Origin: an uncultured virus (IMG/VR IMGVR_UViG_3300025467_000014)
Taxonomy: Duplodnaviria; Heunggongvirae; Uroviricota; Caudoviricetes
Strand: one strand, 5' to 3'
DNA: 64,000 bases
Virus record (IMG/VR): IMGVR_UViG_3300025467_000014
Coordinates: 1-64,000 of that record
Positions 1 through 64,000 of this stretch are shown in pieces (the first letter of the stretch is position 1; the number at the start of each line of letters is the position of its first letter). The position numbers were made by a program, and so were the translations under genes. The notes beneath the pieces were generated by a model. The model worked only from the letters and a program-made list of their open reading frames with translations, did no database searches and was not told the origin of the DNA.

Positions 1-109
1 TTTGAATAGTAATCCCGGTTTCAGGTCGTTCTGCTGCTTTTTTTGATGGCCCGTAAAGTTTTGCTTCTTTAACTTGGCTGTTTTGAATAATCTGATCAAT
101 GAAGTTCAT
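1..109 (-). CDS. 5' part of a hypothetical protein running off the window edge (MNFIDQIIQNSQVKEAKLYGP...)
   Basis: ATG at 109 overlapping the end of the 96..791 ORF; frame open to position 1. Confidence 0.5.
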   Translation of the reverse strand, partial: MNFIDQIIQNSQVKEAKLYGPSKKAAERPETGITIQ

Positions 110-791
110 GTGTTTTATAATGGTTTAACATTGCTAATACATCGTATTTCTTATACGACATTGGATAGTATGTAAATTTTTCAGTTATTCTATCATAATA
201 GAATACACCAATAGTATTTACACGTCTGCCAGTTATACATTGATACATGTATGCATAGGTTGATAGTTGTAGACTATAAATTGAGTATTCACTGGCTGTT
301 AAATGATCAAGTGGTGAGAGGAGAAATTCATTATATGGGTTAAACATATTGAACTTTTTGTTTGTCTTAAGATCAAAAACGCTAAATCCACCATTTTTTT
401 CGTTTCTAATTAAATCCGCAGTACCTGCTAGTTTAAAATCATGAGAGTGAAGCTTATGTTCAACAAGTAAATCATCTTTCTTATTGACAATGTCTAAATC
501 TAAAAATGCTTGAATAAAAACCGTATACTCTGGATCAAACGTGCCAGTTTTTAAATATTTTTCAATAACAGCATGAAAATCAGTACCGATATCCTTACTC
601 TTATCGTTAGCAATCTTCCATCGATCAAGTACTTCTTGCTTTGTAATTCCCTCTCTTTTAGCTACCCTACTAGCTGTGCCCTCGGAGTCAAATGGCTTTT
701 TAAACTTATGAATAACTCTTGTTACTGAATTATAAATTTCACCAGTAAATTCATTTTTATACGAGTGATTAATAGGATCAAATACTAACAT
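96..791 (-). CDS. PD-(D/E)XK (Cas4/RecB-like) phage exonuclease
   Basis: SVT..I, GTDFH, E...LAGTADL, VFDLKT and YSLQLSTY motifs typical of phage PD-(D/E)XK nucleases. Confidence 0.85.
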   Translation of the reverse strand: MLVFDPINHSYKNEFTGEIYNSVTRVIHKFKKPFDSEGTASRVAKREGITKQEVLDRWKIANDKSKDIGTDFHAVIEKYLKTGTFDPEYTVFIQAFLDLDIVNKKDDLLVEHKLHSHDFKLAGTADLIRNEKNGGFSVFDLKTNKKFNMFNPYNEFLLSPLDHLTASEYSIYSLQLSTYAYMYQCITGRRVNTIGVFYYDRITEKFTYYPMSYKKYDVLAMLNHYKTHELH

Positions 792-828
792 TTACCTATT
801 ATATATCTTCTGTCAATAATTTCAAGTT

Positions 829-1035
829 TTATTTTTCAAGAACGTATGTACATGTATACCCTGTCTTTATAGTTGTCTTATGAACAAGTTTAAAATTTAA
901 CGACATTAACCGAATATTAAGAGCTTTAAACCATTGTTTTTTAACATTAATAATAATGCTATTCTTATTGTGGTCAACAAGAATAACATCGGTGAATTCT
1001 TCACATATAGATGTAACTATTTTAGAAACTGACAT
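829..1035 (-). CDS. hypothetical protein
   Basis: 68-aa ORF co-oriented with neighbours; TAAATA late motif just upstream. Confidence 0.6.
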   Translation of the reverse strand: MSVSKIVTSICEEFTDVILVDHNKNSIIINVKKQWFKALNIRLMSLNFKLVHKTTIKTGYTCTYVLEK

Positions 1036-1085
1036 GTATAGTAATATTTATTCAATATTACCTACATATTATTTTGTGTGAATCC

Positions 1086-1283
1086 TTATGAAATAAGGAT
1101 GGACTCGTTAATAGATGCAAGAAACTTAGTAATCTTTTCACTTATCTTACTGAGAGTTTGTGTATCTGTTTCAGTAATAAGATCAGCTGTTTTATTTTGT
1201 ACGGCATTAATTACAATCACAATATTTTTAAGATCACCAATTGTAAGTTCAGTAGTAAATTCTTCGCTTGCGTTTTTACCCAT
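1086..1283 (-). CDS. hypothetical protein
   Basis: 65-aa ORF co-oriented with neighbours. Confidence 0.55.
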   Translation of the reverse strand: MGKNASEEFTTELTIGDLKNIVIVINAVQNKTADLITETDTQTLSKISEKITKFLASINESILIS

Positions 1284-1328
1284 ATAATATTATTATATTA
1301 GTGATAAATTATAGTAAATTCAACTTTT

Positions 1329-1799
1329 ATGTATATTTTTACTCTCAAACCTACTCCAAAATCAGTAGATTGGTTTAAGGAGCATAATTACGATGTAAAA
1401 TCTATGGGAGCTGCCACCTCTATGCTATTTGCTGAAGTTGAACCTGGTGCAATTACTAGAAAAATAACATTAATAGTACAAGTAGATGTAGGGGCTGATG
1501 AGAGCGGTTATAAGTTTTATTCTAACAAAATATATCTCTGTGACGAGCCGAGAACAAAGGCAAAATCTTATAAACAAAAAGAAAGAGCGTTGTTTGAGCA
1601 TTATTTACATGAGTTTAGACATTGGATGCAAAATAGAATCTATAAAGTTAGTCATACTCAACTTACTTACAATCAGGAAGACGTTGATTTAAATCGTCAT
1701 GCATACTTTCGTAATGAACATGAAGTAGATGCACGCAGATTTACAAAACAACACTTAGCAAAATTTTGTAAATACTATAAAGCCTTTAAACACGTATAA
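1329..1799 (+). CDS. putative zincin-like metalloprotease
   Basis: HEFRH (HExxH) followed by AYFRNEHEVDAR, which supplies a candidate third-ligand Glu. Confidence 0.6.
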   Translation: MYIFTLKPTPKSVDWFKEHNYDVKSMGAATSMLFAEVEPGAITRKITLIVQVDVGADESGYKFYSNKIYLCDEPRTKAKSYKQKERALFEHYLHEFRHWMQNRIYKVSHTQLTYNQEDVDLNRHAYFRNEHEVDARRFTKQHLAKFCKYYKAFKHV

Positions 1800-1995
1800 T
1801 TAAAGAGTCCATATACGTTTTCCAGATTTTTGTTTGATATTCGGCTTTTAAATTTATTGCCTGACAGCCATTACAATTATTATCAGCTACAAGCTTATTA
1901 ACCTCAGTTTGATATTGAGCACGTAACTCTAAACAATCTTTAATTGATTCAGGACACGGCCCTTCTAAATTAAAAAAATCGTTATATATACTCAT
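1786..1995 (-). CDS. small Cys-containing hypothetical protein
   Basis: Start overlaps the endolysin stop; CP...C and CNGC motifs. Confidence 0.6.
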   Translation of the reverse strand: MSIYNDFFNLEGPCPESIKDCLELRAQYQTEVNKLVADNNCNGCQAINLKAEYQTKIWKTYMDSLIIRV

Positions 1996-2603
1996 ATACA
2001 GGTTTCTACTAGTTTCGCCTCTGCCTCTCTTCTTGCAAGCAATCCATCAAGACCCTTACCTTCCCATATACGCTTCATTTTTCGTAACTCCTCTGCAATA
2101 CCTCTATAATCACGCTTTGGCACAAGGAGCTTTATGTCTCTCATTTCGAGACGACTATCTCCTGTCATACTCGTTCCTCGATTAAAAACAAGGGAGACAA
2201 GGGCTCCGTAAGCATTATCACAAAGCTGATCAAGACCTGGAAAAGCTTTCTCAGCAAGATTAGCAAACTTAGGCCATGTTAAAGTATTGAATATATGTAC
2301 AGCGTGATTCCAATCAACGGTAATATTAAGCGGTTTTATTTGTTGTACATACTCTCTACCTGCTTGCCCGGTCTTACCAGAAGCACGTCTTACAGCTTCA
2401 AGTTGATCAGACGGTAAAAAGCCAAAAATTCTTGAAAGCTCATCTGGTGTATAATAACCACAATCAATACCTATACCAAGTGTTGTTCCTGACGCACCTC
2501 CTGGCCAAGTTGGATGTGTTAGGTATTTGTTATAATATGATTCATTACCACCAACTTCATATTCAAGAATAAGATTTAATGCATCAGGTGATGGGTATTT
2601 CAT
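1992..2603 (-). CDS. endolysin (lysozyme fold, GH24/pesticin-like muramidase)
   Basis: LILEYEVGG, WPGGASGTTLGIGID, ALVSLVFNRG and GLLARREAE motifs. Confidence 0.85.
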   Translation of the reverse strand: MKYPSPDALNLILEYEVGGNESYYNKYLTHPTWPGGASGTTLGIGIDCGYYTPDELSRIFGFLPSDQLEAVRRASGKTGQAGREYVQQIKPLNITVDWNHAVHIFNTLTWPKFANLAEKAFPGLDQLCDNAYGALVSLVFNRGTSMTGDSRLEMRDIKLLVPKRDYRGIAEELRKMKRIWEGKGLDGLLARREAEAKLVETCI

Positions 2604-2959
2604 ATATTAACATTTTGAATATTATAATCACCTTCTTTAGTGTTATTTGTTAAAAATTGCTCACTAACATTAATATTTCTGTTTTCATTAAACAAACTGC
2701 TTTGATTACTTGTTATATTTTGATTTTCACTAATGGAATTCGATCTAAAAAGTTTCATTGTTTCGGTACCAGAGTAACCAAGAATAAAAGCACCTGCTAG
2801 AAACGTTAAAAATGTAAGATAAGGTGTAACATCTCTTAATAAATGAAAAGCATCTAAGCTCATTATTATGGTCAGATATATAAGGAAAACAATAAGCCAC
2901 TTTTGTCTGTTTCCTTCACAGAATTTTTCTTTTGTAAAAAGTTTTCTTTCCTCAGACAT
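2600..2959 (-). CDS. two-TM membrane protein, holin candidate
   Basis: Two hydrophobic segments; stop overlaps the endolysin start. Confidence 0.5.
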   Translation of the reverse strand: MSEERKLFTKEKFCEGNRQKWLIVFLIYLTIIMSLDAFHLLRDVTPYLTFLTFLAGAFILGYSGTETMKLFRSNSISENQNITSNQSSLFNENRNINVSEQFLTNNTKEGDYNIQNVNI

Positions 2960-2969
2960 ACATAATTAC

Positions 2970-3083
2970 TTATCCATGTAAATGGAAAAGTATACAACGT
3001 GCTATAACTACGCCAAATATTAAGCTATAAACACATATAGCATAGAAGAGATAGTTTGAGTGTGGTCTATAATCCTGATCCAT
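2970..3083 (-). CDS. small single-TM protein (MDQDYRPH...)
   Basis: ATG 2 nt after the stop of 3086..3313; hydrophobic core. Confidence 0.35.
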   Translation of the reverse strand: MDQDYRPHSNYLFYAICVYSLIFGVVIARCILFHLHG

Positions 3084-3085
3084 AC

Positions 3086-3313
3086 TTAGAAAAGAATACC
3101 GCAAAGAAACCCTAAGATAAAGATAGCAATAACAAGGGATGTTTTTGGGTGTAAAGCTACCCAATCAAAGAATGAATTAAATGCTTTGGATACTATTGAA
3201 GTAGCTGTATTAAGTTTAGGTGTAGCAACAGTAATAGCTTCATGAACTTTTGGTTCAAACGCTGAAACCGTATTATTTATAGTGGATTCTATATTTTGTA
3301 TAAGATCGTCCAT
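3086..3313 (-). CDS. small protein with C-terminal TM helix
   Basis: TAAATA upstream; hydrophobic C-terminus. Confidence 0.6.
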   Translation of the reverse strand: MDDLIQNIESTINNTVSAFEPKVHEAITVATPKLNTATSIVSKAFNSFFDWVALHPKTSLVIAIFILGFLCGILF

Positions 3314-3345
3314 AATAATATTTATGGTACAAGTCTATTTTTTGA

Positions 3346-3933
3346 TTAAAATAGAAGGAACCTACTGGCTCTCAACCAGATATAGCCTAAAATAGCAGTA
3401 ACTAATACAATAATAGCTATACTCTTACGTAAATTTGATGCTTCTAGCTTATAAACACGTGTTTGAAGAGTTTCAGCGTTTTTAATAATAATATCTTTCA
3501 TTTCTTTTTGATGTTTAAGTTCATTTATTGTATTTTGATTATCCTTTACAAGATTAGCGTTATCTTTCTTAAGCTGTTCATTAATGGCTCTATTTTTTAA
3601 TAAAGCTTGATAATCAGACGAACCAACAACTACAACTCTTTCATCTTTATATTGATCTGGTACTAAGACCACAGCTGTTTTACCTTTTTTAGGTGAATTT
3701 TTAACAACTTTATCAGCTTCATATACTGATTGAATAGGAATTCTATGTTTCGGTGTTTTTACAAGTTTTGTTGTTTCATTTGAATAGTAATAAGCAAGAT
3801 CAACACGCTTCTTAATTAAAGAATCAGACGTTGCATATACATTTTGACTGAGAGCTTCGGATTGTTTCTCAGTATAATATGTACAAGAAACAAGAAAAGC
3901 AGCTATGGCTGCTAAAATAAGAATACGCTTCAT
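3346..3933 (-). CDS. lipoprotein with C-terminal TM helix, unimolecular-spanin candidate
   Basis: Signal peptide and lipobox (MKRILILAAIAAFLVS-C), coiled-coil-like middle, C-terminal SIAIIVLVTAILGYIWL; lies upstream of the endolysin. Confidence 0.6.
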   Translation of the reverse strand: MKRILILAAIAAFLVSCTYYTEKQSEALSQNVYATSDSLIKKRVDLAYYYSNETTKLVKTPKHRIPIQSVYEADKVVKNSPKKGKTAVVLVPDQYKDERVVVVGSSDYQALLKNRAINEQLKKDNANLVKDNQNTINELKHQKEMKDIIIKNAETLQTRVYKLEASNLRKSIAIIVLVTAILGYIWLRASRFLLF

Positions 3934-3970
3934 GTATATAATTACATAATGGCGATTAAGAAATCAACTT

Positions 3971-4138
3971 TTATTGATCAGGAAATAATGTACGAACAAT
4001 TATTTCTGTTGTATTAACGGATGGGCGTGTATGAATAACCGCTTTTCTAACTGTAGATGTTTGGTGCGCTACAAGTTTTTGTGAAACACTCTCATTATCA
4101 CTTGAACCGCCATGAGTAGCATTCTCATTATTTGCCAT
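3971..4138 (-). CDS. 55-aa hypothetical protein (MANNENATHGG...), not in the ORF track
   Basis: ATG 3 nt after the stop of 4142..4576; fills the gap. Confidence 0.5.
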   Translation of the reverse strand: MANNENATHGGSSDNESVSQKLVAHQTSTVRKAVIHTRPSVNTTEIIVRTLFPDQ

Positions 4139-4141
4139 ATA

Positions 4142-4576
4142 TTAATAATTATAAGCTGAAAGCTGAAAGTATTTCCAAATTGATGACACAGCGTTTGAAC
4201 TAGTGTATCCTGTTGATACTGCAGTTATCAAAGTACCGGTTGGACCATTAACATAGTATAGAGAGTTAACAGGGTATCCACCTGCATTAAGAGTAAACTG
4301 AACGTAATCGTATTGAGGAATACCTAATCCGGATGAATCACCTTGATTGACATTATAAGTTAAAACTGCAACTTTTGGATAAATTGTAGTAGCTGTTAAT
4401 GCATTTGATAATGAATTATTTGGAAACGCCTGTGTTGTATCAGGATAATGAGTTACTGCCGTAACAGATACAGATGGAAATCTACTATCACCAAACAAGG
4501 GAATAAATTTACCGTTTTCTAATTGTTCAAAGTTATATACTACTGAGGAATTATCACTATTGTCAGGACTTGGCAT
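4142..4576 (-). CDS. putative virion structural protein
   Basis: S/T/N/Y-rich composition; TAAATA upstream; in the structural gene block. Confidence 0.55.
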   Translation of the reverse strand: MPSPDNSDNSSVVYNFEQLENGKFIPLFGDSRFPSVSVTAVTHYPDTTQAFPNNSLSNALTATTIYPKVAVLTYNVNQGDSSGLGIPQYDYVQFTLNAGGYPVNSLYYVNGPTGTLITAVSTGYTSSNAVSSIWKYFQLSAYNY

Positions 4577-4586
4577 ATATTATTAT

Positions 4587-4877
4587 TTATTGTAGAAAGA
4601 TCTTTTTATATAAAATTGATGCAAAGAAATATGTTATAACTCCACATAGTATATTAGAAATTGAAGGCGTAAAAATTAGTAAAGCTATAGGATTATATAA
4701 AAACGAAGTTAATAAGCCAAACCAAAATGCACTGCATTCTGGACATAAAAGAGGTATACTAATAATAGGTATTTTTGAAACTAAATTGCGAACTGGTTTA
4801 AAAATTGTTGAAAAACTCCACATATATGAGACACCAAGACTCATACAAAGAAAAGATAATATTTTATCAGTAATCAT
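4587..4877 (-). CDS. DUF1360-like membrane protein
   Basis: Three hydrophobic segments with the LLCPECSAFWFG (CxxCxxxW) motif. Confidence 0.55.
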   Translation of the reverse strand: MITDKILSFLCMSLGVSYMWSFSTIFKPVRNLVSKIPIISIPLLCPECSAFWFGLLTSFLYNPIALLIFTPSISNILCGVITYFFASILYKKIFLQ

Positions 4878-6466
4878 TACCCAATAAATACAGCACGAAT
4901 ATAAGAAACATTCTTAACGCCCCATGAATTTTGTTGAATAATATTTCCATTATTATCGTATAAATTTTGCATGTCAGCAAATAGAGTTGCGGCTGTAGTG
5001 TTATTATTATGAATACCAGGGTTTGTTTGTGGGTACGCTGCAGACGAACCAGGAGCTCCATTATAAAAATATGTGCCGTTTTGTGAAACAGGATCTTGTC
5101 CCCATGCATATATACCCTTATAATTAGGAAGATAATTAGGAGGTGAACCTGCTGTTGCTGAACTTGTAAATCCGAACTCATTTCTCGGTCCATCTTGACC
5201 ATATTTTGCTGCTCCGGTTTGCCAGCCATTTAATTCAAACCAACCATTACCAGGTGTTGCAAATAAAAATGTTTGTAACCCAAAAACTGTAGTAGTATTT
5301 GCAGGCATGTAGTAATAAGAACGTAGATACACTTCTTGACCTTGAGAATACGATGGTATTCCCTCCCACGCTGCTACATCAAGAACACTTAACGGGCGAG
5401 TTGCAGTTGTATACGCTCTGTATGGTGGAGATAATAATGGAAAAGATCCTGTAACATTAGTCCAGCTAAGTTGATCAAAGGCACTAGGTGTTGTTGTAGT
5501 AAATGTACCTAATCTTGCCCAATTAGTAGTTGCGTTGGCACCCATTCTAACAAAAAGTCTGCCCTCTACATATACCATACGCGGACGACTACCAGTTGTG
5601 ACAGACACTCTTAAAGGATTACTTCCTGAATCTGCCATTACGTTTTGCCACATATTAGAAAAACCTGCTGTACCTTTAGAACAATCTACACCATAAACAA
5701 AACTCGTTTCTTTATAAAATGTTGTTCCAATATCATTTATATCATACTGAGCATTATATACACTTGACGAAAGTGTTGTAATTTGTGATTGTAACGGTGA
5801 TCCATCAATTATAAAATTATATGGATCTGATCCAATGGTAATGCCATTGGATCCACTAAGATTCATCCCTCGTACGACACTAGCCGGTACATTACTACCA
5901 AGACCAACTATTTGATTATTAAGAAGAGGTACGCTTGTAGCTTTACCTGTTTTAACAGTATCTGTATTAGCAAGAATACTACTTGGATTAACAGCTGTTA
6001 CAATCTGTGTTGTTGTATTCCAGTAGCCACTTGTAGTTGAAATTAAATTTATAGCAGAAGCTATAGAGGCAACACCACTGGATAATAAAAGTGTATTTAC
6101 ACTCCATATACCATTATTATTTTTTAATGTATTATTATCAGCTTGAAAGTAATTAGCAGCAGGGGACCATGTATTTGCACTTGTGTAAGTATACAATGTT
6201 TGTACTTTTGAAGCATCAAAATCAAGAACTATATCACCAACTTGAGGTGATGTAACACTATTGCGACCACTAGGTACATAATTAAAATTTCTCACTCCAA
6301 CAGGGTTACCTCCCAACGTAATACCGTCACCTACAAACAATCTAGTTGTATCAGTAGTATAGCCTAACTCACCTTGCGAAAAAATAACATTAGTTTTTCT
6401 TTGACTATCAGTTCCATTACGAACTATAATCTTAACTACTGTGTCTGTTGTTATTGTAATTGCCAT
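4877..6466 (-). CDS. tail fibre/spike protein with Mtd/hyaluronidase-type N-terminal anchor
   Basis: KIIVRNGT..QR...QGELGYTTDTTRLFVGDG motif. Confidence 0.75.
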   Translation of the reverse strand: MAITITTDTVVKIIVRNGTDSQRKTNVIFSQGELGYTTDTTRLFVGDGITLGGNPVGVRNFNYVPSGRNSVTSPQVGDIVLDFDASKVQTLYTYTSANTWSPAANYFQADNNTLKNNNGIWSVNTLLLSSGVASIASAINLISTTSGYWNTTTQIVTAVNPSSILANTDTVKTGKATSVPLLNNQIVGLGSNVPASVVRGMNLSGSNGITIGSDPYNFIIDGSPLQSQITTLSSSVYNAQYDINDIGTTFYKETSFVYGVDCSKGTAGFSNMWQNVMADSGSNPLRVSVTTGSRPRMVYVEGRLFVRMGANATTNWARLGTFTTTTPSAFDQLSWTNVTGSFPLLSPPYRAYTTATRPLSVLDVAAWEGIPSYSQGQEVYLRSYYYMPANTTTVFGLQTFLFATPGNGWFELNGWQTGAAKYGQDGPRNEFGFTSSATAGSPPNYLPNYKGIYAWGQDPVSQNGTYFYNGAPGSSAAYPQTNPGIHNNNTTAATLFADMQNLYDNNGNIIQQNSWGVKNVSYIRAVFIG

Positions 6467-6469
6467 ATA

Positions 6470-6898
6470 TTATATTACACTTAATGTATTTGGTAGAACT
6501 GATGTATTAATCCATAATGACCCTGTAGACAATCCACCAGATACTGTAGGTAAAATTGTACGAGCATTGTATTGTGTTAGTATCGGTAATATTGCGTAAT
6601 TAGCAAAATTCGTACCTGGTGTACTGCTCAAATAATAAAAACAAGTAGTATTAGTATCATAAACTATATCATTTAACTGTACATACTGACATGTTTGATT
6701 AATAAAACTTTGAGATATACTATTAATAGTATAGAATTTGATAGCTGGACATATACCACCTACTGTTGAACCATCACCAACAAAGAGACGTCCAGAGTCG
6801 ATAGTAAATCCTAACTCACCCTGATCGAGGATAATTTGCTGACGTTGAGCATCAGTTCCACGTCTGACTTTAACCTTTACTATTGATACATTAGCCAT
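6470..6898 (-). CDS. short protein with the same Mtd-type N-terminal anchor
   Basis: KVKVRRGT..QR...QGELGFTIDSGRLFVGDG; paralogous to 4877..6466. Confidence 0.75.
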   Translation of the reverse strand: MANVSIVKVKVRRGTDAQRQQIILDQGELGFTIDSGRLFVGDGSTVGGICPAIKFYTINSISQSFINQTCQYVQLNDIVYDTNTTCFYYLSSTPGTNFANYAILPILTQYNARTILPTVSGGLSTGSLWINTSVLPNTLSVI

Positions 6899-6927
6899 TG
6901 TAATTATTTATGAAGATATACTAATTA

Positions 6928-8553
6928 TCAATTAATATATATTGGGATATTTAAATCAGGTGCTACCCTAACATCTAATTGCAGTGTATTAAAAATTGAA
7001 ACTTGTGCATCAAAAATAATTTTTAAACAACGATTAAGAATAGTATTTTGAAAAATTTCATTGCAACCAATAAAGTTTATTACATTTTGATCAAATGTTG
7101 CGTCAATCATCTCTTGCGAAGTTAGATAGCGTGTACCTTGAAAAATAAGAGTACCTCTAGTATCAGGCTCGTATAAAAATTTACTATAAATGAGATCACG
7201 AAGACGAGTATGATTAATTATTAATTTTGCGAGTGATTTATTAAACACCCAATTCTGTACATATTCATCTGTATTAATTTGCAACGAACTTAACGGATAA
7301 ACATCAAAATTGTCTGTTACAAGAACAGTATCAAGATTTATATTATCGTAGTACACGCCAAATTTACCAGCATTATTATACGTACTAAAAATAACATTAT
7401 TATCATTATTCTGAGTATTAACAATAGAAGTAAACGCTTTTATATTTTCTGATACAACGTTAAATCTGTAAAATAAATAACTACCTATTGTATCTTGTAT
7501 TGAACTGTAGAATTTTTTATAAACATTTTTATTTGTCACAAGATAAAAAATATCTGCATTTGTAGTAGACGTAGTTATACTCTGATAATACTCGCCATCA
7601 GGCAATAACGGTAATAATGTTGCAGTAGATGATGTAAAAATGCTGTTATATCCAATAAGTTTGTTATTATTGGTTAATACGTAGACATTGCCACTATTAT
7701 TAACAGATATATCAATTGGATAATTATTATTAAAATCTCTAAACAATCTATGGGTTGTTATCCAATTAAAATCAGTGTCATACTGCTTAATGCAACCATT
7801 ACCCGAATCGAGTACATATAAATTTGAATTATATATTGCAAGACTTTCCGGCTTATTATACAATAAAGCATTATCATATGTACCACTACCACCTATACTT
7901 CTTACATAGACCAATTTATTAGCTAATACATTATTATTTGTTAAAAACCCTGTTGCGTTAAATTGATGTATTAAATTAGCACTTAAGTCAACAACATACA
8001 AGTAATTTGTATTTGGATCGAGTACAATTTTATTAATACCTGTAAAATAAACATTTGAAAATAAAGCAGTAGTATTTGTACTAAGGGCAACTGATACATT
8101 TTGTAAATTTACATCACCCGTTAATGCAACAAGGTCAGTACCGGAAGAAGTAAAAAATGTATAATAGTTTGGACTAACAGATGTATTTAAACCACCAGTT
8201 ATAACTGAAGTATTATCGAGATTTGAGTAACCAGTTGTTGATAACGGAGAAAATTGACTTGATGAAATAAATTGAGAAGTTGTATACCAACTTAATTGCG
8301 TATTTGGTAGAATATTACCTACAAATCCAATGGATGAAATAGGAATAACATTTGATGCTACATTACTATAGCGATATAACTGAATATAATTACTATATAG
8401 CTTGTTAAACGCGTTATTAATAACAGCAGTAGTTACAACATCATTTTCTGCAATAGATATTGCTTCAAATCCTGAATAAGGTAAAGTTAATGATGTATGA
8501 AGCGTACGGTCATATACTGTTCCAACTTGACTGGCTATGTCTGCTATATTCAT
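6928..8553 (-). CDS. virion protein with NHL/beta-propeller repeats
   Basis: LYVVD, PESLAI...LYVLDSGN..IKQYD and PIDISVN.SGNVYV repeats. Confidence 0.65.
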   Translation of the reverse strand: MNIADIASQVGTVYDRTLHTSLTLPYSGFEAISIAENDVVTTAVINNAFNKLYSNYIQLYRYSNVASNVIPISSIGFVGNILPNTQLSWYTTSQFISSSQFSPLSTTGYSNLDNTSVITGGLNTSVSPNYYTFFTSSGTDLVALTGDVNLQNVSVALSTNTTALFSNVYFTGINKIVLDPNTNYLYVVDLSANLIHQFNATGFLTNNNVLANKLVYVRSIGGSGTYDNALLYNKPESLAIYNSNLYVLDSGNGCIKQYDTDFNWITTHRLFRDFNNNYPIDISVNNSGNVYVLTNNNKLIGYNSIFTSSTATLLPLLPDGEYYQSITTSTTNADIFYLVTNKNVYKKFYSSIQDTIGSYLFYRFNVVSENIKAFTSIVNTQNNDNNVIFSTYNNAGKFGVYYDNINLDTVLVTDNFDVYPLSSLQINTDEYVQNWVFNKSLAKLIINHTRLRDLIYSKFLYEPDTRGTLIFQGTRYLTSQEMIDATFDQNVINFIGCNEIFQNTILNRCLKIIFDAQVSIFNTLQLDVRVAPDLNIPIYIN

Positions 8554-8554
8554 G

Positions 8555-11500
8555 TTAATTTATCCAATTAATTTTATTAATTTGTGAATATACAGGAGCT
8601 GTATTATTAAGCTCTGTTAAAATTCTTGTTTGAAGTGCTTGCTGTAGAGAAGGATCAGTTATACCAGTATTTATGATATTTAAATTATATAAAGTAGATT
8701 TTGAACCCGGTACTGTTGCTTTAAAGTATCTTTCAATTTCTTCAACATAATTTCTACGACCACAAGGTATATCTACTACAAGATCCTGTATCATCATACC
8801 CTGACGGGTAAGACTCATTATATCAAAATCATTTAATGATGTATTATACAGATTATAATTAGTAATAGTTAAATTATTAACTAAATAATTTTTATTTTTA
8901 AGGTATTTAAATAGTGGTACATTATTTTTGAATGTAGCAGTACCAAACATAAATGGTCGTTTAATTAAATTACTAAATTTATATTTTCTCGGTTGAAAAT
9001 AAGTGTTACCCACTTCTTGCCCGTCAATAAAAAGTGTCATCTCACCGTGATAACTATCAAAACGTACGGCAAAATGGTGTGGCCCAGGATCGAGACCTGA
9101 CAGTGAAGTAATTATTTCGGTAGTAAGTGTATCGGCACTATTATAAACATTAGTTAATACTGCTTTTACGTTTAAATTAGCGTCACCATATACAGCATGG
9201 ACATAATTCTGTATGTAATTATCGTTAGTAGTGCTATCAAAGTTAAAATTAACAGGTGTATCTACAATTGTATTCGATATAACACCACCGGTTAACGCTA
9301 TAACATTTATTTGATACCCTGATAATGATGTATTTGGATTATATCCATTACGAGCTACAACAACCGTTTGACTTAATCCTGTTGGAGTAATATCATTTAA
9401 TATATTAATGGTATTATTACTATATGTATCAATAGAAATTGTTGTATTACCAGATATATTATATCCTAACCCTGGAGCTGTATTAAAAATAATTTGATTA
9501 TTACCAATTGTATAATCGAGATTAGGTTTATACGTACCGCTATACTGTACTGTATCTAATGAATAGATATTTGCAGCTATAATAACACCTTGTGAATTAA
9601 TAATTGAAGATATAGCACTTAAAGTTGTTGTATATTGATAATTTAAACTGTAATCAGAAGGATTTAACGAATAACCATTACCTGTAAGAGTAAAAGTAGT
9701 TGTTATACCATCTCCAACGAAATTAAATGGTATTATTTGCGTACTATTTGGACTAAAAGAGCCGGATAATAATAATGCTCTACTAGATGAATATGCATAA
9801 TAGTTTTTTTGACTATCTAATATCCAAATATTATTATTAAAATCAAAATTGTAATCAGCAAATGCTGAATAAGATTTAAACGCAGTAGTAACCTGTAAGA
9901 GTGTAGTATCCCATTTTAAAATTGAGGTATAATCAGGTGATAGATAATATATAAATCCATTATTTAAACGTGCCTGATCACCTAATGTTAGATATAAACT
10001 ATTATTATAATAGGTTATTGTATTTGCTGTATCGATATTACATCCAGGGGCATAATATATGTTATTAAACGTTGAAGTTACATCAGTTAATGTAGCGTTA
10101 ATAAGGTCAGCTTGCAAAATATTTGTAGTTGTAGGTGAACTACAGAGTATATAACCCGTATCTGCTGTATAATCAAAACTAACAGCATATTCTAATAACG
10201 GATTTGTTATAGAAATTAAAGGTATATCCGCTACATCATATCTTACAAATGTACCATCATTAAAAATACCATAATAATCACGCATTCCTTCGAGTCTCAT
10301 AAACCCAAGAGGTGTTGAGGTGTAGTTAATTGTTTTTAGTGGTGTCAAACTAGTGTTTAAAATGTTAAGACTAGTTAAACCACTAACAAATAAGGTGGGT
10401 GTAATGTTATTAGTATTAAAAATACCAAATCCATCATGCACAAAATTACCAGCTAATTGATATCCAAGAGGTTTTTGCCAATTTGTACTATTACCGTAAA
10501 AAGATAATGTAAATTGATTAGATAAATCAATTGTAGAAAGAGAATTACTAATAGTGTATTGGTTACCATTGAATATAAACTCATTTGCTGTTAATCCAGC
10601 TGGTAGTACATTACTGTCATCGGTTTTTAAATACGCTGAAAAACTATTATCCACCAAATACGGATTAAAGGACTGAATATACTGGTTAATATAACTATTA
10701 CCTATGTGTTGATATGCATAATAGGCACCGGGCTCCAGTGTTAGCTGTGATGGTATATCAAATACTGTTATATTACCTATAATACTTGAAACAGATGATA
10801 ATAAAGTAGCAAATGATGTAACATAATTAACAGACGCACCGGTAAGTGCAGCTATATAACTAATAGTTGATGGATTATAATATCTATCAACCCAAATCGG
10901 TTCGGTTATTACATTTGTACTACCTGATAACCAACTACATAAAAATGAACCATTTGTTTCATTAGAAACTGTACCAAATGGTGATGTATACTTAGCCGAT
11001 GCAAGTTTCTTAAAAATCTTATCTGACTTCATCGGGTGATCGCCTGCAATTGCACCTGCCTCAATAAATCCTGCGTTGGCAACATTTATATTAACATAGG
11101 GATAGAGAAATTGTGGTGTATGAAAGAATGTTGTCTTATCAGCAGGTAAAATTAAGTTGGATGTATAAGCTTGATAACCTAAGCTAATATTATCGTCGCC
11201 TTTTAACTGATTGGACCCAGTAAACAATTTTTGATACTGTCTTGAGCTAGCATCATCTTCAGTAAAATAATTTGAGCGATTGGCTTGGAAAGGATTACCG
11301 CGACCTTGATATCCTTCAGGGGTATTTGTATTTTTTAAAGATAAAAGATTAACGTTAAGTTGACCATCTGTTACAACATTATTATATTGAGAATTAACTA
11401 AAAGATTTGAATTAACTGTTGCTATACTTCTATCAACATTAATATCTTGGGTATTAGTTTTAAAATTGCGTTGATAGCTAACCCAAGCATCATATAAGAG

Positions 11501-12253
11501 TGTATCCGTCTTTGCGCCAGGCTTGGCCATACACAACCAAGCTGCTGTTGGTGGATAGGGAGTATTGCCTCCTTGAACTGGCTTAAGGAATGCAAGGGTA
11601 GGATTTGGACCTGGAGTATAACCTACAAATTCACAAATATTATTGCCTGAAATATCCGTTAAACTTTTTGATAAAATTAATACGTTACTATGTTGATCAT
11701 ATGCATAATAAAAAATTTGTGTACTATTTGGACCAAGACTATCTTGTTGACAATCAAATTGAAAAGATAAAAAAGCATCAGTAGCTGTAAGGTATCTATT
11801 TACTCCTTTATAAGAATGTAAGATTTTACAGAATAAATCATCTAAAAACAGTACTTCAAAAAAGCTTCTATTATCCAAATTATTAGATACACCTGTTAAG
11901 GCGACATTAGCAACACTTTGAGTTATTGCAGGCTCTTCAGTTACAAGAAAACGAGTATTATTATCAATATCTGGTGTATTGTATGTTGCAAGATATGTAC
12001 TAAATCCATTAACTGGTAATGGATCCAGAGATTGAATACTAACATTAGATGTTAAAGAATCATAACGTGTAAGATAGAGATTTGAATAGTTATTTGTTGT
12101 TGTATCTTGTAAGTTACCGTATATTTCTGTTAACGGTAAATTATACCCTTGCTCTGTAAGAAAGAAGGACTGATTTAATGTCACTGTATCGTCCGATGCA
12201 TATGCAGAGGATAAACCGATAAAGTTTGTTGGATTAAATGAGACAACATCCAT
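8555..12253 (-). CDS. large virion structural protein with LamG/concanavalin-like C-terminal region
   Basis: 1232 aa; HHFAVRFD...MTLFIDG LamG-like motif; FVGDG.TTTFTL repeat seen in T4-like structural proteins. Confidence 0.65.
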   Translation of the reverse strand: MDVVSFNPTNFIGLSSAYASDDTVTLNQSFFLTEQGYNLPLTEIYGNLQDTTTNNYSNLYLTRYDSLTSNVSIQSLDPLPVNGFSTYLATYNTPDIDNNTRFLVTEEPAITQSVANVALTGVSNNLDNRSFFEVLFLDDLFCKILHSYKGVNRYLTATDAFLSFQFDCQQDSLGPNSTQIFYYAYDQHSNVLILSKSLTDISGNNICEFVGYTPGPNPTLAFLKPVQGGNTPYPPTAAWLCMAKPGAKTDTLLYDAWVSYQRNFKTNTQDINVDRSIATVNSNLLVNSQYNNVVTDGQLNVNLLSLKNTNTPEGYQGRGNPFQANRSNYFTEDDASSRQYQKLFTGSNQLKGDDNISLGYQAYTSNLILPADKTTFFHTPQFLYPYVNINVANAGFIEAGAIAGDHPMKSDKIFKKLASAKYTSPFGTVSNETNGSFLCSWLSGSTNVITEPIWVDRYYNPSTISYIAALTGASVNYVTSFATLLSSVSSIIGNITVFDIPSQLTLEPGAYYAYQHIGNSYINQYIQSFNPYLVDNSFSAYLKTDDSNVLPAGLTANEFIFNGNQYTISNSLSTIDLSNQFTLSFYGNSTNWQKPLGYQLAGNFVHDGFGIFNTNNITPTLFVSGLTSLNILNTSLTPLKTINYTSTPLGFMRLEGMRDYYGIFNDGTFVRYDVADIPLISITNPLLEYAVSFDYTADTGYILCSSPTTTNILQADLINATLTDVTSTFNNIYYAPGCNIDTANTITYYNNSLYLTLGDQARLNNGFIYYLSPDYTSILKWDTTLLQVTTAFKSYSAFADYNFDFNNNIWILDSQKNYYAYSSSRALLLSGSFSPNSTQIIPFNFVGDGITTTFTLTGNGYSLNPSDYSLNYQYTTTLSAISSIINSQGVIIAANIYSLDTVQYSGTYKPNLDYTIGNNQIIFNTAPGLGYNISGNTTISIDTYSNNTINILNDITPTGLSQTVVVARNGYNPNTSLSGYQINVIALTGGVISNTIVDTPVNFNFDSTTNDNYIQNYVHAVYGDANLNVKAVLTNVYNSADTLTTEIITSLSGLDPGPHHFAVRFDSYHGEMTLFIDGQEVGNTYFQPRKYKFSNLIKRPFMFGTATFKNNVPLFKYLKNKNYLVNNLTITNYNLYNTSLNDFDIMSLTRQGMMIQDLVVDIPCGRRNYVEEIERYFKATVPGSKSTLYNLNIINTGITDPSLQQALQTRILTELNNTAPVYSQINKINWIN

Positions 12254-12287
12254 GATTACTATTATTTATCAACAAAATAGTGCGCTG

Positions 12288-12932
12288 CTATGCACTTAAA
12301 GTTAATGCATGCGTAATATAATTAGGCGAACAAGTTTCAAAAATATTAAGCAACTCATTTGAACTTACACCAACTGATATACTATTTAAAAGATGTGTAT
12401 CAGATATCTCGTAAATTGATGACGGAAAGAAAGAAGCTGATATATTGTATATAAAGCTTACGAGATTGCCGTTAATAACAGTAATTGAGGGTGTATAAGT
12501 AGTACCGCTAAGACTCAATGGGTAATAATCGTGACTTATGTTTGTATTACCTGGAGTTTCAAGTAAAGCAACACCAGCAAAACTTTTACCTATTGGATAA
12601 TTTACAGTTTGTTTAGTACCATCACCAAAATTATAAAATATTTTAAAAATACCAAAAAGTGAAGTATCTAATCCTGACGTTGAAAATATAAGTGTATATG
12701 GACCTTTTAATGGATTAAGAATTATATTAGTAGTAAAACTTTGAATTATAAATTCCCAAGGAAAAAAAGATCCATCATTATATTGCTGTAGATATGTGGG
12801 AGTTGAACCAAATGAACCACCATCAGCTGCGGCTGAAAGAGTAGAGAGTGGTGTATTAAACGTTAATGAATCAGCAAGACCAGGAACGCCTATAAATTGA
12901 TTACTTGAAAGATTGACAGTGTATGTTCTCAC
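12288..12932 (-). CDS. virion protein with PKD/Ig-like segment
   Basis: YNFGDGT...ISHDY...YTPSITV PKD-like pattern; GTG start. Confidence 0.55.
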   Translation of the reverse strand: MRTYTVNLSSNQFIGVPGLADSLTFNTPLSTLSAAADGGSFGSTPTYLQQYNDGSFFPWEFIIQSFTTNIILNPLKGPYTLIFSTSGLDTSLFGIFKIFYNFGDGTKQTVNYPIGKSFAGVALLETPGNTNISHDYYPLSLSGTTYTPSITVINGNLVSFIYNISASFFPSSIYEISDTHLLNSISVGVSSNELLNIFETCSPNYITHALTLSA

Positions 12933-12944
12933 TGTTTATATTTA

Positions 12945-15353
12945 CTATAGATATACAGGTATATACCCTATATAAGTTCCATTAGCATCATAAGCTGATA
13001 TACGTTTAGAGAAAGTACCGAGAGCACCAGTACCTGTAGTACTAAATGCAGGTTTAGCCATGACGACGGTACCTTGCGAGCTAAGATTATTTACAAATGT
13101 ATAATTAGCCGTTTTTGATACAAGATTTGATCCAAGAGCAAAACTATTAGCTCCACAAACATTATTACCGGATCCACCTGCTACGAAGGAATTTAATCCG
13201 CAAGCATAATTGTAATACCCACCTGCTATAGTTGCGTTAGCAATATTTGTTGGAATAACATTAAAGCTACCACCTGCAATGGTACCGTAATTACCAGAAG
13301 CTGTGTTACAAATACCACCACCAACAAATGATGAATATCCAGAAGCTGTGTTATTGAGACCACCACCTATTATTGAATAACATCCTTGAGCGTAGTTAGA
13401 AGAACCACCAACTACTGCAGAATATGCACTTAATGCAACATTATTTAATCCACCACCTATAAATGAATATATTCCAGAAGTAGAATTGCTCCAACCACCA
13501 CCAGTAAATGAATAATTTGCATAAGCATTATTGCTTTGACCACCTACAACTGTAGCACAATTTGCATTAACAAAGTTACATATTCCACCACCTATAAAAG
13601 ATTTTAATCCACCCGCTATATTTTGTATACCACCACCAATCGTTGAAGTATTTGAAGCAGCATTACAGACACCACCAGCTATAGTACTATAACAACCGGA
13701 AGCTGTATTCAATACTCCACCTCCTATAGTATTAAACGCTCCACAGCACGCAATATTTTGATCATAAACCCATGCAGTTGAGTTTCCACCAAAACTTGTA
13801 AAATTACCAGGTACAACTACACTCGCACAACTACTATTACATGTAATATTTTGTATAAAAGCAGTAAATGTTTTTGTACTTGATAAGGCGGGAGCTGCAG
13901 TCGTACTTAAAAAAATAGTAGCAATATCATTTTGATTAAAATTACTGCACACTGATGGAGTATTAAAAATAAATGCTGTACAACAACCACTACTATGGGC
14001 AGATAATTTTGCAGCGTAACTAATAGGATAAGCACCAGCTGCATTAAAGCTGCCACCTCCAATATAAGAAAAGCTTGTATTAACAATATTTGAATTACCG
14101 CCACCAATAAAAGAATTACAGCCATTGGATGTATTAAGTGTACCACCTACAATAGCTGAACCATTTAAAGCTGCATTACATAACCCACCCCCCACAGTAC
14201 CGTAATTGCCTGAAGAGGTATTTAAGATACCGCCTCCAATAGTATTACCTATAACAGCTTGATTTAAAGATTGATCATAAATGTATAAACTATTGGCACT
14301 TAAACTTGCAGTATTACCTGATCCTTGGGTACAATAACTAAAATCAGTAGTGCCTGTTGAACCTCCAATTATAAGACAACCTGCAGAAGCACCTGATCCA
14401 CTTATTACAGATATAACGGTTGCACAAGTTGAATATAATGCAGATCCTAAATTGTTTATTGAAGTTAAAGAGGGGTTATTTGTAGTAGTGTAAATTACAC
14501 CCACAGTATCACCTGTTTTGAATTTTGTAGTAAGACCTGCCCCTTGATTATCAATAATACCGGTACATTTACCATTACCAGATAATGTACCAATAACTGA
14601 GCCTGCATTACTACGGGTTTTAATATTATTAACAAATGCTATAGCAGCACCACCAATATGATTATAACCACCTGTGCCGATAAAATTATAACATCCACCA
14701 GATATATAATTACCAATACCACCACCTAAAACATTATAGTTACCGCTGTTTGTATTGTTTATACCACCGAGAGTAGTACTGTAATTTCCACCATATCCAT
14801 ACGGTACACTACTAACAGGAATAATTGTACTAGTATTAATAACAGAATACGGTCCGCGATAACCACCTATGTTAGGATTCCAAGATCCTGAGTTTAGATA
14901 AACCGTTGTTTCTGTGTTTGTCCAACCTGCACTGTTTGTAATAACAGTTGTATTAGCATTTCCAGTAGCGTTCCATGTAGTTAAATTTGTTGTTACAGTA
15001 TTATATGTATACTGCCAATTAGCACTGTTGCTGCTTAAAGTTGTAAGTGTGTTATTCCAATTGCCACTTAATGAGGAAAGTGTATAGTATGTTGAATTCC
15101 AAGTACCACTATTGCCACTTAACGTAGTTCCAAGGTTAACAATAGATTTAGTCCAATACGCACTTGTTGAATAAACAGTTGAGTAAGTAGATTGCCAATT
15201 AGCACTATTTGCTGTAAGGGATGTTAGAGCTGCTTGTCCGTAATATGCACTAAAATTTGATATTTGACTTACAATAGTGTTAATGGTAGCATTAGCAACT
15301 AAACCTGTAATTGCAGGTACATTAAGTGTTAGGGTAGCGGCTACTGTAGGCAT
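12945..15353 (-). CDS. tail fibre-like adhesin with SANW repeats and Gly/Asn/Cys-rich repeats
   Basis: SxNW repeats in the N-terminal part, many (F/T)IGGGxxNxA repeats, C-terminal GYIPVY. Confidence 0.75.
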   Translation of the reverse strand: MPTVAATLTLNVPAITGLVANATINTIVSQISNFSAYYGQAALTSLTANSANWQSTYSTVYSTSAYWTKSIVNLGTTLSGNSGTWNSTYYTLSSLSGNWNNTLTTLSSNSANWQYTYNTVTTNLTTWNATGNANTTVITNSAGWTNTETTVYLNSGSWNPNIGGYRGPYSVINTSTIIPVSSVPYGYGGNYSTTLGGINNTNSGNYNVLGGGIGNYISGGCYNFIGTGGYNHIGGAAIAFVNNIKTRSNAGSVIGTLSGNGKCTGIIDNQGAGLTTKFKTGDTVGVIYTTTNNPSLTSINNLGSALYSTCATVISVISGSGASAGCLIIGGSTGTTDFSYCTQGSGNTASLSANSLYIYDQSLNQAVIGNTIGGGILNTSSGNYGTVGGGLCNAALNGSAIVGGTLNTSNGCNSFIGGGNSNIVNTSFSYIGGGSFNAAGAYPISYAAKLSAHSSGCCTAFIFNTPSVCSNFNQNDIATIFLSTTAAPALSSTKTFTAFIQNITCNSSCASVVVPGNFTSFGGNSTAWVYDQNIACCGAFNTIGGGVLNTASGCYSTIAGGVCNAASNTSTIGGGIQNIAGGLKSFIGGGICNFVNANCATVVGGQSNNAYANYSFTGGGWSNSTSGIYSFIGGGLNNVALSAYSAVVGGSSNYAQGCYSIIGGGLNNTASGYSSFVGGGICNTASGNYGTIAGGSFNVIPTNIANATIAGGYYNYACGLNSFVAGGSGNNVCGANSFALGSNLVSKTANYTFVNNLSSQGTVVMAKPAFSTTGTGALGTFSKRISAYDANGTYIGYIPVYL

Positions 15354-15397
15354 GGTGTATTAATATTTACGTTAAAAGACATTTTTTCCATTAAGAA

Positions 15398-16357
15398 TTA
15401 GCGAATGAGGATATAATTATCACCTGAAACTAATCCTGCAGTTCCACCAGAAGTTGCTATTATAAGTGGTAATGCACTGAGATATTGATTATTAGTAATA
15501 CTATTAACTGTTGTTATAGTATCACCTACATTTAGGTATGATGACAGTGATGTTAAATTTGATGTGAAAGTAAAATATGAACCTGTAAGTGTTGTTTGAT
15601 CTAAACCATAATTCCAAGTTCTATATCCGCTTAAAAATACACCATTAACATTTAAGTTTTGTATTTTAAACTCTGTTACATCTTCACCTGTTGCAAATCC
15701 TAAGCAACAATAAACACTATCCGGCCACCAAGCAGTAGTCGGTAAAATATAATTTACAAAATTAGAAAATAAGTTATCCGTTGGGCGCTTCATATCAACG
15801 ACAACACGTTGACCAAAGTCAGTTAAACGCACACGGATTCTATTATATGTAACAGTGTTTGTATTACCAAAAGAACCAGTATTTGTATAAAAAACTGTAC
15901 TAAAGGGAAATGAGCTACCTGAGACATCACCACTATTATACAAGAAATTATAATTATTGTCGAATGAGTCACGGATTGTTATTGAATTCGGTACTGGTAC
16001 ATTCAAACCATTAACTCCAAAATTATTTGTACCAAAATTTCCTGTTATATCAAAGCCAATACCAAGCGCTCCTCGATATACACCAGGAAATGAACTTAAA
16101 GATGCACCACTCAAAGCACTTACACCTTGTACTGGACTATAACATAACCCTGGACCTGGTCCACCCCCAGATATTGCACTCAATGTACTAGTAAAGAATA
16201 CACTAAACCCTTCACCACCGGCAGTACCAGGTCCATAACATGCATAATCAAAAGTTACAACAATATCTTTTGATATATCGAATCCCTGATTAAGGAATAC
16301 AACACCTGCATTAGCATTCGGTTCTAACAAATAATTATATGGTAGAGATGTTGGCAT
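15398..16357 (-). CDS. L-type (legume) lectin-like domain protein
   Basis: GGEGFSVFF, GPGLCY, LGIGFDITGNF and LGFATG motifs. Confidence 0.7.
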   Translation of the reverse strand: MPTSLPYNYLLEPNANAGVVFLNQGFDISKDIVVTFDYACYGPGTAGGEGFSVFFTSTLSAISGGGPGPGLCYSPVQGVSALSGASLSSFPGVYRGALGIGFDITGNFGTNNFGVNGLNVPVPNSITIRDSFDNNYNFLYNSGDVSGSSFPFSTVFYTNTGSFGNTNTVTYNRIRVRLTDFGQRVVVDMKRPTDNLFSNFVNYILPTTAWWPDSVYCCLGFATGEDVTEFKIQNLNVNGVFLSGYRTWNYGLDQTTLTGSYFTFTSNLTSLSSYLNVGDTITTVNSITNNQYLSALPLIIATSGGTAGLVSGDNYILIR

Positions 16358-16410
16358 TACATGAAGTATTTATGAATTAAGTTCAAGGATCCTACAGATT
16401 AAATATCTAT

Positions 16411-17538
16411 GTGGATTTAAATCATTTATTTAAAAAAGAACCTATTACAGAAAACAATAAACAGCCTGAATATTTGACAATATTTGGATTTCCTACCTTT
16501 AGTAAGGTAGCAGCTATTGCTATTGACGTGGTTTATTGGTTTATTATCTTTGTTGCTTATTGTTTTGCATTCCATGCATTGAATAACATTTTAATTACAT
16601 GGAATTGGTTGTTAGTAGGACTTGCAAGCTTTGCTGTTGTCGGATTACCTTATTGTGTTAAGATTATTCTATTTGGACGCAAGGAATTTCCATTAAAAGC
16701 AGCATTATTGTGTTTATTCTTGAGTCTCTTACCTACTATCTTTGATTTTACAGGATTTTATTCAGAAACTGGTCTTCAAGATAGTTTACAACAAAGTAAA
16801 GTACAGATATCTGAATCAATTTCATCGTTTGAGATACAAAGTAAGAAATCTGCTCAAGATAAAGAACTTGAAATACAAAATACCGGTAGAGATAAGAAGA
16901 CAGTAGCAGAACAAACTTTATTGCAGTCATCTTCAGACATACAAAAACAGGTAGAGGATGCAAATCAAGCTGTTTTAGATGAAAAGGAAGGTGTTAAGGG
17001 GAAAGCTGGAGATGGACCTAAAGCTAAAGAACTTCAAGCACGGGTTCGTAAGCTAAAAGCACAATCTGATATTGATAATCAACAATCTAAAGCAGAACTC
17101 AAACGTCAAAATGATGTTATTGACCAAGAAACAAATGAAAAACTTCAAGCACTTAAACAATCAAATGTTTTATTGGGAGATAAACTTTTAAACTGTAAAA
17201 AAGAAGTCAATAATGCAGGAAACTTTAAAGCTTTAGAGTTGTCAGTAATAGATGCCAACAGTCTATTATCTTCGATCGCCTCTAATCTCAGTGTGTCTTA
17301 TATCCCCGTGCGGATTATAGGATCTGACAACATTATTAAAGTATCTTTCGGGTCTTTAACAACTGGAGATATTACAGCTATCATATGTTTCTTGTTAGCC
17401 TTTCTTATGGAAATAGGTGATATTATTATAACGTTTGTAATGCGTTATGAAAAGAAAATACCTACACCAATTATTAAATCATCGTCAGATGATACTCTTC
17501 GTCATGTAAAATATACTAAAAGTTACGATGGGTATTAA
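16411..17538 (+). CDS. DUF4407-like membrane-anchored coiled-coil protein
   Basis: Three N-terminal TM segments, long coiled coil with EGVKGKAGDGP, one C-terminal TM. Confidence 0.6.
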   Translation: MDLNHLFKKEPITENNKQPEYLTIFGFPTFSKVAAIAIDVVYWFIIFVAYCFAFHALNNILITWNWLLVGLASFAVVGLPYCVKIILFGRKEFPLKAALLCLFLSLLPTIFDFTGFYSETGLQDSLQQSKVQISESISSFEIQSKKSAQDKELEIQNTGRDKKTVAEQTLLQSSSDIQKQVEDANQAVLDEKEGVKGKAGDGPKAKELQARVRKLKAQSDIDNQQSKAELKRQNDVIDQETNEKLQALKQSNVLLGDKLLNCKKEVNNAGNFKALELSVIDANSLLSSIASNLSVSYIPVRIIGSDNIIKVSFGSLTTGDITAIICFLLAFLMEIGDIIITFVMRYEKKIPTPIIKSSSDDTLRHVKYTKSYDGY

Positions 17539-18161
17539 CCCTTGTACTTTTTTGAGAATGTCTTAGCTGTAGAAAGACAGTGCTTAGTGTATTTACATTG
17601 ATCACAAACTCGATCTGAATTAAGATAAAGTTGTGGAGCAATACAGGAGCCATTCTTTGTATTTTCTACAACATACTCTGTTAAATTTGAATATGTACGC
17701 GGTTCTTTTGGAATCCATTTTACTGAAATTTGACGTACTTCTTCTAAGCTCATTCGTTTATTTGTTTTTGGCTTCTTAAGGAGTTTAAGTCGTGCCAGTA
17801 CTTGTTTATTTATGGAGAAAGGCTTTATATTAACAGGGCGTAATTGTTTTTGAACTTCCTCAGGAGAAATTCTTTGACGAAGTAATCTCTTTGCTTCATT
17901 AGATACATAATGTTCAGCAAACGGAACTGGTCCTCCAAATTTTTTATTTCCCTTAGCAATTCCTGCCTTTGACACTCTTCGCTCTAACCCTGTAACAATA
18001 CAGGTCATAACTTTACTCTTAATAATACTTTCATCAACGACTTTTACTTTAACAGGTTTAGTCTTAATAGGTTTTACTTTTTTTATCTTCTTAGATACAG
18101 CCTTTACCTTGACCTTTTTAACGGTCTTTTTAAGTGGTTTTTTGACTTTTTTGCCTTTCAT
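17535..18161 (-). CDS. very basic protein with Lys-rich N-terminus, CIVTG domain and C-terminal Cys cluster
   Basis: KKVK-rich N-terminus; TCIVTG...HYVSNEA; C...CDQC...C. Confidence 0.75.
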   Translation of the reverse strand: MKGKKVKKPLKKTVKKVKVKAVSKKIKKVKPIKTKPVKVKVVDESIIKSKVMTCIVTGLERRVSKAGIAKGNKKFGGPVPFAEHYVSNEAKRLLRQRISPEEVQKQLRPVNIKPFSINKQVLARLKLLKKPKTNKRMSLEEVRQISVKWIPKEPRTYSNLTEYVVENTKNGSCIAPQLYLNSDRVCDQCKYTKHCLSTAKTFSKKYKG

Positions 18162-18236
18162 GTGCTGGTTATATTATAGAGTTAAAAAAATAATTCAAGA
18201 GTTGATTTATTGAAATATATAGTCTAGTATGCTGTC

Positions 18237-18488
18237 ATGCCTTACATTACACAAGAAAAAAGAGACAACTTTATGACTGGAAACGGTACTATAGAGAATC
18301 CTGGTGACCTAAATTTTGTACTTACCAAGGTGTGTTTAGAGTACTTGGAAAACAAAACAGAGAGCTATCAATCCTATAATGATATTGTCGGAGCTTTAGA
18401 ATGTTGTAAGCTCGAGATGTATCGTCGTGCTGTTTCTCCTTACGAAGATGCAAAGATTGCTGCTAATGGAGATGTTTATTCAAAGTAA
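18237..18488 (+). CDS. conserved phage protein (DUF6899-like)
   Basis: MPYI...PGDLNF...YNDIVGALECCKLEMYRR...PYED.KI..NGDVY signature. Confidence 0.75.
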   Translation: MPYITQEKRDNFMTGNGTIENPGDLNFVLTKVCLEYLENKTESYQSYNDIVGALECCKLEMYRRAVSPYEDAKIAANGDVYSK

Positions 18489-18552
18489 TTCTTGCAATAA
18501 TCTAAAATCACTATAATATCAAATTTATGAAACAAAAGGAGGTGAAATAACA

Positions 18553-18747
18553 ATGATCGATTACACAAATAAGAATCTCCGTCCAAAGACGTTTTTCGTC
18601 AAGATGGAGCGTAACCGTGACGGTAGTTTTACCGTTAAGCGCGCTAAGGTCCTCGAGAAGACCAATCAGTTCGAGCGCAGCACACGTCAGGTTGATGCAC
18701 GCGACTTCACTCGCGCCATCCGCACAAACGATATTACCGTTGCTTAA
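18553..18747 (+). CDS. small basic early protein
   Basis: Strong SD (AAGGAGGTG), upstream TTGCAA..TATAAT, terminator downstream. Confidence 0.75.
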   Translation: MIDYTNKNLRPKTFFVKMERNRDGSFTVKRAKVLEKTNQFERSTRQVDARDFTRAIRTNDITVA

Positions 18748-18764
18748 TTCGGTATAACAATGAG

Positions 18765-18802
18765 AAGACCGGCTGTTACTACTTAGCAGCCGGTCTTTTT
18801 TT
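18765..18802 (+). terminator. intrinsic terminator
   Basis: AAGACCGGCTGTTA/TAGCAGCCGGTCTT stem followed by a T-tract. Confidence 0.85.
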
Positions 18803-18852
18803 GTCAACTATTTTATTGCCTTTCTTTTTTAAATTTCCTATTATTATCACTA

Positions 18853-19152
18853 ATGAATGCTGCAGAAATTAACGCTAGATTTAAGAAAAGTATCTCAAAC
18901 GATCCTTCCGTTCTTACTTGTATTGTAACAGGAAAGACGAGACCTACTAACAGTGCATATTTGGAAGAGAAATCAAAGAAACTCGGTTCAAAAGAAGAGT
19001 TTATTAACCATTATATATGTCGTGAGGCATTAACAATGCTTAAACAAGGGAGAACAGTGTATGATGTTCGATCTGCACTCGGTGTCTCTACAGCTATCCT
19101 ACCTCCGGATGAGAAAAAACTTCTCCGTGCCTTAAAAATAAACGGAAAATAA
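18853..19152 (+). CDS. hypothetical protein with CIVTG domain
   Basis: LTCIVTG...HYICREA; paralog of 17535..18161. Confidence 0.75.
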   Translation: MNAAEINARFKKSISNDPSVLTCIVTGKTRPTNSAYLEEKSKKLGSKEEFINHYICREALTMLKQGRTVYDVRSALGVSTAILPPDEKKLLRALKINGK

Positions 19153-19189
19153 GCTTTTAATTCCTTTTGAATTCCCATATACTAATAGT

Positions 19190-20098
19190 ATGAAAATTAA
19201 CCTACAGAGTACGTCGTTTACAGCAGTCAAAGATGTTCAGATTCCTGACATTTACAATCGTCGCGTCAAGTCGGGTATTCCCGAGGTTGACGAAATGTTC
19301 GGAGGTGGAATGCTTCCGGGTTCAGTTACTACAATCTCATCAAAGGCAGGTGTTGGTAAGTCGACGATGGTTCTTCAGATTCTTAACGGTATAACAAAGA
19401 ACGGTCATAGGGTTGGATTTGTATCGGCGGAGGAGTCTATTCATCAGGTTGCCTTTGCCTGTAAGCGTCTTGGTATTGAAGATGTTGGTATTTGTAACGA
19501 GTCTAATGCTAAGAAGATTATCGGGTTTATGAACGACGTTGACGTTATCGTCATTGATTCGTTCCATGCTGTCGATAAGAGCAATATGGAAGAGAAGGAG
19601 TTCATTGAGACTCTTATTAACCGTGCTAAGGAGACAGAGTGTGTTGTTCTTATTATCTGTCATCTTACTAAGGGTGGTGTTATTAAGGGTACAAACCTGT
19701 TGACGTACGCTGTTGATGTCAATGTTTTTGTTGAACTCTCAGAGGAAGAGCCTGGTCATCGTCGGATTTACTTCGCTAAGAATCGCTTCGGTCCTGGTAT
19801 TGACTATACCTGTGCGTTTACTAGTCGTGGTTATGACTTTACTCCGGTTAAGATAACCGAGGGTGCTGGTAAGACTACTAAGTCTGATAAGAAGGAAGAA
19901 GCTCGTAAGCAAATTCTTAGTATGAACGGTAAGTTCTCAGTCTCTGACGTTTGTACAGCTCTTAAGGTTGATGCCTCCAGGGCTGGATGGCTTCTTCGGG
20001 AGCTTACGACTGAGGGCAAGCTTACTAAGAATGATCTCCGTGGCAATAAGTGCCGGTGGAGGGTAAATAAAGTCGAAGCAATCATAACCAAACACTAA
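19190..20098 (+). CDS. RadA/Sms-like RecA-family ATPase with C-terminal HTH-like region
   Basis: GIPEVDEMFGGG, Walker A SKAGVGKST, SAEES, Walker B IVIDS, HLTKGG and KNRFG motifs. Confidence 0.85.
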   Translation: MKINLQSTSFTAVKDVQIPDIYNRRVKSGIPEVDEMFGGGMLPGSVTTISSKAGVGKSTMVLQILNGITKNGHRVGFVSAEESIHQVAFACKRLGIEDVGICNESNAKKIIGFMNDVDVIVIDSFHAVDKSNMEEKEFIETLINRAKETECVVLIICHLTKGGVIKGTNLLTYAVDVNVFVELSEEEPGHRRIYFAKNRFGPGIDYTCAFTSRGYDFTPVKITEGAGKTTKSDKKEEARKQILSMNGKFSVSDVCTALKVDASRAGWLLRELTTEGKLTKNDLRGNKCRWRVNKVEAIITKH

Positions 20099-20099
20099 T

Positions 20100-20225
20100 A
20101 TGGCAGGCAAAGGATCAAAATCACGCGTAAGCGACACAAAAAAATACAAGGAAAACTTTCCTAAGGCATCAGGCAAGGTTGAAGGCTTTGTAAAGATCAA
20201 GGGAAAGCTTGTAAAGAAATACTAA
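20100..20225 (+). CDS. 41-aa basic protein (MAGKGSKSR...), not in the ORF track
   Basis: Abuts both neighbouring genes; MAGKGSxxR start is common in small phage proteins. Confidence 0.6.
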   Translation: MAGKGSKSRVSDTKKYKENFPKASGKVEGFVKIKGKLVKKY

Positions 20226-20863
20226 TGACACCAGAAAAATTCCAAGCACGCAATCATGCTTTACGGTGTGATTTTGCTGACCTTGAGACCTATAAAAAGT
20301 CTTTTAGTCGTAAGTTTTGGAACTTTATGGACGATAAGTTTAGTATTCGTAGTGTATGGGATGTACTTCCATTCCGTTGGAAGCTACGATACTACGATAA
20401 GATTCGTCCAATCTTTGCTCCAGAAAATAATCGTATTCGTAAGGCAATTCCACGTACCTGGACAGACACATCTCACCTTATTGAGATTATAAATTTTGAG
20501 TTTATTAAGAGTTTTTATGAAACAGAATACCTTCATGGTCACACTGATTGGGAGGGTACAGGTGAGCACGCTGTAGCGTTCGCTAAATGGCTTGAATCTG
20601 CTTACAATTATATTACTATTGAACGACCACAGCTAGAAAAAGATATGGATAATGCCTATCCACCTCATCAACCACTCAAGGAAATGTTTGTACCGTGTGA
20701 GACAGATGATAAGGGTAAGGTTAAGATGTTTAAGATGACACCACGAGAAGAGTCATACGAAGAACTCTATGGAGAGGTTAATCGTCTTGAGCAACTTATT
20801 CAAGATAAAGATAGTGATATTCTAACACAACTTGTTAAATATCGTTACTTCTTTTGGTCATAA
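20225..20863 (+). CDS. hypothetical protein
   Basis: 212-aa ORF in operon context. Confidence 0.75.
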   Translation: MTPEKFQARNHALRCDFADLETYKKSFSRKFWNFMDDKFSIRSVWDVLPFRWKLRYYDKIRPIFAPENNRIRKAIPRTWTDTSHLIEIINFEFIKSFYETEYLHGHTDWEGTGEHAVAFAKWLESAYNYITIERPQLEKDMDNAYPPHQPLKEMFVPCETDDKGKVKMFKMTPREESYEELYGEVNRLEQLIQDKDSDILTQLVKYRYFFWS

Positions 20864-20871
20864 AATTTAAT

Positions 20872-20955
20872 GGGTAGATACCGAAGCTGGACAAACGGGG
20901 AAGACTGTAAATCTTCTGGCTATTGCCTTCAGTGGTTCGAATCCACTTCTGCCCA
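20872..20955 (+). tRNA. trnY: tRNA-Tyr(GTA)
   Basis: Cloverleaf; GAAGA-CTGTAAA-TCTTC anticodon arm; long variable arm; CCA not encoded. Confidence 0.92.
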
Positions 20956-20973
20956 GACTAAATAATATATGCT

Positions 20974-21213
20974 ATGACTCTTATGGATCACAATCCACCA
21001 CATAATACAGCACCTATAATAGATCGCAATACCATTAAATGGAGTGGGTATTTTTCAACGTCAGAGCAGGCAGATGAGCATTTAAAAGAACAGACTAAGC
21101 ATCATGCAGAAAACGAAAATAAATTGGTCGTAAGTGCTAAGAAAGAGTTTGTAAACAGACATTTTAAAGGATATTTTCTTTATCGCTTTGTTGTAATATT
21201 AACAAATAAATGA
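20974..21213 (+). CDS. hypothetical protein
   Basis: 79-aa ORF after a TAAATA motif. Confidence 0.6.
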   Translation: MTLMDHNPPHNTAPIIDRNTIKWSGYFSTSEQADEHLKEQTKHHAENENKLVVSAKKEFVNRHFKGYFLYRFVVILTNK

Positions 21214-21422
21214 ACTTTAAAAAGATATTTGAATCATTATTAACCGAACACATGCACTCTAAACAGAAGGCAGGCTATGTGGCTCATCCTGTTGATGGTC
21301 ATCGCTGTGATGTATGTACGATGTGGAGACCTCCAAATAAGTGTTCTGCCGTATTCGGTGTTATTAAACCTGATGGTTGGTGTAAGTGGTGGAAGAGAAC
21401 ACATAGAAAGGATAGAAAATAA
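21210..21422 (+). CDS. high-potential iron-sulfur protein (HiPIP)-like domain
   Basis: AGY...CDVCxxW...C..V.G.I.PDGWC.WW four-Cys HiPIP pattern. Confidence 0.75.
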   Translation: MNFKKIFESLLTEHMHSKQKAGYVAHPVDGHRCDVCTMWRPPNKCSAVFGVIKPDGWCKWWKRTHRKDRK

Positions 21423-22057
21423 TGAAGGTATACCTCGACATGGATGGGTTACTTGCTAACCTTTTTGATACAGTTTCCATGGGAATGATTGGTAAGCATT
21501 ATAAAGCACTAACGGAACCTGAAAAAGAACATACACGTCAAATTTGGACAGATAGAGAAGGTAAAGCTAAAGAGTTCTTTCAAAAACAGGGTGGAGTTAA
21601 GAAGTTTTTTGCCGATCTTCCTACTTTTGGCCCTCTAACTGACGCTATTATTAACACAGTTGTGAAAGAGGTAGGAGGTTATAGTATTTGCTCCTGTCCT
21701 GCTGGTATTGATGAACAGGCTTCAGAAGCTGGAAAGAGAATTTGGATTCATAAGCACCTTAACCCACTTCCTGATGAAATGTCCTTTGTTAGAGATAAAA
21801 CTATTAACGCAATTAATAAAGAAACAGGTAAGCCCAATGTTCTTATTGATGATTTTCCAAAATATATTAAAGAATGGAAAGCAGCTGGTGGTATTCCAAT
21901 AGAAATGCGTACAGATAGCTTGAATAGTCCAGAAGAAGTAAGAGCATTTCTCACTAAGAAACTTAATGCAGCTAAAGAACAAATTGATGGTGTACAACCT
22001 GAACCTAAAATACCAACGTTTGAGCAATACGTAAGAAAAGTGTTGCATTCTCTCTAA
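21422..22057 (+). CDS. 5'(3')-deoxyribonucleotidase, HAD family
   Basis: YLDMDGLLA motif I, GKRIW, VLIDD motif IV, W..AGG.PI. Confidence 0.85.
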   Translation: MKVYLDMDGLLANLFDTVSMGMIGKHYKALTEPEKEHTRQIWTDREGKAKEFFQKQGGVKKFFADLPTFGPLTDAIINTVVKEVGGYSICSCPAGIDEQASEAGKRIWIHKHLNPLPDEMSFVRDKTINAINKETGKPNVLIDDFPKYIKEWKAAGGIPIEMRTDSLNSPEEVRAFLTKKLNAAKEQIDGVQPEPKIPTFEQYVRKVLHSL

Positions 22058-22077
22058 ATGCATCCATAATTATTTGT

Positions 22078-22698
22078 ATGGGTATGTTTGATATAATTTT
22101 TATAAAGAAAGCACTTCCTCTTAATAAAGAGCTTAAAGCTCTAAAAGATATTAAGTGGGAAGAATGTGACTTTCAGACTAAAGATCTTGAAAATTCTCTC
22201 TCTATCTACGAAGTTACTAAGACCGGTAAACTTCGCTACCAAAAAGTAGAGAGGGAGTGGGTAGATGATGAAGGGGCTTTTTTTAAGGGGTATATGAAAG
22301 AGGTATCTTCTAAGTGGGTTGATACCAAGCATACAGGTACAGTAAGATTTTATCATAATTTTTCTACTAATAAATCAAACGTTAATATTTTTTCAGATGT
22401 AATTGAAGATGATACCGATCTTGATGGATATGATTGGTGGGTGGAGTTTGAAGCTGAATTCGTAAAAGGTAAGCTTACTGAAATTACTCTTACTGAAGCA
22501 AAGAAAGAACCTGCTAAGATTCGTATTATTCAAAATATTGAATGGGCTAAGGATCTTAAGAAAAAGGAATCAACTCTTCATCGTCGTATTATAAAATTTT
22601 TACGTAAGTCAAAGATTTACCGCAAATTGATTAGTAGTTTATTAAAGCTTAATTCAATTATCTCTAGTAAGATTAGTTGGGTTCTTTATAGACTCTAA
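22078..22698 (+). CDS. conserved phage hypothetical protein (MGMFD...FQTKDL family)
   Basis: MGMFD, FQTKDL and EFEAEFVKGKL motifs recurrent in phage proteins. Confidence 0.75.
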   Translation: MGMFDIIFIKKALPLNKELKALKDIKWEECDFQTKDLENSLSIYEVTKTGKLRYQKVEREWVDDEGAFFKGYMKEVSSKWVDTKHTGTVRFYHNFSTNKSNVNIFSDVIEDDTDLDGYDWWVEFEAEFVKGKLTEITLTEAKKEPAKIRIIQNIEWAKDLKKKESTLHRRIIKFLRKSKIYRKLISSLLKLNSIISSKISWVLYRL

Positions 22699-22720
22699 TT
22701 GTTCTTTGATAAATAATTTT

Positions 22721-23171
22721 GGGGGCGTACTGGTTTCGACTTATACTCGAAGTTTGTATGGCACGTAGTGGTTAATCAGTTGGCCACTTTAAAAAGCTGA
22801 TTAAAAACATAAATGCAGAAGATAACTCTGACGCTATCCTTGCGGAAGCATTGTATTGTCTCGAGAACGCTGACGAAATCCTCGCCAGCTTTGAAGAGCC
22901 AGCACTCCTAGCTGCCTAAGGAACCAAAAGATAATCCTATTAAAGCTTTTGGAAATAAAAATAGGTTTAGAAGGTCTTGTGATTCTTAGAAAATTGAGTG
23001 CAAGCGGTGGTATGTGGTCGTTAATCACACATACAGGTAGGACTCTAAACATGGATAGGTCGCTAGTGCCTGGTTACCTTTAGTCAACCAAAGTACGAAA
23101 GCTAGCTAAGCGTGTAGAAGTATAAATAGAAAAGTATAAACACAGGGGTTCGACTCCCCTCGCCTCCACCA
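22721..23171 (+). ncRNA. ssrA: tmRNA (transfer-messenger RNA)
   Basis: 5' GGGGGCGTACTGGTTTCGAC; 3' T-arm GGGGTTCGACTCCCC and CGCCTCC-A-CCA with G3.U; tag frame 22815-22919 ending LAA-TAA. Confidence 0.95.
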
Positions 23172-23182
23172 TTTTATTTTAC

Positions 23183-23256
23183 GGGGAATTAGCTCAGTTG
23201 GTAGTAGCGATAGCTTTGCAAGCTATAGGTCAGCGGTTCGATCCCGCTATTCTCCA
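23183..23256 (+). tRNA. trnA: tRNA-Ala(TGC)
   Basis: ATAGC-TTTGCAA-GCTAT anticodon arm; G3.U70 pair. Confidence 0.92.
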
Positions 23257-23277
23257 CAATTTTTATTAAATATATAC

Positions 23278-23640
23278 ATGGCTTCTACACGTTTAAGCGC
23301 AGCTCGCGATATAGCACATGGTAAATTTCCAGCAACAGGAGTGAAACGATCTCCTAAATGGGCTGCTGTACGCAAGGAACATCTTAAGAATAATCCAAAA
23401 TGTGCAATTTGTGAAGGTACAGAAAAACTTAATGTACATCATATTAAACCATTTCATTTACATCCGGAATTAGAACTCGATCCAAGTAACTTTATTACTC
23501 TTTGTGAAAGTGCAAGTTATGGTATTATCTGTCATATTCTTGTTGGTCATTTAGGTGATTATAAAAACATAAATCCAAATTCTGTAGAAGATGCTAAAAT
23601 TTGGAACGCTAAATTAAAAGAAGATCATTTTCAGAAATAG
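23278..23640 (+). CDS. HNH endonuclease
   Basis: CAIC...VHHIKPF...SNFITLC...CH motifs. Confidence 0.85.
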   Translation: MASTRLSAARDIAHGKFPATGVKRSPKWAAVRKEHLKNNPKCAICEGTEKLNVHHIKPFHLHPELELDPSNFITLCESASYGIICHILVGHLGDYKNINPNSVEDAKIWNAKLKEDHFQK

Positions 23641-23686
23641 CTTGCAGGAACCAATACTTGGTATTAATATAGATAAATAAATTAAC

Positions 23687-23760
23687 GCCCGGTTAGTTCA
23701 ATGGTAAAACGAGGGTTTTGTAAACCTTAGTCGTGAGTTCGATTCTCACACTGGGCTCCA
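23687..23760 (+). tRNA. trnT: tRNA-Thr(TGT)
   Basis: AGGGT-TTTGTAA-ACCTT anticodon arm; CCA encoded. Confidence 0.92.
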
Positions 23761-23780
23761 TACTTGATCTTTTACATTTT

Positions 23781-23855
23781 ACGTCGGTGGTACATTGGCT
23801 GTGCAGCAGTCTCCAAAACTGCCTTAGGTAGGTTCGATTCCTACCCGGCGTGCCA
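23781..23855 (+). tRNA. trnW: tRNA-Trp(CCA)
   Basis: GCAGT-CTCCAAA-ACTGC anticodon arm; G73-CCA. Confidence 0.9.
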
Positions 23856-23866
23856 TAAATAGAATT

Positions 23867-23995
23867 ATAGTAATCGGCAAAACCCTCTCTACAACTGTTC
23901 GAAGAGTTGTATGCATGGAACCGGTTCTTCGTAAGTTCATACAAAACTAGAACATAATCAAGGACGCTTGAGGTTTTTAGGACAAAGGAACTTAC
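23867..23995 (+). ncRNA. candidate small structured, pseudoknotted RNA
   Basis: Several hairpins plus an 8-nt GTAAGTTC/GAACTTAC pairing; TAAATA at 23856; no credible ORF. Confidence 0.4.
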
Positions 23996-24004
23996 ATTAA
24001 TTTC

Positions 24005-24076
24005 CGCAGAGTAGAGAACTGGTATCTCGTCACGCTCATAACGTGAAGGCAGTGGGTTCGATTCCCACCTCTGCCA
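24005..24076 (+). tRNA. trnM: tRNA-Met(CAT), initiator-like
   Basis: TCACG-CTCATAA-CGTGA anticodon arm; C1/C72 mismatch; A11:U24. Confidence 0.88.
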
Positions 24077-24085
24077 ATTTTTTAG

Positions 24086-24114
24086 TTGCCACTTCCTTAT
24101 TCAGGCATTATATT
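24086..24114 (+). promoter_or_regulatory. sigma70-like promoter of the large non-coding unit
   Basis: TTGCCA-17 nt-TATATT; boxA-like GATCTTTGATA at 24130. Confidence 0.6.
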
Positions 24115-24120
24115 AAAAGA

Positions 24121-24635
24121 ATAAGAATTGATCTTTGATAGTACATTTTGAAATTTGACTAGGCGCAAGTCTTAAAAGCTAAAAGACTCCCGCGATAGGT
24201 GATAGCGAAGCATTCGGCCGAGTGAACGTGTAGCCTATAAGATAAATCTCCGTGAAAGCGAATGAGGTTTTCTAGTCATACAAATTAAGTTCCCACGTTG
24301 TAGGTATAATCCGTGGGAGAGATACGTTGAGTTGTCTGTTGGTATGTTAGTAGACGTATTTTCATAGGAGGAGCCAAAAACTTACATACAGCTACGATCC
24401 CTTGCTTTAATAAACACAGACTGGTCGACGAGCTGGCTCCATGCCGGCACTCGATGAGGAGAGAACAAAATCCGGAACAAAAGCTTTTCAAACACCACAA
24501 ATTTTCATATAATGCTACCATGATGTCGGTCTCAAGTCCGAGCGATAGGAGATGGCCTCTCCTACGAAACGCAGAGAGAATGAAAACATAGACTGCAGTC
24601 TGCCCCTATTACCCTGATCAGGTAGTAGGGGTTTT
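24121..24635 (+). ncRNA. candidate large structured ncRNA (possibly several modules), family not recognised
   Basis: No credible ORF, higher GC than flanks, many helices, own promoter and intrinsic terminator. Confidence 0.6.
24603..24635 (+). terminator. intrinsic terminator
   Basis: CCCCTATTACC/GGTAGTAGGGG stem followed by TTTT. Confidence 0.8.
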
Positions 24636-24663
24636 CTGTGTTCTAGAATGATTAAATAATTAT

Positions 24664-24792
24664 ATGCTCGATCCACTGGAAGCTGCTATGGTGGGTTTAT
24701 TTACTTTAGGTTTTATAACAGCTTATGCTATAATGTATTCTACTAAGTTGGTAACTTTACTTGCAAAGTATTTTAAGGGAATCAAAAAATAA
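24664..24792 (+). CDS. 42-aa membrane peptide (MLDPLEAAMV...), not in the ORF track
   Basis: TAAATA at 24653; one TM helix and a basic tail. Confidence 0.5.
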   Translation: MLDPLEAAMVGLFTLGFITAYAIMYSTKLVTLLAKYFKGIKK

Positions 24793-24833
24793 TTCTTGAA
24801 TTCCTTTTCGAGTGCCCATATTATAAAGGGGTA

Positions 24834-25937
24834 ATGAGCACAACAAACACACTAGACAAGTTCGTCGCCAAGAGCAACGATATTCGCCAGACGCTGCAAG
24901 GTTATACCCTCGCTCCTCTGGATATTGAGTCCATCGAGAAGAACGGAAATAACTTCTCTTACAATAACAACCGCCTATCCAGTACATCTCTTAAGAGTCT
25001 CCTTGGAGTTCTTGGAGTTAAGGATCAGCTCGTTAACGAGATTAAGGATGACAGCTCTCAGTGGGCTCCTCTCCATAATGCTCTTACGAACATTAAGAAG
25101 AACAAGCGTGTAACCGCGATTGTTAATAACCACAACAATGAGATTGTTAATCTCTTCGATCGCCCTATCAAGGAAGAGCGTCAGATTGACCTCTCAGCTG
25201 GTCTCCGTTATACAGAGGCCTTCTTGAAGGACAACGAGAATAATCTCGAACTTCGTGACTTTAACTTTGATCCTACTAACATTAGTATTGGAATTAACTT
25301 CAAGAACCCTGATTCTGATATTGACGTATTCGGAGATGGTCATGATATGTGGAAGGGTGGTTTTGGAATGAACTTCTCTCTCAACAAGTCTCAGTTCTAT
25401 CCCTATCTCCTCCGTTTGGTTTGCTCCAATGGAATGACCGCTGTTCATCGTATGGCCCAGCGTTTCATCGATAGTGCTGACTTCAGTCAGAAGACCTTCG
25501 ATACTCAGGTTCGTAAGTTCCTAACTGGTGACGCTCTTCGTCAGGAGATTACGTCAAGTGCTAATCGCCTTAGGGATAACAATGCCTCCCTTAGAGAATT
25601 CAATGCTGCTCGTAGTATTACGATGAAGTATGATAAGGAGCTAGCAGTAACTGCTTTCTCTGATCACGAGATTCGTTCACGGTATAAAGAGGTCGGTATT
25701 GATCTTAATAAATCGAAGGGTACTCGTTGGCAGTCAACGGCTAACTCGAACGTTAATGCTTACGATCTCTTTAATAAGATCACAAACGTTGCTACTCACA
25801 GTGTCTCTGACGAGAACGTAGCATTCAGGATGGAGCTCAACCGACTTGCCTCTGAGTTGTTCTTCAAGGGACCAGACTTCGCTTCAATCGCACCGGATCC
25901 ATTCCGTGAGGTTGCACCAGCAAATCTTAACGCCTAA
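24834..25937 (+). CDS. DUF932-like protein
   Basis: LRLVCSNGM motif and C-terminal NAYDLFNKITNVATH. Confidence 0.75.
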   Translation: MSTTNTLDKFVAKSNDIRQTLQGYTLAPLDIESIEKNGNNFSYNNNRLSSTSLKSLLGVLGVKDQLVNEIKDDSSQWAPLHNALTNIKKNKRVTAIVNNHNNEIVNLFDRPIKEERQIDLSAGLRYTEAFLKDNENNLELRDFNFDPTNISIGINFKNPDSDIDVFGDGHDMWKGGFGMNFSLNKSQFYPYLLRLVCSNGMTAVHRMAQRFIDSADFSQKTFDTQVRKFLTGDALRQEITSSANRLRDNNASLREFNAARSITMKYDKELAVTAFSDHEIRSRYKEVGIDLNKSKGTRWQSTANSNVNAYDLFNKITNVATHSVSDENVAFRMELNRLASELFFKGPDFASIAPDPFREVAPANLNA

Positions 25938-25939
25938 GT

Positions 25940-26000
25940 AAATAAAGTAAACCGGGCGGGCCTCTGCACATGCAAGCTATCTCACGCCCGGTCTTTATTT
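25940..26000 (+). terminator. long hairpin, terminator- or processing-like
   Basis: AAATAAAG..ACCGGGCG / CGCCCGGT-CTTTATTT inverted repeat ending at the tRNA-Gly 5' end. Confidence 0.55.
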
Positions 26001-26075
26001 GGAGATGTAGCATAATGGCAATGCACTTCTTTGCCAAAGAAGATACTGCCGGTTCGAGCCCGGTCATCTCCTCCA
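26001..26075 (+). tRNA. trnG: tRNA-Gly(GCC)
   Basis: CTTCT-TTGCCAA-AGAAG anticodon arm; U73-CCA. Confidence 0.92.
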
Positions 26076-26078
26076 TAC

Positions 26079-26153
26079 GGTCTCATCGTCTAACGGCTAG
26101 GACACGCGGTTTTCATCCGCGTAATCGGAGTTCGAGTCTCCGTGAGACTGCCA
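26079..26153 (+). tRNA. trnE: tRNA-Glu(TTC)
   Basis: CGCGG-TTTTCAT-CCGCG anticodon arm; CCA encoded. Confidence 0.92.
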
Positions 26154-26173
26154 GGAAACAATAAATAATACTG

Positions 26174-26749
26174 ATGTTAACGTTTGAACAGTATTTTAAT
26201 CAATCTGAATCACCAGTTGTTATAGTTGGTGGTATTCATGGTGATGAACCAGCTGGTAATATAGCTGCTAAAAAATATCAAGGTAGAGAAGGTATTATTG
26301 TAATAGCTGACGTTAATACAACTGGAGAGAGAAGACTAGATGGAGTAGATCCAAATAGACATTTTGACAAAAAAGATTCTCTCCCAATTGAGGATGAAAT
26401 CTTAGCTAAAATTGAAGAGTTAAAACCAAGGTTAGTTATCGCACTTCATGAAGATGATATAACAGATGAAGTTTATGCGTATTGTTCTCCAGGTATGAAA
26501 GATAAAGTTCAAGCTGTTTTAGCTGAATTAGGAGTACCGTTAGCAAAAACGGCAATAGGAGACAAAGCAGATAAGGGTGTTATTGCCCGTGGTCATTTAC
26601 CAACAGCAGGAACACTTGAGAAAGCATTGAGAAAACGTGATATCCCTAGTGTAACCATAGAGACACCTATTAAGTCATATAGCTTAGAGGATAGAGTGAA
26701 GTTACAAATACAAATAGTAAACGGATTACTTAAATCTGTTAATAGATAA
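26174..26749 (+). CDS. M14-family zinc hydrolase (succinylglutamate desuccinylase/aspartoacylase-like)
   Basis: GGIHGDEPAG, DPNRHF, IALHED and VTIETP motifs. Confidence 0.8.
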   Translation: MLTFEQYFNQSESPVVIVGGIHGDEPAGNIAAKKYQGREGIIVIADVNTTGERRLDGVDPNRHFDKKDSLPIEDEILAKIEELKPRLVIALHEDDITDEVYAYCSPGMKDKVQAVLAELGVPLAKTAIGDKADKGVIARGHLPTAGTLEKALRKRDIPSVTIETPIKSYSLEDRVKLQIQIVNGLLKSVNR

Positions 26750-26897
26750 GCCTTCTTAAATCTAATAGCTTAAAGTCTACTTCCTTACCGTAACGCTCTT
26801 CAAGTTTTTTTATAGCATCTTCTTTTGAGATAGCCGTAACATTAAGAATTACAGGATTCTTATCTGTTATTACCTCAAAAATATATTCCGTTAGCAT
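26739..26897 (-). CDS. 52-aa hypothetical protein (MLTEYIFEV...), not in the ORF track
   Basis: Open frame filling the gap; V.AISKEDA motif. Confidence 0.5.
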   Translation of the reverse strand: MLTEYIFEVITDKNPVILNVTAISKEDAIKKLEERYGKEVDFKLLDLRRLIY

Positions 26898-26914
26898 ATG
26901 ATTAAATATTTAAT

Positions 26915-27187
26915 GTGCAGATTACGAAAAATGCCATTGAAATTTGTGGGTTCCTTATGTCTTTATGTTGGTCAATAAGTTGGTTTCCTCAGCTCTATAA
27001 GCTTTTTAAAACAAAATCAGCACATGATTTTTCTCCATGGATGTTATTTTTAGTTCTCACAGGGTATATCTTTGCAATGCTTTACCTGTTCAATACAAGC
27101 TTTCAACTCTGGTTATTTGTAAATTATTGTTTTGGCATTATTTGTTATATTATTACATTATTTTTTTATTTTCGTTATAAAAAATAA
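26915..27187 (+). CDS. PQ-loop/SemiSWEET-like three-TM protein
   Basis: FPQLYKLFKTKSAHDFS motif and three TM segments. Confidence 0.75.
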   Translation: MQITKNAIEICGFLMSLCWSISWFPQLYKLFKTKSAHDFSPWMLFLVLTGYIFAMLYLFNTSFQLWLFVNYCFGIICYIITLFFYFRYKK

Positions 27188-27221
27188 TTGATTTATACAA
27201 TATTATCTATATACTTTATAT

Positions 27222-27833
27222 ATGAAGTGGTTACTAATCTTGTTGCTAAGCCTAGCATCACTTAAAGCACAGACCTCTGTAGCGTATTCTCCAGTCTATG
27301 GATATGATACAATGTCCTTTCCTGGTGGATGGTGTCTAGTAACTAACCCGTTTATTAATCCTCCTATCTATAGTGGCAATGCTATAGTAGATGGAGAGAC
27401 ATTTACAATTAATAATGTCATAACAAATAATATTATAGACATTCCTCATTATATAGAAGTTACAAGTACAAACTATAATGGATATGTTTTTGATATAACT
27501 ACAAATACACAAAACATTATTACAGCTACAAATGTACCAGCTGAGCTTCAAGGACAAACTTTAGCAATTAGTATTAGACAACATACTACTCTTCAACAGT
27601 TTGTTTCTAATTCTACAGGATTTCAAGACTACTCTGATGCTCTCTCTACCCCTGATGGTAATGGAGGGTGTGTAACGTACATTTATATTTCAAACGGAAT
27701 AGTAGCTGGAGACTTTGTAACACCAGCTGATAATACTATTCTCTATCCAGGGGAAGGACTAATTATCAATAATAGTGGAAATATTAGCTTTACCTTTTGT
27801 GGAGAGCTAGTATATACTAATGATATCAAATAA
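27222..27833 (+). CDS. secreted protein resembling the TIGR02597 family
   Basis: Signal peptide; PVYGY...NPF..PP..SG, IRQHTTL and ILYPGEGLII...GEL recalled as TIGR02597-like. Confidence 0.55.
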   Translation: MKWLLILLLSLASLKAQTSVAYSPVYGYDTMSFPGGWCLVTNPFINPPIYSGNAIVDGETFTINNVITNNIIDIPHYIEVTSTNYNGYVFDITTNTQNIITATNVPAELQGQTLAISIRQHTTLQQFVSNSTGFQDYSDALSTPDGNGGCVTYIYISNGIVAGDFVTPADNTILYPGEGLIINNSGNISFTFCGELVYTNDIK

Positions 27834-27841
27834 CGGATAAA

Positions 27842-27881
27842 GGTTTATTGCACACATAAATAATAACGGATGCAATAAACC
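27842..27881 (+). promoter_or_regulatory. hairpin enclosing a late promoter upstream of the HNH gene
   Basis: Perfect 11-bp inverted repeat GGTTTATTGCA/TGCAATAAACC with TAAATA in the loop, 3 nt before the ATG. Confidence 0.7.
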
Positions 27882-27884
27882 ACT

Positions 27885-28397
27885 ATGAAATCTAAACTAG
27901 AACCTTTTAAAGAAGATGTAATAAAAATGTATGTTGATGAAAAATTAACATGCAAACAAATAGGATTAAAATTTAAAATAAGACCAGGGCCTGTTTCAAG
28001 TTTTCTTATTAAAAATAATGTAAAGCTACGTAATGCTGGTCAACAGAAAGGTAGACCCGGTACGAATAAAGGAAAGAAATTTGTAGAACGTACATTGGCA
28101 TACAATACACAACTTATTGAAAGCGGTGAATATAAAAAACTTCACGAAGCAGGTATAAGGAGCCGTATACGTAAATATCTAATTAACAAATATGGACATA
28201 AATGTCAAATATGTGGTCTGTCTGAATGGAGAGGACATGCTATACCTCTTGTATGCGATCACATAGACGGATCTGCTAAAAATTGTGAATTAGAGAATTT
28301 TAGAGTGATTTGTAATAATTGCGACTCTATACTACCTACATATAAAGGTAAAAATAGAGGCAGAGGTAGAAAACTTAACGGGAGCGTGACTGAGTGA
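27885..28397 (+). CDS. HNH (putative homing) endonuclease
   Basis: CQICG..EW...PL..DHIDG...N...NFRVICNNCDS; N-terminal HTH-like region. Confidence 0.88.
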   Translation: MKSKLEPFKEDVIKMYVDEKLTCKQIGLKFKIRPGPVSSFLIKNNVKLRNAGQQKGRPGTNKGKKFVERTLAYNTQLIESGEYKKLHEAGIRSRIRKYLINKYGHKCQICGLSEWRGHAIPLVCDHIDGSAKNCELENFRVICNNCDSILPTYKGKNRGRGRKLNGSVTE

Positions 28398-28470
28398 TTT
28401 AAAGTGATCGATTACTAATCGATTGAACCCTAATAAGGTTCCGTGGGTTTGAATCCCACCGCTCCTTCCA
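28380..28470 (+). tRNA. trnS: tRNA with ACT anticodon (nominally Ser), class II
   Basis: GGGAGCG/CGCTCCT acceptor, ATCGA-TTACTAA-TCGAT anticodon arm, long variable arm, CCA encoded. Confidence 0.82.
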
Positions 28471-28515
28471 TTTTTTTTCTTGACTTAATACTTAAATACT
28501 CTAATATAAATGAAT

Positions 28516-28606
28516 GGACAGGTGGCAGAGTTGGTCTATTGCATCTGACTTGAAATCAGAAGTACCCGAAAGGGTACCGTGGGTTCGAATCCTACCCTGT
28601 CCGCCA
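28516..28606 (+). tRNA. trnS: tRNA-Ser(TGA)
   Basis: TCTGA-CTTGAAA-TCAGA anticodon arm; long variable arm; G73-CCA. Confidence 0.93.
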
Positions 28607-28614
28607 ATTTTAAC

Positions 28615-28692
28615 GCGTAGATGGCTGAGTGGTCAAAGGCAATCCTCTGCAAAAGGATAAAATCGCCAGTTCAAATCTGGCTCTACGCTCCA
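28615..28692 (+). tRNA. trnC: tRNA-Cys(GCA)
   Basis: ATCCT-CTGCAAA-AGGAT anticodon arm; U73-CCA. Confidence 0.92.
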
Positions 28693-28703
28693 TAAATACT
28701 ATT

Positions 28704-28877
28704 ATGACATTTAAAGAATACGTGACAGAAAAGAATATAGATAAACCACGTCATCCCGGTATTCTCAAACGCCAGGTTAAGGGCAAATTAACCTGTTCAA
28801 AGGCTCGTAAATTAGAAGGTAAGGGCGGTCTAACCGCTAAAGCAGCTCGTCGCTATCAAAATTATCACTGCCAATAA
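28704..28877 (+). CDS. small basic protein (MTFKEYVTEK...)
   Basis: ATG after TAAATA; the longer tracked ORF would begin inside tRNA-Cys. Confidence 0.65.
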   Translation: MTFKEYVTEKNIDKPRHPGILKRQVKGKLTCSKARKLEGKGGLTAKAARRYQNYHCQ

Positions 28878-28884
28878 TATACAT

Positions 28885-29106
28885 ATGAAACAAAAATACT
28901 ACACCTTACTTGCATACTTTTTTTATTACCTTGGAGATGTATTGTGGAAGATAATCTGTTGGACGGATTGGAATGAAATTACACGTAAGCTTATTTGCGG
29001 AGCGTGTTGGTCAGGATATCAAAAATCTATGAATATTTCATTAGATTATGATGAAAAAGCGGGTTACGTTGTGTGGAAAGAGTCAGAAAATAACCTTGAT
29101 AATTAG
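28885..29106 (+). CDS. hypothetical protein
   Basis: 73-aa ORF in operon context. Confidence 0.6.
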   Translation: MKQKYYTLLAYFFYYLGDVLWKIICWTDWNEITRKLICGACWSGYQKSMNISLDYDEKAGYVVWKESENNLDN

Positions 29107-29203
29107 GGGTATTTAGTCTATAATTCTATTTAGAAAATATAAATTTTTCCTGTGATATCCTTCGAGATTATCACTAAAATTTTAATAAATTATACTGACA
29201 CAT

Positions 29204-30178
29204 ATGGCAATCTTCGACGAACAAATATCACGCAAACCTAACAACTATAAATGGACAGAGGAATTCATCGAAGCTATGCATAATGGCTTCTGGACTGATA
29301 AGGAATTCAGTTTTAAATCCGATATACAACAATTTAAAGTAAATTTATCAGACCAAGAAAGAGAAGCTATTATTAGAGTATTATCGGCTATTGGTCAGAT
29401 TGAAGTATCAATTAAGACTTTCTGGGCACGCTTAGGAGATAATCTACCACATCCCTCAATTTACGATCTTGGTTATGTGATGGCTAATACTGAAGTTATT
29501 CATAATAATGCTTATGAACGTTTGCTTTCAGTACTTGGTTTAGAAGATATATTTGAAAAAAACTTAGAGCTCCCTTGGATTCAAGGTCGAGTGAAGTATC
29601 TTAAGAAGTATACAAAACGCTGTTTTAAGGATTCCAAGAAACAGTATCTTTATGCTATAACTCTTTTTACTCTTCTTCTTGAGAATGTATCTCTCTTTAG
29701 TCAGTTCTACGTCATTAATTGGTTTGCACGTTTTAAGAACGTTCTTAAGGATACCGATCAACAGGTAAAATACACAAGAAATGAAGAAAATATTCACGGT
29801 CTTGTTGGTACAAAGATTATTAATACAATCAGAGAAGAATATCCTGAGCTTTTTGATAAGGAATTAGAGGATAAGATTCTACATGAAGCCCATGAAGCAT
29901 TTAAAGCAGAAGCTGAGATTGTAGATTGGATGCTTAACGGTATTGATGAAGAGAATCTTAATGCTCCTCTTCTTAAAGAGTTTATTAAGAACAGAATTAA
30001 TCATTCTTTAGAAGGTATTGGCTTTCATAAACCATTCGAGGTTGATACAGAGTTATTAAAAGCATCAACATGGTTTGAGGAAGAACTTCACGGTAATAAT
30101 ATGGTCGACTTTTTTCATAGTAGGCCCACGGAATACGCAAAGAAAAATCAATCATTTTCAGAAGACGACCTATTCTAG
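29204..30178 (+). CDS. nrdB: ribonucleoside-diphosphate reductase class I, beta subunit
   Basis: EVIHNNAY (ExxH plus radical Tyr), ENVSLFSQF, EENIH and DFFH.RPTEY motifs. Confidence 0.95.
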   Translation: MAIFDEQISRKPNNYKWTEEFIEAMHNGFWTDKEFSFKSDIQQFKVNLSDQEREAIIRVLSAIGQIEVSIKTFWARLGDNLPHPSIYDLGYVMANTEVIHNNAYERLLSVLGLEDIFEKNLELPWIQGRVKYLKKYTKRCFKDSKKQYLYAITLFTLLLENVSLFSQFYVINWFARFKNVLKDTDQQVKYTRNEENIHGLVGTKIINTIREEYPELFDKELEDKILHEAHEAFKAEAEIVDWMLNGIDEENLNAPLLKEFIKNRINHSLEGIGFHKPFEVDTELLKASTWFEEELHGNNMVDFFHSRPTEYAKKNQSFSEDDLF

Positions 30179-30214
30179 TTGTTATCTATAAACTAGCTAT
30201 TAATATAAAACTAT

Positions 30215-31864
30215 ATGCATAAGGATATCTATTGGCTTAATAAGGATTCAAGAAAGTTTCTTGAAAGGGGTTACCTTCTAGAAGGAGAAACTGCTGAACA
30301 ACGTATTACTGACATTGCCAAGACAGCTGAAAAGCTTCTTAAGAAAAAAGGCTTTGCTCATAAATTTGAGGACTATATGCATAAGGGATTTTATTCCTTA
30401 TCATCTCCTATCTGGTCCAATTTTGGTCGTGATCGCGGATTACCAATCTCGTGCTTTGGTTCATATGTAGATGATGATATGGATGATATTCTTTATAAGA
30501 TGTCCGAAGTAGGTGTTATGTCAAAAGTGGGTGGTGGTACATCAGGATACTTTGGAGCAATTCGACCAAGAGGGGCTAAGATTTCTTCAGGTGGTGAAGC
30601 AACAGGCGTACATCATCAGTTATCTGTCTTTGAGTCATTAACGAATTATATCTCTCAAGGTAATGTTCGTCGTGGGTCGTTTGCAGCTTACCTTCCTATT
30701 GATCATCCAGATATTGAAGAATTTCTTAAGATTAGAGGAGAAGGAGATGATATTCAGAATCTTTCAATTGGTGTCTGTATCACTGATAAGTGGATGAAAG
30801 CTATGATGGAAGGTGATAAGGAGAAGCGTGCCATCTGGGGATTAGTTATTAAGAAGCGTTTTGAATCTGGATATCCTTATATCTTCTTTTCTGATAATGC
30901 TAACAATCAAGCACCTCAAGTCTATAAGGATAAGAAATTAAAGATTCATCATAGCAATTTGTGTTCAGAGATTATGCTCTCCAATGGAAAAGACGAATCA
31001 TTTGTTTGTGATTTATCTTCGTTAAATCTTGAGCGTTGGGAAGAGTGGAAGGAAACAGATGCTGTTGAAACGTTAGTTTATTTTCTCGATGCTGTAATGA
31101 CAGAATTCATTAATAAGACCGAAGGAATGAAGTTCATGGATCACCCTAGAAACTTCGCTATTAATCAACGAGCAATTGGTGTTGGTGTTCTCGGATGGCA
31201 TTCTCTTCTCCAACAGAAGATGGTAGCATTTGAATCCATGCAAGCAAAGCTTCTTAATACTCAAATTTGGAAAACAATTAGAGATAAAGCAGATAAAGCT
31301 TCTGTAGAACTTGCTAAGGAATTTGGTGAACCACCTATTCTTAAGGGGTACGGTCGTAGGAATACAACAACACTTGCTGTAGCTCCAACCACTTCTAGTT
31401 CATTCATTCTCGGTCAAGTAAGTCCATCTATTGAACCACAGAATTCAAATTATTATGTCAAGGATTTGGCTAAAGGTAAGTTTACTTTTAAGAACCCTTA
31501 CCTCAAACATCTTCTTAAAGAGAAAGGAAAGCATGATGATGAGACATGGATGTCTATCTTAAAGAAAGGCGGTTCTGTTCAACATTTAGATTTCTTAACG
31601 CAACATGAAAAAGATGTCTTTAAGACGTTTGGTGAGATTAGTCAAAAAGAAGTCATTATTCAAGCTGCTGGTCGTCAGAAATACATTGATCAGGGTCAGT
31701 CATTAAATGTAATGATTCCACCGAATACCAAACCTAAGGACGTTAATGAACTTATGATATTTGCCTGGGAACAGGGAATTAAAGCTTTGTATTATCAGCG
31801 TTCAGCCAATCCTGCACAAGAATTAGCTCGTTCTATTCTAGCTTGTGCAAATTGTGAAGCATAA
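30215..31864 (+). CDS. nrdA: ribonucleoside-diphosphate reductase class I, alpha subunit (short form, no ATP cone)
   Basis: PISCF, RRGSFAAY, SNLCSEI, VCDLSS, APTTSSS, KALYY and C-terminal CANC motifs. Confidence 0.95.
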   Translation: MHKDIYWLNKDSRKFLERGYLLEGETAEQRITDIAKTAEKLLKKKGFAHKFEDYMHKGFYSLSSPIWSNFGRDRGLPISCFGSYVDDDMDDILYKMSEVGVMSKVGGGTSGYFGAIRPRGAKISSGGEATGVHHQLSVFESLTNYISQGNVRRGSFAAYLPIDHPDIEEFLKIRGEGDDIQNLSIGVCITDKWMKAMMEGDKEKRAIWGLVIKKRFESGYPYIFFSDNANNQAPQVYKDKKLKIHHSNLCSEIMLSNGKDESFVCDLSSLNLERWEEWKETDAVETLVYFLDAVMTEFINKTEGMKFMDHPRNFAINQRAIGVGVLGWHSLLQQKMVAFESMQAKLLNTQIWKTIRDKADKASVELAKEFGEPPILKGYGRRNTTTLAVAPTTSSSFILGQVSPSIEPQNSNYYVKDLAKGKFTFKNPYLKHLLKEKGKHDDETWMSILKKGGSVQHLDFLTQHEKDVFKTFGEISQKEVIIQAAGRQKYIDQGQSLNVMIPPNTKPKDVNELMIFAWEQGIKALYYQRSANPAQELARSILACANCEA

Positions 31865-31872
31865 ATAATTCT

Positions 31873-32244
31873 ATGAGATTAGAAGCATTAATGGAAGCAG
31901 TTAAGTCGGGATTGAATACAGCAGAAAGCTTTTTAGAGTTTCTCCATAAGCGTTTAGCTGGAGCTATTAAGATTGAAAAAATGACTCGTAAGAAAGGTGG
32001 ATATAGTTTACTTACAGCAATTCATTACAAGGCAAAATTTGCTCCATATAAAGATGCTATTAGACATGCTAAAAAAGATAATAAAGAATCTCATTATAAA
32101 GCAATGGCTGATGAGACCTATAGAAAGCTTAAGAATTGGGATAAGATGTCTCAACGTGAATTTCAAGCTGCTATGGGTGTTTTAGAGGTATACGGTGAAG
32201 TTTATATTCGTTCTACAAAACCTGAAAGTATTCGCTTGAATTAA
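31873..32244 (+). CDS. hypothetical protein
   Basis: 123-aa ORF after TAAATA. Confidence 0.7.
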   Translation: MRLEALMEAVKSGLNTAESFLEFLHKRLAGAIKIEKMTRKKGGYSLLTAIHYKAKFAPYKDAIRHAKKDNKESHYKAMADETYRKLKNWDKMSQREFQAAMGVLEVYGEVYIRSTKPESIRLN

Positions 32245-32270
32245 TTTATAATATCGCTATTATAGGTGGT

Positions 32271-32504
32271 ATGGCAAAACAAGCTACTAAAGCAAAAAAA
32301 CCAGTTAAGAACGAAAAGTCATATACGAGGACAATTGTCTTTAAATATGAACCTACCTACGAGGAGCGAGAATCAATTATAAATCGTGCTATTTACGTTG
32401 AGCAAGAGCAGTATAAAAATAAGCCATTCCGTTTTATTGTAACTGAAAAAACAATGGAGCTAGTTAAGATTAAATTTTTTGTTAAAGGAAATGGACGACA
32501 ATAA
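32271..32504 (+). CDS. hypothetical protein
   Basis: ORF preceded by TTGAAT..TATTAT. Confidence 0.6.
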   Translation: MAKQATKAKKPVKNEKSYTRTIVFKYEPTYEERESIINRAIYVEQEQYKNKPFRFIVTEKTMELVKIKFFVKGNGRQ

Positions 32505-32787
32505 TGATTTTGATATACTAGCGTACTTTTACGCAGATACTTTTGCAGGTCATGTTTATCAATGGTACAAGAATGAGTGTATGGTAGGTAATGCTACACT
32601 ACTTTTAGCTGAGAAACGAGGCGGACGACGACATTATATTAAACAAAATTTTGATGATCTAAATGAAATACCAAAATTTATAAGAGACGGTAAAAAGAGG
32701 GAAGCTCTTTCATGGATTTCAAATGTCCTATCAGAGGAGGCAAGGAAGCAAGTAACTCCAGATATTTATGAGTATTTACAAAATTGA
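32491..32787 (+). CDS. hypothetical protein (probable start MDDNNDF)
   Basis: AAGGA directly before the ATG at 32491. Confidence 0.6.
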   Translation: MDDNNDFDILAYFYADTFAGHVYQWYKNECMVGNATLLLAEKRGGRRHYIKQNFDDLNEIPKFIRDGKKREALSWISNVLSEEARKQVTPDIYEYLQN

Positions 32788-32907
32788 TGGTTATGTAAAT
32801 ATGACTCCAGAAGATAGAAAGTACTATCAAGAGGTACGTAAAAAATATTATCCACCAGAGTATGTACCTCATTTAAGACATTTTAAAAAAAATAAATATA
32901 AGAAGAA

Positions 32908-33138
32908 ATGAAAACATTATTATTGTTTTTAATTCTATGTACTGTATGTTTTGCTGATACTAATAATACTACATCACCTACAAATTACCCTTATCTCAAT
33001 CAATACGATATTATTAACAAATATACTGAAGAGAATTTTTATCTTAAAAAGAATAATATTATTATAACTGGCGAATTTCTTAAAGATTATACCTTGAATC
33101 GTATAACATCTTTTACTACACTTAAAATACAATTTTAA
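32908..33138 (+). CDS. small secreted protein
   Basis: Signal peptide MKTLLLFLILCTVCFA. Confidence 0.55.
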   Translation: MKTLLLFLILCTVCFADTNNTTSPTNYPYLNQYDIINKYTEENFYLKKNNIIITGEFLKDYTLNRITSFTTLKIQF

Positions 33139-33141
33139 TTT

Positions 33142-33723
33142 ATGACTAACTTAAACTGCGCATCCGTTCTTATTTTAAACCGAAATTGGCAAGCAATTCA
33201 TGTAAAATCAGCGGCAGAGGCTCTTTCTATGATGTATGTAGGTAACGCTACAGGCTTAGATATCGCCGGCTTTGATAATATGGTACCATACAAGTGGGAG
33301 AATTGGGTCTCTCTACCTTTTGATGAAAAGGCTGAATATGTCAGCACCATACGTGGTCAAATAAAGGTCCCCAAGGTTATTGTGTTATGTGAATATGATA
33401 AAGTTCCAAAGAGAAGACCGAAATTTTCATCTAAAGCTATTTGGAATAGAGATGAAGGTACCTGTCAATATACTGGTAAGAAGCTAACACCGAATGAAGC
33501 AAATATCGATCATGTTTTACCAAGAAGTAAGGGAGGTAGGACAACATGGACAAATTGTGTTCTCTCCCACAAAGAAGTAAATCATAAGAAAGGTAATAGA
33601 ACACCTGAAGAAGCTGGACTCAAACTCATCCGTCAACCATATGAGCCTAGAGCAGTTCCAACAATGCTTTATATTAACAATCACCAGAATATTCCTGAAT
33701 GGGATATCTTTTTAAAGCTATGA
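33142..33723 (+). CDS. HNH endonuclease (McrA-like HNH family)
   Basis: VLILN, RD..TCQYTG, IDHVLPRSKGG.TTWTNCV and N..KGNRTPEEAG motifs. Confidence 0.9.
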   Translation: MTNLNCASVLILNRNWQAIHVKSAAEALSMMYVGNATGLDIAGFDNMVPYKWENWVSLPFDEKAEYVSTIRGQIKVPKVIVLCEYDKVPKRRPKFSSKAIWNRDEGTCQYTGKKLTPNEANIDHVLPRSKGGRTTWTNCVLSHKEVNHKKGNRTPEEAGLKLIRQPYEPRAVPTMLYINNHQNIPEWDIFLKL

Positions 33724-34154
33724 GTAGACCTTCATGGGATGAATACGCCATGCAACTTGCAATGGTGGCAGCATTAAGATCAGAAGATCCAAGAACTAAA
33801 GTTGGTTGTTGTCTTTTACGATATGATCATACAGTAGCAAGTTTAGGGTATAATGGAGCTCCATCAGGAGTAGAAATTGAGTGGCACAATCGAGTGGAAA
33901 AACATAAAAGAGTAATTCACGCTGAGGTTAATGCTTGTAGAATGATAAAGCCTGGAGAGTGTTATCTTGCTGCTATAACTCACGCTCCTTGTAATGATTG
34001 TCTAAAAACATTAGCAGCTTACGGAATTAAAAAGATAGTTTATGTAGAGTCATATAAATTTGATGAATCATATTCACCTGAAAACATTGCAAAAGATTAT
34101 GGAATTGAAATAATACAGCTATCTGCATCATTGAAATCTGTTTTTATGTCTTAA
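33720..34154 (+). CDS. dCMP deaminase
   Basis: RPSWDEY, RSED...VGC, GYNG, IHAE.NA and PCNDC motifs; start taken at MSRPSW. Confidence 0.9.
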   Translation: MSRPSWDEYAMQLAMVAALRSEDPRTKVGCCLLRYDHTVASLGYNGAPSGVEIEWHNRVEKHKRVIHAEVNACRMIKPGECYLAAITHAPCNDCLKTLAAYGIKKIVYVESYKFDESYSPENIAKDYGIEIIQLSASLKSVFMS

Positions 34155-34162
34155 ATATTCAT

Positions 34163-34606
34163 GTGCTTAATGATATTTTAATAAACAATAATACAACATG
34201 TAAGTTTGTAGATATAGAAGGTGCGGAAAATGTAATTTATTGTAGACCTTTTGAAGAGAGTCTTGATAATGTTGCTGTAATTGTTACTAATGGTAGTGAA
34301 TTTGTTCATAAAATTATTACTGAGTCAACAGGTGATAATTATCTAGTGACAAGTGTGCAGCTATCTGATGGCGAAGTTTTCGATAATGTAAAATTTAAAT
34401 TAGCAGTTTGTGAAGAGGTAGAGTTACCTCATTCAACTATAGATACATTAGCATTTGATTTACCCTCAGATTTTCATGAAATATCTGCACCACCTGCTCT
34501 TATTCGTGAAAGTAATTCTAATTATGCTGCTACCACAGCTCCTATAAATTATACTAAACATTTAAGAAGTTATCTAAATAAGATAATAAAGTCTAAAGCA
34601 CTATAA
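34163..34606 (+). CDS. hypothetical protein
   Basis: 147-aa ORF with GTG start after TAAATA. Confidence 0.6.
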   Translation: MLNDILINNNTTCKFVDIEGAENVIYCRPFEESLDNVAVIVTNGSEFVHKIITESTGDNYLVTSVQLSDGEVFDNVKFKLAVCEEVELPHSTIDTLAFDLPSDFHEISAPPALIRESNSNYAATTAPINYTKHLRSYLNKIIKSKAL

Positions 34607-34634
34607 TTTAAGGGTTTTTACTTTAAATAATGAC

Positions 34635-37600
34635 GTGGAACAGGATCCGTTAATAAACTTTCTATCTAATCTTTCCCAAAAGATTAATGTAGAGAAAGAG
34701 CACAAGGCCATTATGGAAGGACTTGAGGCTCCGGAAACTGTTACTCCTCTTGCTGTTACCTTAGCTAATTTACAAGAAAAAATTGCTAAACAAGTTCAGG
34801 CTCACCTTCCTTCTACTGAAGCTACTGTAGAACAACCAGTAATAGCTATAGAAGAGTCTGAAGAGATTTTAGAAGATAAAGACAATTTTGGTGATTTTTT
34901 AGGTAAATTAAAGGATATATTGGCAAACCCAAAAGATCCTACTGTCCCTGAAGTTAAAGTACCGATTGTAGAAGAGATTGAAGAAGAAATACCGGTAGAA
35001 GTACCAAAAGCTCCTATTGTTACTGCTACACCAAAGAACGATTATATTCAGGAACTGGAGAGACAATCTAAACCGCCTGCTGCTAAAAAAACAGCTAATG
35101 ATTATACATTAGAACTTGATAAACTTAGTACTGATATTATTAGCGAAACCGAACCTGTTAAAATGGAGAGTATTAAGAAACTTCTTGAGGAGTACATGGA
35201 GAAGTATCTTAAGAAGGCTGCTGTCATGGCTGAGTACGCAGGAGGTGGAGGCTCAGTAGCTCAACAATTTGCTAATGGCGGTACAATGAACGGTACCTTA
35301 AACGTCACTGGTCAATACCTCTCCGGTGGTGTAGATATTGCTACATTGTTCTCAACAGGGAGCGGTAGCGGTGGAAGCGGAAATGCAGCTGTTAATAGTG
35401 TAGTCATTTCAAGTTCTGCTAACTGGAATAATACCTATACAACCGTACAAGGCAATAGCGCTAGTTGGGGTGCAGGTGGTACACCGCAAACTCTTTCCTT
35501 CAACTCTAATACCGCGGCTTTATCTATTAGTAATGGTAACACAGTTAGTCTCTCGGCTTTAAGTGCAACAAGTACATCTGCCAATCTCGGTCAAATACCT
35601 ACATTAAGTGCTAACTGGAATAGTAGTTATACAACTTTAACAGCAAATAGTGCTAGCTGGAATAGTGTATATAGCTATGTAAATTCAACTTCTGCTACAA
35701 ATAATCCAGGCTATAATGCAACAACATTTAGTAAGTTATCTAGTCAAGCCTTTACGTATATCCCGTCTACATCGTCTGTCAATACAGTAATTGGTAATAA
35801 TATTTTATCCGGATATGGTATTGTTACACCTAATCAAAATCACCCTAACTATGGATATATTTGTAATTCGTCTATTTTAGGGGGATGTAATAATGCTCTT
35901 TATGCCGTTGGTACCGACGCTAACGATAGTGGATGTAGTGATGGAGCCGGGACATCTTGTATTACAAATTCTATAATTTTAGGTGGTGTACAAAATCAAA
36001 TTTGTAATACAGCATCTGGCTATTATAGTAGTGTTGCTTTTGGTAATAGTTATTCCAACGTTTATAATTCTGTTATTTTAACCGGTAATCAAAATTTAAT
36101 ACGAGCTACTAATTGTGGTTTACCTAATTCTTGTACAGGTAGCGCTACAATTTTAGGAGGTAGTAATAATACTATATCTAGTAGTTATGGCCGTGCATCT
36201 TGTAGTACAATTACTAATGGTGTTTCAGGGTATATTGGAGCAGCTTTATCGTTTATTGGTAATGGTTCATGTAATACTGTTAATAGTGGTTTAACATTTA
36301 TTGGTACAGGTTGTAATAATACTATTAACGGTGGTGGTACTTCTGCTTTATTAAATGGTATTTGTAACTCAATAACTGGTGCTGGTTTATTAATTGGTAA
36401 TGGTTGTGGTAATAATTTACAGGCAAATTATAGTACTATTTTAAATGGAACGTGTAATGTAAATTTTTGTAATTTCTCTAATGTATTAAATGGTTCACTA
36501 AATTGTGCAACTGCATTGAGTGTAGCAATTAATAACGGATTTTGTAATACTGCCAGTAGTCAATATTCTACTATTGTTAATGGTAAACAAAATACAGCTA
36601 CATATGGCTTAGGTCCATACCCTAGAATATTATTACATTTTGATTCATTTATCGGAATTGCTGATTCTTCAATATATGGGCTTACAGTCACTAATCCGAG
36701 TAATTTAACAGTAGGTGTATCAGGTAAATTTAATAATGGAATTTATTTTCCAGGATCAGCTTTCCTAGCTATTAATACAAACTCCCCAATAGGAACTGGT
36801 AATTTTTCAGTCGACTTATGGTTCAATAATAGTGGTAATAATACTGGATTTATACTTGGAAACTATACTACTGGTAGTGCTGGAAATCCTCGTATATACG
36901 TAAATAACGGAAATATAAGTTATCGCACAACATCTACTGGTAGTGATCTAATAATATCTAGCTTTACACCAAATGTTTGGAATCACGTTGCTTTAAGTCG
37001 AGTTAGTGGTACTACAACACTCTATTTAAATGGTGTTAGTGTTGGTACATATGCTGACAGTGCTAATTACAGTAATAACTGGAATTTTAGATTAGGTATA
37101 GGTAATTCTGGTGGAGGTAGTTTTTATACAGGCTATATTGATGAGGTAAGAGTGTTTAACGGTTATTCTCCTTATTCAGGTAATTTTACTCCTCCTACAG
37201 CTCCCTATTCGTTAGGTTCATCGAGTGTTCTCGGTGGTGTGTATAATAGCGTATATGGAGATAATTCTTCTATTATCGGTGGCACTAATAATACATTAAG
37301 TGCTAATAATTCATTTATCTTAGGATCTAATATTTTTGTTAGTGCTGTTAATAACTTTACATTTGTTAACAATATCTCTTCACAGGGATTAGTTTATGAT
37401 GGTACAGGTAATAGTAGTCAATGGAATAGTACATTTACAACGGTATCAGCTAATAGTGCTAATTGGAATACTGCTTATACATTAGCTACTGGATTAACCT
37501 CTCTAAGTAGTAATTGGCAATCAACCTATACAACTGTTAGTTCAAATAGTGCTAATTGGAATACTTCTTATACCCTGGTTCAAAATAATTCTGCAGGATG

Positions 37601-38168
37601 GAATAATCCATTAAGCGCTTACTCTTTTATTACCAATGGCAGTACATCTATTTTTAATCTTAGCACAACAGCGCCATTCACGAATGCTGCAGCGTATATT
37701 GTATCTCTAAATGGAGCTATTCAAACTCCTACTACAGACTTTACAATAACATATAGTGGAACGAATTATCTTAACCTTAATTTTACCCCTAGAGCTGGAG
37801 CTTTAATCGATGTCCAGGTTCTTGGTAATGGTGTTATAACAAACAGTAGTGTAGTAACGGTTAGTTCGAGTACCTATAACCCGTTATATGCTTACGTAAA
37901 TAGTAATTTCTCTGTCAATGTACCAACTGGTAATTATATGGTAGATACTACAACTTCTGGAGTTACTGGCGTATTACCTACAACACCGACCATTGGAACA
38001 GTAATTGGATTTATGGACCCCTATTATACCTGGGCTACTAATAATTTTACTCTATCTGCTTCTACTAACATAGAGAATCAAAATCAAACAGTTGCTATGA
38101 ATATTGCAGGTTTTTCTCTAAAAGCTATCTATGTTGGTGGTACATACGGATGGAGGCTTGTACAATAA
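34635..38168 (+). CDS. large fibre-like virion protein (acidic N-terminus, SANW and Gly/Cys repeats, LamG domain)
   Basis: LLHFD...FSVDLW...WNHVALSR...YIDEVR LamG pattern; SANW repeats; C-terminal TYGW. Confidence 0.8.
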   Translation: MEQDPLINFLSNLSQKINVEKEHKAIMEGLEAPETVTPLAVTLANLQEKIAKQVQAHLPSTEATVEQPVIAIEESEEILEDKDNFGDFLGKLKDILANPKDPTVPEVKVPIVEEIEEEIPVEVPKAPIVTATPKNDYIQELERQSKPPAAKKTANDYTLELDKLSTDIISETEPVKMESIKKLLEEYMEKYLKKAAVMAEYAGGGGSVAQQFANGGTMNGTLNVTGQYLSGGVDIATLFSTGSGSGGSGNAAVNSVVISSSANWNNTYTTVQGNSASWGAGGTPQTLSFNSNTAALSISNGNTVSLSALSATSTSANLGQIPTLSANWNSSYTTLTANSASWNSVYSYVNSTSATNNPGYNATTFSKLSSQAFTYIPSTSSVNTVIGNNILSGYGIVTPNQNHPNYGYICNSSILGGCNNALYAVGTDANDSGCSDGAGTSCITNSIILGGVQNQICNTASGYYSSVAFGNSYSNVYNSVILTGNQNLIRATNCGLPNSCTGSATILGGSNNTISSSYGRASCSTITNGVSGYIGAALSFIGNGSCNTVNSGLTFIGTGCNNTINGGGTSALLNGICNSITGAGLLIGNGCGNNLQANYSTILNGTCNVNFCNFSNVLNGSLNCATALSVAINNGFCNTASSQYSTIVNGKQNTATYGLGPYPRILLHFDSFIGIADSSIYGLTVTNPSNLTVGVSGKFNNGIYFPGSAFLAINTNSPIGTGNFSVDLWFNNSGNNTGFILGNYTTGSAGNPRIYVNNGNISYRTTSTGSDLIISSFTPNVWNHVALSRVSGTTTLYLNGVSVGTYADSANYSNNWNFRLGIGNSGGGSFYTGYIDEVRVFNGYSPYSGNFTPPTAPYSLGSSSVLGGVYNSVYGDNSSIIGGTNNTLSANNSFILGSNIFVSAVNNFTFVNNISSQGLVYDGTGNSSQWNSTFTTVSANSANWNTAYTLATGLTSLSSNWQSTYTTVSSNSANWNTSYTLVQNNSAGWNNPLSAYSFITNGSTSIFNLSTTAPFTNAAAYIVSLNGAIQTPTTDFTITYSGTNYLNLNFTPRAGALIDVQVLGNGVITNSSVVTVSSSTYNPLYAYVNSNFSVNVPTGNYMVDTTTSGVTGVLPTTPTIGTVIGFMDPYYTWATNNFTLSASTNIENQNQTVAMNIAGFSLKAIYVGGTYGWRLVQ

Positions 38169-38187
38169 CGAATAAATAAACACGACG

Positions 38188-39885
38188 ATGATCTACTTAA
38201 CCTCATTATTAAATCCGACTAGTAGTTACGTACTACCACAGCCCCTTTCGGTTACTACAACAAACCCTGTAACCTCATTAAGTGCTACGATAACAAATGC
38301 TGTTTCAACAATACCATCTGGTATTCAGTTAGTAAGTAACGCACCAGGTTATCAGCTTGATCAAACCGGTCGTGCAAGAACTGCTATACTCGGTCAACAA
38401 TGGTGGTATAATTCAACAACTGATAAGGATGGAGATTATCGAATGATTGAATCCTTTACGTCGACGGCAACTAGTATCTATGTTCAGAATTATGCTAGTA
38501 CATTGATGACATCAGGGACGGCAAATGGAGCTACAGCAATTAGAACAAGTCGTCGTAGACATAAACTACGTCCCGGTGTAGGTATGCAGTATTTTGGTAC
38601 CTGGTGCTGGGATGGTTATGATACAAATGTTGTAAAGCGTAAGGGTTGGTTTACTGGCTTTAATGGTTTCTTCTTTGAATTATCAGGCGGGGACATGAAC
38701 GCGGTTGTTCGTATGAGATTAATGGATGGATCTCTACTGGAAACAAGAGTACCAAGAAGTCAATTTAATGGTGATAAAATAGATGGTAATGGACCGAGTG
38801 GAGAGAACTGGAATTTACCTGCCTTATCTGCTTATACTACTAATACAATAACTCCAACAGTTACTGCTGTTTCCGTTGGTAGTACTACAGTTTGGAATGT
38901 ACGATATAGTGTAACAAATGCTGCTCAGGCTAGTGCCTTCCCTATTGGTTCTAAAGTTACTGTAAATGGATTTACTCCGTTTACGCTTAACGGACCTGCT
39001 ATTGTTCAGTCCTATAATACGGCTACTCCTTCTATTACTCTAACCTACCCATTAAGTGTTGGTAATTATAGTTCAGGGGCTAGTACTGGAAATATAATAC
39101 AAACTGCCTTCCACGGAACCCATACCTATTGGTTAGATATTATTGGTAATAGAACTAATCAAGTTCGTTTCGGTAAGGTAACCGATAAGGGTGAAGTCAT
39201 TCTACATACAATGGCCTTTGACGGTCAATTTGGTTCTCCTTATGCTAATGCTCCAGCAATGCCAGTTAGAAAAGAAATTTATAATACAGGAACTGTTAAT
39301 TATAACCCAACAATATCTATGTTCGGTTGTTCTATTAACGTTGAAGCAAATGTTGAGCTTAATCCTTATTTTTCTTCCGTATATAATAATACAATAATTA
39401 ACTGTAATTTAAACCAAGAAGTAGTTATTCTAGGAGTCGGTCAGAGATTTGGTGAACCATGGCAGAGAGGAGACATTCAGGTTCAGAGTATTGGTATTCA
39501 AGATACTGCTAATGGACCAGGCAAAAATTCGAGTCAATCACTCATCTTTTGGCGGCTCTTATTAAACCCAGGATTAAGTGGATTACCAACTCCTGTTAAT
39601 ACAGGTAAGTCAATTCAGTATTGGCCCTGTACTTCAACAACTGGACTAACAGGTAGTCAACCTAGTGGCTATGCTAATATGGGTGGAGGTTGGGAGTTAT
39701 TAACAGGATATGCATCATCAGGTGATACAATTAACGTTAATACTCAGTTAAACTTCCTTAACCTCGGATCTAATATTCAATATACAGATGCTGACAAGAT
39801 TTTCTTAACAGCTAAAATAATAGCAGCAGGTGGTGCAACTCCAGCAACTCTAGTTGGTAACATGAATGTCATTGAATCACTATAA
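38188..39885 (+). CDS. putative virion structural protein
   Basis: 565 aa; RRHKLRPG, G.F..FNGFFFE and QSQFNGDKIDG.GPSG-like motifs seen in phage structural proteins. Confidence 0.65.
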   Translation: MIYLTSLLNPTSSYVLPQPLSVTTTNPVTSLSATITNAVSTIPSGIQLVSNAPGYQLDQTGRARTAILGQQWWYNSTTDKDGDYRMIESFTSTATSIYVQNYASTLMTSGTANGATAIRTSRRRHKLRPGVGMQYFGTWCWDGYDTNVVKRKGWFTGFNGFFFELSGGDMNAVVRMRLMDGSLLETRVPRSQFNGDKIDGNGPSGENWNLPALSAYTTNTITPTVTAVSVGSTTVWNVRYSVTNAAQASAFPIGSKVTVNGFTPFTLNGPAIVQSYNTATPSITLTYPLSVGNYSSGASTGNIIQTAFHGTHTYWLDIIGNRTNQVRFGKVTDKGEVILHTMAFDGQFGSPYANAPAMPVRKEIYNTGTVNYNPTISMFGCSINVEANVELNPYFSSVYNNTIINCNLNQEVVILGVGQRFGEPWQRGDIQVQSIGIQDTANGPGKNSSQSLIFWRLLLNPGLSGLPTPVNTGKSIQYWPCTSTTGLTGSQPSGYANMGGGWELLTGYASSGDTINVNTQLNFLNLGSNIQYTDADKIFLTAKIIAAGGATPATLVGNMNVIESL

Positions 39886-39891
39886 AATAAA

Positions 39892-42800
39892 ATGCCAAAC
39901 TTAATTAATAGTTATTCTCTTTCTTCTGTAATTGGAATCGGTACCGATACTCCAAATCAGAATCTTACTGTTGTCGGTGGTATTAGTGGTAATGCTTTGG
40001 TTTATGATCAAACCGGAAACAGTAGTCAATGGAATAGTGTTTATACTAGTGTAAAAGCTAATTCCGGTTCTTATGCTACAACAAGCTATGTACAATCAAA
40101 TTACCTTAATTTAACTGGCGGTACAGTAAGAGGCAGTGTAACATTTACTGGGAATATCTCAGCACAAGGTAGCGCATATTTTGCCAACACTTTCTTTACA
40201 ACAACAAGTGCTTTGTGTGCTGTAGTTAACAGTCAGGGACCTGGTTTATACATTATACAAAAAGGATCTGGCGACATTGCTTCTTTCTATGATGGTAATA
40301 CCAATGGTGAAGTAATGCATATTGGTGCTTCATTAGGTTTACCTGGTGTTGGAATTTATACTTCAAATCCTGTTCCGGGTATTGCGTTAACTGTTAACGG
40401 TAGCATTTCATCAAATAAAGTAATATACGCAAGCGGTGGTAATAGTAATTTATGGAATAGTGCTTATAATTATGTAAATTCTACTTCAGCCACAAATAAT
40501 CCAACATATAACGCAACCACATTTAGTAAACTTTCTAGTCAAGCCTATACATTAATACCTTCTACATCTTCTATTTTACCAACTATTGGTAACAATCAAT
40601 CCATAGGTTCAGTTTGTTCTTATGTAGGTAGCGGTCAGAATAATAATATTTGCGCTACTAATACTTCTATATATGCTGGTGCTTGTAATTATAATGTATC
40701 AATTTTTTCCGGTTGTAATAATACTGTATTTGTATGTTCTCAAGGCGTTGGTCTAGATACAGGAGCTTGTATCTGTAATACTTTTATTGGTGGTGGTGTT
40801 GGTAATAGTGTTATTGCTAATACAGGTTATGATGATGGTCATATACAAAATAGCACAATTTTAAATGGATGTAACAATTCTATTTGCCAAAACGGATGGG
40901 ATGGGGGCGGTGCTGGTAGTATATGTACATCAACAATTGTTGGTGGAACGTGTAATGCTCTATCAGGATTTTGTATAACAGATTCTGTTATCGGTGGTGG
41001 TGTGCGTAATAGAATTATTTCCAGCTCTAATAGCAATTATCTCATAGAGGGTACTGTTATAGCTGGCGGTTATAATAATGTAGCTCTTGGATGCTATGTA
41101 AGTAATGCTGTAATTGGAGGTGGTTTAAATAACTGTAATTTAGGCAATTATGGTGTAATAGTAGGTGGTAATACTAATAAAATAACAAGCTGTTGTGGAG
41201 GTAATTTTATTGGTGGCGGTACATACAATACTGAAAGTGGATATAACGGAAGTAGTTTTATAGGTGGCGGGTATTGTAATACAACATCTGGTTATAGCGG
41301 AACCGACGTTATTGTCGGTGGTGCTCATAACACGTCATCAGCTTATAATGGTAATAATTTTATTGGTGCAGGTTATTGTAACTGTATTGACGGTACAAGT
41401 TCAGAATGTAATACTGGATCGTCGGTAATAGTTGGAGGAGGTAGCAATTATGTATTGGGTGCTAATAGCTCTATTGTAGGCGGTGCACATAACTCACTAA
41501 GTGCCAGCCAGGCATTTATTGGCGGTGGTTTTTATAACTGCGGATGTGGTGACTATTCTATAATCGGTGCCGGTAGTTACAATTGTATTAGTTTAGGTTC
41601 AACAGATAGTAGCTATGCTGCCTGTTTAATTGCTGCATTTATAGGATCCGGTAACTTAAATGTAATTTGCTCTTACAATTACGGTTATATTAATTCTCAT
41701 AGTTGTATAACAAACGCTTCTATTATAAACGGTTGCAGTAATACAATTAATACAGTAGGTTGTAGTAGTCAGTTCGGTTGCAATACGTGTGCAATAATTA
41801 ACAACACCGTAATTGGATCAGGTAATAGTAATTGTGTTACTGCCTGCTCGTATGATTGTGCGTCAGCAATAATAGATAATGTGGGTATTCTGAACGGGTA
41901 TGGTAATGTAGTTTGTATGACCGCAGATGGTATTAACGAAAATACCGGTGCTAGTACTTGTACTCAAAGTTCTCTTAAAGATTCCACTATCATAGGTGGA
42001 AGAAGTAATGTAATATCTAGTCGAGCTTGCATTAATGCTAATTTTGCTGGTATATCTGCATCTACTATTGTCGGTGGTTATAAGAATTGTATACAGAATT
42101 TCAATTCAACAAGTCCTCTTGGTTCTATGTCATTTATAGCAGGTGGTTGCTGTAATACAATTAGTGGTGCATGTAATGTGTTCGTGTTGGGATCAAATAT
42201 TAATGCACCTACAAATGATTACACATATACAAATAATATTTGCTCTGGTATTATTATTGGCTCTGATATATGTGTAACCGGAATTCCTGCGTGTAGTAAT
42301 CAATGGACTAGCGCGTATACAATGACAAAATCTAATAGCGCTAACTGGAATACAGCATATCAAACTGTTTCTACTATTCCTTATACATTAATCAATGCTA
42401 CAAGTTCCATACGACCAATAAGAGGTAATAATACAGCATCAGGTACATACTCATCTATCGCAGGTGGTGCTTATAACATATCTTCTGGATTAAGATCGTT
42501 TATTGCAGCAGGATCCGGTAATGATACAAAAGGATTTGCTAATACATTTATTCTTGGTACCGGGTTAAGTGCTACAGCTGCTAACTATACTTACGTTAAT
42601 AATATTTCATCACAAGGAGCAATAGCAGCTGCTGGTATAATAACATCTAATTATTCTGGAGCTACAGATTCATCCTTACTCTTTACAGGTAGAAATGATA
42701 AGGGTGGAGGAGGTGCAGGAAATTATTATAATGACTTTATTAGAGTAGTTGGTGGTAACGGTATAGCTAGTATGTACCTTAGAGCTAACTATACTGGTGG

Positions 42801-43413
42801 TATTGAGTTTCTTAATAGTCCCTATACAGCAACAACACTCACTGTATCTCAATCAGGTATGATTGGTCTCAAACAGACAACAGTACAGACTAATAATATT
42901 CCAAGTAATAATGCTATATCATTTAACGGTCATAGTTATATAAACGATGATGGTAATTTACATATTACGGCATCAGACGGTTCAATCTGGATTAATACAA
43001 ATAGTAGTAGTGATATTGTCTTAAATGGACAGAACTCTTCTGGAGGTGTACAGGCATTTGGTACCTTCCGAATGAATTCCGGTTACGGTTCTGTAGCTCC
43101 AGTTTATGGGGTACGAGCATGGATAAATTTTAGTGTTAATACATCTAATGGTGCTATAACGACGAATGGAAGCGGTAATTTAAGTGTATCTCGATCAGGT
43201 ACTGGTACCTATGTCTTTACGTTTGGTACAGCTATGCCAGATGCAAATTACAGTGTAACGGCAACAGCACAAACCCCAAATAGTAACTCTGACGTTGCTT
43301 GTAATATAGCTAATGGTGTATCACTGTCAACAACAGGATTCACTTTACAAACAGCGCGTTACGGTACAGGTAATGAAGACGCGACACTGGTGTGTGTACA
43401 GGTTGTAAGATAA
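39892..43413 (+). CDS. long tail fibre-like protein with Cys/Gly/Asn-rich repeats
   Basis: IGIGTDTP, many IGGGxxN repeats; C-terminal RAWINF...GTY..TF.TAMPDANY fibre tip domain. Confidence 0.8.
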   Translation: MPNLINSYSLSSVIGIGTDTPNQNLTVVGGISGNALVYDQTGNSSQWNSVYTSVKANSGSYATTSYVQSNYLNLTGGTVRGSVTFTGNISAQGSAYFANTFFTTTSALCAVVNSQGPGLYIIQKGSGDIASFYDGNTNGEVMHIGASLGLPGVGIYTSNPVPGIALTVNGSISSNKVIYASGGNSNLWNSAYNYVNSTSATNNPTYNATTFSKLSSQAYTLIPSTSSILPTIGNNQSIGSVCSYVGSGQNNNICATNTSIYAGACNYNVSIFSGCNNTVFVCSQGVGLDTGACICNTFIGGGVGNSVIANTGYDDGHIQNSTILNGCNNSICQNGWDGGGAGSICTSTIVGGTCNALSGFCITDSVIGGGVRNRIISSSNSNYLIEGTVIAGGYNNVALGCYVSNAVIGGGLNNCNLGNYGVIVGGNTNKITSCCGGNFIGGGTYNTESGYNGSSFIGGGYCNTTSGYSGTDVIVGGAHNTSSAYNGNNFIGAGYCNCIDGTSSECNTGSSVIVGGGSNYVLGANSSIVGGAHNSLSASQAFIGGGFYNCGCGDYSIIGAGSYNCISLGSTDSSYAACLIAAFIGSGNLNVICSYNYGYINSHSCITNASIINGCSNTINTVGCSSQFGCNTCAIINNTVIGSGNSNCVTACSYDCASAIIDNVGILNGYGNVVCMTADGINENTGASTCTQSSLKDSTIIGGRSNVISSRACINANFAGISASTIVGGYKNCIQNFNSTSPLGSMSFIAGGCCNTISGACNVFVLGSNINAPTNDYTYTNNICSGIIIGSDICVTGIPACSNQWTSAYTMTKSNSANWNTAYQTVSTIPYTLINATSSIRPIRGNNTASGTYSSIAGGAYNISSGLRSFIAAGSGNDTKGFANTFILGTGLSATAANYTYVNNISSQGAIAAAGIITSNYSGATDSSLLFTGRNDKGGGGAGNYYNDFIRVVGGNGIASMYLRANYTGGIEFLNSPYTATTLTVSQSGMIGLKQTTVQTNNIPSNNAISFNGHSYINDDGNLHITASDGSIWINTNSSSDIVLNGQNSSGGVQAFGTFRMNSGYGSVAPVYGVRAWINFSVNTSNGAITTNGSGNLSVSRSGTGTYVFTFGTAMPDANYSVTATAQTPNSNSDVACNIANGVSLSTTGFTLQTARYGTGNEDATLVCVQVVR

Positions 43414-43451
43414 TATCTTTTAATTTTAAAATTTTAATATAAATAAAATAT

Positions 43452-43691
43452 ATGGACATTATATTGCAGCCTGAACAAATTATAACTCTACCTGACCCTA
43501 TCGTAATACAAGCTATCAGAGATCAATTTATTCAAAAGAGAATTATTGCTAGAATTAAAGGTTTACCGCAAGCTGTTATTCTTTGGGATGGACCTGATCA
43601 ATATGCTGCTGCTGGAAATTGGACAAATGATACAGTTCTTGCTCAGGCTTCTGCAGTTCTTGCTCTTTCTTCTATTCCTTGGGCTATTTAG
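43452..43691 (+). CDS. small protein after the fibre gene (possible fibre assembly factor)
   Basis: LW.G..Y.AAG.WT motif; position directly after the fibre gene. Confidence 0.6.
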   Translation: MDIILQPEQIITLPDPIVIQAIRDQFIQKRIIARIKGLPQAVILWDGPDQYAAAGNWTNDTVLAQASAVLALSSIPWAI

Positions 43692-44502
43692 TATACCCGA
43701 ATCCCTGTTGATACCAAGCAAAATTATTATCTATCCAATCACATACCTGTTTTCCTAAAATTGTATTGTAGTCAGGTGTAAGAGGTTGAACAGATTGACG
43801 GATAGTATGAAGATCGGATGTTAAACCGTAAACAGAGTCATCTTCCTTAATTGACTGCTCAACATTATTAAAGTCGTGCTTAAAGGGATTCAATCCAAGA
43901 TATTGATAGATCTTATTCATCTCTCTTTCAGGATACGATGTAAGATCCTCAGCCCTAATATAAAGAACCTCCTTATTAATGCCTTCTAGCATTGTTTGCT
44001 GAAGACGTTCTAAAGCAAGACCTACTGGAGGCCCTGCAACCCATGCGTCAATACGTTTTGCCGTTGATGTTCCTCTCATCTCCGCGTGATTCTGTATAGC
44101 TTGATGGTGTTCTGGACTATTTCTATAAATCTTCTCCATCGAAGAAAATACACTTTTTAAATTTCTTACCATACAAATCATTTTTGGCTTATAAGGCATC
44201 ATATGCTCAAACCAACGGTAATGAATTGTACCACCTCTTGTCTTAATACAGAGATTAGGCTTATCTGAGTAACTATTAGCATACCCCTCTAATCCACCCC
44301 AGCAAAACCCTTTCCATGCCTTAGCAGCAATTTCTGGATCTATAGCTTTAACTTCCGGTGTACTTGTATAGTTCATTCTAGCTCCATACAAGTATTCTAA
44401 TACAGGGTCAGTTGGTGTAGCTGCAATTTCAGGATTTTGATTGAGAATACACTGCAGAAGTGTACTCATACTACGAGGCATAGAGGAGTTAAAGAATATC
44501 AT
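43684..44502 (-). CDS. sulfotransferase family protein
   Basis: SSMPRSMSTLL (5'-PAPS loop), MVRN...VFSS (3'-phosphate site), RAEDL..YP motifs; start at MIFFNSS. Confidence 0.85.
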   Translation of the reverse strand: MIFFNSSMPRSMSTLLQCILNQNPEIAATPTDPVLEYLYGARMNYTSTPEVKAIDPEIAAKAWKGFCWGGLEGYANSYSDKPNLCIKTRGGTIHYRWFEHMMPYKPKMICMVRNLKSVFSSMEKIYRNSPEHHQAIQNHAEMRGTSTAKRIDAWVAGPPVGLALERLQQTMLEGINKEVLYIRAEDLTSYPEREMNKIYQYLGLNPFKHDFNNVEQSIKEDDSVYGLTSDLHTIRQSVQPLTPDYNTILGKQVCDWIDNNFAWYQQGFGYTK

Positions 44503-44503
44503 A

Positions 44504-45445
44504 TTACATGGTAATTGTATTAACAGTTTTCGGCATATCAAATAATAATTCACCTGTTTTTGAACCTAATAGAGATTCAACAAACTGATCCTTATCAAAC
44601 ATCTTATTAATATTATCATATGGACATTCATGGAATCTACCACCAGTCCAGTCATCTGATTCAAGATAACTATCTATACGGTGACGGAAAGTCTCAGCTC
44701 CAGTAGCAACAATATTAGTATGAATATCGTGACCGAATACAACAGGTGAGTTAGAAATCCACCCTACTGTTGCTGACTTATTAAAAGCTGCTGCTGCATG
44801 CTGAGCAAAAGAATCAATACAAAGAAACTTATCAGAGAGAGCAATATAACAGAAAAGATTTCTAAAGCTATCTGTTATTTTAATTGTACCACCAATATCT
44901 GGTTGATTGTCTCTACGGATATGAAGAATCTTACTAAAATTACCGCGAACGGCATCAACAACTTCTTGAGCAAATACTGGTGGTAAATCTCTTGACCATG
45001 AATATGGATGACCCTGTTGCTCAGCACCTCCACTAGATTGAATGAGAAGAACAGGACCATCTTTCTGCATCTGTTGTTGAGCAAAGATAATTTCACGCTC
45101 TGTTAGGAAAATATTTGGCTTGTCATCAATACAAGGTATACCGAATGTATCACACCAAATACCAGCTAAGGACTTCCTCCGATAAAGTAAGTCTTCGGTA
45201 TGATAAGGCTCCATTCTAAAAATCTTTGTTTCCTTTTTATCAATATAGTCGTCGTAAAAATATGGTATATTGCCAAATTTATACACTCGGTAGATATTTG
45301 GATTATGAATGAATACCTCAGGGTACGCACATACTACAATAATTTTATGTTCAGGGTAGGCAGCTTTAATAGATTTAACTACAGCCGTACCTACAATATT
45401 TTTTCCACAACCACCGTCAATGTGAAAGATAGCAAATTTATCCAT
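44504..45445 (-). CDS. GT9-like (heptosyltransferase-type) glycosyltransferase
   Basis: GGCGKNIVGT...IK.AYP, F.HNPNI and CIDSFAQHAAAAF motifs. Confidence 0.75.
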   Translation of the reverse strand: MDKFAIFHIDGGCGKNIVGTAVVKSIKAAYPEHKIIVVCAYPEVFIHNPNIYRVYKFGNIPYFYDDYIDKKETKIFRMEPYHTEDLLYRRKSLAGIWCDTFGIPCIDDKPNIFLTEREIIFAQQQMQKDGPVLLIQSSGGAEQQGHPYSWSRDLPPVFAQEVVDAVRGNFSKILHIRRDNQPDIGGTIKITDSFRNLFCYIALSDKFLCIDSFAQHAAAAFNKSATVGWISNSPVVFGHDIHTNIVATGAETFRHRIDSYLESDDWTGGRFHECPYDNINKMFDKDQFVESLLGSKTGELLFDMPKTVNTITM

Positions 45446-45532
45446 ATCTTAAATTTAGACCGCTTTAATAGATAATCAATAGAGAAATTAAAAGAGTTGC
45501 ATATTCTTTTGCTTTAATCTATAACTAGAAAT

Positions 45533-45913
45533 ATGACAAACATGATTGATTCCATTATTAACTATACCCTTCGTTCAAAGTATAATACTCTGAATAAGAT
45601 CGGTAATACTCTTTATGTTAACAGGCAGATGATTATTAATAGGGAGAAATTTGTTACTGAGAGTATTGTCGGTAGTGATACAATGAGAGATATTCTTATG
45701 GAGATGAAGCTTCTTCTCAATGGTCGATATGCTGGTAATAAGGATTATCTCTTTGAGCGTATGGAATATCTTATTACGTGTGGTTTTAAGTTACAGCCAA
45801 AACCTACATTTATTGTTAATAAAAAGAAAGTATCAGAACTCCGTAAGCCAAAGAAACAACTCCGTTGTAAGAAGAGCGGTAAGTTTATTGCTAAGGCTAA
45901 GAATAAGAAGTAA
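45533..45913 (+). CDS. hypothetical basic protein
   Basis: Sigma70-like promoter upstream; Lys-rich C-terminus. Confidence 0.7.
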   Translation: MTNMIDSIINYTLRSKYNTLNKIGNTLYVNRQMIINREKFVTESIVGSDTMRDILMEMKLLLNGRYAGNKDYLFERMEYLITCGFKLQPKPTFIVNKKKVSELRKPKKQLRCKKSGKFIAKAKNKK

Positions 45914-45940
45914 TATAAACTAGCATACATAAATACTTGT

Positions 45941-46195
45941 ATGCTTAGCTTTAAAGACTTTCATAAAAAAACTCCTACTCAATTTCGAGTAGGAGACAGG
46001 GTACGCAACTGTAATCCAGAATGTGAGCACTATGGTAGTACAGGACTTATAACTAAAATTTTAGATTTAGTTGATAAGAAAATTCCAGGTAATGTTGTCG
46101 GTAAAGCCGTTAAATATAAGTGTGATTGTTGCGGTAATAACTGGAATGAAGGTGATGAGTTAGAAAAAACAATTGATCAAGTAGAAAAAATCTAA
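45941..46195 (+). CDS. small protein with SH3/KOW-like fold
   Basis: FRVGDRVRN.NP.C.HYGS.G.I motif. Confidence 0.65.
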   Translation: MLSFKDFHKKTPTQFRVGDRVRNCNPECEHYGSTGLITKILDLVDKKIPGNVVGKAVKYKCDCCGNNWNEGDELEKTIDQVEKI

Positions 46196-46217
46196 ATCTT
46201 TAATAAGATATACTAAT

Positions 46218-46439
46218 ATGACTATAGATGAATTAAAAAAGGACTTGAGATTACTTGCTCAGGCTCAGGATGCTTTTACAGAAGAGGGTTGGGTTCGTGT
46301 TGAATCAATACAAAAAGAAAGTAAAAGTAATTCTACAGCATATGGTACTGTTTACATGAAGGATGATAAAAAGTTTTATTTAAATCTCACAACAGCTGTT
46401 AAAGCCTTACAACTCCTTAATCAAAATTATATTCCATAA
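46218..46439 (+). CDS. hypothetical protein
   Basis: 73-aa ORF. Confidence 0.6.
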   Translation: MTIDELKKDLRLLAQAQDAFTEEGWVRVESIQKESKSNSTAYGTVYMKDDKKFYLNLTTAVKALQLLNQNYIP

Positions 46440-46474
46440 ATTTGATTAAATATCTATAGAAAGATTGCAATTTT

Positions 46475-46660
46475 ATGATGAAGTCATTTGATATAGATTT
46501 TAAGGGTATTAGTTATAAAATTGATGTTGTTGAAGAAGACGATGATGTAGAAATTTTTGTAGAACGTGATAAAGATGAAGAAGATATCCCCGATAATGAA
46601 CTTCTAGCTATTGTAGAATATCTTGTTCATGAAGGGTTTGTAAAACCACCAGCGGAATAA
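46475..46660 (+). CDS. small acidic protein
   Basis: Asp/Glu-rich; YLVHEGF motif shared with 50008..50220. Confidence 0.6.
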   Translation: MMKSFDIDFKGISYKIDVVEEDDDVEIFVERDKDEEDIPDNELLAIVEYLVHEGFVKPPAE

Positions 46661-46692
46661 AAAAAGCTCTATCTAATTAAAGATAGAGCCTT
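46660..46692. terminator. terminator hairpin between convergent genes
   Basis: GCTCTATCT/AGATAGAGC stem with an A-tract on the left (T-tract for the minus strand). Confidence 0.65.
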
Positions 46693-46711
46693 CCTTTAGC
46701 ACCAACAAATT

Positions 46712-46900
46712 TTACTTAGCTTCTTTTCTAGCAGTCTTTTCTTCTTGAATAGATTTACGCTCAGTACGTGCAAACTTAATAAGCTCTTGAAGAGCCTTGC
46801 GTGCACGAGTCCCGGCGGAATTATTACCACTTCTAAACTTTGTGACCTCTGTTACAAATGTTTCTGTTATTGTTTTGAATGTTTCGATTGAGTCTGACAT
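46712..46900 (-). CDS. histone H1-like Hc1 family protein
   Basis: KF.SGN.SAGTRARKALQEL...RK.IQE signature. Confidence 0.8.
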   Translation of the reverse strand: MSDSIETFKTITETFVTEVTKFRSGNNSAGTRARKALQELIKFARTERKSIQEEKTARKEAK

Positions 46901-46936
46901 ATAAGGATTTATATTAATGATATATTAATGCAACTC

Positions 46937-47218
46937 CTAGTGACGGTGATCGAGTTCTTTTGCCTTATCATCCTCACGTTCACGTTCAGCAAGTCTCTCT
47001 ACAGAACCATCGATAAACGCTCTCCATGCAATTAAAGCTTGTACAAAGAAGTTTAAAAATATTGTGATCCAGCGAATAGGTGTAATATCACTCCAATGAT
47101 CATGAGAACATGTATAATGGGAGAGATCACTTAGAAGAGAAGAAAATGATGCAATAGAAATATATAAAAATAATTTTGCAGGTACACCGGAAATATATGG
47201 GTATTCTTTAAGTTTCAT
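46937..47218 (-). CDS. two-TM membrane protein
   Basis: Two hydrophobic segments and a charged C-terminus. Confidence 0.6.
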   Translation of the reverse strand: MKLKEYPYISGVPAKLFLYISIASFSSLLSDLSHYTCSHDHWSDITPIRWITIFLNFFVQALIAWRAFIDGSVERLAEREREDDKAKELDHRH

Positions 47219-47244
47219 TTATAATATTTATAAATATTTAATAT

Positions 47245-47730
47245 ATGAATAACGACCAACACTTAATTGCTGAAGCTTATAAGCGTGTTTATCTTGAATC
47301 CGATAATGATTACATTAGTGATGAATTACGTGCTGGTGCTTTAGAGCATGAAGATAAGGAAGCAGCTCAAGCTGATATCAAGAAATACGATGCAAGTCAA
47401 TTAGGTAAAGATATACTCTGGCAAAAATTCTTAAGTGTACCAAAACAAATAGGAAGAAGCAAAGCAGCAATAGAAAAACATAAGCTTGATTATGATATTT
47501 ATAGAGTTGTAACCCGTGCTTACCTTGACGCAGTTGATGCAACTAAACATAGAGAAGAAGGATCGTATGATCCGAATATAGTTAATGAATATTTCGATAA
47601 GGCACTTAGCGAAATTAAAAAATATTATATTACTACCCCAGAACAGGATGCAAAATTAAAGGATGCTTGGCTTCATTGGTATGGTTCAGAAAAAGCACGT
47701 AGAGAATCTTTTTTTCCAAAACGTAAGTAA
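47245..47730 (+). CDS. hypothetical late protein (MNNDQHLIAEAY N-terminus)
   Basis: TAAATA upstream; LIAEAY...LE leader. Confidence 0.7.
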   Translation: MNNDQHLIAEAYKRVYLESDNDYISDELRAGALEHEDKEAAQADIKKYDASQLGKDILWQKFLSVPKQIGRSKAAIEKHKLDYDIYRVVTRAYLDAVDATKHREEGSYDPNIVNEYFDKALSEIKKYYITTPEQDAKLKDAWLHWYGSEKARRESFFPKRK

Positions 47731-47732
47731 TC

Positions 47733-47915
47733 ATGCATTCAGTAATTCCAAGAAAAGGAGAGGATATTGATCGTACTCTCAAAAGATTAAAAAATAAAAT
47801 GGATGTTGATTATATTTTGGATACAGTTAGAGCTAAAAGATACTTTGAAACACCAAAACAAAAATATAAGCGTAAACAGAAAGCACTAGATAAAAGGATT
47901 AAGTTTAGTAGATAA
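47733..47915 (+). CDS. rpsU: ribosomal protein bS21 homolog
   Basis: RKGEDIDRTLKRLK.K...IL..VR.KRYFETP...KRK pattern; 60 aa, basic. Confidence 0.85.
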   Translation: MHSVIPRKGEDIDRTLKRLKNKMDVDYILDTVRAKRYFETPKQKYKRKQKALDKRIKFSR

Positions 47916-47923
47916 ATAATTTA

Positions 47924-48688
47924 ATGCTATCGTTTAAACAATATATTTCTGAACGTACCTATAGACTATCAGGTATTGAGCAACAGAGTGTAAACGATAT
48001 TGTAGATTTCTATATGAATCTCTTTGATCCAAAGAGATTAAAAATGCCAATGGTTAAAATTATTAGCCTTGGACCTGAAAGAGTATATAAAGATTATATT
48101 AACAAGAAAGGATTTGTTACTATAGGGATTGTTAAGTTTCATGATGATGAGGATGATGAAGATAAAGAGATTCCTGTTTATGTAGGATTTGATAAAAATT
48201 CAGCAGATAAGGGTACATATATCTATGATGCTGAAACTAATGAAGAGTATATTGTATTACATTATTATAAGATAAAACACGATAGAGCATTTGTCAAAGA
48301 TGCTTTAGTTCATGAACTCTATCATGCTAAACAACCATATAAGATTATTGGAAAACATTACGGTAGAAGTACGTTAGATTATTATACTGATCCTGTTGAG
48401 CTTAATAATTATATTACAAATGTACTTGATGCTATTCAAGAGGATTACTCAGAAGCTGAAACCTCAGAAGAACGACAAGAGATATTAAATGAACTAGAGG
48501 AATTTGCTCGCGGAGGCAGATTACCAAATAATACACTAGGTAATAAAATTAAGAAAATAGGTAAACATGAATTTGTTGAAACTCTTTTTAATAATAAAGA
48601 CAATCCAAAAATTACTAAAGCATATCACAAATTTATTAATAAACTTCACTGGCTATATTCAAATCTAAAAGATTACGAAAACAGATAA
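47924..48688 (+). CDS. zincin-like (HExxH) protein
   Basis: LVHELYHAKQ...YYTDPVE motifs. Confidence 0.6.
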   Translation: MLSFKQYISERTYRLSGIEQQSVNDIVDFYMNLFDPKRLKMPMVKIISLGPERVYKDYINKKGFVTIGIVKFHDDEDDEDKEIPVYVGFDKNSADKGTYIYDAETNEEYIVLHYYKIKHDRAFVKDALVHELYHAKQPYKIIGKHYGRSTLDYYTDPVELNNYITNVLDAIQEDYSEAETSEERQEILNELEEFARGGRLPNNTLGNKIKKIGKHEFVETLFNNKDNPKITKAYHKFINKLHWLYSNLKDYENR

Positions 48689-48930
48689 TGGAAACAATAA
48701 AAAAGATAGTTGATATCTATAAGAATCTAGACTGGATACAGGATAGAATGGATGAGTTATCTGAGAAGATTAATGACTATATCTTTATGAGTGGATGTGA
48801 TATAAATTTAACAAAGCCTAATATTAAGAAGCTTAAAGAGTTTAATAGAGAGTGTGACGAACTTAAAGCGCGTCATGACCTAGAGATGAAGGAGTTAAAA
48901 AATTTACTTGACTCAGCTGAAGAAGAATAA
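48688..48930 (+). CDS. hypothetical coiled-coil protein
   Basis: Start overlaps the previous stop. Confidence 0.65.
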   Translation: METIKKIVDIYKNLDWIQDRMDELSEKINDYIFMSGCDINLTKPNIKKLKEFNRECDELKARHDLEMKELKNLLDSAEEE

Positions 48931-48942
48931 TATCATAAACAT

Positions 48943-49059
48943 ATGATTAGATTTAACCCAATTAAAATCTTCTTACAAAACATCTGGAATAGTTGGGTAA
49001 TAAGTTTTTTCTTTTTTCTCTTGCTTATTGGTGAGATATTGTATATTATGTCTTGGTAA
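48943..49059 (+). CDS. 38-aa membrane peptide, not in the ORF track
   Basis: Hydrophobic ORF whose stop overlaps the next ATG. Confidence 0.4.
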   Translation: MIRFNPIKIFLQNIWNSWVISFFFFLLLIGEILYIMSW

Positions 49060-49220
49060 TGAATGATGATTTTAAACCCTGGCCTGTTGAAGAGCTCTAC
49101 AGTCTAAGAGAAGAAAATATTCGTCTTAAAGAATTGCTTCAAATAGCTCAAAACGATCTCATTGAATGTACTCGTCAACGAGATGAATATAAGGAACAAC
49201 TCGATCATCTAGATAGATAA
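49059..49220 (+). CDS. 53-aa coiled-coil peptide, not in the ORF track
   Basis: LREENIRLKELL...RQRDEYKEQL heptad pattern. Confidence 0.5.
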   Translation: MNDDFKPWPVEELYSLREENIRLKELLQIAQNDLIECTRQRDEYKEQLDHLDR

Positions 49221-49274
49221 TTTTAACGGAGGGTTAATGTAATTGGAAGCAAGATAAAATTTATTAGAATTAAA

Positions 49275-49367
49275 CCGCCTATAGTTTAATGGTAGAACCC
49301 TTGTTTTATACACAAGAAGCTGGGAGACTCTGGCGCAGTGCAGGTTCGAATCCTGCTAGGCGGACCA
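49275..49367 (+). tRNA. trnI: tRNA-Ile(TAT) with long variable arm
   Basis: CCGCCTA/TAGGCGG acceptor, CTTGT-TTTATAC-ACAAG anticodon arm, 23-nt variable region, A73-CCA. Confidence 0.85.
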
Positions 49368-49374
49368 TTCTAAA

Positions 49375-49426
49375 AACTTCTGAAGTTCAAGCATAACCTT
49401 ACCAGGTTCGAATCCTGGTAGGCCCA
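49375..49426 (+). pseudogene. 3' tRNA fragment (T-arm and acceptor strand, possible CTG loop)
   Basis: CCAGG-TTCGAAT-CCTGG-TAGGCCC-A with no matching 5' half. Confidence 0.5.
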
Positions 49427-49435
49427 CTACTTTAA

Positions 49436-49759
49436 ATGAAACAATACATTCTAAACGACGTATCTGATAAAGCTAAAGATCTCGAACGTTCTCTTAAGAG
49501 AATGCATCGAGTTATCGAACGCGCTCAGAAGAAAGTATCACGAACTGGTAAGGATAAATCTCTTCTTAAAGCAGCTTGTGAACTAGGGTTTATTGTTAAT
49601 GCTAATCCTATTACCCGTGATGGAAAACGATATGTTAATCCTATGACATCTGGAGATAAACTATTCCTAGAAGAGATGGGAACGTTTAAGTATGTAGAGT
49701 TTAAACAAAATGAATTTCTTAATTGCAAAGGTGAACCAGTTCATTTAAAATGGTATTAA
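49436..49759 (+). CDS. hypothetical protein
   Basis: 107-aa ORF between tRNAs. Confidence 0.7.
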   Translation: MKQYILNDVSDKAKDLERSLKRMHRVIERAQKKVSRTGKDKSLLKAACELGFIVNANPITRDGKRYVNPMTSGDKLFLEEMGTFKYVEFKQNEFLNCKGEPVHLKWY

Positions 49760-49766
49760 TAATTAT

Positions 49767-49842
49767 GCTCCAGTAGTCCAACGGCAGAGACAAGGGACTT
49801 AAAATCCCTCAAGTATCGGTTCGAATCCGATCTGGAGTACCA
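49767..49842 (+). tRNA. trnL: tRNA-Leu(TAA) with short variable loop
   Basis: AGGGA-CTTAAAA-TCCCT anticodon arm; 5-nt variable loop; A73-CCA. Confidence 0.88.
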
Positions 49843-49847
49843 TTTTT

Positions 49848-50027
49848 ATGAAACTAGAACAACAACCAACTCTAATTCAGACTCTCAAAATGAAGCTTGT
49901 ATTTAGCTTTTCTATAGTTATACTCATAGTATCAGCAAGTCTTATCTTTAGTAATCCTATTAAGAATTTTATTCGATCCTATCGACCTCTACCTACTACA
50001 GAACTTCATGGAAAATCCAGACTTTAA
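49848..50027 (+). CDS. 59-aa single-TM protein, not in the ORF track
   Basis: ATG after tRNA-Leu; hydrophobic core. Confidence 0.45.
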   Translation: MKLEQQPTLIQTLKMKLVFSFSIVILIVSASLIFSNPIKNFIRSYRPLPTTELHGKSRL

Positions 50028-50220
50028 TTACGTATTACAGATTGAGTATAAAGGACAGAAGTTTGTCTGTGAGGTGGAGGGTACAAAGGTAGCTATTATC
50101 TCTAAAGGATGGCCATCAGATAGATTGTTTGAATCTCTTCGTTATTATCTAGAGGAGGAAGGTTTTATACCTGCTCTAGATGATAGTAAAGGGATCTTAA
50201 GTATGTTTAAAGATCTTTAA
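50008..50220 (+). CDS. hypothetical protein
   Basis: YYLEEEGF motif shared with 46475..46660. Confidence 0.6.
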   Translation: MENPDFNYVLQIEYKGQKFVCEVEGTKVAIISKGWPSDRLFESLRYYLEEEGFIPALDDSKGILSMFKDL

Positions 50221-50225
50221 TTTAC

Positions 50226-50300
50226 GCGTCGTTCGTTCAACGGATAGGACAGGGCTCTTCTAAAGCCTTAATGGTAGTTCGATTCTACCACGACGCACCA
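50226..50300 (+). tRNA. trnR: tRNA-Arg(TCT)
   Basis: GGGCT-CTTCTAA-AGCCT anticodon arm; CCA encoded. Confidence 0.92.
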
Positions 50301-50302
50301 TT

Positions 50303-50761
50303 TTAAACTGAACCTGTATTTCTCTTTTTTATTTCTTGTACTAATTCAGCTAAGATTTCCTTTAATTCTTCGTGATCAGATTTTAATTTCTTGTGATCCT
50401 TAAGTGCACGTTTATCGAGCTTAATATCTTCGTGAAGCTCAGTAAGTATCGTTTTTAAATCAGCTATTATAATATGATCCTCTTCATCTATCTTTAAATC
50501 CTTAAGCATATGCTCTCTATCACGTTCTGATTGTCTATTGGAGGACATAAGGATAAGGGGTGTAGCATATGCAGCTTCAAAAGAGAGAAAAAGATTAAGA
50601 AGAATAAATGGATAAGGATCAAATTTTGTCCAATTCATAATATTTACAAATATCCAAATTGTTAATAAAGTAGATTGAATAATAATAAATGTCCAAGAAC
50701 CAATGAACGATGCAATTATATCTGCAAGTCTAATACCTATACTTTTATTATCGTTTACCAT
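50303..50761 (-). CDS. DUF1003 family membrane protein
   Basis: GSWTFII, FDPYPFILLNLFLS..AAYA.PLILMS.NRQ signature. Confidence 0.88.
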   Translation of the reverse strand: MVNDNKSIGIRLADIIASFIGSWTFIIIQSTLLTIWIFVNIMNWTKFDPYPFILLNLFLSFEAAYATPLILMSSNRQSERDREHMLKDLKIDEEDHIIIADLKTILTELHEDIKLDKRALKDHKKLKSDHEELKEILAELVQEIKKRNTGSV

Positions 50762-50818
50762 AAAGATATTTAATTTTATACTTGCTCTATACTGAATAGC
50801 CTATATATTAACAATATT

Positions 50819-50894
50819 GCACGAGTAGCTCAGTGGTAGTAGCGCTTCGCTTACACCGAAGATGTCGGGGGTTCAAATCCCTCCTCGTGTACCA
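50819..50894 (+). tRNA. trnV: tRNA-Val(TAC)
   Basis: CTTCG-CTTACAC-CGAAG anticodon arm; CCA encoded. Confidence 0.92.
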
Positions 50895-50899
50895 TTTTC

Positions 50900-50973
50900 A
50901 GGCTTATAGCTCAGCTGGTTAGAGCGCATTCTTGATAAGGATGATGTCGCAGGTTCGAATCCTGCTAAGCCTA
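50900..50973 (+). tRNA. trnI: tRNA-Ile(GAT)
   Basis: CATTC-TTGATAA-GGATG anticodon arm. Confidence 0.92.
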
Positions 50974-50986
50974 AATTATAATTTAA

Positions 50987-51060
50987 CGGGATGTAGCTCA
51001 GCTTGGTAGAGCGCTTGGTTTGGGACCAAGAAGTCGCAGGTTCGAATCCTGTCATCCCGA
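50987..51060 (+). tRNA. trnP: tRNA-Pro(TGG)
   Basis: CTTGG-TTTGGGA-CCAAG anticodon arm; CGGGATG/CATCCCG acceptor. Confidence 0.93.
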
Positions 51061-51065
51061 GAAAA

Positions 51066-51141
51066 GGAGTTGTAGCTTAATGGTTAAAGCACTAGACTGT
51101 CACTTTAGTGAGTGCGGGTTCGAGTCCCGTCAACTCCGCCA
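51066..51141 (+). tRNA. trnD: tRNA-Asp(GTC)
   Basis: CTAGA-CTGTCAC-TTTAG anticodon arm; G73-CCA. Confidence 0.92.
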
Positions 51142-51186
51142 ATTTTTCACTTGCCGTTTTCTTAAATGCCTATATTATTAAAAAAT

Positions 51187-51423
51187 ATGAATAAGACATC
51201 ACTAATTACAATTCTAGCAATCCTTGCCCTTTCTACTGGGTGTGTTAACTGTGTTAATCAATCAATTCATGGAAACGGTAAAGCTGTTGTTATTAAAGCA
51301 GATTCAAAAGCTGTTGTTATACCAAATAAGCAACCATTAAAGAAGACCGCTGCTGACACTGAAGATTATATTCTTGTATCAAAAACAACTGAGGTTGTAT
51401 CTTCAACACCTATTCTTTTTTAA
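51187..51423 (+). CDS. small lipoprotein
   Basis: MNKTSLITILAILALSTG-C signal peptide and lipobox. Confidence 0.6.
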   Translation: MNKTSLITILAILALSTGCVNCVNQSIHGNGKAVVIKADSKAVVIPNKQPLKKTAADTEDYILVSKTTEVVSSTPILF

Positions 51424-51425
51424 TA

Positions 51426-51572
51426 ATGCCTAAGACTAAAGTTATTACCGGTAGTAAGCGTCGGTATGAGACTGCAGCTTTTCTTCGTCGTCAGCTTAAT
51501 GCAGGTCTTCCTAAGAGCTGTAAAACAAAGTATCGAGCTCAGCGTTCGGATGCTGGTAAGAAGCGAAAATAA
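51426..51572 (+). CDS. 48-aa basic protein (MPKTKVITG...RSDAGKKRK), not in the ORF track
   Basis: Abuts both neighbours; RSDxGKxR basic motif. Confidence 0.6.
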   Translation: MPKTKVITGSKRRYETAAFLRRQLNAGLPKSCKTKYRAQRSDAGKKRK

Positions 51573-51805
51573 TGTCATACGTAATTGAACGATGGTCGGG
51601 TAAGGCTTGGTATGCTTCAATGTGTTCTCCTTATAAGACAATGGGAGAGGTTAATAAATACCTTAAAGAGTATTGGTGGCATTATACTAATGAATATCCT
51701 TATCGTATTAAAGATTACAAACCTAAAAAGAAAGTTCAAACATATTCACCAAAATACAATTTTCAAGACTGGAATTCCGATAAAGGAATGATGGTAAAGT
51801 TATAA
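51572..51805 (+). CDS. hypothetical protein
   Basis: Start overlaps the previous stop. Confidence 0.6.
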   Translation: MSYVIERWSGKAWYASMCSPYKTMGEVNKYLKEYWWHYTNEYPYRIKDYKPKKKVQTYSPKYNFQDWNSDKGMMVKL

Positions 51806-51806
51806 T

Positions 51807-52079
51807 ATGGCAACTATAAGAATACCAGTACCTTTAAGAAAACTCGTTGGAGGTAGTGAAGAGATTAACACATTTGGTACAGATATTGATGAATGCTTAA
51901 AACTTCTTTGTTTATCATATCCTGAGATAAAAGAAAGAATTTTTGATGCTGATGGTATTGTGCGTAGATTTATTAATATCTATAAGAATGATGAAGATGT
52001 TCGTTTTCTCCAACAAGGAAAAACAATTATTCAGGAGAATGATATTATTTCTATAGTACCAGCAATTGCTGGAGGTTAA
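51807..52079 (+). CDS. MoaD/ThiS/CysO-family ubiquitin-like sulfur carrier
   Basis: IRIP.PLR, RRFINIY.NDEDVRF and ISIVPAIAGG with C-terminal di-Gly. Confidence 0.9.
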   Translation: MATIRIPVPLRKLVGGSEEINTFGTDIDECLKLLCLSYPEIKERIFDADGIVRRFINIYKNDEDVRFLQQGKTIIQENDIISIVPAIAGG

Positions 52080-52123
52080 TAATACCATACTGGAGACTAT
52101 AGCCATAAATATGGTTATAGTAT

Positions 52124-53689
52124 ATGTCTAATCTAAGGATTACAGATCTTCCAGTAGTAAAAACCCTATCAGCAACTGACGTACTTGCTGTTGTTAATTC
52201 ATTTAATTTTAATAATGTACCAACAACAGCTCAGATTACTGTATCTGGATTAGCTATAGCTGTTGGTAATGTAATTGGAACATCACAAACTACGTTAAGT
52301 AGTATTGCCGGTAGTATTGTTAATTGGAATAATACCTACAATACTGTTACGGCAAATTCAGCTAATTGGAGTAGTGTTTATACAACTGTATGCGCATATA
52401 GTGCTATTTGGAGCGGTATAACAAATTTTGTTAATTTAACTGCTAATTGGAATAATAGCTATACTACATTAACCTCATATAGTGCTACCTGGGTCAATAC
52501 AACAAGTATTGTAAACAATAATAGCGCCAATTGGAATAATAGCTATACTACACTTTCCAGTAATTCAGCCTTTTGGACAAGTACATATAATACAGTATGT
52601 GCAAATTCCGGAGCGTGGAGTTCAGCGGTAACCTTTGGACTTGCAAATGCCCTTACTGCTCAATGGACAAATACTTCTAATACTGTTTCAGCTAATTCTG
52701 CTAGTTGGAGTAGTGCTTATACAACTGTATGTGCGTATAGTGCTCTATGGACAGCTGGAGGTAATACAGCCGGGGTTTATACAACGGTAAATGCTAATTC
52801 TGCTTCATGGGGTGTTGGTGGTAAGATGCCCTATCAAATTAATGTTAGTACTAATATTGGTTTGTATGCAAGTGGTAATACTGTTGTCGCTAATACCCCT
52901 CTCTCGGCAATACTCCTAAACATACTTCAAACAGTAACTCACCCTACCTACACCCAACCCACTCTTACAATAAGTGAGAGCTTTACCTCAGCTTATGAAA
53001 TTGGTACACAAATAACAAATCCTCAACTTACTCTTAATTGGGTTCAGAATGATGCGGGTACTGGAGTAGGGTATGCTTTCCTTTCAAGTGCCGATAGTAT
53101 AAATTATACAAGTATATACTCCCAACAATTTAGCTTACCTTCTACTCTTAATACCTCACAAACGTTTCCATCTTATTATTTGACGAGTACAGTATATTAT
53201 GAAGCTTCATCTTATTATCCTACAGGTATAGCAAAAACTAACAATCTCGGTCAAACAGATACTGTTGGACAGATATCAGCTAATTCAATTACAAGCACAT
53301 TTACCCTTTCTCCTTGGTACTCTATCTATGTTACATATGATAACATACACTCTACACCTGCTACCTCTTCAGATATAAGATCGGTGTTTACAAATACATA
53401 TCAAAGTAATCAATACAATCCTAACTCTACTATTACATTAAATCAAAACGGTACGTTTACTCGTATTGCTTTTGCATACCCTGCTTCTATATACGGTAAT
53501 ACCAATTCAATTGCTGTATATGATAATAACCTTGGACATTATATAACACCTAGCTTTACTTCAGGTAGTGCTTTAATATCTATACCCGGACAAAACAATT
53601 TAGGTTCTACTCCTTATTATGTATGGACATTCTTATTACCTAATAATGCATCATATACTAATCCTAATTTAACTATTACTATACCTTAA
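52124..53689 (+). CDS. fibre-like virion protein with SANW repeats
   Basis: LRITDLP N-terminal anchor, repeated SxxW units, S/T-rich C-terminal domain. Confidence 0.75.
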   Translation: MSNLRITDLPVVKTLSATDVLAVVNSFNFNNVPTTAQITVSGLAIAVGNVIGTSQTTLSSIAGSIVNWNNTYNTVTANSANWSSVYTTVCAYSAIWSGITNFVNLTANWNNSYTTLTSYSATWVNTTSIVNNNSANWNNSYTTLSSNSAFWTSTYNTVCANSGAWSSAVTFGLANALTAQWTNTSNTVSANSASWSSAYTTVCAYSALWTAGGNTAGVYTTVNANSASWGVGGKMPYQINVSTNIGLYASGNTVVANTPLSAILLNILQTVTHPTYTQPTLTISESFTSAYEIGTQITNPQLTLNWVQNDAGTGVGYAFLSSADSINYTSIYSQQFSLPSTLNTSQTFPSYYLTSTVYYEASSYYPTGIAKTNNLGQTDTVGQISANSITSTFTLSPWYSIYVTYDNIHSTPATSSDIRSVFTNTYQSNQYNPNSTITLNQNGTFTRIAFAYPASIYGNTNSIAVYDNNLGHYITPSFTSGSALISIPGQNNLGSTPYYVWTFLLPNNASYTNPNLTITIP

Positions 53690-53690
53690 T

Positions 53691-54548
53691 ATGTCATATT
53701 ACACATATACATTACCATATGGATTTCAAAGAGTCTCTTCTGGACCTCTTGACTCTACTTCTGTATATAGTAGTTTAACAGCGTTAACCTCATATGCAGC
53801 AACTAATGGAACTGCCTACCCCGGTCAAATTTTAGCTTTAAGCGGATTACCAACAACAATTTATACTGTTAATAGTGACTTGACTGTTACAGCTATCTCC
53901 GGAGGTAGTGTATCAGGCGGTGGAAGTCAGACTTTGAGTTTTGTTGATACTACATCTGCTTATAATCTTACGCTCTCAAATGGTAATACAGTTTCACTTT
54001 CAGCTTTAGGTTATCAAAATCTTTCAGCATCAAATACATATCTAACAATTCAAAGTTATGTTAATAATTACATAGCACCGAATAATATTCAGATTCCTAA
54101 AGGATATACAGTTTCCCTTTATAATAATCGAATGTATATATTTGCTGGAACTAATCCATCAGATCCTAATCAATATTTACAGGTCAATCTCAATCCGCAT
54201 TTACCGATCTATGTAGCTATTCCGTTATCAGGAAGTGGAGGTACAATAATTGATACGTTCTCATTCAATAGCTTTAAAACTGCAAAATATACTCTACAGG
54301 TTGAAGCAAGCTGGAGTCAAGATGTTTATTACTCAGAAGTAAACTTATTAGCTACCCTAGCACCAAGTGTATATTGTAGTGAATACGGGCAGATTGCGTC
54401 AGCGAATTTGATTAATGGCTATACAGCTGACGTTGATAACCAAGCGACACCTACTGTTGTTAATTTAAGTGCTGTATATACTCCAATACCAGGATCTAAT
54501 AAAGTAATTTATATAAAAGGTTTAAGAACAAATCATTTCCTTATATAA
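53691..54548 (+). CDS. virion structural protein
   Basis: FQR...PLD N-terminus; IDTF...FKTAKY..QV...SEV...SEYG domain seen in T4-like structural proteins. Confidence 0.7.
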   Translation: MSYYTYTLPYGFQRVSSGPLDSTSVYSSLTALTSYAATNGTAYPGQILALSGLPTTIYTVNSDLTVTAISGGSVSGGGSQTLSFVDTTSAYNLTLSNGNTVSLSALGYQNLSASNTYLTIQSYVNNYIAPNNIQIPKGYTVSLYNNRMYIFAGTNPSDPNQYLQVNLNPHLPIYVAIPLSGSGGTIIDTFSFNSFKTAKYTLQVEASWSQDVYYSEVNLLATLAPSVYCSEYGQIASANLINGYTADVDNQATPTVVNLSAVYTPIPGSNKVIYIKGLRTNHFLI

Positions 54549-54582
54549 ACGATACCTATAGCTATAAATATACGTATAGAAT

Positions 54583-57500
54583 ATGGCAATTAATAATACA
54601 TGCTTTACAATTAAAGGCAGTTCTAATACTACAGGACAAATTTTATCAGGTGGAGTTGATTTAGCTACATTATTTGCTTTATCTGCTAATTCAACATATT
54701 GTTATGCAGGTACACCAACAAATAATAGTATTTTACCTATCTATGGGTCTAATACAATAAATTCTAATACAACTTGTGCTAGTATAGCTGGTGGTACTAG
54801 TAATATTATTGGTCCTAACGGAAATGGTGCTTTTATTGGTGGTGGTACTCTTAATAATGTAATTAGTGGATGTGCAGTTGTAGCTGGAGGTTGTAAGAAT
54901 TGTGCTAATGGAGTACTTGCATTTGTCGGTGCTGGTTATAATAACTGTGCATTAAGTCAAAATACTGTTAATGTTGGTGGTAATACAAATAGTGTGTACG
55001 GTACTGCCGCATTTAACGGTGGCGGTCAAAGCAATGTTGTTAACGGTAATTGGTCTGTAAATGTTGGTGGTTATAATAATACATTATCAGCTGCAGCATG
55101 TTCATTTATTGGTGGTGGTCAAAATAATTGTATTCAAAATGCCTTAAATAGTGCAATTCTCGGTGGATGTAAAAATTATACATGTGCTAATAATACTTTT
55201 ATTCTTGGAACTAACTTAAGTGCATCTGTAGTTAATTACACATACGTTAACAATCTTAGTACACAAAGCGGTAATGGAACAATTTGTGGTACTTTTTATG
55301 GTGATGGTTCAAATATCACAAATTTACCTGCAGCAATTTATCAACAAGGTCCAGGTGCATCTTCAATTCAACCTTTATCAGGTAGTAACACTGCTTCAGG
55401 ATCTGGTTCTAATATTGGAGGTGGTGGTAGTAACTGTTTATGTGCAAATGCTTGTTATAGTCATATAGGAGGCGGTTTATCTAATACTAATGATAGTTGC
55501 CTTGGTGTTATTGGTGGTGGCTCTAATAACTGTATATTAGTATCATATAGTTCTATTATTGGTGGTGGTAGTGGTAATAAGATTGGAAGTGGATTTTATA
55601 GTGCTATTGTTGGTGGTTCTCAAAATTATACTGGCGGTCAAGGTAATTTTATCGGTGGTGGTGCTAGTAATTGTAATTGCGGCGTTGGAGGTTGTAACGT
55701 CATTGTTGGTGGTGCTAGTAATTGTATTTATAATACAGTTTCACAAAGTGTAATTGTTGGTGGTAATAGTAATTCTCTTTCAGCAGGTAATGGTTATTAT
55801 AACTTTATCGGCAGTGGAACTACTAACTGTATTATTTGTAATACAAGTAATACATCAATTATCGGTGGCAGACAAAATACAGCATCTGCTTGTTATTCTG
55901 TAATTCTTAATGGTTATAATAACATTAACTGTACAACTGGTCAATACAATATTATTGGCGGTTGTAATAATAATGATCAAGGTTATAGTTGTGTTGTTAT
56001 TCTTGGTAATGGTCTTAATGCATCAAAAAGTAATTTTACATATGTAAACAACCTTAGTACACCAGGTAGTATCTTAACTCAGACTCTTACTGCTGGTAGT
56101 ACGCTTACAACTGTTCCAGCTAACTTACCTTTTAATTTTGCTCCTATTACAAACGTAGCTGCAGCTTCTGGCTCTGTATTTTATTCAGTAACAAATTTAG
56201 CAGCTGGATTGAGTTCAAGTTCTGATCTCGCAGCTTATAATGATCAGGGTAATTATATTGACTTAGGTATTAATAGTTCAAAGTATAATGGTAATTTATA
56301 CACTCCTAAGTTTAATATTGTTGGACCACAGGATTCATATTTTTATAATACATCAGCTAACTTAGCAATTGGAACTTCAACCGCTGGTGATGTATTATTC
56401 TTTACTGGTGGTACACTTTCAGGAACCGCAGCTGTAGGCAGTGGTAATGAAAGACTACGTATTAACTCAGGTGGTTGTACGATTGTTCAAAATATTAGTG
56501 CTATTTGTGGTACTATTGATAATACAATAATAGGAAATACTATACCTGCTGCAGGTTGTTTTACAAATTTATCAGGCGGTACGATATGTGCTACAACAGG
56601 TTTTTATGGTAATGGTGCTAACATAACCAATATAACTGCAGCAAACGGTTGGTGCTATTATCAATGTTGTTTAAATAGTAATTTAACCTATAATTTAATT
56701 GGTGGTGGTAATAATGGTATTTGTAGTGTTCGTAATGGTCAAGGTGGTCCGTTTGCTGATTATAATAGATGCAATACTATTATAAATGGTAGTAATAACA
56801 ATATAAATTCAGCTTCAAACTATATTTGTTATAACTTTATTGCTGGTGGTCAAAATAACTATACAGGTCAATGTAATACATTTATTCTTGGTAGTGGATT
56901 GAGTGCAACTCAGAATAATTATACATACGTTAATAATATTAGTTCACAAGGTGCCGTTTGTGGTGCATCAGTTTGTGGTTCAACATCTGTTTGTGGTGGT
57001 GCATTATGTTCTACAGGTAATATAAACGCCTCCTCTTGTATTGTAGCAAGTAATTGTGTACAGGGTGGTACCTTAATTTCAACCGGTAATATTACTACAA
57101 CTTCAGGTAACATTTGTACCTCTTCAGGTAACATTTGTACATCTTCAGGTAATATTAATACTATAACTGGTACTGTTAGTGGTGCATCAGTTTGTTCTAA
57201 TTTAGTATGTTCAACAAATAATATATACACTACTAATTGTATACAAGGTAGTACAGTATGTGGTACATCGGCAATTTGTGGTGGTGCTGGTTATTTCTCT
57301 ACAGTTAATACAACAGGTAATGTCGCAATTGGTGGTAGTTTAACTGTAGCTGGTTCTTCATATCAAACAAATGCTCAATCATTAATCGTAGGTGATCCAA
57401 TCATCTATATGGGTCTTGATAATACAACCGATCTTTATGATATCGGTGTAATGGGTTTCTATAATGCTCTGTCGGCATTAAGCGCTTCAGGATTACCTTA

Positions 57501-58167
57501 TGGTGGTCTTGCTTCTGGTCTTCTACGATCACGTAGTTTATCGGGTCAAGGTATCAATAATGGCGATGTATGGACACTCTTTAATGCTCTATCAGTAACA
57601 GCGAGTGTTCTTTCAGCAGTTAACGTTCCTATATCAAATGCAACAATCAGTACACTTGTTGCAAATACTAGTGGTATTGTATATGGCAATACAGGTAGTA
57701 AATTTAACGGTACAACCACGTTTAATACTGCAACTGTAACCGGTAATCTTAGTTCTGGTAATACATGGATTAGTGGAACTTCACCAGTTCAAACACTTGT
57801 CAATACAGGTGCAAGTCCTAGTACATACGTACAGAATCAATTATTTACAATAACAGCAGCAGGTGGTTCTTATATTACATTACCAACATTTAGTTTAGCC
57901 GGGTTAGGTGCACCGGGTACAATAAAGTTTCTTACACGAGGCAAACAAGCATCTACAAATTATACAATTGCTTTTGAAATGCTTGCTCACTATGATGATG
58001 CTAGTACAAATTGGAACTATACGGTTACAAATTTTGTTGATCCTAATAACCAATTAAACGTTGTATCCCTTTCGGCAGGTTCCGCTATTGATTTATATTT
58101 AAATTTTAGTAATTCTAATTCAAATAACTGGACTATTAATAGTTACGGAACAGCAATTAGTGATTAA
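54583..58167 (+). CDS. long Cys/Gly-rich fibre-like protein
   Basis: IGGGxxNC repeats, NYTYVNN caps, GNERLRI module. Confidence 0.8.
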   Translation: MAINNTCFTIKGSSNTTGQILSGGVDLATLFALSANSTYCYAGTPTNNSILPIYGSNTINSNTTCASIAGGTSNIIGPNGNGAFIGGGTLNNVISGCAVVAGGCKNCANGVLAFVGAGYNNCALSQNTVNVGGNTNSVYGTAAFNGGGQSNVVNGNWSVNVGGYNNTLSAAACSFIGGGQNNCIQNALNSAILGGCKNYTCANNTFILGTNLSASVVNYTYVNNLSTQSGNGTICGTFYGDGSNITNLPAAIYQQGPGASSIQPLSGSNTASGSGSNIGGGGSNCLCANACYSHIGGGLSNTNDSCLGVIGGGSNNCILVSYSSIIGGGSGNKIGSGFYSAIVGGSQNYTGGQGNFIGGGASNCNCGVGGCNVIVGGASNCIYNTVSQSVIVGGNSNSLSAGNGYYNFIGSGTTNCIICNTSNTSIIGGRQNTASACYSVILNGYNNINCTTGQYNIIGGCNNNDQGYSCVVILGNGLNASKSNFTYVNNLSTPGSILTQTLTAGSTLTTVPANLPFNFAPITNVAAASGSVFYSVTNLAAGLSSSSDLAAYNDQGNYIDLGINSSKYNGNLYTPKFNIVGPQDSYFYNTSANLAIGTSTAGDVLFFTGGTLSGTAAVGSGNERLRINSGGCTIVQNISAICGTIDNTIIGNTIPAAGCFTNLSGGTICATTGFYGNGANITNITAANGWCYYQCCLNSNLTYNLIGGGNNGICSVRNGQGGPFADYNRCNTIINGSNNNINSASNYICYNFIAGGQNNYTGQCNTFILGSGLSATQNNYTYVNNISSQGAVCGASVCGSTSVCGGALCSTGNINASSCIVASNCVQGGTLISTGNITTTSGNICTSSGNICTSSGNINTITGTVSGASVCSNLVCSTNNIYTTNCIQGSTVCGTSAICGGAGYFSTVNTTGNVAIGGSLTVAGSSYQTNAQSLIVGDPIIYMGLDNTTDLYDIGVMGFYNALSALSASGLPYGGLASGLLRSRSLSGQGINNGDVWTLFNALSVTASVLSAVNVPISNATISTLVANTSGIVYGNTGSKFNGTTTFNTATVTGNLSSGNTWISGTSPVQTLVNTGASPSTYVQNQLFTITAAGGSYITLPTFSLAGLGAPGTIKFLTRGKQASTNYTIAFEMLAHYDDASTNWNYTVTNFVDPNNQLNVVSLSAGSAIDLYLNFSNSNSNNWTINSYGTAISD
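57100..57162 (+). repeat. three 21-bp tandem units (SSGNICT heptads)
   Basis: CTTCAGGTAACATTTGTAC repeated in frame. Confidence 0.75.
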
Positions 58168-58210
58168 TTTTTAGATAGATAAATTTAATGCAACAGTTAA
58201 ATATGTGTAG

Positions 58211-58546
58211 ATGAGTATTATACCTACACCATTTAAAGTTACTACAAGTGCCGTTGTTTCAGGTAACTTAACGGTATATGGCACGATATCTGCTTCGACA
58301 GCTGTTTATGCAAATGGTGTATTATTAGGAAGTGGTAGTAGTACAGGGGGATTATATCTGCCATTAAGTGGCGGTCAATTGACCGGTCCGGTAACTTCAT
58401 TATCATCTCTATCTGCTCAAGGTACACTTACTGGTCTTAATATTGCTACAAATAATCAAATACAATTTTTGACTGGAGGCAATTTTGTTAAAGCTTATCA
58501 ATTTTATAATTCTACAACAAACAGTATAGATACTGTTTTTAACTAA
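58211..58546 (+). CDS. short fibre-related protein
   Basis: ISASTAVYANGVLLGSG and YLPLSGG.LTG motifs. Confidence 0.7.
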   Translation: MSIIPTPFKVTTSAVVSGNLTVYGTISASTAVYANGVLLGSGSSTGGLYLPLSGGQLTGPVTSLSSLSAQGTLTGLNIATNNQIQFLTGGNFVKAYQFYNSTTNSIDTVFN

Positions 58547-58547
58547 A

Positions 58548-59441
58548 ATGGCAACAACAGTCGCAAGATTATCATCTAACGGTGTATATTTTACTAATAC
58601 ATATTTTGATGAAATAGCGTATACGAATAATAAAATCTCTACTACAGCTATGTATAGTGGAGGGTTTGATGAGGTTGCTATTAAAGGAGGTAGTGTAGCT
58701 AAAAGAGAAACATCCGATGGCCGGGTTCTTGTATCTGGATACTTTGATGAAATAACTGGTATAGCTAACGTAATAACAAGTGGTTTAATACTCTTTTTAG
58801 ATGCCGGTAATCCTGCTAGCTATCCAGGTGCAGGTAGTACATGGACGGATTTATCTATTTATGGAAATAGCGCTACTCTGGTTAATAGTCCGACTTTCAG
58901 TACAACTAATGGAGGTATTATAAATCTTAACGGTAGTAACCAATATACAGTATCAAATAATCTTGTTTCGCAATTAGGTGCATCATCATCAATATCTGAA
59001 TTTATATGGGTACGTCCAACGGCTCAAGGTCAAATTGTTGTAGAGCTTGGATCAACAACACCTAGCAGTGGATGGCATGATTCGAATATAGAAATTAATT
59101 CATCAGGAGCTATAAGCATGTCTATATGGCAAGGAAGTTTAAATAATAGAGTTACAACATCAAACTTATCATTTAATAACTGGTATTATGTTGGATTTAC
59201 TTATGATGGAGCTACACTGACTGGTTACTTAAACGGTACTGCTATCGGAACAACAACATTCAGTAGACAGGTTAATGGATCTAACTACTATTATGCTATT
59301 GGACCTGCTGATAGCACAAATATGGGAACAAATGCTTACTTAACAGGCTCTGTCGCTGTATTTCAAATGTATAATAGAGCTATACAGGCAGGTGAAGTTT
59401 CACAAAATTTTAATGCTCAAAGAAACAGATTTGGTATTTAA
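58548..59441 (+). CDS. LamG/concanavalin A-like virion protein
   Basis: GLILFLDAGNPASYPG.GSTWTDLS, WYYVGFTYDG, YNRAI...EV.QNFNA...RFG motifs. Confidence 0.85.
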   Translation: MATTVARLSSNGVYFTNTYFDEIAYTNNKISTTAMYSGGFDEVAIKGGSVAKRETSDGRVLVSGYFDEITGIANVITSGLILFLDAGNPASYPGAGSTWTDLSIYGNSATLVNSPTFSTTNGGIINLNGSNQYTVSNNLVSQLGASSSISEFIWVRPTAQGQIVVELGSTTPSSGWHDSNIEINSSGAISMSIWQGSLNNRVTTSNLSFNNWYYVGFTYDGATLTGYLNGTAIGTTTFSRQVNGSNYYYAIGPADSTNMGTNAYLTGSVAVFQMYNRAIQAGEVSQNFNAQRNRFGI

Positions 59442-59467
59442 AGAATATTAGATAAATATAAAAGACC

Positions 59468-62400
59468 ATGGCAAAATTATTAGGAGGAACGACAGTTTAT
59501 GGATTACTAAGTACTACCGGTACTGTGTATGCCTCTGCTGCACAAATAGGCTCTACCACACCTATTGCCGCTCTTAATATATCGCCCTTAACAATTACAG
59601 CAGCAGCTTCTGGCTCTGTATTCAATCAAATACAAAATACGGTTGCCGGGGTGAGCGCGAGTACTGACGTAGCTCTTTATAATGATTTATTAACAAACTA
59701 TGTAGACATAGGTATTAATAGTTCAAAATATAATGGTAATATATATTTTCCAGCATTCAATATAATTGGACCAAATGATTCGTATTTCTTTGCTACAACT
59801 GGTAATATAAGTGTCGGTAATACAGGATCAACAGGAGATTTAATATTTCATACAGGTGGTTCATTAAGTGGTACATCTGGTAATAGTGGTAATGAAAGAA
59901 TGCGTATTGTTAACGTTAATACTGCAACTAATGGTGGATTTGTTGGTATTAATACTTCAACACCTAACCAGCAATTAACTGTAGCTGGTACCATTTCAGC
60001 ATCTACGGCTGTTTATGCAAATGGTGTATTATTAGGAAGTGGTGGTGGTACAATAGATACAGGAGTCAGAGCAATAACTGGTAATTGGCAAAATACCTAT
60101 ACAACAGTTAGCTCATTTAGTGCTAACTGGAATAATTCTTATTCAACGTTAACTGCTAATTCAGCGTTTTGGTCTAATGTTTATACAACAGTATGTGCTT
60201 ATAGTGCTAACTGGAGTAGTGCTTATACAAATTTGACCGCTAATTCAGCTACTTGGCAAAATACCTATACAACTGTTAGTTCTAATAGTGCTAATTGGCA
60301 AAACACTTATACAACATTATCAACTAATAGTGGTACTTGGGTAACATATAGTAATTTAAATACAGGTTCATTTGTAAAATATACAGATATTAATACTGTA
60401 TCTGGTACATGGAATAATGCTTATACAACGTTAACTGCTAATTCAGCTTATTGGTCAAACGCTTATACAACAGTATGTGCTTATAGTGCAGGTTGGGGCT
60501 CTAGCGGTAGTACAGTAGATACAGGCGTAAGAGCGCTTACAGGTAATTGGCAAAATACCTACACAACAGTATCTGCTAATTCAGCTAAATGGTCATCTGC
60601 CTATACTCTTCTCAATACTTCAACAGCTACTACTTTTAGGGTTAATAATTTAAGTGCTGATGGTAATATATGTGCACCTTATTTTTATGGTGGTTATTTT
60701 AGTGGCGATGGTTCTGGATTAACAAATATACAACCACAAGGTCCATATTATTGTAATGTTGTTAATCATAATATATGTACATTAGATAATAATTTTGCTA
60801 CCGGTGGATATTCCGCTATATTAGGTGGTTGTAATAATAATACATCTGCAGGTTGCTCTACTATTTTAGGTGGTACATTTAATAATGTTACTAGTGGATA
60901 TTCTACAATTCTAGGTGGTAATCATAATACGATATTATCAGGCGGTTATAATACAATTGTTAGTGGTTTGAGTAACGTAGTTTCAGGTCCTTATTCAAGT
61001 ATTGTTAGTGGGTTGAGTAACGTAGTTTTAGGGCCCTATTCAAGCGTTATTAATGGTATATGCAACGCTATCTATACATCTAATAATACTAACAGTACTT
61101 ATAATACTATTATTAATGGCTGTCAGAATAATATTTGTGTAGTTGGTGACTCGACCGCTTATATTTCATTTGCTAAAATGGCAGGATTTAAAAATACAAT
61201 TTTATTGAAAAATAATACTGTTAATCCGGTATTACCGGTTAGAATTAATGATGCGAACATCGACGGTATTAATAATTGTGTCAAACAGTGCGGTGATTCT
61301 AGCTTTATTGATACTGTATCTATTAGAGGTTGTTCAAATTTTATAACGTTATCAGCATGTTGTGCTTCTTTGTATGATAGTCATATCATTGGTAGTGCTT
61401 ATAGCGGTACAACAAATTCAGCGTATTATAGTAACATTTGTGATTCAAATATTATTGGTAGTAATGGTAGTGGTATACACTTATTGACACCGTGCTCCAA
61501 TATTCAAGATTCAAATATTATTGGAAGTCGAAGCAGCAATATTTGTCAAGGTTTAACAAATAGTGGTCAATATGGGTCAATTACCGGAACCAGTATTTTA
61601 GGAGGTTTTTTTAATACAGTTGTTACCGATGGTGGCGGTGCTGTAAACTTTACAGCGATAATTACAGGACAAGTTAATAATATTACTAATTCTGGATATA
61701 ATTCAGTTGTAAATGCATCGACTGTAACCGGCTTTGGAAACAACATTACCATATCCGGGCAATATGCAAATGTTTCGCAGGTATATGCGACCGGTGCGTA
61801 TAATTTATTAAAAACATGCTGCGATAGAACTAATATCTCTTACGCTACAATAAATGGTTGTAATAACTGTATTAACGCAATAAATTGTTGTGCCGCTATA
61901 TGCTATAGCACCATTACAAATGGTAATAATAATACTATTACTAATAGTGGTTATTATAACTATAATGGTAATAACTATACCTTTATTAATAATGGGTGTA
62001 ACAATTTAATTTGTACGCAAACATATGGGTGTTTAGATAGTGTTGGTATAGCTAGTGGTTGTTTGAATAACATTACGGCGAGTGGTTATTGTCAAGTAAG
62101 TCATTTAGCACACTGCGGTCTTATTAAAAATGCTACTATAGCTAATGGTAATAATAATAGGTTATTTTCATGTGGCTGTTGTGTTAACGCTACCCTTTCT
62201 GGTGCTTTTGTTACTGGTACAAATAACGCAATATGTAATACTGCTAGTTGTTATTATGCTTCTAATATCTATGATGTTACTTTATTAGGCGGTCAATCCA
62301 ATTGTATTTCATCTTTAGGTGGAGGCTCCGGTACCGGGGTATCTCAAGTTTGTTATTCATCAATATTTGGTGGTACCAATAACTGTATCATTACAACTGC

Positions 62401-63904
62401 TGGAGCTCAAGTCTGTTATTCAGCCATTTTAGGTGGATGCAATAATACCTTAAATAGACCAGGCAACTTCTTAACAAATGTGTTTGTTATAGGTTCAAAT
62501 ATAAACCCAACTACATCGAATTACACATATGTTAATAATTTAAGCGTTGCTGGTCAGGCATATGCAAATGGCGTATTATTAGGAAGCGGTGGAGGTAGTA
62601 ACGTATCAGGATTAACTGGAAACTGGCAAAATACATATACTACAGTATCAGCTAATTCAGCTAATTGGACAAGCGCGTATACTCTTCTCAATACCACGAC
62701 AGCTACTACGTTTAATGTTAACGTCTTGAGTGCAAAGAGCGCTTTCTTAGGTACAACGTCAGTAATAGCAGCTTTAAATTCCGCTCCCTTAACAATAACA
62801 AGTGCAGCTAGTGGTTCGGTCTTTAATGCTATACAAAATACGTTTGCCGGTGTTAGTGCAAGTACAGACGTTTCTCTATACAATGACGATAGTATTAACT
62901 ACCTTGATTTAGGTATAGCGAGTACAAAGTATAATGGTAATCTTTACAGTCCAGTGTTTAATGTTGTAAGGGGCGGTGATTCATATGCATACGCTACAAG
63001 TGGTAACTTCGTATTAGGTGCAGCTAATGCAAATGGTAACTTAACGTTCTTCACTGGTGGTACTCTAAGCGGTGCTGCTGGTAATGAGAGAATGAGAATC
63101 ACTAATACCGGTTTTGTTGGTGTCAGTACATTATCTCCTAATCAAGCTCTAACTGTTGTTGGCAATATTAGTGCAACCGGTAATACAATCCATGCTGGGT
63201 CATGGAATAATAGTGTATATACAGGGGTCAGTGGTGATGGTGTTATTATTGATTACCTTCAAGGCTCTCCTGGTTTAGGTAGAATTAGTGTTGGTAATGG
63301 AACAGGAGCTGACTCATTAGCTTTTTATAATAACGGACCCGGTCAGTCAACACCGACAGCTACAATGTATCTGTCAACTAATGGATTTGTTGGTATCGGT
63401 ACAACAACACCTAATACTAATTTAACAGTTAATGGTAGTATAAGTGCTGCGCAGGTCTATGCTAATTTAAATGGAGGAAATGCAACAACAGTAGGCTTTG
63501 GAACAACAGCATTAAATGGATTTAATTTTAAAGGTGCTTTCGGATCATCGACAGGTGTTCTATTCACTGTACCTGCTGGTAAGATATTTTTCCCAGATTC
63601 AATAGTCTATATTATAGATACAAAGACTGGTGGAACAGGAATTGGTGACACGATGACAGTAATGCGTGTATATTGGGCTGATGGAACAACACAAGTTTCT
63701 AATCAATACGCACCTCCTGTTCTAACAGGACAAGTTAATGCAGGTGATTACTTTAGAGGTTCCTTAGTTATATCTGCCGCATCAAAGAGCTATGTACCAG
63801 GAGGAACAAGTGTAATAGCTAAGATTGATGCTGCTTATGTTAATGGCGGTACACCAACAACAACTCTATCTGGTAGAGTGTTTATTACAGGTACATTAAT
63901 TTAA
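59468..63904 (+). CDS. very long Cys-rich fibre-like protein with SANW repeats
   Basis: 1478 aa; duplicated AASGSVF...GNERMRI module, SANW block, Cys/Asn-rich repeats, VGIGTTTP. Confidence 0.8.
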   Translation: MAKLLGGTTVYGLLSTTGTVYASAAQIGSTTPIAALNISPLTITAAASGSVFNQIQNTVAGVSASTDVALYNDLLTNYVDIGINSSKYNGNIYFPAFNIIGPNDSYFFATTGNISVGNTGSTGDLIFHTGGSLSGTSGNSGNERMRIVNVNTATNGGFVGINTSTPNQQLTVAGTISASTAVYANGVLLGSGGGTIDTGVRAITGNWQNTYTTVSSFSANWNNSYSTLTANSAFWSNVYTTVCAYSANWSSAYTNLTANSATWQNTYTTVSSNSANWQNTYTTLSTNSGTWVTYSNLNTGSFVKYTDINTVSGTWNNAYTTLTANSAYWSNAYTTVCAYSAGWGSSGSTVDTGVRALTGNWQNTYTTVSANSAKWSSAYTLLNTSTATTFRVNNLSADGNICAPYFYGGYFSGDGSGLTNIQPQGPYYCNVVNHNICTLDNNFATGGYSAILGGCNNNTSAGCSTILGGTFNNVTSGYSTILGGNHNTILSGGYNTIVSGLSNVVSGPYSSIVSGLSNVVLGPYSSVINGICNAIYTSNNTNSTYNTIINGCQNNICVVGDSTAYISFAKMAGFKNTILLKNNTVNPVLPVRINDANIDGINNCVKQCGDSSFIDTVSIRGCSNFITLSACCASLYDSHIIGSAYSGTTNSAYYSNICDSNIIGSNGSGIHLLTPCSNIQDSNIIGSRSSNICQGLTNSGQYGSITGTSILGGFFNTVVTDGGGAVNFTAIITGQVNNITNSGYNSVVNASTVTGFGNNITISGQYANVSQVYATGAYNLLKTCCDRTNISYATINGCNNCINAINCCAAICYSTITNGNNNTITNSGYYNYNGNNYTFINNGCNNLICTQTYGCLDSVGIASGCLNNITASGYCQVSHLAHCGLIKNATIANGNNNRLFSCGCCVNATLSGAFVTGTNNAICNTASCYYASNIYDVTLLGGQSNCISSLGGGSGTGVSQVCYSSIFGGTNNCIITTAGAQVCYSAILGGCNNTLNRPGNFLTNVFVIGSNINPTTSNYTYVNNLSVAGQAYANGVLLGSGGGSNVSGLTGNWQNTYTTVSANSANWTSAYTLLNTTTATTFNVNVLSAKSAFLGTTSVIAALNSAPLTITSAASGSVFNAIQNTFAGVSASTDVSLYNDDSINYLDLGIASTKYNGNLYSPVFNVVRGGDSYAYATSGNFVLGAANANGNLTFFTGGTLSGAAGNERMRITNTGFVGVSTLSPNQALTVVGNISATGNTIHAGSWNNSVYTGVSGDGVIIDYLQGSPGLGRISVGNGTGADSLAFYNNGPGQSTPTATMYLSTNGFVGIGTTTPNTNLTVNGSISAAQVYANLNGGNATTVGFGTTALNGFNFKGAFGSSTGVLFTVPAGKIFFPDSIVYIIDTKTGGTGIGDTMTVMRVYWADGTTQVSNQYAPPVLTGQVNAGDYFRGSLVISAASKSYVPGGTSVIAKIDAAYVNGGTPTTTLSGRVFITGTLI
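60079..60610 (+). repeat. degenerate 42-bp (14-aa) SANW repeats
   Basis: (A/G)NW(Q/N)N(T/S/A)YTT(V/L)xxxS units; related blocks near 14870-15220, 35415-35670, 37420-37605 and 52320-52810. Confidence 0.75.
60956..61045 (+). repeat. 45-bp tandem duplication (IVSGLSNVVxGPYSS twice)
   Basis: Near-identical adjacent in-frame units. Confidence 0.8.
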
Positions 63905-63952
63905 AAATACATAATTAATAGTTAGTAAGCAGTTTGACATAAATATTAATAC

Positions 63953-64000
63953 ATGTCAAACCTTAGAATTTCTGAATTAGCTATATGTAATAATCCAGCA
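63953..64000 (+). CDS. start of another fibre-like gene (MSNLRISEL...), truncated by the window edge
   Basis: TAAATA upstream; N-terminus resembles 52124..53689. Confidence 0.65.
   Translation, partial: MSNLRISELAICNNPA

Follow-up and report, generated by a model that had tools for sequence, protein, structure and literature searches.

A probable non-coding operon in a phage tRNA array combines two uncatalogued RNA families with a predicted twister ribozyme

The window analysed here is a stretch of 64,000 nucleotides from an uncultured virus (IMG/VR record IMGVR_UViG_3300025467_000014); it belongs to a virus record of 74,880 bases, and an identical stretch also occurs in a 199-kb record. On the plus strand, a unit bounded by a promoter and a terminator lies between tRNA-Met (24005–24076) and a 42-codon open reading frame (ORF), which is followed by a gene for a 367-amino-acid protein. 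The location is a phage tRNA array; a tmRNA (22721–23171) and other tRNAs lie nearby. T4-type Gp23 capsid genes are present in four of the five larger relatives. The features of the unit are listed below.

24086–24640, plus strand: non-coding operon, from promoter to terminator
24086–24114, plus strand: sigma-70-type promoter (−35 at 24086–24091, 17-nt spacer, −10 at 24109–24114; 10/12 consensus)
24121–24154, plus strand: unstructured leader with a BoxA-like element (24128–24141)
24155–24278, plus strand: module 1, an optional four-way-junction RNA, here in form A1 (124 nt; no Rfam family)
24214–24221, plus strand: self-complementary tip of the module 1 long arm, a candidate kissing loop
24279–24289, plus strand: A/U-rich linker, into which module B is inserted in 7 of 24 arrays
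24290–24490, plus strand: module 2, a pseudoknotted RNA of about 200 nt (no Rfam family)
24290–97/24312–19 and 24320–28/24353–61, plus strand: 5′ part of module 2 (5′ hairpin and P1, respectively)
24299–304/24381–86, plus strand: likely loop–loop helix of module 2 (6 pairs that are 97% paired and vary on one side only)
24334–39/24416–21 and 24346–48/24413–15, plus strand: pseudoknot helices of module 2 (3 and 2 two-sided changes)
24367–74/24391–401, 24424–28/24451–55, 24435–45 and about 24461–87, plus strand: 3′ part of module 2 (P2, P3, a small hairpin and the 3′ hairpin)
24471–24476, plus strand: 6-nt palindrome in the A-rich loop of the module 2 3′ hairpin, a candidate dimer loop
24502–24586, plus strand: module 3, a type-P1 twister ribozyme (RF03160, clan CL00120)
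24502–08/24580–86, 24513–15/24571–73, 24526–29/24538–41 and 24546–52/24558–64, plus strand: twister stems P1, P2, P4 and P5
24531–33/24576–78 and 24517–18/24536–37, plus strand: twister pseudoknots T1 and T2
U24510/A24511, plus strand: predicted cleavage site, with catalytic A24511 and G24574
24590–24601, plus strand: 12-nt palindromic hairpin 3′ of the ribozyme (a different palindrome or extra modules in other arrays)
24602–24640, plus strand: intrinsic terminator (12 pairs and a U run)

We regard the unit as almost certainly a genuine non-coding RNA operon. A first-pass annotation had proposed a structured non-coding unit here, and every motif that it listed is present where it was placed. 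Its view that the unit lacks a credible ORF also holds, as the 45-amino-acid frame on the plus strand and the frames of 38–78 amino acids on the minus strand vary among arrays, and the alignment of relatives reveals numerous 1-nt insertions and deletions in module 2. Compared with shuffled sequences, the whole unit folds with z = −2.33 on the plus strand and −0.65 on the minus strand. The proposed terminator is borne out (24602–24632, z = −4.6), module 1 reaches −2.9 and the leader has no fold; modules 2 and 3 each fold no better than z = −0.9, so their support comes from covariation and not from energy.

Promoter-like sites in the single sequence are no rarer than expected by chance (13 versus 12.4 in shuffles), yet at 19 of 21 loci the best site, with its 17-nt spacer, stops 15 or 16 nt short of an 18-nt leader word, a conserved spacing that sustains the earlier promoter call. 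Transcription would thus start near 24121. A second promoter-like site (24485–24513) was rejected, as it overlaps the twister and is not conserved among relatives. The leader word is carried by 22 viral contigs, 21 of which are arrays. The 14-mer of the BoxA-like element occurs in 18 of the 301 genomes examined from one bacterial phylum, and at one of 15 loci checked, in the bacterial genome G054, it lies about 320 nt upstream of a 16S rRNA gene. In rRNA operons, BoxA recruits the host antitermination complex (the Nus mechanism).

Relatives were gathered with four independent anchors: the downstream protein (13 loci), the twister core (17), module 2 (18) and the leader (22). The module 2 pattern gave at least 118 matches in metagenomes, with 21 true arrays among the matches listed; matches with the right spacing were judged by eye. 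At least 24 distinct arrays in related T4-like phages hold both the leader and module 2, which this count demands by construction. When 100 of the 119 matches to a relaxed viral pattern were scored with the module 2 model, two were true (one of them new, L230) and one was a weak chance match; six other candidates (L043, L060, L352, L353, L360 and L361) were rejected as chance matches. A distant BLAST search of an annotated phage collection with the unit returned no match, two pattern matches in bacterial and archaeal genomes were both chance occurrences in coding DNA, and the module 2 model matched none of a sample of 151 genomes of one phylum, a search run without a positive control. None of the five larger relatives has a second copy of module 1 or 2.

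The helices first proposed for module 1 are upheld by the comparison: in form A1, 34 pairs are 99.7% paired with four compensated pairs in nine sequences, counted, like those of the other modules, on the alignments from which the structures were derived. A model of A1 finds 8 of 10 modules of a second form, A2 (E = 0.01–0.12), and nothing in the three loci that lack module 1. Conversely, the A2 model returns all nine A1 modules as its best matches (E = 0.04–0.49). Because the two models detect each other weakly but selectively, over the closing stem and the first arm, A1 and A2 are probably homologous forms of one family.

For module 2, the two outer hairpins of the first-pass annotation hold in relatives. 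Its inner structure fared differently: a pseudoknot at 24342/24384 is 64% paired and two helices at 24388–24399/24423–24434 are 51% and 75% paired, no better than shuffles, and the same is true of the inner model overall, at 74%. The revised model has 48 pairs that are 98.8% paired, 15 of them with two-sided changes (22 sequences). These counts exceed all 500 shuffles and every slid control, a comparison to be read as support and not as a probability, as the model comes from a helix scan of the same 22-sequence alignment and the sequences are related and represent few lineages. In the revised model, the strand 24413–24421 forms both pseudoknot helices, each with a different segment of the P1 loop; the 5′ hairpin and P2 can also contact each other, loop to loop, by base pairing. 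A six-pair helix of the first-pass annotation at 24370/24435, invariant in all sequences, is a possible alternative pairing.

Such a compact core, with two covarying pseudoknot helices, many invariant unpaired letters and a presence in every array, could also suit an RNA that binds a ligand or acts as a catalyst, perhaps one that sponges up a nucleotide signal used in anti-phage defence, in which case dimers would be secondary. We give this reading little credence, as no riboswitch or ribozyme family matches up to E = 10 and the neighbouring genes vary and offer no clue to a ligand.

The helices that had been noted in module 3 are real, but they are P1, P4 and P5 of a twister ribozyme, a known class that the first-pass annotation missed when it matched the unit to no named family; for modules 1 and 2 that statement stands. 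RF03160 aligns across its full model at 24506–24582 with a 23-nt insertion (25.8 bits, E = 0.0035), which does not reach the Rfam gathering threshold of 67.2 bits. The twisters of relatives, at 27–34 bits, likewise fall under the cut-off, and the family matches all eight array loci of one comparison set. The defining features of twisters, and the roles of an A and a G at the active site, have been described (PMC5408937). Module 3 has in common with type P1 the stems P1, P2 and P4, the pseudoknots T1 and T2, the cleavage-site A and the catalytic G.

Across 15 sequences, the core (P2, P4, T1 and T2) is 98.9% paired with four compensated pairs: one in P2 and three in P4, stems that come with an invariant G–C closing L4. 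T1 (three pairs plus A–A) and T2 (two pairs) are paired in all 15 and almost invariant, and the cleavage-site A and catalytic G are invariant in all 15. The hairpins added in relatives are inserted precisely where the family has its optional P3 and P5. A descriptor built from the family features matched at a single site when the window was scanned on both strands; it also matched 13 of 15 relatives and 1 of 30 simulated 64-kb strands.

Module 3 differs from type P1 in its score below gathering, in A–U for G–C in T1 and T2 (its T2 being A–U/C–G where the family has a conserved GC) and in its 3′-terminal place in an operon of RNAs only. The A–U/C–G T2 is shared by L030, an unrelated viral twister with identical core letters that scores above its cut-off (twister-P5, 54.3 bits versus 37.6). 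About 94% of the natural twisters assayed in one study cleave, and the only defects that impaired them were those in a pseudoknot or in catalytic letters (10.1101/2024.07.11.603121). On its anatomy, module 3 very probably cuts the precursor at the predicted site. A role for twisters in cutting polycistronic transcripts has been put forward as a suggestion only (PMC6765202). Separately, L021, L025, L028, L030 and L031 are unrelated viral contigs with the same A–U-substituted twister core, mostly just 5′ of protein genes.

The composition of the arrays varies. Among the 24, module 1 is A1 in 10, A2 in 11 and absent from three; a tRNA lies inside five arrays, including all three without module 1; and a twister is present in 21, the remaining three contigs ending too early. 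On a tree of module 2, the labels A1, A2 and none require 9 changes versus 9.5 for shuffled labels, and the presence of module B requires 7 versus 6.2, on a tree in which 10 of 19 branches are open and the starred branches force at least 3–5 changes per label. As the module types are unlinked to the module 2 tree, modules appear to have been swapped as cassettes at the A/U-rich linkers, and we are fairly confident that each of modules 1 and 2 is a cassette independent of the other. A phage that is more distantly related (G407; also L348) has A2 and module 2 in the 387 nt that separate protein genes. The 20 kb read there contain no leader word, and a twister lies not alongside but 6 kb away; thus neither leader nor adjacent twister is required.

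Other elements were seen in and around the arrays. Module B (L005:3347–3446 and six other arrays) is a third uncatalogued structured RNA of 77–139 nt with no Rfam match, and always sits between modules 1 and 2. Optional hairpin modules, several with palindromic loops, occur 5′ of module 2 or 3′ of the twister (L062:2106–2190, L010:3812–3870, L066:2568–2655 and L090:1742–1815). On the reverse strand of L080 (about 145–247), a tRNA-like element between module 2 and the twister scores 47.8 bits with the Rfam tRNA model and has an anticodon arm about 30 nt longer. The twister 6 kb from modules 1 and 2 in G407 (C1:54700–54900) is a stand-alone twister-P1 of 35.8 bits, followed by a small folded element and a terminator.

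Eight runs hold a small share of the stretch, and four RNA-library runs from four studies were examined. Their contigs, from relatives with 7–13 differences, cover 24151–24367, 24285–24460, 24306–24475 and 24285–24486; one spans modules 1 and 2 and another (24285–24460) carries module 2 together with module B, so modules may stay on one molecule. These contigs are assembled, were chosen for holding the stretch and possibly stem from DNA, and they do not show transcription, strand or ends. None lies over 24536–25987 and their ends fall at 24460–24486, which fits a cut at 24510 but is not counted as evidence.

The first-pass annotation had offered two options, one large ornate RNA or an array of small RNAs, and of these the array is the better. 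In the former, a single multi-domain RNA like GOLLD or ROOL would have optional domains and a 3′ end trimmed by the twister. The contigs that join modules, the paired travel of modules 1 and 2 into G407 and the ability of GOLLD to embed a tRNA (PMC12990946) all speak for such a molecule. However, module types exchange freely across the module 2 tree, the unit would cut itself, each module is closed upon itself between A/U-rich linkers (helices having been counted within modules), no GOLLD or ROOL covariance model matches, and the core is far below the 581 nt of ROOL (PMC5737381). We therefore consider one large RNA improbable; the unit is probably an array of small structural RNAs that are released by processing and pair with copies of themselves, and whose role we infer.

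Processing could also be the function of module 1 itself. As a tRNA-like RNase substrate or a novel self-cleaving ribozyme, it would make the 5′ end of module 2 while the twister makes its 3′ end, and ligation of the resulting 5′-OH to the cyclic phosphate could then close module 2 into a circle. The four-way junction of module 1 is cloverleaf-like; all three arrays without module 1 have a tRNA 5′ of module 2, when only five of the 24 carry one; module 1 was not found without module 2 on sufficiently long contigs; and different ribozyme classes cluster in bacteria (PMC6765202). Against this, module 1 has neither a CCA end nor a canonical T-loop (by eye) and matches no Rfam ribozyme or tRNA, module B can sit between modules 1 and 2, and G407 lacks an adjacent twister. 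Circularization finds no RtcB match in any of five phage records, which are incomplete, and a host enzyme could take its place. Such a processing device is unlikely in our judgement. Similarities to the consensus motifs of hammerhead, HDV/theta, hairpin, twister-sister, RNase P and c-di-GMP RNAs, noticed by eye, were rejected as not conserved across relatives and without an Rfam match.

The self-pairing of the array RNAs is suggested by their loops. A central palindrome of at least 6 nt is present in the 3′ loop of module 2 in all 22 sequences, as three different hexamers; the hexamer has changed independently twice on the tree, and each time self-complementarity was kept to the innermost two letters. 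The tip of the module 1 long arm is self-complementary in all 18 distinct sequences, with three types of palindromic central tetramer (only the central four letters were counted, the outer part being the stem itself). The innermost palindrome letters change together yet cannot pair within one loop, which points to kissing-loop homodimers. Two module 1 variants have a purine-flanked hexamer that resembles the dimer-initiation loop of retroviruses. Two loops chosen as negative controls also have 4-nt palindromes in most sequences, so 4-mers are common in these loops; the controls either extend the pattern or show that 4-mers are cheap, and short loop palindromes may partly arise from fold-back mutation. 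RNAs of less than 200 nt can self-assemble via kissing loops (10.64898/2026.07.01.735769). On balance, we think it reasonably probable from the sequence comparison that modules 1 and 2 form homodimers through their palindromic loops.

A purely DNA-level origin of the palindromes, without RNA function, is hard to reconcile with changes that preserve G–U pairs and with pseudoknot covariation, both of which act at the RNA level, and the palindromes change sequence, unlike a protein site. The unit could alternatively be a cis-regulatory leader, as it lies upstream of the conserved 367-amino-acid gene in many phages, but a terminator closes it, the downstream genes vary and that gene has its own promoter-like site. 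Both ideas are very improbable.

For the array of small RNAs, we hypothesize a polycistronic operon with the layout of the tRNA operons of phages. Transcription by the host RNA polymerase would begin near the 5′ end of the leader, whose BoxA-like element, by analogy with rRNA operons, may recruit the host antitermination complex, and host RNases would cut the precursor in the A/U-rich linkers. Predicted twister cleavage would leave module 2 with a 3′ end bearing a 2′,3′-cyclic phosphate and shed a 5′-OH tail of about 126 nt that contains the terminator. Modules 1 and 2 would each pair with a second copy of themselves via the palindromic loop, and the 24299/24381 loop–loop helix may link further copies, so that the products would most likely be RNA-only dimers or oligomers. 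In infected cells these might serve as stable scaffolds or as decoys for host proteins, a role that we propose only tentatively. More speculative, and somewhat doubtful, is a kit of interchangeable, self-assembling RNAs from at least three uncatalogued families (1, B and 2, besides rarer ones), made as an antiterminated precursor, matured by ribozyme and polymerizing via palindromic and loop–loop contacts into particles of RNA alone that have some function in infection; module 1 might then be a new ribozyme class that frees or circularizes module 2 together with the twister.

Modules 1 and 2 are uncatalogued RNA families, and the twister adds one member to a class already known. Modules 1, 2 and B match no Rfam 15 family, either in the window or in relatives. 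Covariance models of GOLLD and ROOL give no match at the gathering score or up to E = 10, nor in relatives; those of manA, EGFOA, ARRPOF and MISL give none up to E = 10; and RNase P RNA, group I and II introns, riboswitches and other ribozymes give none to modules 1, 2 and B. The operon is undescribed in the literature that we found. Pieces of the modules may be listed in the supplements of Weinberg 2017 or PMC10690425, and the searchable supplementary files of the latter hold no match.

The unit resembles both the RNAs of phage tRNA regions and short self-assembling RNAs, and is a member of neither group. GOLLD and ROOL are likewise phage RNAs in tRNA arrays that multimerize via kissing loops (PMC5737381, PMC12990946), but they are single RNAs of about 580–830 nt, whereas the unit here consists of exchangeable modules of 120–200 nt that swap or drop out. 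T4 RNAC and RNAD are likewise small stable RNAs, role-less so far, from the tRNA region of T4-type phages (PMC3014915, PMC9697503); the accessible text of these sources reports no ribozyme or cassette exchange for them, and the likeness is one of description, the BLAST search of the phage collection having had no match. The RNAs manA (RF01745), EGFOA (RF02955) and ARRPOF are of similar size and self-assemble through loop–loop contacts (10.64898/2026.07.01.735769, PMC12990946), whereas self-assembly of the present modules is predicted from covarying palindromic loops only. Theta ribozymes of gut phages also cleave themselves in cis, and 3′-end trimming of an adjacent phage RNA has been proposed as their task (PMC10879173); they are HDV-like and lie beside tRNAs, whereas here a twister lies beside an uncatalogued RNA.

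The locus ties the RNAs of phage tRNA regions to twister ribozymes in a way that is testable by in vitro transcription alone. To our knowledge, no biological role is known for the small stable RNAs of these regions (T4 RNAC and RNAD, GOLLD and ROOL) or for bacterial twisters. The locus offers a predicted cut site and two new RNA families with covariation-backed folds. Natural palindrome variants are ready swap controls for dimer formation, and the 120–200-nt modules are direct candidates for a cryo-EM hunt for natural RNA-only assemblies.

Several neighbouring features deserve mention. The conserved 367-amino-acid protein (24834–25937) has no Pfam or PHROG match and does not always adjoin the array; its look-alikes in the Atlas are viral clusters in which 16–18% of members have DUF932. 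The tRNA region contains HNH-type ORFs at 23278–23640 and 27885–28397, the first with a Pfam HNH match. The phage tmRNA encodes an unusually long tag peptide of 34 residues, which has no match in 401 genomes of one phylum save one by chance, and in two related phages (L019:2270–2890 and L050:2983–3604) the tmRNA overlaps a group I intron. Two tRNAs have anticodons that are unusual for bacteria: tRNA-Ile with TAT (49275–49367), and tRNA-Ser with ACT (28380–28470), which is kept in several relatives.

Follow-up and report, generated by a model that had tools for sequence, protein, structure and literature searches.

The window, a stretch of 64,000 nt that forms the start of a 74,880-nt virus record, carries a tRNA-Ser gene with the anticodon ACT at positions 28380..28470 (+ strand). 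Sequence comparisons support the conclusion that its A34 is real and inherited and that the Ser(ACT) gene is under selection. The reading that we favour, and consider fairly probable, is that of a phage tRNA-Ser which is charged by SerRS, keeps an unmodified A34, reads AGU only and, in a clade of freshwater T4-like phages, replaces the GCU gene.

The gene is 91 nt long and was identified from the sequence, by ARAGORN, by Rfam (RF00005, 50.6 bits with a cut-off of 29) and by folding as a class II tRNA with a 7/5 cloverleaf and an encoded CCA. All stems are paired (acceptor 7 bp, D 3 bp, anticodon 5 bp, variable 5 bp and T 5 bp). The anticodon (28414..28416, + strand; A34 C35 U36, from the sequence and ARAGORN) is located in the loop TTACTAA, and the long variable arm with its 5-bp stem (28425..28441, +) is the main SerRS identity element according to the available text of PMC9976931. 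The initial annotation, which had reported the ACT anticodon, intact stems, a long variable arm and CCA, was therefore confirmed by the sequence, ARAGORN and Rfam. The minimum-energy fold is the cloverleaf with two additional pairs in the anticodon loop (z −3.43; none of 200 shuffles was equally good), and the 7/5 arrangement differs from the 8/4 or 9/3 acceptor/T fold described for allo-tRNAs and tRNA-Sec-like tRNAs (PMC5389517). The D-loop positions U16-G18-A19 (28395..28397, +; A19 at 28397) also form the TGA stop codon of an upstream HNH ORF, and U56 (28450) of the T-loop TTTGAAT (28448..28454, +) pairs with A19. The G1.U72 wobble and the discriminator U73 (28466..28467, +; U73 at 28467), which had also been pointed out before, are clade traits present in 6/9 and 7/9 of the distinct syntenic ACT tRNAs, respectively.

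The record G001 (198,847 nt, 91% complete) is identical, with the same 17 tRNAs and no Ser(GCT). Because it carries genes for the major head protein, portal, sheath, T4-type polymerase and late sigma factor, the virus is regarded as a T4-like myovirus; the identity of its major capsid protein to those of cultured phages is at most about 32%. The full record also contains GTP cyclohydrolase and QueC/QueD/QueE-like genes (L407 6169-7158, L409 13663-14418, L410 12081-17141), which suggests 7-deazaguanine synthesis, a large sugar-modification cluster (L410-L411) and two RNA-ligase-like genes (L410 7695-10271, L412 2097-2942) with a possible function in tRNA repair. A phage tmRNA (window 22721-23171, Rfam 114.8 bits) was missed by ARAGORN; its tag is long and acidic, with 34 residues and homologues at 79-89% in relatives, and a comparison with four PVC tags gave no match.

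To follow the anticodon in relatives, as the initial annotation had advised, 39 syntenic loci were gathered via a neighbouring 57-aa ORF. Ser(ACT) was present in 14 of them (9 distinct bodies, including that of the window) and Ser(GCT) in 3, while in 22 neither was found within the flank; the sister phages L146 and L153/154 carry tRNA-Ser(GCU). All nine distinct ACT bodies have A34. The 7-nt loop YTACTAA is invariant across this synteny-picked set and the stems turn over, which fits a decoding role. The covariation of nine ACT and two GCT bodies, analysed on the structure taken from the window tRNA's own fold, showed 98.3% of cells paired and two-sided changes in 21 of 26 pairs, including 5/5 pairs of the variable-arm stem; none of 500 shuffles reached this result, and slid controls gave 4-8 pairs.

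With a general pattern, at least 117 loci were found in viruses, every one of them called as Ser(ACT), with 97 distinct sequences among the matches listed. An anticodon-blind pattern returned 24 ACT and 96 GCT tRNAs among the 120 viral AGY-box tRNA-Ser matches listed, which stand in arbitrary order. The description of the ACT anticodon as very rare thus holds for cultured bacteria, but not for phages. In GTDB at least 120 loci were found, 119 of those listed being called Ser(ACT); judged by eye from the titles, about 72 of the listed ACT loci belong to Patescibacteria and some to Planctomycetota and Verrucomicrobiota. No ACT was found in 300 further genomes from the phylum of genome G007. Among ten cultured phage records checked, Ser(ACT) is present in five: Salmonella phage Munch, Klebsiella phage fENko-Kae01, Erwinia phage Hallingskeid, Xanthomonas phage XaC1 and Rhizobium phage RHph_TM2_3B.

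The distribution of the two anticodons differs between viruses and cells. In a set of 39 ACT and 39 GCT viral records (13 of each at least 90% complete), no ACT record has GCT and no GCT record has ACT, and the five cultured phage genomes likewise carry ACT without GCT. In contrast, 51 Ser(GCT) genes lie within the 120 GTDB ACT loci listed, and GCT was found elsewhere in 22 of 30 draft genomes chosen for having no GCT nearby. The retention of GCT alongside ACT in cells is expected if A34 cannot read AGC. Exclusion in viruses together with co-occurrence in cells fits a tRNA that reads only AGU and depends on a GCU partner; in the case of the phage this would be the GCU tRNA of the host. An engineered ACU tRNA was reported without inosine and read AGU at 9.4% and AGG at 0.36%, with AGC and AGA below detection (PMC11066159, available text), figures that were obtained in E. 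coli with a Tyr body of archaeal origin and may not match the host of this phage. These values speak against the large risk of misreading Arg codons that had been proposed for this tRNA; a low-level Ser leak at AGG is possible.

The proposed course of events is as follows. The tRNA would be transcribed together with the upstream HNH gene and then cut out, and the host SerRS would charge it via the long variable arm with the anticodon unread, as known identity rules predict. As ACU appears from E. coli data not to be a TadA substrate, A34 would stay unmodified and decode AGU through Watson-Crick pairing. AGC would be left to the host GCU tRNA and AGA to the phage's own reader of that codon, a tRNA-Arg(TCT) with A20 (50226..50300, +; ARAGORN), whereas the gain would be an added supply for AGU, the most used Ser codon. 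In this scheme the A19:U56 pair would be an inherited elbow variant and G1.U72/U73 clade traits, none of which A34 would require.

AGT is the commonest Ser codon of this 35% GC genome (609 occurrences; AGC, 128), and it reaches 38.9 per 1000 codons in 18 Ser/Thr/Asn/Gly-rich ORFs compared with 15.4 in 37 others. It is preferred over AGC in 39/39 ACT viruses and in 27/39 GCT viruses (p=1.8e-4), and its frequency per 1000 codons is 21 and 15, respectively (p=7e-4); at GC<=0.42 the values are 21.3 (ACT, n=38) and 17.3 (GCT, n=26; p=0.024). These samples are phylogenetically non-independent, and one GCT region has only 146 codons. However, the AGT:AGC ratio of the window (0.83) equals the overall U-ending bias of the genome, and the excess of ACT viruses in AGT:AGC is gone after correction for U bias (residual p=0.33). 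GC-matched ratios are 0.727 and 0.721 (p=0.72), and the 300-nt flanks show no difference in GC (p=0.18). The earlier suggestion that the tRNA is tuned to AGT codons therefore stands as far as the preference and the AGT-dense rich ORFs are concerned, but not for an excess beyond the U bias. As the ratio is no higher than this bias predicts and GCT serves many viruses of equal AT content well, codon demand would seem to permit ACT without being sufficient for it.

With regard to charging, Ser identity does not depend on the anticodon according to the available text of PMC9976931, which lists G34 as a determinant for Cys, Ile, Tyr, His, Asp, Asn and Phe, and also for Thr. From the bacterial Ser identity set, Ser(ACT) has the large variable arm, G2-C71, R4-Y69, C11-G24 and G30-C40, but U72 and U73 in place of C72 and G73. 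PMC9976931 attributes moderate importance to G73 in E. coli tRNA-Ser, and this base is present in 87 of the 97 distinct viral ACT tRNAs among the matches listed. The host SerRS probably tolerates U73 and G1.U72, since both are clade traits and U73 also occurs in the Ser(TGA) genes of relatives (L129, L130/137, L149, L600); the partner isoacceptor of the window, tRNA-Ser(TGA) (28516..28606, +; ARAGORN), has the canonical G1-C72 and G73. In a census of 817 distinct tRNAs from 460 viral loci, chosen non-randomly around Ser tRNAs or relatives, the seven boxes whose synthetases read G34 contained no A34 and 137 distinct G34 tRNAs; the other viral A34 tRNAs were Gly(ACC) (4), Thr(AGT) (3), Leu(AAG) (1) and Ser(AGA) (1). 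That SerRS ignores the anticodon may explain why AGY alone among the split boxes allows A34. A simple rule is suggested, namely that A34 occurs in tRNAs whose synthetase pays no attention to base 34 and which escape editing by TadA. The window copy, moreover, indicates that a class II tRNA can apparently do without G19:C56, C72 and G73 all at once and still work.

The elbow of the tRNA had been read as a compensatory replacement of G19:C56 by A19:U56, and this reading was upheld, as the double change recurs in relatives with compensated stem differences. A targeted scan found A19:U56 in 49 viral loci, with 14 distinct tRNA-Ser (4 ACT and 10 GCT); the four ACT tRNAs form one sub-lineage in which stem differences are compensated. 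Among 790 distinct viral tRNAs, GG is absent from the D-loop in 9/10 with U56 and in 3/777 with C56. A19:U56 also occurs in unrelated viral Gln, Lys, Thr, Ile, Val and Gly tRNAs (L069, L027, L160, L371, L377, L415, L558), and an apparent U19:A56 in two more viral tRNAs (L289, L149) represents natural covariation of the elbow pair. On these sequence patterns, A19:U56 is a true compensated pair, unlinked to A34, since further viral tRNAs, Ser(GCT) among them, have it too. The impression that it was private to the window tRNA (1 of the 97 distinct viral ACT tRNAs listed) was overturned by the targeted scan and L600. According to the available text of PMC4797305, a protein-only RNase P was nearly unaffected by the double 19/56 change.

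Among the alternatives, the least improbable is defence escape, which the initial annotation had raised as evasion of anticodon nucleases and which we regard as unlikely. Here G34A would protect the AGY tRNA of the phage from a nuclease or toxin of the host that recognises the GCU loop, and U73, G1.U72 and A19:U56 may, by extension, have the same purpose at the acceptor end and at the elbow. It agrees with the replacement of GCT by ACT in viruses, with the weakness of the codon effect once corrected, with the two RNA-ligase-like genes of the phage and with the anticodon-loop escape proposed for phage tRNAs in the available text of PMC10264068. However, the same source gives Ser(gct) as a non-targeted Ser tRNA in mycobacteria, cellular Patescibacteria have ACT alongside GCT, an AGU-only tRNA could not rescue AGC after the loss of GCU, and the literature search turned up no GCU-specific nuclease. 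The broader idea that A34, found in about one fifth of the viral AGY tRNA-Ser matches listed, is the footprint of an undescribed host defence destroying tRNA-Ser(GCU) is likewise doubtful. If it were true, ACU would represent the first A34 decoder of a split box found in nature, perhaps with a slight Ser leak at the rare AGG codons, and the elbow change A19:U56, which keeps recurring, would mark a second escape, from endonucleases that read the T-loop.

A further alternative starts from the neighbouring gene. The ORF directly upstream (27885..28397, +; 170 aa, PHROG 10822, E 7.7e-20), overlooked in the initial annotation, encodes a free-standing HNH endonuclease; it overlaps the first 18 nt of Ser(ACT) and ends within the D-loop, and a stable hairpin (27842..27881, +; z −4.55, 0/200 shuffles) lies directly ahead of its start codon. 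An endonuclease ORF among tRNA genes that is patchy in relatives (a related contig has 1,024 different bases across 27837-28727) resembles SegB, and the gene may be a putative free-standing homing endonuclease of tRNA clusters. Two controls have been proposed for T4 segB, a hairpin ahead of the gene and the loss of its stop codon when the tRNA is processed (PMC2330249, available text), and by analogy the same two elements would control the HNH gene; the non-stop HNH mRNA left after tRNA processing could be rescued by the tmRNA. Both systems have a free-standing endonuclease gene amid tRNA genes, an upstream hairpin and a stop codon that tRNA processing would remove, but SegB is a GIY-YIG enzyme, whereas the window gene is of the HNH type. 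Two further HNH ORFs are present in the window (23278-23640 and 33142-33723), the first between tRNA-Ala and tRNA-Thr. In L607 (1056-1126) a relative of the window HNH likewise runs 18 nt into the 5' end of a tRNA, and in L601-603 such a relative lies 107 nt ahead of Ser(TGA).

A34 could be near-neutral in AT-rich genomes and Ser(ACT) a tolerated passenger spread by homing of the adjacent HNH, or else a serine donor outside the ribosome, an explanation that we hold to be quite improbable. The HNH abuts or overlaps Ser(ACT) in three distinct lineages, and its 79% orthologue in L131/L599 overlaps Ser(ACT) by 24 nt. SegB spreads flanking tRNA genes (PMC2330249), and ANN tRNAs are of little cost in E. 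coli (bioRxiv 10.64898/2026.05.15.725136), as far as the available text of these sources goes. On the other hand, among the syntenic non-identical loci only L131 has the HNH, most ACT relatives being without it, and the constancy of the YTACTAA loop while the stems turn over fits decoding. SegB reads GGTTCRANTCC (PMC2330249), the motif that C56U breaks, so that a tie between the elbow and homing is a possible lead only; if the HNH cut needs GGTTCGAATCC, C56U would be tied to homing immunity. That A19:U56 is needed for HNH immunity is unsupported, as L131 has the 79% orthologue together with G19:C56 and two of the four A19:U56 ACT tRNAs show no such HNH upstream, although the flank covered in one of these two cases measures only about 600 nt. 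Selection of G19A to stop the HNH ORF was rejected on the evidence of L600, in which the same A19:U56 tRNA is present but the HNH ORF already stops 33 nt ahead of it.

It is very unlikely that a host TadA deaminates A34 to inosine and makes the tRNA a reader of AGU and AGC with some AGA leak. The loop departs from a TadA substrate at position 36 only, and the replacement of GCT by ACT in viruses would agree with such a reader. Against this, the engineered ACU tRNA lacked inosine (PMC11066159) and, unlike in cells with TadA substrates, which have an ACG loop and lose the G34 isoacceptor, GCT is kept in 22/30 of the ACT-bearing genomes. In contrast, Phe-AAA, the one split-box ANN tRNA checked in the available text of bioRxiv 10.64898/2026.05.15.725136, was inferred to be partly deaminated. 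The phage deaminase (33699-34154) is a dCMP deaminase (PHROG, E 8e-39) and not TadA, the TadA model giving 13.7 bits with a cut-off of 150, and no phage TadA or synthetase was found among 39 + 123 of the longer ORFs compared with PHROGs and 8 with NCBIfam.

A non-standard decoder, as had been considered in the initial annotation, finds no support in the codon alignments and appears highly improbable, whether AGA/AGG were decoded as Ser in the manner of invertebrate mitochondria or the U73 tRNA were charged with Cys or Arg. In two ribonucleotide reductase genes, compared with 71 and 65 homologous DNAs, AGA/AGG fall in Arg columns in 13/13 cases and AGT/AGC in Ser columns in 7/7, which rules out recoding of AGR to Ser; AGA/AGG at conserved Ser positions, the mark of AGN=Ser systems, are absent here. 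Across the homologues AGA lies in Arg columns in 568/585 cases and in no Ser column. By eye, most AGR codons face R or K in PDB homologues; two AGA codons (RNRa 356 and RNRb 192) are opposite Ser in some of the distant PDB chains, and both belong to Arg columns at the codon level. U73 is a Cys determinant, C35/U36 are Arg determinants, and the engineered tRNA did read AGG to a small extent (PMC11066159). However, the phage has its own Arg(TCT), and Ser(ACT) has U20 instead of A20 and lacks G34 and A36 for Cys; from the tRNA-Cys set (U73, G34-C35-A36, C3-G70) it matches only in U73 and C35, besides G2-C71.

An assembly error or a decaying pseudogene has a negligible probability: the Rfam score is the second-lowest of the 16 window tRNAs listed and positions 19, 56, 72 and 73 are off consensus, but conservation, covariation and matching contigs refute both. 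Contigs from 4/4 metagenome runs cover 28414 with no other letter, in line with the check in reads that had been proposed, although one run is possibly the source, contigs hide rare variants, and all 24 runs listed are 2017 freshwater metagenomes, possibly of one campaign. Two IMG/VR contigs are identical to the window across 3,018 nt, and these together with the syntenic relatives rule out an assembly error or a private mutation; seven of the nine matches in the IMG/VR search were chance, non-tRNA matches.

Other unusual tRNAs were observed in the window and its relatives. The tRNA-Ile(TAT) (window 49275-49367) has a long class II-like variable arm, as it does in G002, G003, G006, L136, L150 and L161; the UAU anticodon is listed as missing in bacteria in the available text of PMC8007984. 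Where the window has Gly(GCC) (26001-26075), the loci L129 (1242), L132 (4056; also L133-135), L138 (752) and L558 have tRNA-Gly(ACC), with four distinct sequences; Gly-ACC is called universally absent in the available text of bioRxiv 10.64898/2026.05.15.725136. The tRNA-Leu(TAA) (window 49767-49842) is 76 nt long with a short variable arm, and short-armed Leu(TAG/CAA/TAA/AAG) are also found in G003 and G006. A tRNA-Thr(TGT) of 81-83 nt with an enlarged variable region occurs in L131 (3175-3893 region), L132 and L144.

The near-absence of unmodified A34 tRNAs is regarded as an open question (PMC11066159, bioRxiv 10.64898/2026.05.15.725136). The available text of PMC8007984 describes A34 as 'universally missing' from the Ser-Arg box, and that of the preprint gives split-box ANN tRNAs as sporadic in GtRNAdb and always beside GNN. 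A literature search with partial coverage found no paper on a natural phage Ser(ACU), and preprint supplements may list Ser-ACU genomes; GenBank MN988523.1 is already annotated with 'tRNA-Ser(act)'. As cultured phages such as Rhizobium phage RHph_TM2_3B carry Ser(ACT), its modification, decoding and fitness effects are testable now.

Compared with known systems, the window tRNA is closest in form to tRNA-Ser(GCU), with which it shares class II structure, the long variable arm, G2-C71, R4-Y69, C11-G24, G30-C40, the loop YTNCTAA and the codon box, but it differs in A34 for G34, with predicted reading of AGU only, and in G1.U72, U73 and A19:U56. Like tRNA-Arg(ACG/ICG), which is served by TadA, it has an encoded A34 and a loop with one base different; however, ACU was not deaminated in E. 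coli, and Arg(GCG) is normally lost in ICG systems, whereas Ser(GCT) is kept in ACT cells. The natural A34 tRNAs described in the available texts of PMC11066159, PMC8007984 and bioRxiv 10.64898/2026.05.15.725136, namely Thr(AGU) of Mycoplasma and Leu(AAG)/Thr(AGU) of Leuconostocaceae and other Firmicutes, are similar in having A34 for G34, AT-rich genomes and U-ending codons, but they serve four-codon boxes and the window tRNA the Ser/Arg split box. Engineered ACU tRNAs, built on the M. jannaschii Tyr body (PMC11066159) or as the E. coli Ser-tRNA-ACU of the preprint, which bettered growth parameters (bioRxiv 10.64898/2026.05.15.725136), share the anticodon and indicate the likely decoding and a low cost. 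They are laboratory constructs, whereas Ser(ACT) occurs naturally, is conserved and is common among both phages and Patescibacteria, and thus provides a counter-example to the missing split-box A34.
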